Assembly: GCA_040261075.1 (NCBI GenBank)
Contig: JBDQOS010000080.1
Location: 1 to 25,117 of the forward strand
DNA: 25,117 nt
Direction: 5' to 3'
Origin: Flavobacteriales bacterium
GTDB lineage: Bacteria; Bacteroidota; Bacteroidia; Flavobacteriales_D; Sanyastnellaceae
The position numbers were made by a program, and so were the translations under genes. The notes beneath the pieces are model-generated. The model ran no database searches. It was not told where the DNA came from and saw only the letters and a list, made by a program, of their open reading frames with translations. Numbering within the stretch: position 1 is the first letter of the stretch; each line of letters starts with the position of its first letter. This document shows, one piece after another, positions 1-25,117 of this stretch.

Positions 1-1111
1 CCATGTTCTTGTTGACCGTGATGTGGGCGCGTCCGAGGGCCTGCTCGGCGAGCTTGCCCGTGACGCCTTTGTTGGAGAGGTCGATGAGCATGAGGTGGTT
101 GTCTGTGCCTCCGCTGATGAGGTCGTAGCCGCGTTCGACGAAGGCTGCTGCCATCGCCTGGGCGTTCTTGATGACCTGCTGGCAGTAGGCCTTGTAGCTC
201 GGCTGCAACGCCTCGCCAAACGCCACGGCCTTGGCCGCAATGACGTGCTCGAGCGGTCCGCCCTGCATGCCGGGGAAGACGCCGCTGTCGAGCAGGGACG
301 TGAAGCTTCGAACATCGCCTTTCATCGTGGTCAGTCCCCACGGGTTGGGAAAGTCTTTGCCGACCATGATGACGCCGCCGCGCGGCCCGCGAAGGGTCTT
401 GTGGGTGGTCGTGGTGACGACGTGGCAATGCGGGAGCGGGTTGTCGAGGAGTCCCGCGGCGATGAGTCCGGAGGGGTGTGAGATGTCGGCGAGGAGGATG
501 GCTCCGACTTCGTCCGCGATGGCACGGAAGCGGGCGTAGTCCCATTCGCGGGCGTATGCGGACGCGCCGCAGATGATCATTTGGGGTTTCTCGCGGCGGG
601 CCGTCTCAGCGACCTTGTCCATGTCGATGCGGCCCGTTTCACGTTCCACGCCATAAAAGGTGGGACGGTAGAGCTTGCCGCTGTAGTTCACGGGCGAGCC
701 GTGGGTGAGGTGACCGCCGTGCGCCAGGTCAAACCCCAGAATCGTGTCCCCCGGCTTCAAGCAGGCGAGCATCACCGCCGCGTTGGCCGAAGCGCCCGAG
801 TGCGGCTGGACGTTGGCCCATTCCGCGCCGAAGAGTTGGCAAAGCCGGTCGATCGCGAGCTGCTCGGCTTGGTCGACGAATTCGCACCCGCCGTAGTAGC
901 GCTTGCGGGGAAGGCCCTCGGCGTACTTGTTGGTGAGGATGCTGCCTTGGGCGGCCATCACCGCGTCGCTGGTGTAGTTCTCGGAAGCGATGAGCTCGGC
1001 GCCTTCAACTTGGCGGACGCGTTCGCGCTCCACAATCGCGGCAATTTCCGGGTCGCGTTGCAGCGCCTCGAGGGCTGCGGTGGACGCTTGGGGGGTGGTC
1101 GTTGCGTTCAT
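1..1111 (-). CDS. glyA: Serine hydroxymethyltransferase (partial; 3' end runs off the window)
   Basis: Absent from the ORF track because no stop codon lies in the window. Manual translation from ATG 1111 gives [43 protein letters not shown], the PLP-lysine motif [14 protein letters not shown], and SGGTDNHL. Confidence 0.97.
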
Positions 1112-1118
1112 TTGGCCC

Positions 1119-1126
1119 CAAAAATA
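1119..1126 (-). promoter_or_regulatory. Bacteroidota -7 promoter element (TATTTTTG) for glyA
   Basis: Exact TAnnTTTG match 7 nt upstream of the glyA ATG. Confidence 0.6.
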
Positions 1127-1228
1127 ACCCGCGCATACAACGCACCGCACGGATGTGAACAAAACGCGACAATCTTCGTACATGAAAGTTGAGTGGAAAC
1201 ATTTGCGTTCCGTTTGTACCTTGCCCCC

Positions 1229-2275
1229 ATGCAAATCAACTTGCTCAAATCATGGATGCTCGCTGGCGCTCTTGCGGTGCTCGCTTCGCCTCAACACGCT
1301 GAGGCCCAATACGCCTTGGACTACGGGTTTGCATTTGGGACGGGGAATTACCTCGGTGACATCGGAGGAGACGAGTTGACCCGGCGCGATTTCGCTGCGG
1401 ATTTGCACTACGGCCAAACCAAATTCTCAAGCCACGTCTTCGTGCGCTACCGATTGAGTCCCACGTTTGCCGTTCGCGGTCAGCTGGGCACAGTGTATTT
1501 GGAGGACTACGACAACCTGTCGACGAATCCGGCGCGGCGCACGCGCAACGCGCACTTCCGGAATTACGTGAATGAACTTAGTCTGCGCGGCGAAGTCAAC
1601 CTCTTTAGCCTCCCCATGATCACGCGGTACACGAGCAAGTTGCGCATCGGGTTCAATTCCTACGCCACGCTCGGTGTGACAGGAATTGTACACAACCCCG
1701 AAGCCCAACTGGACCGAAACGCGGCAGACTACCTCTACGAGACAGGGCAAATCACGCTGAACCCCAACCAACTCGACTACGACGAGTGGCACAACCTGCG
1801 GGAATTTGGCACAGAAAAGGTGACCTACGGAAGCGCAGCGTTGGGCTTCCCCTTGGGTGTCGGGGTGTCGTTCATTGTGAACTACCAATTCCGAGTCGGA
1901 ATGGAATTCGTTTGGAACCTCACGCTCACCGATTACCTCGACGACGTGAGCTACACGTATGCGGATCCAACCTCGTTGAGCGACATCGGACGCATCCTGA
2001 GCAGTCCCTCGAGCCTTGTGGTGGCAGAAGCTGCTGGGGTAGAAGACGCGGTCGGCTATCTCGACAGTTTTCGATGGGACGAGGCCTACGAAAGCCCCCG
2101 CGGCAACCCGGACAAGAACGACACCTACGGAACATTGCAGTTGACGGTGAGCAAGGTGGTGATGGGCTCGAGCAACTTCCGTAAGAACAACTTCTACAAC
2201 AAGCGTCGCACCGTGAAAAAGCGTCCCAGCAAGCCTGGCAGCAGCCGGATGGGACGAGGACGCGCGAAGTTCTGA
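1229..2275 (+). CDS. Outer-membrane beta-barrel protein, DUF6089-like
   Basis: Signal peptide ([27 protein letters not shown]), [11 protein letters not shown] start, TDYLDDVS and [10 protein letters not shown] motifs, alternating beta-strand pattern and C-terminal Phe. ATG 1229 is preferred over the track start at 1193. Confidence 0.7.
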
Positions 2276-2378
2276 AGTCCAATTGGTCCTGTGATCGGTG
2301 GCGTGAACGCCTCTGCACCTGTGGATGAAGGTGCGTTTCAAATTTGTGTGTGACGATGCCGCGCCTGGCGTGCAGGCG

Positions 2379-2386
2379 TAAGTTTG
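2379..2386 (+). promoter_or_regulatory. -7 promoter element (TAAGTTTG)
   Basis: Exact TAnnTTTG match 4 nt before GTG 2391. Confidence 0.6.
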
Positions 2387-2390
2387 GGGT

Positions 2391-4520
2391 GTGGCTACCA
2401 ACGCGCTTTCTCGGTCGACTTCTCCCTACCTCCTTCAACACCAACACAACCCCGTGGATTGGGTGCCGTGGGCGGACGAAGCGTGGGCGCGTGCAAACAA
2501 GGAAGGCAAGCTCGTGATTGTCAGCGTGGGTTACAGTGCGTGTCACTGGTGCCACGTGATGGAGCGCGAAACGTTTGAGGACGCAGAAGCGGCGGAGTTC
2601 ATGAATGCGCATTTCGTCTGCATCAAAGTCGACCGCGAAGAGCGCCCCGACGTCGATCACGTCTACATGGACGCCGTGCAGTTGATGACGAAGCGGGGCG
2701 GATGGCCGTTGAATTGTGTGGCGATGCCCGACGGGAGGCCCGTTTGGGGAGGGACGTATTTTCCTCGCCTGAAGTGGCTGTCGTCGTTGGAAGCGGTGTT
2801 GGAGGTTTGGCGTGAGGAGCCGGCCAAAGTCGAGGCGTATGCTGCGCAACTCGCCTCGGCGGTGGCGGCGCTGGACGAAACTGAAGGAGGCGCGCTGCCG
2901 GACGATGAACTCGTCCGTGAGAGTGGAACAGAAGGAGAAACAGAACGGGCTGCACTCAGACAGCGGGTTGACACGAGGGTGATGGAAGGGTTGGAAAGTT
3001 GGAGCCGGGGGTGGGACCCTGTTTTTGGCGGGCGTTCGGGGGCACCCAAGTTTCCCCTCCCCTGCCAAATCGATTTCTTGCTTCGAACCGGGGAATCGAC
3101 GGCCTTGGGAGAGCGTTGGATGGACCACGCGAGAGCGCATGCGCTGCGGACGCTGCAGGCAATTGAACGAGGGGGCATTCACGACCACGTGGGTGGCGGG
3201 TTTGCGAGGTACAGCGTGGACGATAGATGGCACGTGCCCCACTTCGAGAAAATGCTCTACGACAACGGTCAGTTGCTGGGGACGCTTGCGGAAGCCTGGG
3301 CCGTCGAGCCGCATCCCTCGATTGAGAAGGCGGTGGAGGGCATCGTTGGGTTTTTGGATCGAGAGTTGTCGGACGCCAGCGGCGGCTTTCGATCGGCCTT
3401 GGACGCGGACAGCGACGGCGCGGAGGGAACGTACTACGTCTGGACCGAAGCCGACTTGATCGCAGCCTTGGGTTCAGGTGACCAGGCCGAGGAAGTGATG
3501 CGGGTGTTTGACTTCGGGGGGCGAAGTCACTGGGAAGAAGGGAAAAACGTGTTGATGCGGCAAGCTGCCAGCGAGGCGTTGTGGAGGGATGCAAGGTTGA
3601 GGGGGCGCTTGGAGGACGCGTTGCAACGCATGTCGGGGTGGCGCGACAGCGCGGCGAGCGGTCGATCAAAACCGGGGGTGGACGACAAGGTGTTGACCGC
3701 CTGGACTGCCGTGGCGGTTTCGGGGCTCGCGCGGGCGGGCAAGATCCTCGGACGGGAGGATTGGGTGGCTCGAGCCGAACGAGGAGCCGTGTTTTTGCGG
3801 AACGTAGCGCGCGTGCCGGGCGAGCCGGAGTTGCTGCGTCGGACGTGGCATGCCAAGGGAGGGCCTGAGACGGAGGGGTTTGCCGAGGATTATGCGTTGG
3901 CTGTGGAGGCGATGCTGGATGTGCATCAGGCGACGGGCGAGCCGGCGTGGCGGGACGAGGCCCGGTCGTTGATGGCCACGGCGCTCGACCGATTCTACGA
4001 CGATTCGGCAGGGACGTTTTGGTTTTCGGCACGTGAGGCCGAGGCGCTTTTTGCACGGAAACAGAGCAACGACGACAGCGTCTTGCCCTCCGCAAACGCC
4101 ACCTTCGCCGCGTCGCTGTGGCGCCTCGGATGGGCCTGCGACATTCCTTCTTGGCGCAGCCTGGCGCGCGACTTGGTTGCGAGGCATCTGCTCGGCTCTC
4201 AGCACCTCGAACGATCCGCGAAGTGGGCGCAGGTTTGGCTGGACCTTCGGGGGCCATTTGCAACTGTGGTTGTGGCCGCACCAAGCCAGGAGCTCGGCAG
4301 GAAGGCCCTTCAAGAATGGAACCTTGGCGCCACGAAAAGAGGAACGTGGATTGATGTGATCACACCCGACTCAACCCACATTCCTGCGTGGATGGAAAGC
4401 AAGCGCCCCTCCGCAGAGGCACCTGTGAGGTGGTATGTTTGTGAGGAAGGTGCGTGCGGGCTGCCGTGCGCCAGCGCCCAAGAAGCATGGAAGCAATTTC
4501 ACCCGGAAGAAAAGCCTTGA
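2391..4520 (+). CDS. YyaL/DUF255 (SSP411/SPATA20-like) thioredoxin-domain plus (alpha/alpha)6 protein
   Basis: [83 protein letters not shown] and ALDADS motifs. Confidence 0.92.
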
Positions 4521-4966
4521 TGCCTTCGCCATCACTCCTGTCAAAGCACCTTGCATGCGGCATTACTCGCCTCACATTGTTGGCGATGCTTGGAGCCGTT
4601 TGGGTGGCCGAATCTGGGAAGGTTTGGGGGCAGTTCGACAGCAAATCGCGAAGCGAACGAAAGGCAGAAGAACGGGAACTGAAGGAAAGGGCCAAGGCTG
4701 AGAAAAAGGCCATGAAGGAGTTTGAAAAGAACTACAAAGAGCTTCAGGAACGGCATTACAAGTTTCAGCAAACGGGACGAGAGAAAAACCTCGTCGTCCC
4801 AGACGGACAAGACAAGAGCACGACCCGAAAGCGCAAAAGTCACAAGAAGGACAACGTCAAAAAGCGGATGCGAAAAGGGCAACAAAAAGCGCGCAGGCAC
4901 CGAGACGGAAGGACCGTTTCGTGGTGGCGCCGGCTTTGGGTGAGGCGTTCCTGGAAAAAACACTGA
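4520..4966 (+). CDS. Hypothetical exported, highly charged/basic protein (148 aa)
   Basis: ATG overlaps the upstream stop (TGATG at 4518-4522). Hydrophobic N-terminal segment, then a Lys/Glu helical region and an Arg/Lys-rich tail ending WWRRLW. Confidence 0.7.
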   Translation: MPSPSLLSKHLACGITRLTLLAMLGAVWVAESGKVWGQFDSKSRSERKAEERELKERAKAEKKAMKEFEKNYKELQERHYKFQQTGREKNLVVPDGQDKSTTRKRKSHKKDNVKKRMRKGQQKARRHRDGRTVSWWRRLWVRRSWKKH

Positions 4967-5064
4967 ATTCGGGGCACAGCGTCAGAGCCATTCGCGGAGG
5001 AAATCGCTCATTCCCCTGGTTTGCAACGTGTTTGCACATTTTAGCGTTCTGAGTGGGGTTGACT

Positions 5065-5072
5065 TATATTTG
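5065..5072 (+). promoter_or_regulatory. -7 promoter element (TATATTTG) for the TBDR-cargo-PorV operon
   Basis: Exact TAnnTTTG match ending 36 nt upstream of ATG 5109, which argues against the track start at 5028. Confidence 0.65.
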
Positions 5073-5108
5073 GCCCCTATACCTGTATTGCCTGAAAATT
5101 CTAGACGC

Positions 5109-8100
5109 ATGATGCGGTTTGCAACGATTTTGGGGGCGATTCTGATGAGCTTCAGCGCGGTTGCGCAAGTGGGCCAAGGAACGCTCAAGGGACGTGTCAC
5201 GGACTTCGATTCGAAAGATGCACTCCCCTTTGCCAGTGTGGTTCTTTTCCTCAACGGAAACCAAGTGGCAGGTACCAACACCGACTTTGATGGAGAATAC
5301 ACCATCAAACCCATTCAGCCGGGCACGTACGACGTGCTCTTCAGCTTTGTGGGCTACCAGTCCAAAAAAGTGACTGGCGTCAAGATCACCGCCAACAAAA
5401 TCCAGTTCGTGAATTCCGAGCTCGGAGCGGGCGTGATGATGGAAGAAGCCGAGGTCGTGGAGTACTCTGTGCCGTTGATTGACAAGGACGGGGGCGCCTC
5501 GGGCGGCACGGTAAGCCGCGAAGACATCGACAAACTCCCCGGTCGTTCCGCAAGCAGCATCGCCCAAACCGTGGCAGGTGCCAGCACCGCCGGCACGGGA
5601 GGAGGCGTGAGCATCCGCGGTGCACGTTCCTCTTCAACTTGGTACTACATCGACGGAATCAAGGTCCGTGGCTCAGCTGCTCTTCCCAAGTCGGCCATCG
5701 AAGAAGTCCAGGTCGTAACGGGCGGGATTCCCGCCAACATCGGGGACGCGACAGGGGGTGTGATCAACATCTCGCTTCGAAACTCGAGCCGAACGTGGTT
5801 TGGCGGCGGGGAAGTCATCACCTCCGGAATCCCTATCGGAGAAACCGCCGTGGGTCTGGACAAGTTTGGCTACAACCTTGCGGAAGGTTCCCTATCTGGT
5901 CCGATTGCTTGGCAAAAGGACGAGAACGGTGAGAAAACCGACCCGCTTCTCGGCCTCTTCCTCTCAGGAAACTACACGTATCAAATGGACACGCGCCCCA
6001 CATTTGGAGGCGTGTACCGCATGACCGACAGCGCACGTGCGGAGATTCTCGCCACGCCGCTACGCCAAAACATCAGCTCTTCCGGCGAAATCAACGGCGC
6101 ACTCTTCAACGCCGACTTCCTGGAGCCCGGTGATTTCACCAGGGTGGACACGCGCCTCAACGCGTCCAACCAGTCGGCCAACTTGGTGGCCAAGGTGGAC
6201 GTAGCGACAAACGAAACCACGAGCCTCACATTGGGTGCGACGGGTGCGTTTGGGCGCAACAACGAATTCGACCGCGGACGCTCCCTCATGAACTGGGAAA
6301 ACAACAACCAAACGACCAGCCTCGACTGGCGTGGGTACGTCAAGTTCTCGCAGCGTTTTGTGGACGAAGAGGGAGAGCAAAGCAGCGGTGGGCTGAAGAA
6401 CGTCTTCTACTCGATCATGGCCGACTACTCCCAGAGCTACTTCAAGCGGGAAGATGCTTCTCACGGGGACGATTTCTTCAAGTACGGCCACGTTGGGAAG
6501 TTTGACATCTTCCAACAAAACAGCTACGGCTACAACCCCACAACGGGCCGCTACGTCCACAACGGATGGCAAGACACGTTGGTGACCTTTGAGGCCTCGC
6601 CGTTCAACCCTGAATTGGCGGCCATCAACACGCAGTACTTCTCGCTGTTTGACAACAACCCTTCTGTCTCCTTTGGACCAGGCAACTCGGTCATCTTTGA
6701 GCCCGGACCGTATTCCAGCCTTCTGGAGGTGCAGAACGGCAACGCGCTTCTCAACGGTCAAAGCCCCTCAAGCACGTACGGGTTGTGGAGTTACGTTGGC
6801 GCTCAAGGAAACAGCTACAGCATCAGCAACAACAGCCAGTTCCGCGTGAGTGCAGCCGGTTCAGGAGACATCGGAGACCACGCGTTGCAGATGGGCTTCG
6901 AATACGAGCAACGCCGAGACGCGTTTTTCTCATTGAGCCCCATTGGCCTCTGGACGTTGGCGCGCTTGACGACCAACTCGCACATCAAGGAAATCGATTC
7001 GTCGGACAGCACGGTGACCAACGTGGGAACGGATTACTACGTGACCTACGAGCGCCTTGTTGGCGACAACCAATTTGAGTTCGACTACAACTTGCGTCAA
7101 GCGTTGGGCGCCGGCGAGCGCGAATTGATCAACATCGACGCCATCGACCCTGAATTCTTCAACATGGACATGTTTGGGGCGGACGACCTCCTGAACCAAG
7201 GCAGCAACTACGTCAACTACGGCGGATACGACCCCTACGGGAACAAGGTGGCAGGTCGTCCCACGATTGAGGACTTCTTCAACGACACCCGCACTTTGGG
7301 TGGCCGGGAGTTCAACACCCGTCCCATCGGAGCGTACGAGCCCATTTACATCGCGGGATACGTGATGGACAAATTCACGTTCGACGACATCATCTTCAAC
7401 GTGGGGGTTCGCGTCGACCGTTTCGACGCCAACCAACCTGTTCTCAAGGATCCTTACGTGGTGGGCCAGTCCTACAGCGTAGGAGACATTCGGGGCGAAT
7501 TGATCAACACACTCAGCGGCACGACAGTCATTCCTGAAAACATCGGAGAAGATTTCGTGGTGTACACCGACGCGTTGGAAGACCCGAGCTCCATTGTCGG
7601 ATTCCGCGACGGCGACACGTGGTACAACGCCCAAGGCACGGAGATTTCCGACCCCGACATCCTGGCCGTCAACACTGCCTACCCCGCTCCTTGGCTGAAG
7701 CCCAACGACAACGCCACCGGCGACGACCCGTTTGAGTTGACGTCGGAAGCGTTCCGCGACTACGACCCGGCGGTGAACATCATGCCCCGCATCTCCTTCT
7801 CGTTCAACATCAGCGACGAGGCGGTCTTCTTTGCGCACTACGACATATTGACCCAGCGTCCTACCTCGAACATTCGCTTCTCCCCCATTGACTACCTCTT
7901 CCTCGAGAGCCGAAACAACCTCATCTCGAATCCCGACTTGCGTCCGGAAAAGACGATTGACTACGAGCTGGGCTTCCAACAGGTGTTGACCAAAACGTCA
8001 AGCCTGAAGATCTCCGCGTACTACAAGGAGATGCGTGACATGATTCAGGTCCGGAACTTCACCGGAGCGTACCCACGCCCCTACAAGGCATTTGGCAACC

Positions 8101-8840
8101 TTGACTTTGGCACGGTGAAAGGCTTCACGGTGGGCTACGACCTCCGCCGCACAGGCAACGTTCGCTTGAACGCGAACTACACGTTGCAATTCGCAGACGG
8201 AACAGGTTCAACCACGCAAACGGCATTGGCGTTGATCAACGCCGGTCTCCCCAACCTCCGCTCGATCAACCCGTTCAACTACGACCAGCGTCACCGCATT
8301 GTGGCCAACGTCGACTACCGTTACGGTTCTGGCGAGGACTACAACGGCCCGGTGGCCAACCTCGGAGGCAAAGAGGTGCAGTTGTTAGCCAACACGGGCT
8401 TGAACTTCATCGCCAACCTCGGATCTGGAACGCCCTACACGGCCTCCACCATCGCCACGCCGATCACCGGGGAAATCAGCCCGTCCACGGAAGGTTCCAT
8501 CAACGGAAGCCGCCTGCCATGGCAGTTCAATTTGGACGCCAACTTCGACAAGAACTTCACATTGACGTATGGAGGGGAAGGCGACGCAGCAAAAACCACC
8601 AACCTCAACGTGTACCTCTGGGTGGGCAACGTGTTGAACACGCGCAACATCAATTCGGTGTACCGCTTCACAGGTGTGTCGGACGACGACGGCTACTTGG
8701 CCGCCGCCCAATACCAGCCCCTCATCAACAGCCAAAACGACCCGGACGCGTTCCGCAACTACTACAGCATGTTTGTAGACAACCCCTTCAACCTGGGATT
8801 GCCTCGGACCGTGCGTTTGGGTGTCAAGTTTGACTTCTGA
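5109..8840 (+). CDS. TonB-dependent receptor-like outer-membrane protein with N-terminal carboxypeptidase-regulatory-like domain (1243 aa)
   Basis: Signal peptide ending AVA-Q; GTLKGRVTD...TDFDGEYTI...GTYDVLFSFVGY domain; plug motif SIRGAR...YYIDGIKV...AIEEVQVVTGGIPA..GDATGGVINI; NPDLRPEKTIDYELG; C-terminal PRTVRLGVKFDF. Confidence 0.9.
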   Translation: MMRFATILGAILMSFSAVAQVGQGTLKGRVTDFDSKDALPFASVVLFLNGNQVAGTNTDFDGEYTIKPIQPGTYDVLFSFVGYQSKKVTGVKITANKIQFVNSELGAGVMMEEAEVVEYSVPLIDKDGGASGGTVSREDIDKLPGRSASSIAQTVAGASTAGTGGGVSIRGARSSSTWYYIDGIKVRGSAALPKSAIEEVQVVTGGIPANIGDATGGVINISLRNSSRTWFGGGEVITSGIPIGETAVGLDKFGYNLAEGSLSGPIAWQKDENGEKTDPLLGLFLSGNYTYQMDTRPTFGGVYRMTDSARAEILATPLRQNISSSGEINGALFNADFLEPGDFTRVDTRLNASNQSANLVAKVDVATNETTSLTLGATGAFGRNNEFDRGRSLMNWENNNQTTSLDWRGYVKFSQRFVDEEGEQSSGGLKNVFYSIMADYSQSYFKREDASHGDDFFKYGHVGKFDIFQQNSYGYNPTTGRYVHNGWQDTLVTFEASPFNPELAAINTQYFSLFDNNPSVSFGPGNSVIFEPGPYSSLLEVQNGNALLNGQSPSSTYGLWSYVGAQGNSYSISNNSQFRVSAAGSGDIGDHALQMGFEYEQRRDAFFSLSPIGLWTLARLTTNSHIKEIDSSDSTVTNVGTDYYVTYERLVGDNQFEFDYNLRQALGAGERELINIDAIDPEFFNMDMFGADDLLNQGSNYVNYGGYDPYGNKVAGRPTIEDFFNDTRTLGGREFNTRPIGAYEPIYIAGYVMDKFTFDDIIFNVGVRVDRFDANQPVLKDPYVVGQSYSVGDIRGELINTLSGTTVIPENIGEDFVVYTDALEDPSSIVGFRDGDTWYNAQGTEISDPDILAVNTAYPAPWLKPNDNATGDDPFELTSEAFRDYDPAVNIMPRISFSFNISDEAVFFAHYDILTQRPTSNIRFSPIDYLFLESRNNLISNPDLRPEKTIDYELGFQQVLTKTSSLKISAYYKEMRDMIQVRNFTGAYPRPYKAFGNLDFGTVKGFTVGYDLRRTGNVRLNANYTLQFADGTGSTTQTALALINAGLPNLRSINPFNYDQRHRIVANVDYRYGSGEDYNGPVANLGGKEVQLLANTGLNFIANLGSGTPYTASTIATPITGEISPSTEGSINGSRLPWQFNLDANFDKNFTLTYGGEGDAAKTTNLNVYLWVGNVLNTRNINSVYRFTGVSDDDGYLAAAQYQPLINSQNDPDAFRNYYSMFVDNPFNLGLPRTVRLGVKFDF

Positions 8841-8842
8841 TC

Positions 8843-11800
8843 ATGCCAAGCAAGCAGATGAACCGCATACTCTCTTTCTCCGCCCTCTTTTTGGTCGCCT
8901 CCACCGCGTGGGGGTACAAATACGTGGGAGCCGGCACGCCCGGTGAAACCGCAGGAAGCAACAACCAGCCGGCCCTTCGTGCCGCAGCCTGTGCTCCAGC
9001 CACCGGACTCCGCGACCTCGAATGGAACAACGTTCGCGCCCTGATTGAAACGGGTGGTTCGTTGTGGCAAGACCGCGCCACGAGCCAAGCGTCTTACGAA
9101 GTACCCAAGGGTGGCGGTATCAGCTCGCTGTACGCCGGGGCGCTTTGGATGGGTGGCATCAGCCCCGACCAACAGTTGAAGCTTGCCGCTTTGACGTTCC
9201 GCAACCGAGGGAACGACTACTGGACGGGTCCCTTGACCAACGACGGCTCTGCGGAAATTGACGCGGAAGTGTGCGACGTGTACGACGAGTTCTTCGTGTC
9301 GACCCGAGCCGACGCCCAGCGTCACCGCCAGTATTTCGACGCGATTGCCAACGGTACGGTGGACGAGGAATTCCCGGAAGGCTACGCCATTCCTGGCTAC
9401 TTCCGGGACTACCCTGCTCACGGCAACACGGAAGCCTACCAAGATTACTACCTCGCGCCGTTTAAAGATTACGACGGAGACGGGTTCTACTCGCCCGACA
9501 ACGGAGACTACCCTTGGTACGACTTTCTGCAAGAAATTGATTGCAAAAACCGGAAGCGCGAGGACATCGTGCCTCTGTACGGCGACCGCAACTTCTACTG
9601 GATTTTCAATGACAAGGGCAACGTCCACTCGGAATCGCAGGGGGAGCCGATTGGCATGGAGATTCGTGCGCAAGCCTTCGCGTTCTCCACCAACGACGAG
9701 GTCAACAACATGACCTTCCACAACTACGTCTTGATCAACCAAGGAACCCAAACCCTCGCCAACACCTACTTTGGTGTGTGGGTCGACGCGGACGTGGGAA
9801 CGGCGACAGACGACTACGTGGGATGCGACGTGCAGCGTGGTTTGGGCTACAGCTACAACGGCGACGCGGTGGACGAGCCTTCTTCGAGCTCGCAGGGCTA
9901 CGGCGAAAATCCTCCTGCGGTCGGCATCGACTTCTTCGAAGGTCCTTACCAAGATTCGGACAGCATCGACAACCCGTTGACCACAAACTTCTCGAACGCG
10001 ATCGACTCGCTTGGCATCCCCTACGACGGCATCGGCATCGGGTACGGCGACGGCGTGGTGGACAACGAGCGTTTCGGAATGCGCCGTTTCGTGTACTACA
10101 ACAACTCCGGAAACCAAATCAACGGCGAACCCGTGACCCCGCTTCACTTCTACAACTACATGAACGGGATTTGGAAAAACGGTCAAAAGATGGCTTACGG
10201 CGGCGACGGCGTGAGTGCTGCGACCGGCGCCAACCTCGACATCGAGTGCGACTACATGTTCCCCGGGGACACCGACCCGTTCAACTGGGGCACTGGAGGT
10301 ACCAGCGTCGATCCGTGGACGGAGGTGACTTCAGGCAACCCACCTGCCGACCGCCGATTCATTCAAGCTGCCGGGCCCTTTATCCTTGAGCCAGGCGACT
10401 ACAACAACATCACGATGGGTGTGGTCTGGGCACGTGCTACCGCAGGTGATCCCGAGGAAAGCGTGAAGTTGATGCGCATTGCGGACGACAAGGCGCAGGC
10501 GCTCTTTGACAACTGCTTTGAGATCGTCTCCGGTCCCGATGCCCCCGACGTGACCGTGCAGGAGCTCGAGAACGAACTCATTCTTTACCTGACCAACGAC
10601 AACCCGCTCTCGAACAACTACCAGGAAGATTACCTGCAATTCGACCCCGGGATTCCCAAGTTTGACATCAACGGAAACCAGTACGACAGCTTGAGCCGTT
10701 CGTACACGTTCGAGGGGTACCAAATTTACCAACTCGCCAACAGCGAAGTCTCGCCTGCCGATTTGGGAGACATTGACCAAGCTCGGTTGATCTTCCAATG
10801 CGACGTGACCAACGACATCGACGTGGTGGTCAATTACGTCCAGGACACGGAGATGGGTTTGCCGGTGCCTACGCTGATGGCCAACGGAGAAAACGAAGGG
10901 GTTCAGCACAGCTTCCGCGTGACCAAGGACGCGTTCGCACAAGGCGACAACGCCCTTGTGAACCACAAGACGTACTACTTCATGGCGATGGCCTACGGGT
11001 ACAACAACTACGAAGAGTACGACCCCATCACCGGTTCGGGACAAGACGTGCAGTACAAAGCCTCTCGGAAGGCGGCTGTGGGCTCGATTCGGGTGTACAG
11101 CGGCTCGCCTCACAAGCCTACGACCGAGTCGGGCGGCTTGGTTCAATCGGCGGCGTACGGAGACGGGGTGACAATCACGCGCCTCGAAGGCATGGGCAAC
11201 GGCTTGAACGACGTGGCCTTGACGGCCGAGAGCGAAGCGGACTTGGTGGCCAGCGACAACGGCAAGCTCGCCGAAGTGACCTACCAAGGCGGCTTGGGCC
11301 CTGTGGCGGTGCGCGTGGTGGATCCGCTTTCGGTTCCCGAAGCGGAATTTGAACTTCGCGTCTTGGGCGAGGCGGGCAGCCTCAGCAGCGGCGAAGACGT
11401 GGAATGGGTGCTCACCAACCTGACGATGCTCGACACGGCAGTGACGGCGAGCGACTCGGCCAAGGCCATCGTGACCAGCGACCGCACCATCAACGTGCTC
11501 AACGAACAGCTCGTGCTGGAGTGGGGCTTGGGCATCACCGTGCACCAACAGGTGTACCCGTCGAGCGCCGACATCGCCACGCCGCTTGGCGCTTCCATCA
11601 CCTTCGAGAACCCACAGGAGCCCTGGCTCTTGGGCTTGCCGGACGGCGAGGGCTTCACCGAAGACAACTGGATTCGTGCGGGCACGCAAGCCGGCGACGA
11701 CACGTCGCCGTTTGAGCTTGCCTACAACGACCTGATGGACGAAGACGAGGTGTACGAGGGCTTCCTCGGCGGCACCTGGGCTCCCTACTGCGTGGTGTCG

Positions 11801-12982
11801 TACACCGAGGCCGACGTCGAAGACCCGGCCACCGGCTTCACCTACGAGTTCACGCCGTTGTTTGCGCCAACGCGCGGCGACCTCATCCGCCTGCAGCAGT
11901 GGAACACGCCTGAGTCGACCAGCAGCGTCGACGTGGTGTTCACCAACGACCGCAGCAAGTGGACGCGTTGCCCTGTGCTGGAAATGCAGCCCAACGACGT
12001 CTTGGCCCAAAACGCCACCGGCGCTCCCGGCTCTTTGGAGAAGATGAACTTGCGCCGCCACAAGTCGGTCGACAAGTTTGGGGTCACCGCCGAAGACGGA
12101 GGCAACGCTGCCGACGCCAACCTCACCAGCAACGTGGGCATGGGGTGGTTCCCCGGCTACGCCATTGACCTCACCACCGGAGAGCGCCTCAACATGGCCT
12201 TCGGGGAAGACTCGTGGCTGAGCGCCGACAACGGCAAGGACATGATTTGGAACCCGTCGCCGAGCTACCAATACGCCGGCGGACAGCACTGGATCTACGT
12301 CTTTAAGAACGGCCAAGCCGCCTCCGGAACGGAGAACCGCATGCCGGCCTACGACAAGGGTGCCTTCCTCATGGAAAACCTCACCGACCCGAGCATCTCC
12401 ACCGAGCGTCGCGCCTTCCGCGACTGCGCGTGGGTGGGCTCGGCCTTGAGCAACGCCGACTTCCCGATGCTTTCCATCGAAGAGGGACTCATCCCCAACG
12501 AAACGCGCGTGAGCTTGCGTGTGGCACGCCCCTACGACAAGTACAGCAACGTCGTCATCGACACCGACAACGTCGACAACGCCAAAAACAACTGGGATCC
12601 GCTCTACCGCTTCTCCACGGCCGACGTGGCGACGCGCACCGAGCAAGTCACCGTGTTGGAGGAAATGCTTGCCGAAATCAACGTCGTGCCCAACCCGTAC
12701 TACGCCTACAGCCAGTACGAGACCAACAAGCTCGACAACCGCGTCAAAATCGTCAACCTCCCCGAGGTCTGCACGGTGCGCATCTACAACCTCGCAGGCA
12801 CCCTCATCCGGACCTACGACAAGGCGGACCCGCTCACCTACGTGGACTGGGACCTCAAGAACGAAGCCAACGTGCCCATCGCCGGAGGCGTCTACATCAT
12901 CCACATCGACGTGCCAGGCGTCGGTCAGGCCGTGCGAAAGTGGTTCGGCGTGATGCGACCCATCGATTTGGACAACTTCTGA
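8843..12982 (+). CDS. Large secreted protein with T9SS-like/FlgD-Ig-like C-terminal sorting domain (1379 aa)
   Basis: Signal peptide; LEWNNVRALI..GG.LW...YEVPKGGG...LYAGALWMGG N-terminal block; DYDGDG Ca-binding-like loop; FN3-like segment (PDAPDV...FEGYQIY...YYFMAMAY); C-terminal NVVPNPY...NLPEVCTVRIYNLAGTLIRT...WDLKN...IAGGVYIIHI. Confidence 0.8.
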   Translation: MPSKQMNRILSFSALFLVASTAWGYKYVGAGTPGETAGSNNQPALRAAACAPATGLRDLEWNNVRALIETGGSLWQDRATSQASYEVPKGGGISSLYAGALWMGGISPDQQLKLAALTFRNRGNDYWTGPLTNDGSAEIDAEVCDVYDEFFVSTRADAQRHRQYFDAIANGTVDEEFPEGYAIPGYFRDYPAHGNTEAYQDYYLAPFKDYDGDGFYSPDNGDYPWYDFLQEIDCKNRKREDIVPLYGDRNFYWIFNDKGNVHSESQGEPIGMEIRAQAFAFSTNDEVNNMTFHNYVLINQGTQTLANTYFGVWVDADVGTATDDYVGCDVQRGLGYSYNGDAVDEPSSSSQGYGENPPAVGIDFFEGPYQDSDSIDNPLTTNFSNAIDSLGIPYDGIGIGYGDGVVDNERFGMRRFVYYNNSGNQINGEPVTPLHFYNYMNGIWKNGQKMAYGGDGVSAATGANLDIECDYMFPGDTDPFNWGTGGTSVDPWTEVTSGNPPADRRFIQAAGPFILEPGDYNNITMGVVWARATAGDPEESVKLMRIADDKAQALFDNCFEIVSGPDAPDVTVQELENELILYLTNDNPLSNNYQEDYLQFDPGIPKFDINGNQYDSLSRSYTFEGYQIYQLANSEVSPADLGDIDQARLIFQCDVTNDIDVVVNYVQDTEMGLPVPTLMANGENEGVQHSFRVTKDAFAQGDNALVNHKTYYFMAMAYGYNNYEEYDPITGSGQDVQYKASRKAAVGSIRVYSGSPHKPTTESGGLVQSAAYGDGVTITRLEGMGNGLNDVALTAESEADLVASDNGKLAEVTYQGGLGPVAVRVVDPLSVPEAEFELRVLGEAGSLSSGEDVEWVLTNLTMLDTAVTASDSAKAIVTSDRTINVLNEQLVLEWGLGITVHQQVYPSSADIATPLGASITFENPQEPWLLGLPDGEGFTEDNWIRAGTQAGDDTSPFELAYNDLMDEDEVYEGFLGGTWAPYCVVSYTEADVEDPATGFTYEFTPLFAPTRGDLIRLQQWNTPESTSSVDVVFTNDRSKWTRCPVLEMQPNDVLAQNATGAPGSLEKMNLRRHKSVDKFGVTAEDGGNAADANLTSNVGMGWFPGYAIDLTTGERLNMAFGEDSWLSADNGKDMIWNPSPSYQYAGGQHWIYVFKNGQAASGTENRMPAYDKGAFLMENLTDPSISTERRAFRDCAWVGSALSNADFPMLSIEEGLIPNETRVSLRVARPYDKYSNVVIDTDNVDNAKNNWDPLYRFSTADVATRTEQVTVLEEMLAEINVVPNPYYAYSQYETNKLDNRVKIVNLPEVCTVRIYNLAGTLIRTYDKADPLTYVDWDLKNEANVPIAGGVYIIHIDVPGVGQAVRKWFGVMRPIDLDNF

Positions 12983-12995
12983 TCTGCAACCTCTC

Positions 12996-14033
12996 ATGAA
13001 GAAGCATACATCTCTCCTCCTCGCGGCCTGTGTCGCCCTCGGAACTGCATTTGCCGGAAACCCGGACCGCGCAGGATCTGCCGGTGCCGCACAACTGCTC
13101 ATCAACCCCTGGGCGGCTTCCAACGGCTTGGCAGGAACCAACATGGCGTCCGTGACCGGACTTGAAAGCACGTTCAGCAACGTCGCGGGTTTGGCCTTTG
13201 TGCAACGCAACGAATTGGCCTTCGCCAACAGCATGTACTTGGGTGGAACCGGCATTGCGCTGAATTCCCTCGGATTCGCCACGAAAGTGGGCGATTCTGG
13301 CGTGCTCGGCTTGAGCGTCACGAGCATGAATTTTGGGGACATCCCCATCACAACCGAAGACTTGCCTGAGGGCGGGATTGGCTCGTTCTCTCCCTCGTTC
13401 AGCAACATTGGAGTGACCTACTCCAAAGAATTCTCCAACTCCATCTACGGTGGCATCACGCTTCGCATCATTGGCGAAAGCATCAGCAACGTGCGTGCAA
13501 GCGGCGTGTGCTTTGACGCGGGAATTCGCTACATCACAGGGGAGGATGACCGGTTGAAGTTTGGCATTGCGTTGCGCAACGTGGGTGCACCCATGCGCTA
13601 CGCAGGCGACGGTTTGACGGTCACCGCGACGCCACAAGGTGCGGACGGTTCATTGACCGTTTTCCAGCGTTCTGAGAAGTACGAATTGCCTTCGCTCGTC
13701 AACATTGGGGTCGCTGTGGACGTGGTTTCCAACGACAACACGGTGGTGACGGCCACGGGGCAATTTGTGTCCAACAGCTTCACCAAAGACCAAATCGGCG
13801 GGGGTGTGGAAGCGACTTTGGGCGACCGCTTGGTCCTTCGCGGTGGGTACATGTGGGAGCAGGGGTTGATTGACGGCGGACAAGACGTCGCGACAGCCTA
13901 CACGGGTCCTGCTGCCGGGGTCGGGTTGAACCTGCCCGCCGGTGAAGGAGCCACCATGAAACTCGATTACAGCTACCGAACAACCAACCCGTTCAACGGA
14001 ACCCATACGCTCGGGCTGAAAATTTCGTTGTAA
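12996..14033 (+). CDS. PorV/PorQ-family (FadL-like) outer-membrane barrel
   Basis: Signal peptide ending AFA-G; AGAAQLLINPWAASNGLAG resembles the PorV N-terminal hatch motif; FSNVAGLAF resembles the FadL-type NPAGL motif; amphipathic strands through to THTLGLKISL. Confidence 0.8.
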   Translation: MKKHTSLLLAACVALGTAFAGNPDRAGSAGAAQLLINPWAASNGLAGTNMASVTGLESTFSNVAGLAFVQRNELAFANSMYLGGTGIALNSLGFATKVGDSGVLGLSVTSMNFGDIPITTEDLPEGGIGSFSPSFSNIGVTYSKEFSNSIYGGITLRIIGESISNVRASGVCFDAGIRYITGEDDRLKFGIALRNVGAPMRYAGDGLTVTATPQGADGSLTVFQRSEKYELPSLVNIGVAVDVVSNDNTVVTATGQFVSNSFTKDQIGGGVEATLGDRLVLRGGYMWEQGLIDGGQDVATAYTGPAAGVGLNLPAGEGATMKLDYSYRTTNPFNGTHTLGLKISL

Positions 14034-14070
14034 GCGGAGACGCGCGAAAAATTTGCTATTTTGCATGAAC

Positions 14071-14107
14071 GAGAGGGCCACGCGCCCTCTTGTTTGTGTT
14101 TCCTTTT
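14071..14107 (+). terminator. Putative terminator or attenuator hairpin in the greA leader
   Basis: GAGAGGGC-CACGC-GCCCTCTT stem (8 bp including one G-U) followed by the interrupted U-rich tail GTTTGTGTTTCCTTTT. Confidence 0.5.
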
Positions 14108-14163
14108 ACGGGAACGAAGCGCCGAAGAGGCGCACACCTGAACTTTCTTTTTGATCTGACATC

Positions 14164-14637
14164 ATGTCCAACGTATCCTACTACACCGCCGAAGGCCTTC
14201 AGAAACTGAAAGACGAGCTGCACCAAATGAAGACCGTCGAACGTCCGAAGATCTCCCAGCAAATTGCCGAAGCGCGCGACAAGGGCGACCTCAGCGAGAA
14301 CGCGGAATACGACGCCGCGAAAGAAGCGCAAGGCATGCTTGAGGCCAAGATCGCCAAGATGGAGAACCTGCTGGCGAACGCCCGAATCATTGACGATTCC
14401 GACATCGACAACAGCAAAGTGTTCATCTTGAGCAAGGTCCGAATCAAAAACCAAAAGAACGGCGCAGAAGTGACCTACACGCTTGTGGCAGAAAACGAAG
14501 CCAACCTGGCCGAGAAAAAGATCTCGGTGGACAGTCCCATCGGCAAAGGACTGCTTGGCAAGGCCGTGGGCGACGTTGCAGAAGTGACCGTGCCTGCAGG
14601 AGTAATTCCCTTCGAGATCCTTGAAATCTCGCGTTGA
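14164..14637 (+). CDS. greA: Transcription elongation factor GreA
   Basis: IAEARDKGDLSENAEYDAAKEAQ and ISVDSPIGKGLLGK motifs; 157 aa. Confidence 0.98.
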   Translation: MSNVSYYTAEGLQKLKDELHQMKTVERPKISQQIAEARDKGDLSENAEYDAAKEAQGMLEAKIAKMENLLANARIIDDSDIDNSKVFILSKVRIKNQKNGAEVTYTLVAENEANLAEKKISVDSPIGKGLLGKAVGDVAEVTVPAGVIPFEILEISR

Positions 14638-15038
14638 TGGCCTCCATCTTCAGCCGGATTGTCGCCGGAGAAATTCCGTGTCACAAGGTGGCCGAGGACG
14701 ACCGCTTCTTGGCGTTTTTGGACATCATGCCTCTGGCGAGCGGCCACACGTTGGTCATTCCGAAGTTGGAGGTGGACCGCATTTGGGACTTGGAACCGGG
14801 AGTGCTTGGAGACTTGCACGTGTTCAGCCAGCGCGTCGCACTTGCCATTGAATCGGCTGTGCCGTGTCAGCGGGTAGGACAGGCCGTCATTGGGCTCGAG
14901 GTTCCGCATGCGCACGTCCATTTGATTCCCCTCAACAGCGTTGCGGACATCAATTTCGAACGGCCCAAGTTGAAGGTGACCCAGGAAGAGCTGGCTGCGA
15001 CGGCTGAAAAGATTCGGAACGCCTTTGCAAAGCGTTAA
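14637..15038 (+). CDS. HIT (histidine triad) family nucleotide-binding protein
   Basis: SIFSRIVAGEIPC, AFLDIMPLASGHTLVIPK and the triad VPHAHVHLIP. ATG overlaps the greA stop (TGATG). Confidence 0.95.
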   Translation: MASIFSRIVAGEIPCHKVAEDDRFLAFLDIMPLASGHTLVIPKLEVDRIWDLEPGVLGDLHVFSQRVALAIESAVPCQRVGQAVIGLEVPHAHVHLIPLNSVADINFERPKLKVTQEELAATAEKIRNAFAKR

Positions 15039-15049
15039 GCGCTCCCCGG

Positions 15050-16351
15050 TCAGTCCAAATCAAGCAGCGCGGTCCAAACACTCAGCACCCCGGAGTCCTC
15101 GCGGGTCCAGATGGGACGGACTCGGCCGTCCACTGCTGAAATGTTGTTGTAGTCCCCGAAGAACACTTTTCCTTCAGGGGTGAAAGGCAGTTCCGAGACG
15201 GTTCGGTTGATCCACGTGGTTCCTCCGTCGGTGCTCGAGGCCACCACCACGTGCGTGGACACGTCTTCGCGATTGGGGTTGTGACGGCGGTCGTAAAACA
15301 CAACGTGCACGTCGCCACGCACGGGATCGACGGTCATCCAGGTGAAGAATTGATCTCGGTCCGCGCCGTCGTTGTTGACCCGCTGGGTGGTCGACCACGT
15401 CTCTCCCGCGTCGTCAGACCACGTGATCCACACGTCGTTGTCGCCGTTTCGCGAATCGGTCCAGTTGACGTAGATGCGTCCACGGTGCGGGCCGTTGCTA
15501 GTGTCGACGCAGGTCACAGGCATCCCGTTCACGCGTCCAATGCCCGCGATGCTTTGGTCCCACCCGCCCACGATGTCCGCCACGATGCGGTCTTCGCCCC
15601 AGGTCAAGCCTCCGTCCAAGCTCTTGTCAAAGTAAATCCAAGGCCCGAGCGCCCAAGCCACGAAAATCTCCCCGTTCACGCCGACCGCCGGAACCGCCCC
15701 CTCGGTCGTGTCGTCGCCGTCGAGGCAATCTCCCGCCTTGTCGCTCACGCGGACCGGATCAGACCACTTCTTGCCTTTCGCGTTCGCGTGACTGCACAGA
15801 ATCGTGGTGCTGTCGCCCGGCTCCTTGCTCCCGTAGGCGTCAAATTGGGTCCAACACGCGTGGATTTGGCTGCCGTCGGCGTTGACCGCCGCCCATTCCT
15901 TGTCTTGATCCTTGGGCGGCGTGTGCCCCATGCCTCCGCCTTTGGACCACGTCTCGCCCCCGTCCTTGGACCGTTGGCACACAATGCGGTCAAGCAGCGC
16001 TTCGCTTCGCCACCCCTGCCCTTCCGGGTCGCTTAAGTGAAGGTAGTAGAAGTCCCCGGTCGGGCTGGCCACCACACACGGGTCGCCAAACACCCCCAAC
16101 GGCGACTTCAGCGTCCCCTTGGTCCACGTCTCCCCTCCGTCTTCGGAACGGTACACGTTGTCCAAAATGCTTCCCGCCACCACCACGTCCGCGTTGGTGG
16201 GGTCGATGGCGATGCTGGGCTCGCAGGGTTGGTATCCCTTGCCGTCCCAAACATCGAGACGGACGTTGACTGGCGACTGCCCCAAGGCAGCCGCAGCGAG
16301 GCCCACAACCGCCCCAACGGACAAGGCGCTGCGGAGGATCATCCGTGCCAT
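15050..16351 (-). CDS. Secreted BNR/Asp-box beta-propeller (sialidase-fold) protein, activity unassigned
   Basis: Signal peptide and five Asp-box repeats: RSEDGGETW, RSKDGGETW, KSLDGGLTW, WSDDAGETW, SSTDGGTTW. Confidence 0.8.
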   Translation of the reverse strand: MARMILRSALSVGAVVGLAAAALGQSPVNVRLDVWDGKGYQPCEPSIAIDPTNADVVVAGSILDNVYRSEDGGETWTKGTLKSPLGVFGDPCVVASPTGDFYYLHLSDPEGQGWRSEALLDRIVCQRSKDGGETWSKGGGMGHTPPKDQDKEWAAVNADGSQIHACWTQFDAYGSKEPGDSTTILCSHANAKGKKWSDPVRVSDKAGDCLDGDDTTEGAVPAVGVNGEIFVAWALGPWIYFDKSLDGGLTWGEDRIVADIVGGWDQSIAGIGRVNGMPVTCVDTSNGPHRGRIYVNWTDSRNGDNDVWITWSDDAGETWSTTQRVNNDGADRDQFFTWMTVDPVRGDVHVVFYDRRHNPNREDVSTHVVVASSTDGGTTWINRTVSELPFTPEGKVFFGDYNNISAVDGRVRPIWTREDSGVLSVWTALLDLD

Positions 16352-17331
16352 GCGCGGTAGAGTTGTGCGAATTCCTTCGCGAAGTAGGTCAAAATCACGT
16401 CCGCACCCGCCCGATGAATGCTCAACAACATTTCAGGCATGGCTTTGTCGTAGTCAATCCAACCCTTTTCCGCTGCCGCCTTCAACATCGCGTACTCGCC
16501 GCTCACGTTGTAGGCCGCGATGGGGCGGTCGCTGAATTCTTTGAGGGCCAAAATCACGTCCAAGTAGCACAACGCCGGCTTGACCATGAGCATGTCAGCG
16601 CCCTCAGCCATGTCCAGTTCCGCCTCGCGCAGCGCCTCGCGCCGGTTCGCGGGGTCCATTTGGTAGGTCTTTTTGTCCCCGTGCTTGGGAGCGCTCTCGA
16701 GCGCGTCCCGAAACCGGCCGTAGTACGCGCTGGCGTACTTGGCCGTGTAGCTCAGGATGGCCGTGTCAGTGTGGCCCGCAGCGTCAAGCGCTTCGCGAAT
16801 GACCGCCACGCGGCCGTCCATCATGTCGGACGGTCCAATGCTGTCGAAGCCGGCTTCCGCCTGGACGACCGCCATGTCGGCCAGGATGGGAAGCGTGAGG
16901 TCGTTGACGATTTGGCCTTCCTTCACGACACCGTCGTGGCCGTCAGAACTGTAGGGATCCATGGCCACGTCGCTCATCAACCACGCCTCCGGGAAGCGGT
17001 CTTTGATGGCCCGCGCGAGGCGCAGGTAGAAGTTGTCGCGGGACAGGCCGTAGGTCGCCGAGGCGTCCTTCAGCGCGTCGTCCACGGCGGGAAACAGCAC
17101 GAAGGACGAGACCCCGAGGTTCATCGCTTCTTCCACTTCGCGCAGGGCGTGGTCCTCAGTCACCCGGTCGATGCCGGGCATGGACACGATGGGCTCTCGG
17201 CGAGACTCCCCGTCCAGCACGAACAGGGGGTAGATCAGGTGATCTGGGGTCAAGTGCGTTTCCCGAACCAACCCGCGAACCGCAGCTGAACTCCGGTTGC
17301 GCCGCGGACGTTGAGGCAAGTCGTAAGCCAT
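16339..17331 (-). CDS. hemB: Porphobilinogen synthase (ALA dehydratase)
   Basis: RPRRNR N-terminus, DVAMDPYSSDGHDG, PSDMMDGRV, SYTAKYASAYYGRFRDAL, KKTYQMDPAN, MVKPAL and AYNVSGEYAM. Start is 17331 or 17337; the track start at 17520 is over-extended. Confidence 0.97.
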   Translation of the reverse strand: MAYDLPQRPRRNRSSAAVRGLVRETHLTPDHLIYPLFVLDGESRREPIVSMPGIDRVTEDHALREVEEAMNLGVSSFVLFPAVDDALKDASATYGLSRDNFYLRLARAIKDRFPEAWLMSDVAMDPYSSDGHDGVVKEGQIVNDLTLPILADMAVVQAEAGFDSIGPSDMMDGRVAVIREALDAAGHTDTAILSYTAKYASAYYGRFRDALESAPKHGDKKTYQMDPANRREALREAELDMAEGADMLMVKPALCYLDVILALKEFSDRPIAAYNVSGEYAMLKAAAEKGWIDYDKAMPEMLLSIHRAGADVILTYFAKEFAQLYRAWHG

Positions 17332-17333
17332 CT

Positions 17334-17795
17334 TCATGGAGTCAAAGAGTTTAACTCGTTGATCAACCCGTCCAGTTCGGCGCGAATGGCCTTTTGGAGG
17401 GCGAGGTGGTCGTCGTCCGAAAGCTCGTCGAGCGAAGTTTCGTGGTGATGGTGGTGTTCGCCGTCCGCGTGGTCGTGGTTGCAGGTGGCGCCTGGAAGAA
17501 GGACCTGGTTGGACATCCACGCTTCGTAACGCACATCGAGGTCATCAAGCTTGGCCAGCACACTCTTGTAGATGTCTTCGCGGCCTTCGACCCCGCTCGG
17601 CGCTGACAATTGCGCTTCCAAGTCCTCTCGAATCAAGTCAAGACGCGTGTGGAATTGGCGGCCTACCTCGGAGGTTTCGTCGTTCAAAGCCCGCGCCTCC
17701 TTCATGGCTGGACTGTCTTCGTGGTTGTGGCACCCCGTTCCAACCATGGCGACCAACAAGGCTGCAAAGAGCCACGACTTGTGCATGTACTTCAT
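17334..17795 (-). CDS. His-rich lipoprotein of unknown function, probable metal binder
   Basis: Lipobox VGTG-C, helical body and CNHDHADGEHHHHHE segment. Confidence 0.8.
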   Translation of the reverse strand: MKYMHKSWLFAALLVAMVGTGCHNHEDSPAMKEARALNDETSEVGRQFHTRLDLIREDLEAQLSAPSGVEGREDIYKSVLAKLDDLDVRYEAWMSNQVLLPGATCNHDHADGEHHHHHETSLDELSDDDHLALQKAIRAELDGLINELNSLTP

Positions 17796-17823
17796 GGCTT
17801 GAAATTACAACGGATTGCACCAC

Positions 17824-18045
17824 TCACGGGTCCCTTCGGGGCACAGGGTCGGGACCGCTCGTCCCCCACGGATGGCACCTTGAAATTCGGCGCAACACCA
17901 AGCCCAAACCCCGCCATGCGCCCCATTCCTTTAGCGCCTCGATGGCGTATCGACTGCATGTGGGGTCGTGCCGACAATTGTTCCCAAGCCAAGGACTCAA
18001 CAGAACCTGGTATGCCCGGACGAGAAAAATCAACACGCGCTTCAC
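17824..18045 (-). CDS. yidD: Membrane protein insertion efficiency factor YidD
   Basis: VRAYQVLLSPWLGNNCRHDPTCSRYAIEAL...RRISRCHPWG with the three conserved Cys. GTG start overlaps the upstream stop (GTGA). Confidence 0.92.
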   Translation of the reverse strand: MKRVLIFLVRAYQVLLSPWLGNNCRHDPTCSRYAIEALKEWGAWRGLGLVLRRISRCHPWGTSGPDPVPRRDP

Positions 18046-18605
18046 CACGGAATCCGCTCCAAAGCCATGACCAACGACAAGAACACAGCTCCCCCGCACA
18101 CGAACAGCTGTTGGTCGCGTTCGGAAACCTTGACCGAACGAAGCAGGCTGGCCAACGCGAGCATCACCGCCAAAATCACGAGCTGCCCGATTTCCACACC
18201 CAAATTGAATCGGAACAAGCCACCGATGAACCCCGCCGTTTCGTCTCGCGAGATCCGAAAGAAGGAGCTAAATCCTAGGCCGTGAATCAGCCCAAAAACG
18301 GCGGCCATCGCGTACGTCCACCGACGCTGCTTTGCCGTGCCGTCTCCGGACCGCAGATTCCAAAGTGCCGTGACGAGGATGGTGACGGGGATGAGGAACT
18401 CCACCCAGTCGCCGGGCACCCGAAACAGGTCGAGCGAGGCGACGGCCAGGGTCAGGCTGTGGCCGACGGTGAAGGCCGTGGCCAGGAGCGCCGCCTTGCC
18501 CGCGTGCCGCAAATCGCAGCGCGCGACGAGCGCCAACAGGTACAGCATGTGGTCGTACCCTTGCCAGTCGGTGATGTGCGAGATGCCGAGGGCGATGTCG
18601 TTCAT
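18042..18605 (-). CDS. HupE/UreJ-family (HupE_UreJ_2-type) membrane protein
   Basis: LGISHI...GYDHMLYLLAL, ATAFTVGHSLTL, FGLIHGLGFS and FNLGVEIGQL. ATG 18605 overlaps the folA stop (ATGA). Confidence 0.9.
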   Translation of the reverse strand: MNDIALGISHITDWQGYDHMLYLLALVARCDLRHAGKAALLATAFTVGHSLTLAVASLDLFRVPGDWVEFLIPVTILVTALWNLRSGDGTAKQRRWTYAMAAVFGLIHGLGFSSFFRISRDETAGFIGGLFRFNLGVEIGQLVILAVMLALASLLRSVKVSERDQQLFVCGGAVFLSLVMALERIPW

Positions 18606-19114
18606 TCTTCTGGGCGATCGTAGCGCGTAACGATGAAGGCGTGGTCGTGCCGCTCGTCGCCGCTGTGGCGCATGAGCTCCTGCCCCGCCCATCCGTGCCA
18701 CGCGTCGTTGGGGTAATGGGCGTCGCCATCCGGCTCGGCATGCACGTGGGTGATGTACTGGGTGTCGACGAGGCCGGCGTCGAGGGCCAGCTGGTAGATT
18801 TGGCCTCCGCCAATGATGAAACACTCCGTCTCCGCCGCAGCGCGGGCGAAGCCGATGGCGTCCTCAAGGTCGTGCACTACGACGGCGCCCTCCGCCTGGT
18901 AACCGCGGTTGCGGGTGACCACGACGTTGGTTCGGCCTTTGAGCGGGCGGTATTTCTCCGGGATGCTCTCGTAGTTCTTTCGGCCCGTGATGACGACGTG
19001 GCCCTTGGTCGTGTCCATGAAAAACTTCATGTCGTCTGGCAACGACCAAACCAAGTCGTTGTCCTTGCCGATGACGCCGTTCATGGCGACGGCCGCAATG
19101 GTGCTGATGCGCAT
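18602..19114 (-). CDS. folA: Dihydrofolate reductase
   Basis: IAAVAMNGVIGKDNDLVWSLPDDMKFF, GRKNYESI, RPLKGRTNVV and IIGGGQIY. Confidence 0.97.
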   Translation of the reverse strand: MRISTIAAVAMNGVIGKDNDLVWSLPDDMKFFMDTTKGHVVITGRKNYESIPEKYRPLKGRTNVVVTRNRGYQAEGAVVVHDLEDAIGFARAAAETECFIIGGGQIYQLALDAGLVDTQYITHVHAEPDGDAHYPNDAWHGWAGQELMRHSGDERHDHAFIVTRYDRPEE

Positions 19115-19120
19115 GGTCTA

Positions 19121-19915
19121 TTAGACGCTGACGGCCGCCTTGATGTGCGGATGCGGATCGTAATCGACCAGCTGGAAATCGTCGTACGTGAAAGCAAACA
19201 GGTCGGTCACTTCTGGGTTGATGATCATCCTAGGGAGTGCGCGCGGTTCGCGCGTGAGCTGCTCGCGCGCCTGGTCCACGTGGTTGAGGTAGAGGTGGAC
19301 GTCGCCAAACGTGTGCACAAACTCTCCGGGCTCCAAGCCCACCACCTGCGCGACCATCATGGTCAGCAAGGCGTACGAAGCGATGTTGAACGGGACGCCG
19401 AGGAACGTGTCGGCGCTGCGCTGGTAGAGCTGGCAGTTCAGTTTGCCTTCCGCCACGTGAAACTGGAACAGGCAGTGGCAGGGAGGCAGCGCCATCTCGT
19501 CGATGAAGCTCGGGTTCCACGCGCTGATGATGTGACGGCGGCTGTACGGGTTGGTCTTGAGCTGCTCTACAAGCTTGGTGATTTGGTCCGTCGCGGTGCC
19601 GTCAGGGTTGGGCCACGAGCGCCACTGGTAGCCGTAAACCGGACCGAGGTCGCCGTTTTCATCCGCCCACTCGTCCCAAATCCGCACGCCGTTTTCCTTC
19701 AAGTACGCGATGTTGGTGTCCCCTTGCAGGAACCACAGCAACTCGTGGATGATGGAACGCAGGTGGAGTTTTTTGGTGGTGAGCACCGGAAAGCCTTCGC
19801 TCAAGTCGAACCGCATCTGGTACCCAAAACACCCCAAAGTGCCTGTGCCCGTGCGATCCTCGCGCTTCACCCCGTTGTCGAGGAGGTGATTCAAGAGATC
19901 CAAATACGCTTGCAT
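19121..19915 (-). CDS. thyA: Thymidylate synthase (264 aa)
   Basis: [32 protein letters not shown], catalytic LPPCH and [21 protein letters not shown] 19915 is preferred over 19975. Confidence 0.98.
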
Positions 19916-20022
19916 GATTCGAAAATACGGGCCACACGACGTGGAAAACTCGCTTGGTGAATACGTGGTGAACAACTGACTTCTCCTGACATTGACGCTG
20001 TTTACTAACCAAAAGCCTTCTT

Positions 20023-20304
20023 ATGAAGAAATACCTCTATCTCGCGGCAATCGCGATCGGCCTGTCCTCTTGCTATTCTACGACCTACACCATGGGAAGC
20101 GGAGCACAAACTGGCGTCACTGTCAAGGAAAAGAACATTTTCTTGGTCAGCGGCCTTCTCTCCATCAAAACAGCTGACCCCCAGGACATGGCGGGTGGCG
20201 CAGCCGATTTCACAGTCGAAACCAAGCAGTCGTTCATCGACGGTTTGATTTTGGGCCTCACCGGTGGCTTGGTTGCACCCATGACCGTGACCGTCACCAA
20301 GTAA
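20023..20304 (+). CDS. Bor/Iss-family-like small lipoprotein
   Basis: Lipobox LSS-C; FLVSGL...D...AGG...TVET.QSFIDGLI..LTGGLVAPMTVTV pattern resembling the lambda Bor family. Confidence 0.75.
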   Translation: MKKYLYLAAIAIGLSSCYSTTYTMGSGAQTGVTVKEKNIFLVSGLLSIKTADPQDMAGGAADFTVETKQSFIDGLILGLTGGLVAPMTVTVTK

Positions 20305-20328
20305 GTCTCTTTCCCGAGATTTTCTTTG

Positions 20329-20353
20329 AAAAGGCAGTTCGCTGCCTTTTTTT
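20329..20353 (+). terminator. Rho-independent terminator, potentially bidirectional
   Basis: AAAAGGCAG-TTCG-CTGCCTTTT followed by TTT: perfect stem, UUCG loop and U7 tail, 25 nt after the Bor-like stop. Confidence 0.85.
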
Positions 20354-20359
20354 GTGCCC

Positions 20360-20533
20360 ATGAAAAAGAACCTCTTTCGCTACGGTGGCCTGATTCTGAT
20401 TGGTTACGCTGCGATCCGAACTGGACTCCTCTTGTCTCAAGACACCGGCATGACCGAGGGCGAACTCGGACAAGTCATCGGATTCCTGATTTTGGGGGCT
20501 GTGGGGTTGGGCTTGCTCGCCGCCGGGCGCTGA
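20360..20533 (+). CDS. Small two-TM membrane protein (57 aa), not in the ORF track
   Basis: MKKNLFRYGGLILIGYAAIRTGLLLSQDTGMTEGELGQVIGFLILGAVGLGLLAAGR. MKK start, two hydrophobic segments, and it fills the gap between the terminator and the YwaF stop. Confidence 0.65.
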   Translation: MKKNLFRYGGLILIGYAAIRTGLLLSQDTGMTEGELGQVIGFLILGAVGLGLLAAGR

Positions 20534-20557
20534 TTCCTTTGGGCAATGACCCTGCCC

Positions 20558-21343
20558 TCACTGCAGCAGTGCGATTTTGGGCTCTGAACCCGCCGAAACC
20601 GCCTTGGCATTCACCCCGAATGCGGGAAACCGCCAACGGTAGAGCGCGTTGAGCACAAGCAGGTGAAGCACCAAGGCGGCGTGCAACGGCAGCACGTACC
20701 AAGGCCACGCGAGGTCGTGAAAGACGAACGGGTTGTCGGCTTTGGGCGGTTCGGTCATGTACATGTAATTCGCCAAGACGTCGCTCGGGCACCACGTGTT
20801 CAAGGCGTAGTTCACACCCGCCATCAACGTGCTGGCCCCTGCCGCAATGAAGTAGGCCTTGACCCAACCCCATTGGGGGAACCGCATCCCGTAGACCTGA
20901 GACATCACGATTGGCACAAACACGAGCGCCGCGTGGTTGATGTAGTAGTGAATCAGAATCGGCAAGTCGTCCCCGACCGTCAGCTGCGGCGTCACGATGG
21001 CGTGGAAACCCCCAATCGTTCCCATAAACGCCGTGAACAGGTGCACCGTTTTGTTTCGCCAAAAGCAGTTCAGCGACACCAACCAAATGTTGATTCCACA
21101 GAAATGCAAAGGAAGGCTGCGGTGCACGGTCCACTCGAACTCAGGGTCCAACGCCATGACCAACTGGTAGCCAACTTGCAGGGCGATCAGAACCCATCCC
21201 ATTTGGGTCAAGGCACGGTCCTTGCGATCCTCACCGAGGGATTTGAACCGCCAGTGCAAGGCGAATCCGGCCAACAAGCTTCCCAAAAGCAGCGCCCAAT
21301 AGCGCGGTTCATTCATGTGAATGACGACGTCGTACTGATTCAT
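20558..21343 (-). CDS. YwaF / TIGR02206-like integral membrane protein
   Basis: Multiple TM helices, SLPLHFCGI, YYINHAALV and ANYMYMTEPP. ATG 21343 is preferred because the track start TTG falls inside a promoter-like TACCTTG box. Confidence 0.85.
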   Translation of the reverse strand: MNQYDVVIHMNEPRYWALLLGSLLAGFALHWRFKSLGEDRKDRALTQMGWVLIALQVGYQLVMALDPEFEWTVHRSLPLHFCGINIWLVSLNCFWRNKTVHLFTAFMGTIGGFHAIVTPQLTVGDDLPILIHYYINHAALVFVPIVMSQVYGMRFPQWGWVKAYFIAAGASTLMAGVNYALNTWCPSDVLANYMYMTEPPKADNPFVFHDLAWPWYVLPLHAALVLHLLVLNALYRWRFPAFGVNAKAVSAGSEPKIALLQ

Positions 21344-21422
21344 GTCTCGCAGGTGATGGCGGACAAGGTACAACGTTCAATTGAAGCGCGTTCCGAGATC
21401 TCGCGCACAGACCAACGACGAC

Positions 21423-22487
21423 TCAGGACGACTTGACGCCTTCGACGTGCAGGGTTTGGGTTGGGAACGCAAATTCAAGTCCGGCGGCGTTGAATCGCTT
21501 CAAAATCTCCAAGTTGATGTCGTTGGGAACATGCGCCCAGTGCTCCCCCTTGCGGATGAAGTAGATGGCGCTGACGTTGAGGCTGAAATCCCCAAACCCG
21601 CTGAACCACACCGTGTACTCGTCTTCCGTCCGGCCTGCCTCGGACACGATGTCGGTGAGGATGGACAAGGCCTGTTCGATTTGCTCGGGAGTCGTGTCGT
21701 AGGTGAGGCCGAGCACGACCTTCATTTTGCGCGAGGGCTCGGCCGTCACGTTCTCCACCACCTGATCTGTGAACTGGTGGTTGGGAATGGTGACGAGTCG
21801 GTTTTCCAGGGTTTTGATTCGGGTCGAACGAATGCCGATTTCCTGGACCGTGCCGTCGATGCCGTTGACTTTGATGCGGTCGCCCGCGCCGAAGGGCTTG
21901 TCAATGAACACGGTGATGCCGCCGAAAATGTTGGCAACGAAGTCCTTGGCCGCCATGGCCATGGCCAAACCGCCAATTCCGACCCCGGCGAGGAGTGCAC
22001 CGACGTCGTAGCCTGCGTTGGTCAGGCCCGAGATGATCCCAAGGATCCACACCAACGAACGCAGCGTCTTTTGAAGGATTGGGCCAAATTGCGCCACCGT
22101 GTCCCCGTCCGAGCGCTCGTCAAGGTGAAGGATGACGTTGCTTACGATGGAGTCCAACAGCCTCGCCACCAACCACGTGATGTCGATTGCAATGAGGATT
22201 TGGAACACGTGTTCCATGAATTGGTCCACGTTTTCCCCGAAGTGCAAATGCTCGTACCCCAACCAGAAGCCGAGAATCACAATGCCGAGAGCCACAGGCT
22301 CCTCAATTTGGTCGACAAGGACGTCGTCCCATTTGGTTTGGGTCTTGGCGGCAAGCCGCTTGAACACGCTCTTGAACAGCATGTACACAATGCGCGCCAC
22401 CACTGCGCTTCCCACAAAGTAGCCCAGCGCTTGGGCCCACTCAAGGAGGGGGTTGCCCAAAAACGCCGTGTCGGTCAAGAATTCCAT
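21423..22487 (-). CDS. Small-conductance mechanosensitive channel (MscS family)
   Basis: GYDVGALLAGVGIGGLAMAMAAKDFVANIFGG, DKPFGAGDRI, EIGIRSTRI, VTIPN and LEFAFPTQTLHV. Confidence 0.95.
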   Translation of the reverse strand: MEFLTDTAFLGNPLLEWAQALGYFVGSAVVARIVYMLFKSVFKRLAAKTQTKWDDVLVDQIEEPVALGIVILGFWLGYEHLHFGENVDQFMEHVFQILIAIDITWLVARLLDSIVSNVILHLDERSDGDTVAQFGPILQKTLRSLVWILGIISGLTNAGYDVGALLAGVGIGGLAMAMAAKDFVANIFGGITVFIDKPFGAGDRIKVNGIDGTVQEIGIRSTRIKTLENRLVTIPNHQFTDQVVENVTAEPSRKMKVVLGLTYDTTPEQIEQALSILTDIVSEAGRTEDEYTVWFSGFGDFSLNVSAIYFIRKGEHWAHVPNDINLEILKRFNAAGLEFAFPTQTLHVEGVKSS

Positions 22488-22535
22488 GCGCCAAACTTCG
22501 CACAAAATGCGCTTTTGCTCCCTCCTCAACGCGGG

Positions 22536-22543
22536 TATCTTTG
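22536..22543 (+). promoter_or_regulatory. -7 promoter element (TATCTTTG) with candidate -33 TTTG at 22514-22517
   Basis: Exact consensus 4 nt before the purK ATG at 22548. Confidence 0.7.
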
Positions 22544-22547
22544 CGCC

Positions 22548-23723
22548 ATGAATTCCGCTTCCTCTCCCTCACTCCCCCCCGTCGGTCCATCCCTGCGCCT
22601 TGGCGTGTTGGGAGGCGGGCAGCTGGGCCGCATGATGATTCAGGAAGCGATGAATTGGGACGTCCGAGTCGAAGTGATGGATCCGAGCGAAGAAGCCTCC
22701 TGCCGCCACCTCACGTCGCGCTTCGTCCAAGGGGACCTGCAAGACGCCTCAGCCGTGCGCGCGTTCGGGGACGGGCTGGATGTCCTCACCGTGGAAATCG
22801 AGCACGTCAGCGTCGAGGGCCTGCAAGCGCTCGCAGACGAAGGCGTTGAAGTCGTCCCTCGACCGGCTCACCTCTCCCTCATCCAAGACAAGGGCCTCCA
22901 AAAACAAGCCTACGAGCGTTGGGGCATCCCCAGCGCCCCGTACCAACTCATCGACGGCGTCGCGGACGTCGGCGCCATGGGCTTCCCCGTCGTCCAAAAG
23001 CTCCGCAAAGGCGGCTACGACGGCAAAGGCGTTCTAGTCTTGCAATCCGCAGAAGACGCCGCCGAACGCGGCTTCAACGCCCCGTCCGTGTTGGAACAAG
23101 CCGTCGACATCGACAAAGAACTGAGCGTCATCGTGGCGCGAAACGCCTCCGGAGCCACGGCCGTCTACCCCGTGGTGGAAGCCGTCTTCAACCCCGAAGT
23201 CAACCTGGTCGACCACTTGATGGCTCCTGCGGCGATTTCCGCACAGCTCGAAGCCGAAGCGCGTCACCTCGCCCTTGACGTTGTGACCTCCATGGATTTT
23301 GTGGGGCTGCTTGCGGTCGAAATGTTCTTGGACGGGGACGGCGCGCTTTGGGTCAACGAAGTGGCCCCGCGAACCCACAACAGCGGCCACCACACGATTG
23401 AAGGAAACGTCTGCTCGCAGTTTGAACAACATCTCCGAGCGGTGCTGAACCTGCCCTTGGGCGACACGTCTCCGCTTCACCCTGCAAGCGCGATGCTCAA
23501 CCTCATCGGGGCACCCGATGCCCACGGCACACCTGTGTACACGGGCTTGGAAGAGGTTTTGGCGTGGCCCAACGTGCACGTTCACCTCTACGGCAAGTCG
23601 ACGGTCAAGCCGCACCGGAAGATGGGGCACGTCACCGTCACCGGCCCAGATGTGGCCTCCGTTCAACGTGACGTGTTGAAACTTCGCGAACACCTGCAGG
23701 TCAACGGGACCAAAACCGCCTGA
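22548..23723 (+). CDS. purK: N5-carboxyaminoimidazole ribonucleotide synthase
   Basis: LGVLGGGQLGRMM, TVEIEHV, IQDKGLQK, KLRKGGYDGKG, NEVAPRTHNSGH and LYGK..KPHRKMGHVT. The 780-aa track ORF is an over-extension. Confidence 0.95.
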   Translation: MNSASSPSLPPVGPSLRLGVLGGGQLGRMMIQEAMNWDVRVEVMDPSEEASCRHLTSRFVQGDLQDASAVRAFGDGLDVLTVEIEHVSVEGLQALADEGVEVVPRPAHLSLIQDKGLQKQAYERWGIPSAPYQLIDGVADVGAMGFPVVQKLRKGGYDGKGVLVLQSAEDAAERGFNAPSVLEQAVDIDKELSVIVARNASGATAVYPVVEAVFNPEVNLVDHLMAPAAISAQLEAEARHLALDVVTSMDFVGLLAVEMFLDGDGALWVNEVAPRTHNSGHHTIEGNVCSQFEQHLRAVLNLPLGDTSPLHPASAMLNLIGAPDAHGTPVYTGLEEVLAWPNVHVHLYGKSTVKPHRKMGHVTVTGPDVASVQRDVLKLREHLQVNGTKTA

Positions 23724-23736
23724 CTTTTGAGGAAGC

Positions 23737-24753
23737 ATGGGCGCTTCCTCTCCCCTCCGCATCGCCGTCCTCGCCGGCGGTTTTTCCGGCGAAGCTGACG
23801 TCAGCCGCCGCAGTGCCGCCATGGTCATGGCGCACATGGACCGCGAACGGTTCCTTCCCTACCTCGTGAACATCGACCGCGACGGGTGGTGGACGCAAGA
23901 AGGCGACAACTCAGTGCGCTTGGCCATCGACCGTCAAACCCTCGGGTTTGAAGCGGCCAACGGCGACAAGGTGGTGGCTGACTTGGCGTTTGTCATGGTG
24001 CATGGAACCCCCGGCGAAGACGGCCTGCTCCAAGCCCACCTCGATTTGTGCGGGATTCCCCACACGACAGCGAGCGCCCGCGTCATGGCCACCACCTTTC
24101 ACAAAGGGTGGACCACCGCCTTGCTTCGCGACGCAGGCCTTCCTGTGGCGAGGTCCGTGGAATGCTTCCCGTCGGAGACGTGGGACGAAACGCGTGTGAA
24201 GGAGGTCGTCGCAGAGCTTGGACTTCCCTGCTTTGTGAAACCCAACGAATCGGGGTCAAGCATTGGCATCAGCCGCGTGACCGAAGCAAGCGAATTGTGG
24301 CCTGCGATTGAAGAGGCGCGCACCACCGGCACGAGCACGGTGTTGGTCGAGGCGCTGCTGGCGGGGCGCGAATTCACCTGCGGCGTGATCCCCGACGGTC
24401 ACGGCGGATTGCAGGCCCTGCCCGTGACTGAGATCGTGTCGCACAACGCGTTTTTTGACTTCGCGGCCAAGTACGACGGCCAAAGCCATGAAATCACCCC
24501 CGCCGAACTCGACGAACACGCGACTTCGGCCCTTCAAGAAACCGCGCTGGCGGTGTACCGCACCATGCACCTCCAAGGCATGGCTCGGGTGGACATGATG
24601 ATGGAGAAAGATGCCGCGCCCCACGTCATTGAAGTCAATGCGGTCCCTGGCTTCAGCGCCAAGAGCATCATTCCGCAGCAAGCCGCGGTCGTCGGCATCG
24701 AAAAATCCGCGTTGATTTCGCGGGTCATTGATGCCGCCCTCGACCGGGTCTAA
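23737..24753 (+). CDS. ddl: D-alanine--D-alanine ligase
   Basis: VLAGGFSGEADVS, VHGTPGEDG, FVKPNESGSSIGI, omega loop FFDFAAKY and IEVNAVPG. Confidence 0.95.
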   Translation: MGASSPLRIAVLAGGFSGEADVSRRSAAMVMAHMDRERFLPYLVNIDRDGWWTQEGDNSVRLAIDRQTLGFEAANGDKVVADLAFVMVHGTPGEDGLLQAHLDLCGIPHTTASARVMATTFHKGWTTALLRDAGLPVARSVECFPSETWDETRVKEVVAELGLPCFVKPNESGSSIGISRVTEASELWPAIEEARTTGTSTVLVEALLAGREFTCGVIPDGHGGLQALPVTEIVSHNAFFDFAAKYDGQSHEITPAELDEHATSALQETALAVYRTMHLQGMARVDMMMEKDAAPHVIEVNAVPGFSAKSIIPQQAAVVGIEKSALISRVIDAALDRV

Positions 24754-24760
24754 GGGTGGG

Positions 24761-24827
24761 CACAAAAAAAGAGGGCCACTCCGTCGAGCGACCCTCCCAC
24801 TGTTGAATGAAAACAAGTAAACTGTTA
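24761..24827. repeat. Direct repeat copy 1 (67 nt)
   Basis: Identical base for base to 25051-25117. Confidence 0.97.
24764..24796 (-). terminator. Rho-independent terminator, minus strand (copy 1)
   Basis: GAGGGTCGCT-CGACGG-AGTGGCCCTC followed by T7. The 10-bp stem needs two G-U pairs that form only on the minus strand. Confidence 0.85.
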
Positions 24828-24849
24828 ACGAAGCTTGCGCTTCAGGGTT
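24764..24849 (-). ncRNA. Candidate small regulatory RNA (~85 nt; 5' end approximate)
   Basis: Upstream TGTAACC-N16-CGTTAA, 5' hairpin UGAAGC-GCAA-GCUUCG, single-stranded U-rich core and intrinsic terminator. Confidence 0.6.
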
Positions 24850-24851
24850 CT

Positions 24852-24880
24852 TTAACGGGACCGCATCCTGAGAGGTTACA
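24852..24880 (-). promoter_or_regulatory. ECF-sigma-like promoter (-35 TGTAACC, -10 CGTTAA)
   Basis: -35 box at 24880-24874, 16-nt spacer, -10 box at 24857-24852, with A/T tracts immediately upstream. Confidence 0.5.
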
Positions 24881-25008
24881 GTTCGCTTAAAAAAATTCGA
24901 GCTTTTTTCCGGAAACGCCCATTTGACGGGAGTTTCAAGAGGTAAAAAATTCTATCTCCCGGCAAACGGGAACCAAATTTGGCCTCCGGCAGGTCCTTCA
25001 AAGGATCC

Positions 25009-25034
25009 CCATCCCGACCGACCATCCCGACCGA
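25009..25034. repeat. 13-nt tandem duplication (CCATCCCGACCGA x2)
   Basis: Exact copies at 25009-25021 and 25022-25034. Confidence 0.9.
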
Positions 25035-25050
25035 CTGGCTAGAAAACGTC

Positions 25051-25117
25051 CACAAAAAAAGAGGGCCACTCCGTCGAGCGACCCTCCCACTGTTGAATGA
25101 AAACAAGTAAACTGTTA
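25051..25117. repeat. Direct repeat copy 2 (at least 67 nt, cut by the window end); 3' part of a second candidate sRNA
   Basis: Identical to 24761-24827; period 290 nt. Confidence 0.97.
25054..25086 (-). terminator. Rho-independent terminator, minus strand (copy 2)
   Basis: Same stem-loop and T7 as 24764-24796. Confidence 0.85.

Follow-up and report, generated by a model that had tools for sequence, protein, structure and literature searches.

A conserved gene triplet encodes a TonB-dependent transporter, a giant T9SS cargo with a variant C-terminal domain and a PorV-family barrel predicted to bind it

In the PorZ-PorQ and PorU-PorV pairs of the Porphyromonas gingivalis attachment complex, a protein exported by the T9SS keeps its C-terminal domain (CTD) and is held by a barrel of the PorV/PorQ family; PorZ, bound to PorQ, and PorU, bound to PorV, are the two T9SS proteins known to do so (PMC10202324). 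Cargo can also be anchored at the surface by PorP/SprF adaptors such as SprB-SprF and PG1035-PorP, in which a cargo-specific FadL-like barrel adjoins the cargo gene (PMC9143113). A different connection between an outer-membrane protein and secretion is seen in Myxococcus xanthus, where the TonB-dependent transporter (TBDT) Oar is required for secretion of the PopC protease (PMC6434023). Here we describe a locus that resembles each of these systems in part, as it does the SusC/SusD (RagA/RagB) pairs. No description of this triplet was found in the literature searched, most subscription journals lying outside its coverage, which agrees with the view of an earlier note on this DNA that such triplets have no characterised function.

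The window is a 25,117-nt stretch of contig JBDQOS010000080.1 from a Flavobacteriales bacterium. On its forward strand lie three open reading frames, at 5028/5109-8840, 8843-12982 and 12996-14033, with gaps of 2 nt between genes 1 and 2 and 13 nt between genes 2 and 3. All three products carry signal peptides by inspection, and this layout is the one that the earlier note had described, together with a single promoter. A candidate Bacteroidota-type -7 promoter box (TAtaTTTG) was read by eye at 5066-5073 of the forward strand, 36 nt 5' of the ATG at 5109; a sigma-70 scan reported nothing at 5066-5073. A computed terminator-like hairpin of 16 pairs with a T-rich tail (14063-14099, forward strand) starts 30 nt past the stop codon of gene 3. 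All three genes are covered by RNA-library contigs from four salt-marsh metatranscriptomes, both gene junctions are spanned by such contigs, and in three runs the contigs begin at 5092-5109. The triplet is expressed in nature, and the candidate box, the hairpin and the junction-spanning contigs make a single transcription unit plausible.

Gene 3 (12996-14033, forward strand) encodes a 345-aa barrel, here PorVL, which was assigned to the PorV/PorQ family of 14-strand-type barrels from its match to the family model NF033709 (140.3 bits, cut-off 90) and its position in a tree. A profile of the PorVL family matched F. johnsoniae PorV (6h3i_F) with an E value of 7.5e-17. Scores against the equivalogs were 45 bits for PorV (cut-off 250), 76 for PorQ (NF033711, cut-off 220) and 32 for PorV2 (NF052325, cut-off 325), whereas genuine PorQ and PorV2 proteins of relatives reach 310-521 bits and sit in other clades of the tree. 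The triplet barrels share one branch with support of 100/99, apart from PorV, PorQ and PorV2, and by sequence PorVL is a fourth clade of the family. These scores and this separate clade led us to reject gene 3 as PorQ or PorV2. It was also rejected as the housekeeping PorV: a porU-porV pair is found on contig C78, its PorV scoring 446 bits, and gene 3 falls in the separate clade. The barrel can accordingly be described as a PorV paralogue, as had been proposed. The genome encodes further T9SS genes away from the triplet, namely this porU-porV pair, PorQ-like and PorZ-like genes and SprA.

The product of gene 2 (8843-12982, forward strand), which we call BIG, is a 1379-aa secreted protein, recognised from its structure and profile matches as T9SS cargo. 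Residues ~1270-1379 (12650-12982, forward strand) make up a variant CTD that was identified by structural matches and by a CTD profile. This C-terminal beta-sandwich has the CTD fold and matches the CTDs of PorZ, PorU, RemZ, RemA, NucA and RgpB. Its top structural match is PorZ (5m11; Z 10.4; Foldseek E 1e-5, 24% identity), followed by PorU (6za2; Z 8.3) and then by cargo CTDs in SprA complexes. The PorZ model also matches the last ~90 residues, through its own C-terminal part (E 1.8e-5), and the domain bears a family-specific C-terminal extension ending in Phe. It did not match TIGR04183 or PF18962. When five genomes were searched with a BIG CTD profile, BIG paralogues alone scored 148-202 bits and the best other protein 31.6 bits; each of those genomes holds from 41 to at least 150 ordinary type-A CTDs. 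In sequence terms the BIG CTD is a distinct subtype private to the BIG family, which bears out the suggestion that the cargo carries a variant domain. BIG itself was rejected as a PorZ: only residues 1269-1354 match NF052228, scoring 23 bits where the cut-off is 260, the full-length model comprising two beta-propellers and a CTD. A separate PorZ-like gene is present on contig C298 of the same genome.

Conservation within BIG is highest in the CTD, with a mean p-distance of 0.44 compared with 0.58 for the rest, as would suit a lasting contact more than a throwaway signal. We infer that the CTD is retained, uncleaved. A complex of the BIG CTD with PorVL was predicted with an ipSAE of 0.89 in three runs (best control 0.00), and the predicted interface takes in the family-specific extension. 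Of 80 solved complexes 58 attained the ipSAE mark, as did 2 of 110 mismatched pairs, and the high score may reflect memory, because the PorV-CTD complexes 8gl6, 8gl8 and 8glk have already been solved. Binding of the CTD by PorVL is thus predicted well above controls, in line with the proposal that a private barrel recognises it, and this implies no preference for PorVL over the housekeeping PorV.

The BIG-PorVL pair is like PorZ-PorQ and PorU-PorV in that the BIG CTD is structurally nearest to theirs and PorVL comes from the same barrel family. It differs in the separate clade of its barrel, in a cargo whose likeness to PorZ and PorU is confined to the CTD, and in being encoded with a TBDT, with no evident link to A-LPS attachment. 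As in the PorP/SprF systems, a cargo-specific barrel is encoded beside its cargo; unlike theirs, this barrel belongs to the PorV/PorQ family, and the BIG CTD has a type-A-like fold (VPNPY motif, PorZ/PorU-like) where their cargo is type B.

The predicted interface resembles the PorV-CTD complexes of translocon structures, as would be expected if PorVL were a secretion shuttle only. It would then collect at SprA a cargo whose variant CTD is a poor fit for the housekeeping PorV, PorU would remove the CTD, BIG would be released or linked to lipopolysaccharide, and its linkage to the TBDT would reflect no more than shared regulation. That PorV shuttles type-A cargo is well established (PMC10202324, PMC9143113), and PorU is present in this genome. 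We nevertheless consider a pure shuttle unlikely: the best-conserved part of BIG would be a discarded signal, its structurally nearest CTDs are the retained ones of PorZ and PorU, and the shuttle leaves unexplained why BIG alone has kept a private barrel across several phyla.

Although BIG has more than 6500 homologues, no Pfam family was found in the protein itself or in 32 diverse relatives, a few of which have inserted Ig-like domains, and a search of the PDB with the BIG family profile returned nothing useful. AlphaFold2 models of its two halves have pLDDT values of 91 and 88. In the model, VIA-align recognised residues ~50-562 (8990-10528, forward strand) as a galactose-mutarotase-like beta-supersandwich carrying ~250 residues of insertions. 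The closest match was 9ju0 (Z 18.7, 255 aligned residues, rmsd 3.3), followed by 5nz7 (Z 17.8), 1ulv (Z 17.6) and aldose epimerases (Z ~12). Invariant alignment columns within the supersandwich region reveal an acidic run, unchanged or nearly so across phyla (D248, D257, E273, D315, D317, D323, D324, D344 and D363). In Foldseek and VIA-align searches of the PDB, AFDB clusters and the ESM Atlas, BIG matched only supersandwich proteins, CTDs and unnamed T9SS proteins. Residues ~760-1255 gave no structural match in searches that were dominated by the CTD, and we claim no new fold for them. A sugar substrate for BIG and the TBDT is only hinted at by the predicted supersandwich fold.

Gene 1 (5109-8840, forward strand) encodes a 1243-aa TBDT, identified by Pfam, NCBIfam and a family profile, with a signal peptide, a CarboxypepD_reg N-terminal extension (54 bits), a TonB-box-like motif, a Plug domain (PF07715; 37.5 bits, cut-off 23.9) and, after these, a putative barrel that is large and divergent. 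The barrel did not match the 22-strand barrel model PF00593 and gave partial matches to NCBIfam TonB-receptor barrels. Among 40 members of the family, CarboxypepD_reg was found in all 40, Plug in 39 and PF00593 in 11, the best PF00593 match having an E value of 1.3e-26. The family profile matched the plug of CirA (E 1e-14) and those of PirA and PfeA. Between the N-terminal extension and the plug, the family shares the motif E-V-V-x-Y-x-V-P-L-I-D-K-D, which is assigned as a TonB box from its position and likeness; the genome holds two TonB C-terminal domains above cut-off. Like SusC, this TBDT has a CarboxypepD_reg extension and is encoded directly upstream of a putative surface partner, plausibly in one operon. 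Unlike SusC/SusD, the partner would be a 150-kDa T9SS cargo on its own barrel rather than a SusD-like lipoprotein, the locus is without CAZyme or regulator context, and contact between partner and transporter is putative. The SusC/RagA subfamily was rejected for gene 1: no SusC model is among its NCBIfam matches, the next gene is BIG and there is no SusD in the window.

The same architecture of CarboxypepD_reg extension, TonB box, plug and barrel occurs in Oar, which is needed for protein secretion and tied to a large secreted protein (PMC6434023). The oversized TBDT might likewise act outward or as an assembly factor, helping to export, fold or insert BIG or PorVL, and 2 of the 40 family members do match the barrel model PF25183. 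However, SusC-type importers are built in the same way, orphan copies of BIG occur with no adjoining TBDT, and the Myxococcus system lacks both the T9SS and a PorV-like barrel. BIG also already has an export route, given that it carries a T9SS CTD of its own and that every BIG-positive genome searched has SprA. An export role for the TBDT therefore seems very improbable, and by analogy with PorZ-PorQ and PorU-PorV we favour the other option, in which BIG would feed the TBDT as a lid or receptor.

A neighbourhood survey confirmed that similar triplets occur across the FCB phyla. The order TBDT-BIG-PorVL was kept in 17 of 20 loci of a phylum sample, and the full triplet was found at 47 of the 63 near loci that could be evaluated and at 47 of 51 distant ones, the latter including Ignavibacteria, Gemmatimonadota, Calditrichia, Zixibacteria and Eisenbacteria. 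In a 401-genome sample, the 167 BIG-positive genomes were all in the SprA-positive set. Distance matrices for the TBDT and the BIG passenger were the most tightly correlated pair (r = 0.96), although we do not read contact from such correlations, partial ones included, since linkage and greater protein length produce them in any case. Some BIG paralogues that carry the BIG CTD subtype are orphans with no TBDT near them, and BIG can therefore presumably act without an adjoining dedicated transporter. The large open reading frame upstream of these orphan copies was considered as a transporter and rejected; it is an unrelated UvrD/PD-(D/E)XK helicase.

The triplet stands among housekeeping genes in the window (glyA, a DsbH-like thioredoxin, greA, HIT, hemB, thyA, purK and ddl). 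The earlier note had seen no SusD lipoprotein, CAZyme, sensor or other T9SS gene nearby. The window indeed contains no SusD, sensor or clear CAZyme, but the claim needs amending for the DUF6089 open reading frame at 1193-2275, whose match to PorG stays below threshold (75.5 bits, cut-off 130), and for a BNR-repeat protein on the minus strand at 15050-16351. Across 13 + 47 related loci, the gene products most often encoded nearby were serA-like dehydrogenases, TPR/cytochrome-c3-like proteins and GWxTD proteins, and the sole CAZyme-type match was one GH115 fragment. Given this lack of sugar-utilisation genes, a PUL-like reading is unsupported for this branch of the family.

These surroundings, housekeeping in the window and in the 60 related loci, would suit a surface structure or enzyme formed by BIG and PorVL with a housekeeping role in the envelope, for instance in coat, adhesion or envelope-polymer turnover. 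BIG would then not feed the TBDT, and the genes would cluster as outer-membrane proteins that are made and assembled together. The strong conservation of BIG, its invariant acidic cluster, the orphan paralogues and the retention of the triplet in a small genome are all compatible with such a role. A TBDT gene directly upstream in most evaluable loci, near and distant, with gaps down to 2 nt, and the tightness of the TBDT-BIG correlation speak against it, and we give an envelope role little credence.

These comparisons allow us to propose how the module may work. Sec would take BIG across the inner membrane, and its CTD would then direct it through SprA, the T9SS translocon, across the outer membrane. 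The CTD would then be neither cut off nor linked to lipopolysaccharide but would stay on BIG and bind the co-encoded PorVL, so holding BIG at the cell surface much as PorQ holds PorZ and PorV holds PorU. There BIG would most likely capture or process a substrate imported by the TBDT, filling the job done elsewhere by SusD-type lipoproteins. That BIG is held at the surface on PorVL by an uncleaved CTD and works with the TBDT is, on balance, our expectation. Contact between BIG and the TBDT, the direction of transport and the substrate are what we infer within it, and a nutrient role for the module is assumed. Against this model, the neighbouring genes lack CAZymes or regulators and none points to a substrate. 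BIG is also unusually well conserved for a substrate-binding lid, which likewise counts against it.

More tentatively, the three proteins may constitute an ancient tripartite machine of the FCB superphylum, in which a PorV-family barrel, a giant enzyme or receptor delivered by the T9SS and a TBDT form one stable complex; we regard this as possible but doubtful. Such a complex would join surface capture to TonB-driven import in a second way, independent of SusD, and would be the first case of the T9SS building part of a transporter. Anchoring of BIG beside the TBDT, if correct, would extend CTD retention by cognate PorV-like barrels from PorZ and PorU to a large, widespread cargo family and would link the T9SS with TonB-dependent transport. 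Many environmental Bacteroidota and members of sister phyla carry the module, and salt-marsh communities transcribe it. It makes two questions accessible to experiment: how certain T9SS cargo are spared CTD cleavage, and by what means SusD-less TBDTs acquire surface partners.

A possible accessory gene lies upstream of the triplet at 4520-4966 on the forward strand. Its 148-aa product has a signal peptide or TM segment and, after it, a stretch rich in Lys and Arg. A profile built from 18 small open reading frames of upstream position gave it 30.3 bits (200 shuffles reached at most 1.8 bits). No salt-marsh RNA-library contig covers 4300-4973, and the gene is for that reason probably outside the triplet transcript. 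Many related loci likewise retain such a gene 5' of the TBDT.

The window corresponds to contig C25 in a metagenome-assembled genome of 1.72 Mb (306 contigs, 68% complete), the proteins of which have their named nearest relatives in Crocinitomicaceae and other Flavobacteriales MAGs. ORF calling confirmed the three closely packed genes first noted, all on the forward strand: a TonB-dependent transporter (TBDT, 5028/5109-8840), a 1379-residue protein, BIG (8843-12982), and PorVL, a 345-residue barrel of the PorV/PorQ family (12996-14033). The spacers are 2 nt (genes 1/2) and 13 nt (genes 2/3), and the three proteins have, by inspection only, signal-peptide-like N-termini. A TAtaTTTG box, read by eye and resembling the Bacteroidota -7 promoter element, lies at 5066-5073, and a terminator-like hairpin of 16 pairs follows gene 3 at 14063-14099. 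Six salt-marsh metatranscriptome runs contain 39-45% of the stretch's sampled words; four were placed on the window, with contigs 95-99% identical to it. The RNA contigs span 5092-14014, leave 4300-4973 uncovered, start at 5092-5109 in three runs and cross both junctions between the genes: 1/2 in X15 record 4 and X18 record 28, 2/3 in X15 record 8 and X17 record 23. This pattern fits one operon beginning just after the -7-like box, contigs being no proof of a single transcript. One base of the window, at position 14148, is missing from each of the four RNA-library runs; as this position lies in the spacer before greA, the difference is probably strain variation.

The triplet is undescribed in the literature that we searched, and a neighbourhood survey found it conserved across FCB phyla. 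More than 6500 BIG homologues are present in the protein collection, and BIG matches occur in 167 of the 401 genomes sampled from the phylum, many weaker ones covering part of the protein only. The order TBDT-BIG-PorVL was seen in 17 of 20 regions drawn from this phylum sample, seven of them from other classes. The full triplet was present at 47 of 63 evaluable named near-relative loci, where 13 were orphan BIG paralogues, and at 47 of 51 evaluable distant loci, with carriers including Rhodothermales, Ignavibacteria, Gemmatimonadota, Calditrichia, Zixibacteria and Eisenbacteria. All BIG-positive genomes of the 401 fall within the SprA-positive set, and each of the 89 SprA-negative genomes is BIG-negative.

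PorVL scores 140 bits against the PorV/PorQ family model (cut-off 90) and falls far under the NCBIfam equivalog cut-offs for PorV, PorQ and PorV2. Because the genome's own porU-porV pair sits on contig C78, with a PorV of 446 bits, PorVL is not its only canonical PorV, and the earlier view of the barrel as a paralogue rather than the housekeeping PorV holds. Also present in this genome are genes for a PorQ-like protein (C81), SprA (C147, C20) and a PorZ-like protein (C298). Each of five complete relatives encodes three to six PorV-family barrels. A maximum-likelihood tree resolved PorQ, PorV2, PorV and triplet-linked groups, named independently via NCBIfam, and placed 20 triplet-linked barrels, one from another class, on a single branch (support 100/99) for which NCBIfam has no equivalog model. 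Those genomes also encode another distinct PorV-family barrel, that of the PorV2 clade (NF052325, 405-521 bits; L152, L154, L155 in G363, G207, G107).

The C-terminal ~110 residues of BIG are predicted to adopt the T9SS C-terminal domain (CTD) fold. Standard CTD models did not match BIG, and the PorZ model matched its last ~90 residues only, with the C-terminal portion of that model. In five genomes, a BIG-CTD profile gave BIG paralogues 148-202 bits and nothing else more than 31.6 bits, bearing out the proposal of a variant CTD; ordinary type-A CTDs in these genomes number from 41 (in the window's genome, which is incomplete) to 150 or more. No other segment of BIG is as well conserved as the CTD (mean p-distance 0.44 vs 0.58 for the remainder). 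Complex prediction, as the earlier note had proposed, gave PorVL and the CTD an ipSAE of 0.89 in three runs, the best of three controls reaching 0.00. Of 80 solved complexes, 58 attain this mark, as do 2 of 110 mismatched pairs; these counts apply only approximately here, own alignments having been used. Since PorV-CTD complexes are already solved, the score shows likeness to those complexes and not specificity. The predicted interface takes in a family-specific C-terminal extension.

The closest structural matches of the CTD are PorZ (5m11, Z 10.4, 24% identity) and PorU (6za2, Z 8.3), with ordinary cargo CTDs behind. These are the two T9SS proteins with unremoved CTDs, bound to PorQ and PorV (PMC10202324), and PorZ-PorQ and PorU-PorV are the closest known systems for the anchoring part of the module. 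We lean, by a modest degree, towards a model in which BIG, as a T9SS cargo, would be kept on the surface by an uncleaved, private CTD bound to PorVL and would act jointly with the TBDT. That PorVL is a shuttle only, the CTD being removed, would accord with its family membership and less well with the PorZ and PorU likeness, and we regard it as unlikely.

In gene 1, a CarboxypepD_reg domain is accompanied by a Plug that passes the Pfam cut-off and by partial TonB-receptor barrel matches. Among 40 members of its family, the CarboxypepD_reg extension occurs in 40, Plug in 39 and PF00593 in 11. A conserved TonB-box-like motif directly precedes the plug in this family, and the genome contains TonB C-terminal domains. 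An Oar-like export or assembly role for the TBDT has a precedent (PMC6434023); we hold it to be very improbable. SusC/SusD is the closest known system for the transporter-partner layout, but the triplet differs from it in that gene 1 matches none of the SusC models and a SusD gene was not found.

Distance matrices of TBDT, BIG passenger (BIG apart from its CTD), CTD and PorVL from 64 triplets correlate at r = 0.86-0.96, most highly for TBDT and passenger; this shows inheritance as a unit, not contact. A further BIG copy in the genome (78% identity, same CTD subtype) is divided between the ends of two contigs (C177, L036:2-2788, minus strand; C211:3355-3627) and adjoins an unrelated UvrD-type (UvrD/PD-(D/E)XK) helicase with no TBDT alongside. 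Some relatives have the arrangement TBDT-BIG-PorVL-BIG2. In Crocinitomicaceae NAT165 (PACT01000037.1), the module is split between two sites (L056/L059) ~40 kb apart on one contig, TBDT-BIG without a barrel at one and helicase-BIG2-PorVL at the other, which suggests that a single barrel serves both BIG copies. Such TBDT-free sites would fit a TBDT-independent envelope role of BIG and PorVL, a role that we think improbable.

BIG matches no Pfam family. Its AlphaFold2 models are confident (pLDDT 91 for residues 40-765, 88 for 750-1379), and residues ~50-562 are predicted to form a galactose-mutarotase-like beta-supersandwich, a fold shared with N-domains of GH15, GH65, GH94 and GH116 enzymes and with aldose epimerases. 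The best match (9ju0, Z 18.7) covers 255 residues, the BIG domain having ~250 extra. The fold is no more than a hint of carbohydrate binding, a shared fold in itself showing no function. An acidic cluster at residues 248-363 shows little or no variation across phyla, and the rest of BIG matched unnamed T9SS proteins only.

The window flanks carry housekeeping genes (glyA, DsbH-like thioredoxin, greA, HIT, hemB, thyA, purK, ddl). The earlier statement that nothing related lies nearby stands save for two small exceptions: a forward-strand DUF6089 protein (1193-2275), located 2.8 kb before the triplet, that matches the T9SS PorG model below threshold (75.5 bits, cut-off 130), and a reverse-strand BNR-repeat protein (15050-16351). 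Immediate neighbours at 13 class- and phylum-level loci and 47 distant loci are likewise housekeeping-type. The commonest is a serA-like D-2-hydroxyacid (3-phosphoglycerate) dehydrogenase (7/13 and 10/47), an adjacency running from Bacteroidia to Rhodothermales; TPR/cytochrome-c3-like, GWxTD and DUF4397 proteins also recur. No CAZyme family is among the 25 commonest neighbour families in either survey, the single such match being a GH115 fragment, and because of these neighbours a polysaccharide-utilisation reading is unsupported for this branch of the family. Ten Rhodothermales-type loci (L169, L171, L174, L185, L190, L206, L207, L216, L219, L222) have a ~700-750-residue ORF downstream of PorVL on the same strand; in the flank survey to which they belong, TPR plus cytochrome-c3-like domains were found in 11-12 ORFs and GWxTD domains in 11, hits that are not tied to particular ORFs.

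Upstream of the TBDT, a forward-strand ORF of 148 residues (4520-4966), which opens with a signal peptide or TM segment and has a tail rich in Lys/Arg, received no coverage from RNA contigs of the runs placed on the window. It belongs to a small-ORF family, scoring 30.3 bits against the family profile, with 200 shuffles reaching at most 1.8. In at least 18 related loci, members of this family (~90-116 residues, motif H..IQDK.TRKRMKK...W.KRWF) precede the TBDT by 150-370 nt.

Follow-up and report, generated by a model that had tools for sequence, protein, structure and literature searches.

What is the element that lies between ddl and the broken end of a contig from an uncultured Flavobacteriales bacterium, and what might it do there? 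The 25,117-nt stretch analysed here (the window) is contig C25, which ends at base 25117 and belongs to a metagenome-assembled genome of 1.7 Mb (68% complete, 60% G+C). An initial annotation, made from the letters alone, had proposed a minus-strand small RNA driven by an ECF sigma factor, and each feature that it described can be found in the sequence: a T7 tract, TGTAACC-N16-CGTTAA, a hairpin with a GCAA loop, about 30 unpaired nucleotides and a terminator with a U7 run, all on the minus strand (Table 1). The element is very probably a gene for a small regulatory RNA that has not been described before, in an aquatic lineage of the Flavobacteriales, and we are highly confident that it represents a real, conserved and structured sRNA gene family organised in tandem copies.

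Table 1. Features of the element at the contig end, and matches to its promoter elsewhere in the same genome (G000). Positions without a contig name refer to the window.
Feature	Position	Strand	Basis or remark
T7 tract	24889..24895	-	8 nt 5' of the -35 box; possible UP-like element
-35 box TGTAACC	24874..24880	-	family consensus yGwAACCtt; G and AAC at least 90% conserved
-10 box CGTTAA	24852..24857	-	family consensus CGTwA; 16 nt from the -35 box
Predicted sRNA, about 85 nt	24763..24849	-	fold, covariance model R1 (101 bits), alignment A1
5' hairpin GAAGC-GCAA-GCUUC	24830..24843	-	compensatory changes in 3/5 pairs; 97% of cells pair
Unpaired stretch	~24829-24799	-	sequence reading
Near-invariant unpaired segment AACAGUUUACUUGUUUUCAUUCAAC, 25 nt	24802..24826	-	conservation across the alignment
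Segment core UUGUUUUCAUU	24816-24806	-	retained even in distant genera; contains the anti-start codon CAU
Intrinsic terminator	24764..24798	-	13-bp stem (24798-24769), 4-nt loop, U7 run 24770-24764
Second copy (seed and terminator), 67 nt, 100% identical	25051..25117	-	sequence comparison; cut by the contig end
Inter-copy spacer	24898..25050	.	similar in the closest relative (G007)
ddl (D-Ala-D-Ala ligase)	23737..24753	+	Pfam match; convergent neighbour
sRNA-type promoter matches: porV, porP/sprF, PKD protein, secDF	G000:C78:972-999, C119:1062-1034, C119:6159-6131, C190:4545-4573		

Promoter geometry places the predicted 5' end of the RNA at 24846-24850, and an 87-nt RNA folds with a free energy of -31.5 kcal/mol (z = -3.87 against shuffles). 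The terminator had been described as a 10-bp stem with U7; the U7 run and the assignment of the strand by G-U pairs hold, whereas the stem length does not, as 13 pairs can form, with the first two U of the run closing the stem. A stem-loop followed directly by a U run and supported by covariation (99.9% of cells pair, 4 pairs with double changes) is what is expected of a rho-independent terminator, and several of its pairs are G-U in all or many of the sequences and would be C-A mismatches on the opposite strand, which fixes the minus strand. The intervening segment is predicted to be mostly unpaired, apart from a possible weak AACAG/UUGUU helix in which all 3 variable positions keep pairing. 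The second copy at the contig end was absent from the initial annotation. Because it is exact and runs off the contig, the contig must break inside a tandem array, which in the closest relative is flanked on the other side by ruvC. In the window's genome the element is restricted to this single locus, where the stop codon of ddl lies 10 nt from the end of the U tail. On the plus strand of the window (21381-23723) we also noted a 780-aa open reading frame with PurK-type domains only in residues 406-763 and no Pfam match in its N-terminal 400 residues; its listed TTG start may not be the true one, or the frame may combine two separate genes.

The element is widespread among relatives. BLAST searches of 60 relatives with 141 nt found it in all but one of the genus's 24 species (23 of 24), arrayed as 1-3 tandem copies (mostly 2-3), and in two other genera of the family; the window itself holds two copies, one of them truncated, and the 2-3 copies of most genus members have an identical seed. 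In the closest relative (G007:C20, L003:1872-1969) the second sRNA copy is broken by a stretch of N, and similar stretches occur in genome G013, which indicates that the arrays are poorly assembled or masked and that the copy counts given here are minimum values. A pattern scan of GTDB species genomes, in which the pattern itself fixed 21 bases of seed and stem, returned 56 further contigs, nearly all labelled as Flavobacteriales or Bacteroidota MAGs, and the unpaired segment is almost invariant, including the 11 bases outside that pattern.

Among 65 distinct sequences, column identity is 70-90% in the T tract and at least 90% in both the G and AAC of the -35 box and the CGT of the -10 box, compared with 30-60% in the spacer between the boxes (58 distinct spacers among the 65 sequences). 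Of 88 promoters, 79 share one spacer length, and the other 9 have a spacer shorter by 1 nt. Promoter blocks, their spacing and the 25-nt unpaired segment are conserved, whereas spacer and stems vary, and the stems vary in a coordinated manner. When the two-hairpin structure was tested on an alignment of 52 distinct homologous RNA bodies (A1), 99.1% of cells paired and double changes were present in 7 of 18 pairs, 3 in the 5' hairpin and 4 in the terminator; none of 500 shuffles matched the observed values, and partners slid by 1-3 columns paired in only 45-62% of cells. Covariation in related genomes had been suggested as a check on the initial annotation, and it is borne out by compensatory changes in both stems together with the conserved promoter, unpaired segment and terminator.

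A covariance model built for the element (R1) extended its reach when 150 genomes of the order were scanned, detecting a diverged form in 18 of the 21 sampled genomes of the family. Outside the family the matches were marginal and mostly terminator-like, one of them (G146) with a seed-like UUUGUUUUCGUUCAACA. The diverged form has another 5' hairpin (UCUC-AUGUA-GAGA), the shared core listed in Table 1, a covarying terminator and the same promoter as the main form, TGTAACC-N15/16-CGTTAAA; one copy was found per genome, and some of these genomes are complete and closed. As the initial annotation had supposed, the RNA belongs to no family recognised at the gathering score in a scan of the window against Rfam 15. 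The best sub-threshold match, suhB/mmgR, reached 18.6 bits against a cut-off of 41 and aligned mainly to the terminator, and our literature search returned no published description of this sRNA.

Public metatranscriptomes contain the element. At least 14 runs from about 13 studies (salt marsh, seawater, marine) contain at least 71% of the sampled words of the sRNA body; with a 418-nt query, RNA runs contain only 20-24% of the words and DNA runs up to 78%. Contigs from three salt-marsh RNA runs cover 24761-24895/24930 plus flanks of a related strain at 2-3.5x depth, and one of the three runs also has a piece of ddl at similar depth. Such contigs are blind to the strand and ends of a transcript, and their extension past the putative promoter and terminator may reflect DNA or read-through. 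Transcription of the predicted sRNA is plausible.

The nature of the promoter is central to any account of function. An AAC-bearing -35 box, a CGT-bearing -10 box and rigid spacing over a free spacer sequence make up the ECF signature named in the initial annotation, and they are unlike the TAnnTTTG primary-sigma promoters of this genome: among 158 candidates for the latter before long open reading frames, only 1-2 carry GwAAC at the matching distance. We consider it likely, with real room for doubt, that the sRNA promoter is of the ECF type. A position matrix trained only on the promoters of two sRNAs (that of the window and a second candidate described below) found 10 sites of at least 19 bits in the real genome, against 1 in the reversed sequence and 0-2 in Markov simulations, and 8 of the 10 were outside the training set, where about 1 would be expected. 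For weak matches the reversed sequence exceeded the real genome, and only the tail at or above 19 bits is informative.

Six of these eight sites lie ahead of protein genes, which encode PorV, PorP/SprF, a PKD-repeat protein of 1686 aa, two secreted proteins (one of 202 aa, the other at a contig end) and a 43-aa membrane peptide; the remaining two precede a tRNA and a third non-coding unit ending in a terminator; a site upstream of SecDF scores 17 bits. The gene for the PKD protein lies just upstream of that for PorP/SprF, and in both the -10 block ends 7 nt before the start codon, so that their mRNAs would be leaderless or nearly so. The porV site is retained in all three genus members examined. 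The exact promoter pattern was without enrichment over control in four distant family genomes and in G007, and the genes downstream of it in other genomes are heterogeneous. The envelope link that the initial annotation had drawn by analogy is independently supported by sites of the same promoter class ahead of porV, porP/sprF, the PKD surface protein and secDF; that the sRNA and genes of type IX secretion and the envelope have this promoter in common is, in our estimate, about evenly balanced.

The tRNA gene (G000:C278:410-560, plus strand) lies behind a hybrid promoter in which TGAAACC-N15-CGTA overlaps a canonical primary-sigma -7 box (TATCTTTG), with both blocks conserved in 13 genus members, and this overlap sits uneasily with a promoter reserved for stress. 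Elsewhere in the family, in other genera, porV is preceded by a similar arrangement, AACCTT-N12/13-GCGTATATTTG.

Two further non-coding units carry the promoter. The second sRNA candidate, of about 90 nt (G000:C243:2321-2440, plus strand), has a promoter of the same architecture (a T tract and TGTAACCTT-N13-GCGTAAG) and a body with GGUUUUGGUUAACC, a covarying GCGC hairpin and AUGAAUCAGGCGAUUUGG, followed by a terminator; it is present in 22 of 24 genus members, some of which have a paralogue, and has no Rfam match at E-values up to 1. The third unit (G000:C22:8742-8600, minus strand) follows CGCAACCTT-N13-TCGTTCA (19.5 bits), is about 110 nt long without a convincing open reading frame, and ends in a GGGAGGC-UUCG-GCCUCCC terminator with a U run. 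Its sole Rfam match at E-values up to 1, to BASRCII26, scored 16.6 bits against a gathering score of 218 and was attributed to chance.

Which sigma factor might read such a promoter? The window's genome encodes at least five ECF-type sigma factors, and orthologues of one of them (G000:C136:1486-2079, minus strand) occur in every one of the 41 family genomes sampled. Some 20 of 30 orthologous loci have (T/C)GCAACC-N13-nnGT(C/T)T(T/A) at 33-47 nt before the start codon, which is where an autoregulatory ECF promoter would lie. The -35 box and spacing of this motif match the sRNA promoter; its -10 box is GTCTT, not CGTwA, and within the window's genus two genomes have the motif with an 11-nt spacer, whereas a third lacks it. 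NCBIfam recognises the protein only as a generic ECF sigma factor, below every specific cut-off. The small single-pass membrane protein encoded 3' of it, for which we found no Pfam match, is possibly an anti-sigma factor. The remaining four ECF sigma groups were without the upstream motif. One of them (C113:293-898) has a different conserved upstream motif, TWAACC-N12-CCGTC, related but without the G. We offer the family-wide factor as the reader of the sRNA promoter only tentatively, and regard this assignment as doubtful.

The same observations bear on whether the promoter is of the ECF type at all. The sRNA may be real while GwAACC/CGTwA belongs to some other alternative sigma factor, or forms the operator of a regulator acting over a weak primary-sigma promoter, a view to which the overlap of the CGTA block with a TAnnTTTG -7 box before the tRNA, and before porV in other genera, lends some weight, as does the deviating -10 box of the candidate sigma gene. 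Yet in the sRNA promoters the TA is not followed by TTTG; a motif with AAC and CGT at a rigid distance is what marks an ECF promoter; the motif recurs 5' of secretion and envelope genes, as does an ECF-type motif in Flavobacterium psychrophilum (PMC9723704); and a family-wide ECF sigma gene bears a similar motif at the position expected of autoregulation. We therefore hold this alternative to be distinctly unlikely, and an ECF-type promoter remains the preferred reading.

The conserved unpaired segment invites a similar question about targets. It carries UUUUCAU, the complement of AUGAAAA, and its full complement reads A-AUG-AAA-ACA-AGU-AAA, such that the seed is the complement of a AUGAAAAC start region. 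A coding start of the form AUG-AAA-ACN is typical of signal peptides. Translational repression at start regions of the AUGAAAA type is thus a possibility that we rate somewhat short of even.

Searches for individual targets were less productive. A duplex-energy scan over all open reading frame starts was swamped by spurious reading frames in this 60% G+C genome. The sole site from a fuzzy seed-complement search of the window's own genome, itself 68% complete, was the start of a 111-aa lipoprotein gene (C46:1687-1706), which was rejected since the complementarity 5' of its AUG is missing in 18 of 20 orthologues. Across the genus, a 15-nt complement pattern gave recurrent sites, none of which was upheld as a conserved target: one at a symporter gene start is on the non-coding strand, another lies within a longer reading frame, and the rest are without a credible gene. 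The complement of the distant variant, run against five genomes, matched only unrelated signal-peptide starts, with little excess over control. As an observation apart, the start of the sodium:solute symporter-like gene in the window's genome (G000:C34:8559-8573) reads CUUGUUUUCAUG on the sense strand, which repeats the 11 nt of the sRNA core in identical orientation and is not complementary to it; 15-mers similar to it recur in at least 10 genus members, and may be coincidence or reflect a shared translation-initiation context.

Pairing in this organism would proceed without the usual chaperone. The Pfam Hfq family was not found in the window's genome or in four relatives that are 98-99% complete, whereas control genomes scored, which agrees with the Hfq-less host assumed by the initial annotation; the Hfq dependence that is a trait of enterobacterial envelope-stress sRNAs is not a feature here. 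The genome does encode a single-domain RRM protein of about 71-86 aa (G000:C99:4797-5009, plus strand), a possible counterpart of Bacteroides RbpB. Its gene is just 3' of C99:3193-4701, which encodes a thioredoxin-like protein with a signal peptide and has, at its start, a weak match to promoters of the sRNA type.

An RNA that acts without pairing to mRNA, as a protein-binding or sponge RNA that titrates, for example, the RRM protein or a ribosome-associated factor, would account for 25 invariant nucleotides, a length in excess of the usual seed. The RRM gene itself, tandem copies that suggest dosage matters, and target searches that gave no conserved mRNA target all point the same way. However, the segment is predicted to be mostly unpaired and holds an exact anti-start-codon motif, the similarly laid out GibS and FopS of Bacteroides act at start codons (PMC11697453), and the target searches were crude and made on a 68%-complete genome. 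On this evidence a role without mRNA pairing is improbable, and we continue to favour a trans-acting RNA that pairs with mRNA.

Proximity to ddl raises the alternative that the element is a cis feature of that gene, namely a bidirectional terminator with an antisense transcript controlling the ddl 3' end or read-through. A ddl homologue adjoins the element in 70 of 93 loci checked in the high-G+C clade, over several genera, in convergent orientation and about 10-40 nt from the ddl stop. The hairpin lacks a U run when read on the plus strand, so that ddl read-through would be fully complementary to the sRNA. Against this, the distant variant keeps promoter, core and terminator, yet ddl adjoins it in 0 of 10 loci. 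Array copies far upstream from ddl are equally conserved, and a terminator needs neither a conserved promoter nor a conserved seed to function. We consider a cis role very improbable, and the trans-acting sRNA again the better account.

A non-RNA origin, as a small protein gene (a 27-aa, ATG-started plus-strand reading frame lies opposite the seed) or as a dispersed repeat or mobile element (the sequence is present more than once), has a negligible chance of being correct, given that in 64 relatives the reading frame has frameshifts and any length between 7 and 35 aa, that both stems covary, that the RNA is assigned to the minus strand by its G-U pairs and U tract, and that the repeat is confined to one syntenic locus per genome without dispersal. 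The initial annotation's statement that the minus strand has no credible reading frame likewise stands, the 186-aa frame at 24816-24256 being merely antisense to ddl.

Comparison with described systems helps to place the element. MicA, RybB and MicL are the sigma-E-dependent envelope-stress sRNAs of enterobacteria, and by kind the sRNA described here is grouped with them, although it is unrelated in sequence and occurs in a phylum without Hfq. Like them, it is predicted to be a short RNA that starts from an ECF-type promoter, carries a conserved seed free of pairing and ends at an intrinsic terminator; its promoter motif is found in common with envelope and secretion genes, and its presumed role is that of the repressor arm of a sigma regulon that otherwise only activates. 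Unlike them, it has no sequence or Rfam similarity to the group, Hfq was not found in its host, its copies are in tandem and the putatively co-regulated genes are those of type IX secretion; and whereas the seed of RybB is at the 5' end, here it is mid-RNA, after the 5' hairpin.

Tandem multicopy sRNAs are also represented by LhrC1-5 of Listeria, which are induced by envelope stress and act at translation-initiation regions. FoxJ of Fusobacterium nucleatum is reported to be a sigma-E-dependent sRNA (PMC11005410). FoxJ and LhrC resemble the element as stress-induced sRNAs outside the proteobacteria, but they come from other phyla, have different regulators and show no sequence relationship to it.

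Closer in phylogeny are FopS and GibS of Bacteroides thetaiotaomicron, which pair with mRNAs for outer-membrane transporters close to the start codon and are associated with RbpB, an RRM protein (PMC11697453). The likeness is one of phylum, of multiple copies, of a single-stranded conserved seed before a terminator hairpin, and of an RRM protein encoded in the same genome. By contrast, FopS genes are dispersed and have canonical primary-sigma promoters, and GibS has the promoter motif 'PM2', which differs from the tandem arrangement and ECF-type promoter seen here (PMC11697453); nor does the sRNA match any described family in Rfam at the gathering score.

For the promoter, the nearest parallels are regulons rather than RNAs. 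The SM6 motif of F. psychrophilum is an ECF-type motif with a CGT -10 box; it is induced when nutrients are low and lies 5' of the T9SS genes gldN and porU as well as of an ECF sigma/anti-sigma pair (PMC9723704), and in Porphyromonas gingivalis the ECF sigma factor SigP binds the promoter regions of porV, porP and porT (PMC4800418). A comparable promoter here precedes porV and porP/sprF, so the gene content matches, but the motif proposed for SigP (PMC4800418) differs from the sRNA promoter. Neither study reports an sRNA in the regulon (PMC9723704, PMC4800418).

Taken together, these observations are best explained by a sibling sRNA with an ECF promoter that acts in trans as the non-coding arm of an envelope and secretion regulon, a reading that we think is probable if far from assured. 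In this model, at least two tandem gene copies between ruvC and ddl would encode a regulatory RNA of about 85 nt, whose transcription would most likely start about 7 nt past the CGTTAA -10 box, probably directed by an ECF-type alternative sigma factor recognising yGwAACC (-35) and CGTwA (-10), and would end at the strong intrinsic terminator. The predicted RNA would comprise three parts: a short 5' hairpin, the 25-nt near-invariant unpaired segment and the terminator hairpin. Because the promoter class is common to porV, porP/sprF, the PKD protein, secDF and at least one other conserved sRNA, the sRNA is probably the non-coding arm of that regulon. The UUUUCAU segment would then pair with the initiation regions of mRNAs beginning AUG-AAA-ACN and block ribosome entry, a repression that would work without Hfq and possibly with an RRM-type RNA-binding protein. 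A bolder version of this model makes the array the post-transcriptional arm of a T9SS/envelope ECF regulon: once the sigma factor is active, the sibling sRNAs would base-pair with the signal-peptide-coding starts of many mRNAs for secreted and outer-membrane proteins, throttling the secretion load as a class, without Hfq. We regard that version as unlikely as it stands.

What is known of RNA regulation in Bacteroidota comes almost entirely from gut Bacteroides, where the sRNAs described have primary-sigma promoters; our literature search found no sRNA linked to an ECF sigma factor or to control of type IX secretion in the phylum. The element supplies a candidate conserved across a family and a ready covariance model, with a defined promoter class that connects the sRNA to porV, porP/sprF and surface proteins, and a candidate sigma factor. 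The diverged form is carried by closed genomes, and if any of these come from cultured isolates the hypothesis would be directly testable. Arrays of sibling sRNAs exist in abundant uncultured aquatic Flavobacteriales, and, if the proposed account is true, theirs would be the first ECF-dependent sRNA described in Bacteroidota and the first RNA regulator tied to control of the T9SS.

Follow-up and report, generated by a model that had tools for sequence, protein, structure and literature searches.

At the end of the 25,117-nt stretch of DNA analysed here, which comes from an uncultured Flavobacteriales bacterium and is hereafter called the window, we identified two tandem copies of an RNA gene located next to the gene for D-Ala-D-Ala ligase. 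We consider it probable that these are two head-to-tail sRNA genes of about 85 nt on the minus strand, each with an ECF-type promoter, whose products act in trans by pairing with start codons. As delineated by sequence motifs, both genes are self-contained units, consisting of an ECF-sigma-type promoter, a 5' hairpin with a GNRA tetraloop, a conserved unstructured stretch and a Rho-independent terminator. The features of the two units are listed below; the 5' end of the copy 1 RNA was inferred from the promoter.

23737..24753, plus strand: ddl (D-Ala-D-Ala ligase), convergent flanking gene (Pfam Dala_Dala_lig_C, 8.8e-50; Dala_Dala_lig_N, 2.9e-20)
24762..24798, minus strand: intrinsic terminator of copy 1, with a 13-bp stem at 24769-24798, GACG loop and U7 (terminator scan)
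24764..24851, minus strand: sRNA copy 1, predicted transcribed region of about 85-88 nt (covariance model R1, 111.7 bits, model positions 1-88)
24799..24827, minus strand: single-stranded region of copy 1, UAACAGUUUACUUGUUUUCAUUCAACAGU, candidate seed (invariant columns in alignment A1)
24828, minus strand: the only base that differs between the two RNAs, at the hinge of the 5' hairpin and the seed (alignment A1, contig L122)
24830..24843, minus strand: 5' hairpin of copy 1, GAAGC-GCAA-GCUUC, with a GNRA tetraloop (RNAalifold consensus)
24853..24880, minus strand: predicted promoter of copy 1, ECF-sigma type, TGTAAC-N17-CGTTA (motif conservation), with the -35 box TGTAAC at 24875-24880, a 17-nt spacer and the -10 box CGTTA at 24853-24857
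24881..24949, minus strand: upstream part of the duplicated unit, with a T-tract and the CGTCAAATGGGCGTTTCCGGAAAAAA block (unit alignment on L122)
24950..25050, minus strand: non-repeated spacer of about 100 nt between the copy 2 terminator and the duplicated unit of copy 1 (homologue in genome G007)
25051..25117, minus strand: 3' part only of sRNA copy 2 (truncated match of 54.3 bits; 79 bits over model positions 23-88, cut at the 5' end)
25089-25117, 25059-25088 and 25052-25058, minus strand: seed, terminator stem and U-run of copy 2
L122:2183-2300, minus strand: 5' part and promoter of copy 2

The predicted structure is specific to the minus strand, for which the fold had a free energy of -32.5 kcal/mol (z = -4.04), as compared to -19.7 kcal/mol (z = -0.76) for the plus strand. 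At two positions, the terminator stem has G-U pairs when read on the minus strand, whereas the plus-strand sequence gives C-A/A-C mismatches. A covariance model, R1, was built from the 28 units in alignment A1. Among 48 distinct sequences, for which the alignment was fitted to the model, 99.5% of the cells were paired and 11 of the 23 pairs showed compensatory changes (7 of 13 in the terminator stem and 4 of 5 in the 5' hairpin). The slid controls were paired in 44% to 63% of the cells, and none of 500 shuffles equalled the observed covariation. By its strand-specific fold and its compensatory changes, the element is thus a structured non-coding RNA. The RNA part was also the most similar segment within arrays, with 93% to 99% identity compared to 59% to 90% for the promoter interval and 54% to 64% for the upstream region, which suggests that selection or gene conversion acts on the RNA. 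There were no matches to Rfam 15 at the gathering threshold, and a search at E <= 10 gave noise only, the best match being suhB/mmgR with 18.6 bits against a threshold of 41. Judged by these comparisons, the RNA represents a new, uncatalogued family, although the kind of regulator is a familiar one.

The pattern G[TAC]AAC-N16-18-CGT corresponds to the -35 (GnAAC) and -10 (CGT) boxes of ECF-type promoters at a spacing of 16 to 18 nt. Of 47 distinct upstream regions, 45 carried it at a fixed position, as compared to 0.75% of random windows. Both motifs are also retained in low-GC genera in which the flanks cannot otherwise be aligned, and the sequence of the spacer is variable. Conserved motifs in combination with freely varying spacers and flanks point to a promoter footprint, and this footprint would tie the RNA family to an ECF sigma factor. 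The CGT -10 box has been found experimentally to be an ECF signature in Flavobacterium psychrophilum (PMC9723704). On the basis of the motifs, each unit has a promoter and a terminator of its own. In other species, the sibling promoters share the motif but have diverged spacers. The two exceptions among the 47 regions look like decaying promoters, or may belong to differently regulated siblings. Degenerate promoters in front of an intact RNA were observed at L016:1477-1593 (genome G005; GTAAT...TCGAAA) and at L006:1639-1755 (genome G010, upstream copy; CGTATC...TCGTCA).

We noted that a T-tract just upstream of the -35 box was nearly universal. Located about 30 to 70 nt upstream of the -35 box in both units, in G007 and in contig L070 was also a block, CGT(C/A)AAATGGGCG(T)TTTC(C/A)GGAAA, preceded by TGAAAC (window positions 24898-24940 on the minus strand; L122:2310-2350; L002:1385-1430). 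In G007, this block makes an inverted repeat, TGAAAC-N16-GTTTCA. The block could be a binding site for a regulator.

The genome to which the window belongs carries five ECF-like sigma genes, among which there was no clear case of an autoregulatory promoter with a matching motif. Furthermore, the strict promoter pattern was not enriched genome-wide, with 16 matches compared to 21 in a backwards control and 6 to 19 in shuffled sequences, and the count at chance level thus provides no evidence for a regulon. Several matches to the ECF-type pattern were nevertheless observed 8 to 50 nt upstream of open reading frames with signal-peptide-like starts on contigs C119, C134, C173, C174 and C183 of genome G000.

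We propose that an envelope- or stress-responsive ECF sigma factor would switch on both genes together, and that the RNAs would use the conserved single-stranded stretch to base-pair in trans. This stretch is about 30 nt long and contains ACUUGUUUUCAUUCAAC in each unit; within it, UUGUUUUCAUU is kept across the family, distant genera included. The core of the stretch, UUGUUUUCAU, shows complementarity to AUGAAAACAA, in which Lys-Thr codons come after a start codon, and pairing would therefore cover start codons. Translation initiation of the target mRNAs would thereby be blocked at AUGAAAACAA in a phylum without Shine-Dalgarno-led initiation. To our knowledge, the phylum lacks both Hfq and initiation led by Shine-Dalgarno sequences, and post-transcriptional control in Bacteroidota beyond Bacteroides is barely charted. 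The predicted masking of start codons thus bears on how sRNAs may act without Shine-Dalgarno sequences. The main effect of the duplication would be to double the dosage, and the diverged sibling promoters in sister species may permit differential tuning. Several of the genomes in the family that contain the RNA are complete or nearly so and perhaps derive from cultured strains, in which the proposal would be testable.

The searches for targets yielded nothing convincing. A whole-genome duplex scan and a scan for contiguous pairing around ATG, with wobble pairs allowed, both remained at noise level, and a duplex scan of start regions revealed no convincing target. Near-perfect targets of 21 to 22 nt, searched for in ten genomes, were only found in the sRNA genes. 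Exact matches to the 11-mer AATGAAAACAA across the genus, most of them inside a conserved coding region, amounted to about 22 outside the arrays, compared to about 14 in the control. The best site in the same genome was at the start of a gene on contig C46 for a 111-amino-acid lipoprotein without a Pfam match (-19.8 kcal/mol), and the complementarity at this site was not conserved in 19 orthologues of the genus.

We also considered that the tandem sRNA genes are real but that their products act in another manner, by sequestering a protein, by pairing elsewhere in mRNAs, or as targets of sponging by antisense transcripts that read through from ddl. The lack of a conserved start-codon target in the searches above speaks for such modes of action. 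Moreover, the invariant single-stranded stretch, about 30 nt in the genus and about 18 nt in the family, exceeds the usual length of a seed, so that another action, such as protein binding, would be possible. However, a 5' hairpin followed by an open A/U-rich stretch and a terminator is the architecture of base-pairing sRNAs. As for sponging, ddl has no intrinsic terminator of its own on the plus strand before the array, and the plus-strand hairpin is the weaker one and is not followed by a U-run; read-through transcripts would therefore be perfectly antisense to both sRNAs (window 24754-24830). Yet a search of complete genomes from the family revealed no long complementary partner, and in genomes G003 and G012 the inversion of the array has abolished the antisense relation to ddl. 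Taken together, we regard these other modes of action as unlikely, and prefer pairing in trans at start codons.

The duplication was first recognized as an exact repeat. A repeat search of the window confirmed the initial annotation in that positions 24761-24827 and 25051-25117 are 100% identical over 67 nt at a spacing of 290 nt; by chance, about 1e-32 exact repeats of this length would be expected in 25 kb. The left edge of the repeat is a true divergence (g versus c before CACAAAAAAA), and its right edge coincides with the end of the window. Since the window is an entire contig, C25, from a MAG of 306 contigs (1.72 Mb, 68% complete, 59.6% GC), position 25117 is also the end of the contig. 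Read on the minus strand, the shared 67 nt comprise the single-stranded seed stretch, the terminator hairpin and the U-run, so that the exact repeat is the 3' two-thirds of the RNA. The suggestion that the shared part covers the seed and the terminator thus holds for the minus strand, with the U-run included, and the hairpin and promoter motifs of copy 1 lie within the 223-nt interval in which its promoter and 5' end had been placed. A BLAST search revealed no third copy in the 1.72-Mb MAG. The ruvC flank, which borders the array in other genomes, was not found in the MAG, from which ruvC is absent.

Sequence beyond the contig end was obtained from public assemblies, in which a look-up with the exact Ddl protein identified L122, a JGI metagenome contig of 2368 nt from the same population, which was assembled independently and encodes an identical Ddl. 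L122 matched the window at 376 of 378 positions over the overlap and extends 122 nt past position 25117, through the whole of copy 2, which is cut by the window edge, with its hairpin and promoter. Both copies on L122 are complete, copy 2 scoring 114.1 bits and copy 1 scoring 111.7 bits against the covariance model. Over 127 nt, the two units agree at 126 positions, and consist of the 67-nt repeat, one SNP and another 59 nt that include the whole core promoter. In this genome, the units begin to diverge about 10 nt upstream of the -35 box; the next 60 nt or so are about three-quarters identical, as judged by eye on the L122 alignment. The 290-nt period also contains about 100 nt that are unrepeated. 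The idea that the copies are controlled by different promoters is not borne out here, as the -35 box, the spacer and the -10 box are identical in both.

The sole mismatch between the units adjoins the exact repeat: copy 1 has U at window position 24828, and the corresponding base of copy 2 is A. Copy 1 was the only one of the 28 units in alignment A1 with a U at the hinge, where the consensus of the genus is A. An A in copy 2 was therefore predicted before L122 was found, and L122 confirmed it. The location of the SNP exactly at the contig end indicates that the contig stops at a graph branch made by the SNP. The sequence upstream of copy 2 on L122 resembles the ruvC-proximal sequence of L070, a relative with a single copy, which makes two copies the likeliest total here; the ruvC flank itself was not recovered. 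In line with this, none of the additional copies that had been envisaged past the contig edge was present in the 122 nt recovered. A first metagenome scan with a pattern specific for the copy 2 junction gave no matches, and a second scan with the core sequence as the query gave 18 contigs.

The location of the repeat at a contig end, the breaks within the element in many related contigs and the single copy assembled in the close relative L070 are all features that could be explained by an assembly artefact, in which a loop in the de Bruijn graph, or a chimeric join at the contig end, would have produced a second copy from a single-copy genome. However, both copies lie in the interior of contig L122, where they are told apart by a SNP and have different upstream flanks, and the same two- or three-copy layout was found in L063, L064, L078 and L080, as well as in G007. 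An artefact is therefore very improbable. The caution that had been attached to the repeat was justified in that it did break this assembly, as well as about half of the related contigs, but not in the suspicion that the second copy is spurious. A circular or terminal-repeat artefact was rejected because both copies are at the same end of the contig, at a spacing of 290 nt, rather than at opposite ends.

The tandem arrangement recurs in related genomes. Arrays of two to three copies located internally on contigs were observed in at least 14 other contigs, with periods of 127 to 281 nt, and together with L122 these support the claim of at least two head-to-tail sRNA genes with identical seeds. 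In the genus, one to three tandem copies with a period of 127 to 290 nt are located in the intergenic region between ruvC (PF02075, 1e-43) and ddl. Since the copies share the predicted pairing region and the flanks diverge, the locus is, by these sequence characters, a tandem array of sibling sRNA genes. G007 has the same long-period layout with a homologous spacer (81% identity over query positions 1-311), and its array contains a gap of 99 Ns. The closest other relative, L070 (94% identity), has one copy as assembled, which could be due either to a real loss or to a collapsed assembly. About half of the related contigs end inside or beside the array. The many contigs that end at the array and the gap in G007 indicate that the repeat is a systematic assembly breakpoint, and the ruvC-ddl array should be regarded as a recurrent one in MAGs of this genus.

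In genomes G003 (L010, G003:C37) and G012 (L011, G012:C92), the array keeps its place between ruvC and ddl but is inverted in its entirety. The array is located at about 1548-1834 on L011, and the inverted sRNA genes are co-directional with ddl and oriented against ruvC, opposite to all other genomes. The inversion in place argues for an autonomous transcription unit.

BLAST searches of the 24 other genomes in the genus identified the element in 23, and just one of 16 genomes belonging to other families in the order gave a match (25 nt, E = 0.006). Of 150 genomes in the family, 84 contained full-length matches to the covariance model, representing 21 of 32 genera, and matches were found in only two of 129 genomes sampled from other families of the order. 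Outside the genus, the RNA was almost always present in a single copy, and in the low-GC genera examined it adjoined neither ruvC nor ddl. An exact-pattern scan of 185,579 species genomes yielded 24 stretches, nearly all from uncultured Flavobacteriales or Bacteroidota MAGs. One of these stretches was labelled Crocinitomicaceae and one, on a 2.9-kb contig, Comamonadaceae. The latter, L045 (CAZKGY010000246.1, 2881 nt), contains two tandem copies in a MAG titled 'uncultured Comamonadaceae', and is probably a mis-binned Flavobacteriales contig.

The closest functional parallels are the sigmaE-dependent envelope-stress sRNAs of enterobacteria, RybB and MicA (PMC1804206) and MicL (PMC4102768), together with FoxJ of Fusobacterium (PMC11005410). 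Like these, the RNA described here is short, with an ECF-type promoter, an intrinsic terminator and a conserved unstructured region that is predicted to mediate pairing, and, once the ECF sigma factor is active, its role would likewise be to shut down the production of proteins destined for secretion or for the envelope. In contrast, it belongs to a different phylum, shows no sequence or Rfam relationship to them, and is encoded by tandem genes, whereas the enterobacterial genes are single-copy. We tentatively suggest, as a possibility that we hold to be somewhat doubtful, that the RNA is a Flavobacteriales counterpart of the sigmaE-RybB/MicA loop, in which an ECF-induced sRNA, shared by most genera of the family, would mask the AUG-AAA-ACA starts of mRNAs for secreted proteins and which one streamlined planktonic genus would have amplified to two to three tandem copies for dosage. 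No description of an ECF-sigma-dependent sRNA of Flavobacteriia was found in searchable papers, nor of this RNA in the literature searched.

Sibling sRNAs in tandem are exemplified by PrrF1 and PrrF2 of Pseudomonas and by OmrA and OmrB of E. coli. Another example of multicopy sRNAs is LhrC1-5 of Listeria (PMC4132741), to which the locus is similar in that near-identical adjacent copies each have a promoter and a terminator, and in that the copy number varies among related species. One envelope-stress signal co-regulates the LhrC copies, and we infer the same for the genes in the window. However, the two RNAs are unrelated in sequence, and in LhrC control is exerted by the two-component system LisRK and CU-rich loops mediate the pairing, as opposed to the ECF-type promoter and the linear A/U-rich stretch predicted here.

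Tandem RNAs of similar size are also known in the same phylum as guide RNAs of the dCas12f-sigmaE system for RNA-guided transcription, which are 85 to 105 nt long, occur in some Flavobacteriia, are encoded immediately downstream of dcas12f and carry the guide at their 3' end (PMC13472631). The size, the tandem arrangement, the occurrence in Flavobacteriia and the connection to ECF sigma factors are shared. However, the neighbours here are ruvC and ddl rather than dcas12f-rpoE, the 3' end is an invariant terminator instead of a guide, and the units carry canonical -35 and -10 motifs. Furthermore, the Cas12f TNB domain was found above the Pfam cut-off in none of the 25 genomes of the genus, although the RNA is present in 23 of the 24 other than this one. 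That the tandem RNAs are such guides is thus extremely improbable.

It is hardly conceivable that the element encodes a small protein on the plus strand or is merely the terminator or 3' UTR of ruvC: an ATG-led frame of 27 codons is present opposite the RNA and ruvC is located upstream on the same strand in most genomes, but the substitutions keep the RNA pairing rather than the codons, each unit has a promoter of its own, the array has the opposite orientation to ruvC in G003 and G012, and the low-GC genera carry the RNA away from both ruvC and ddl. The 27-amino-acid open reading frame, which starts with ATGAAAACAAGT, was rejected because the frame is not conserved, and neither is the length: a 1-nt indel shifts the frame in G002 and G006, and a stop codon limits it to 7 codons in the G014 group and to 11 codons in the low-GC genera.

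It was also noted that the window contains an open frame of 780 codons at 21381-23723 on the plus strand, the C-terminal half of which corresponds to PurK (ATP-grasp, PurK_C), and the first 400 codons or so of which have no Pfam match. This frame probably reflects either a fusion or, the DNA being GC-rich, an ORF call that is too long.
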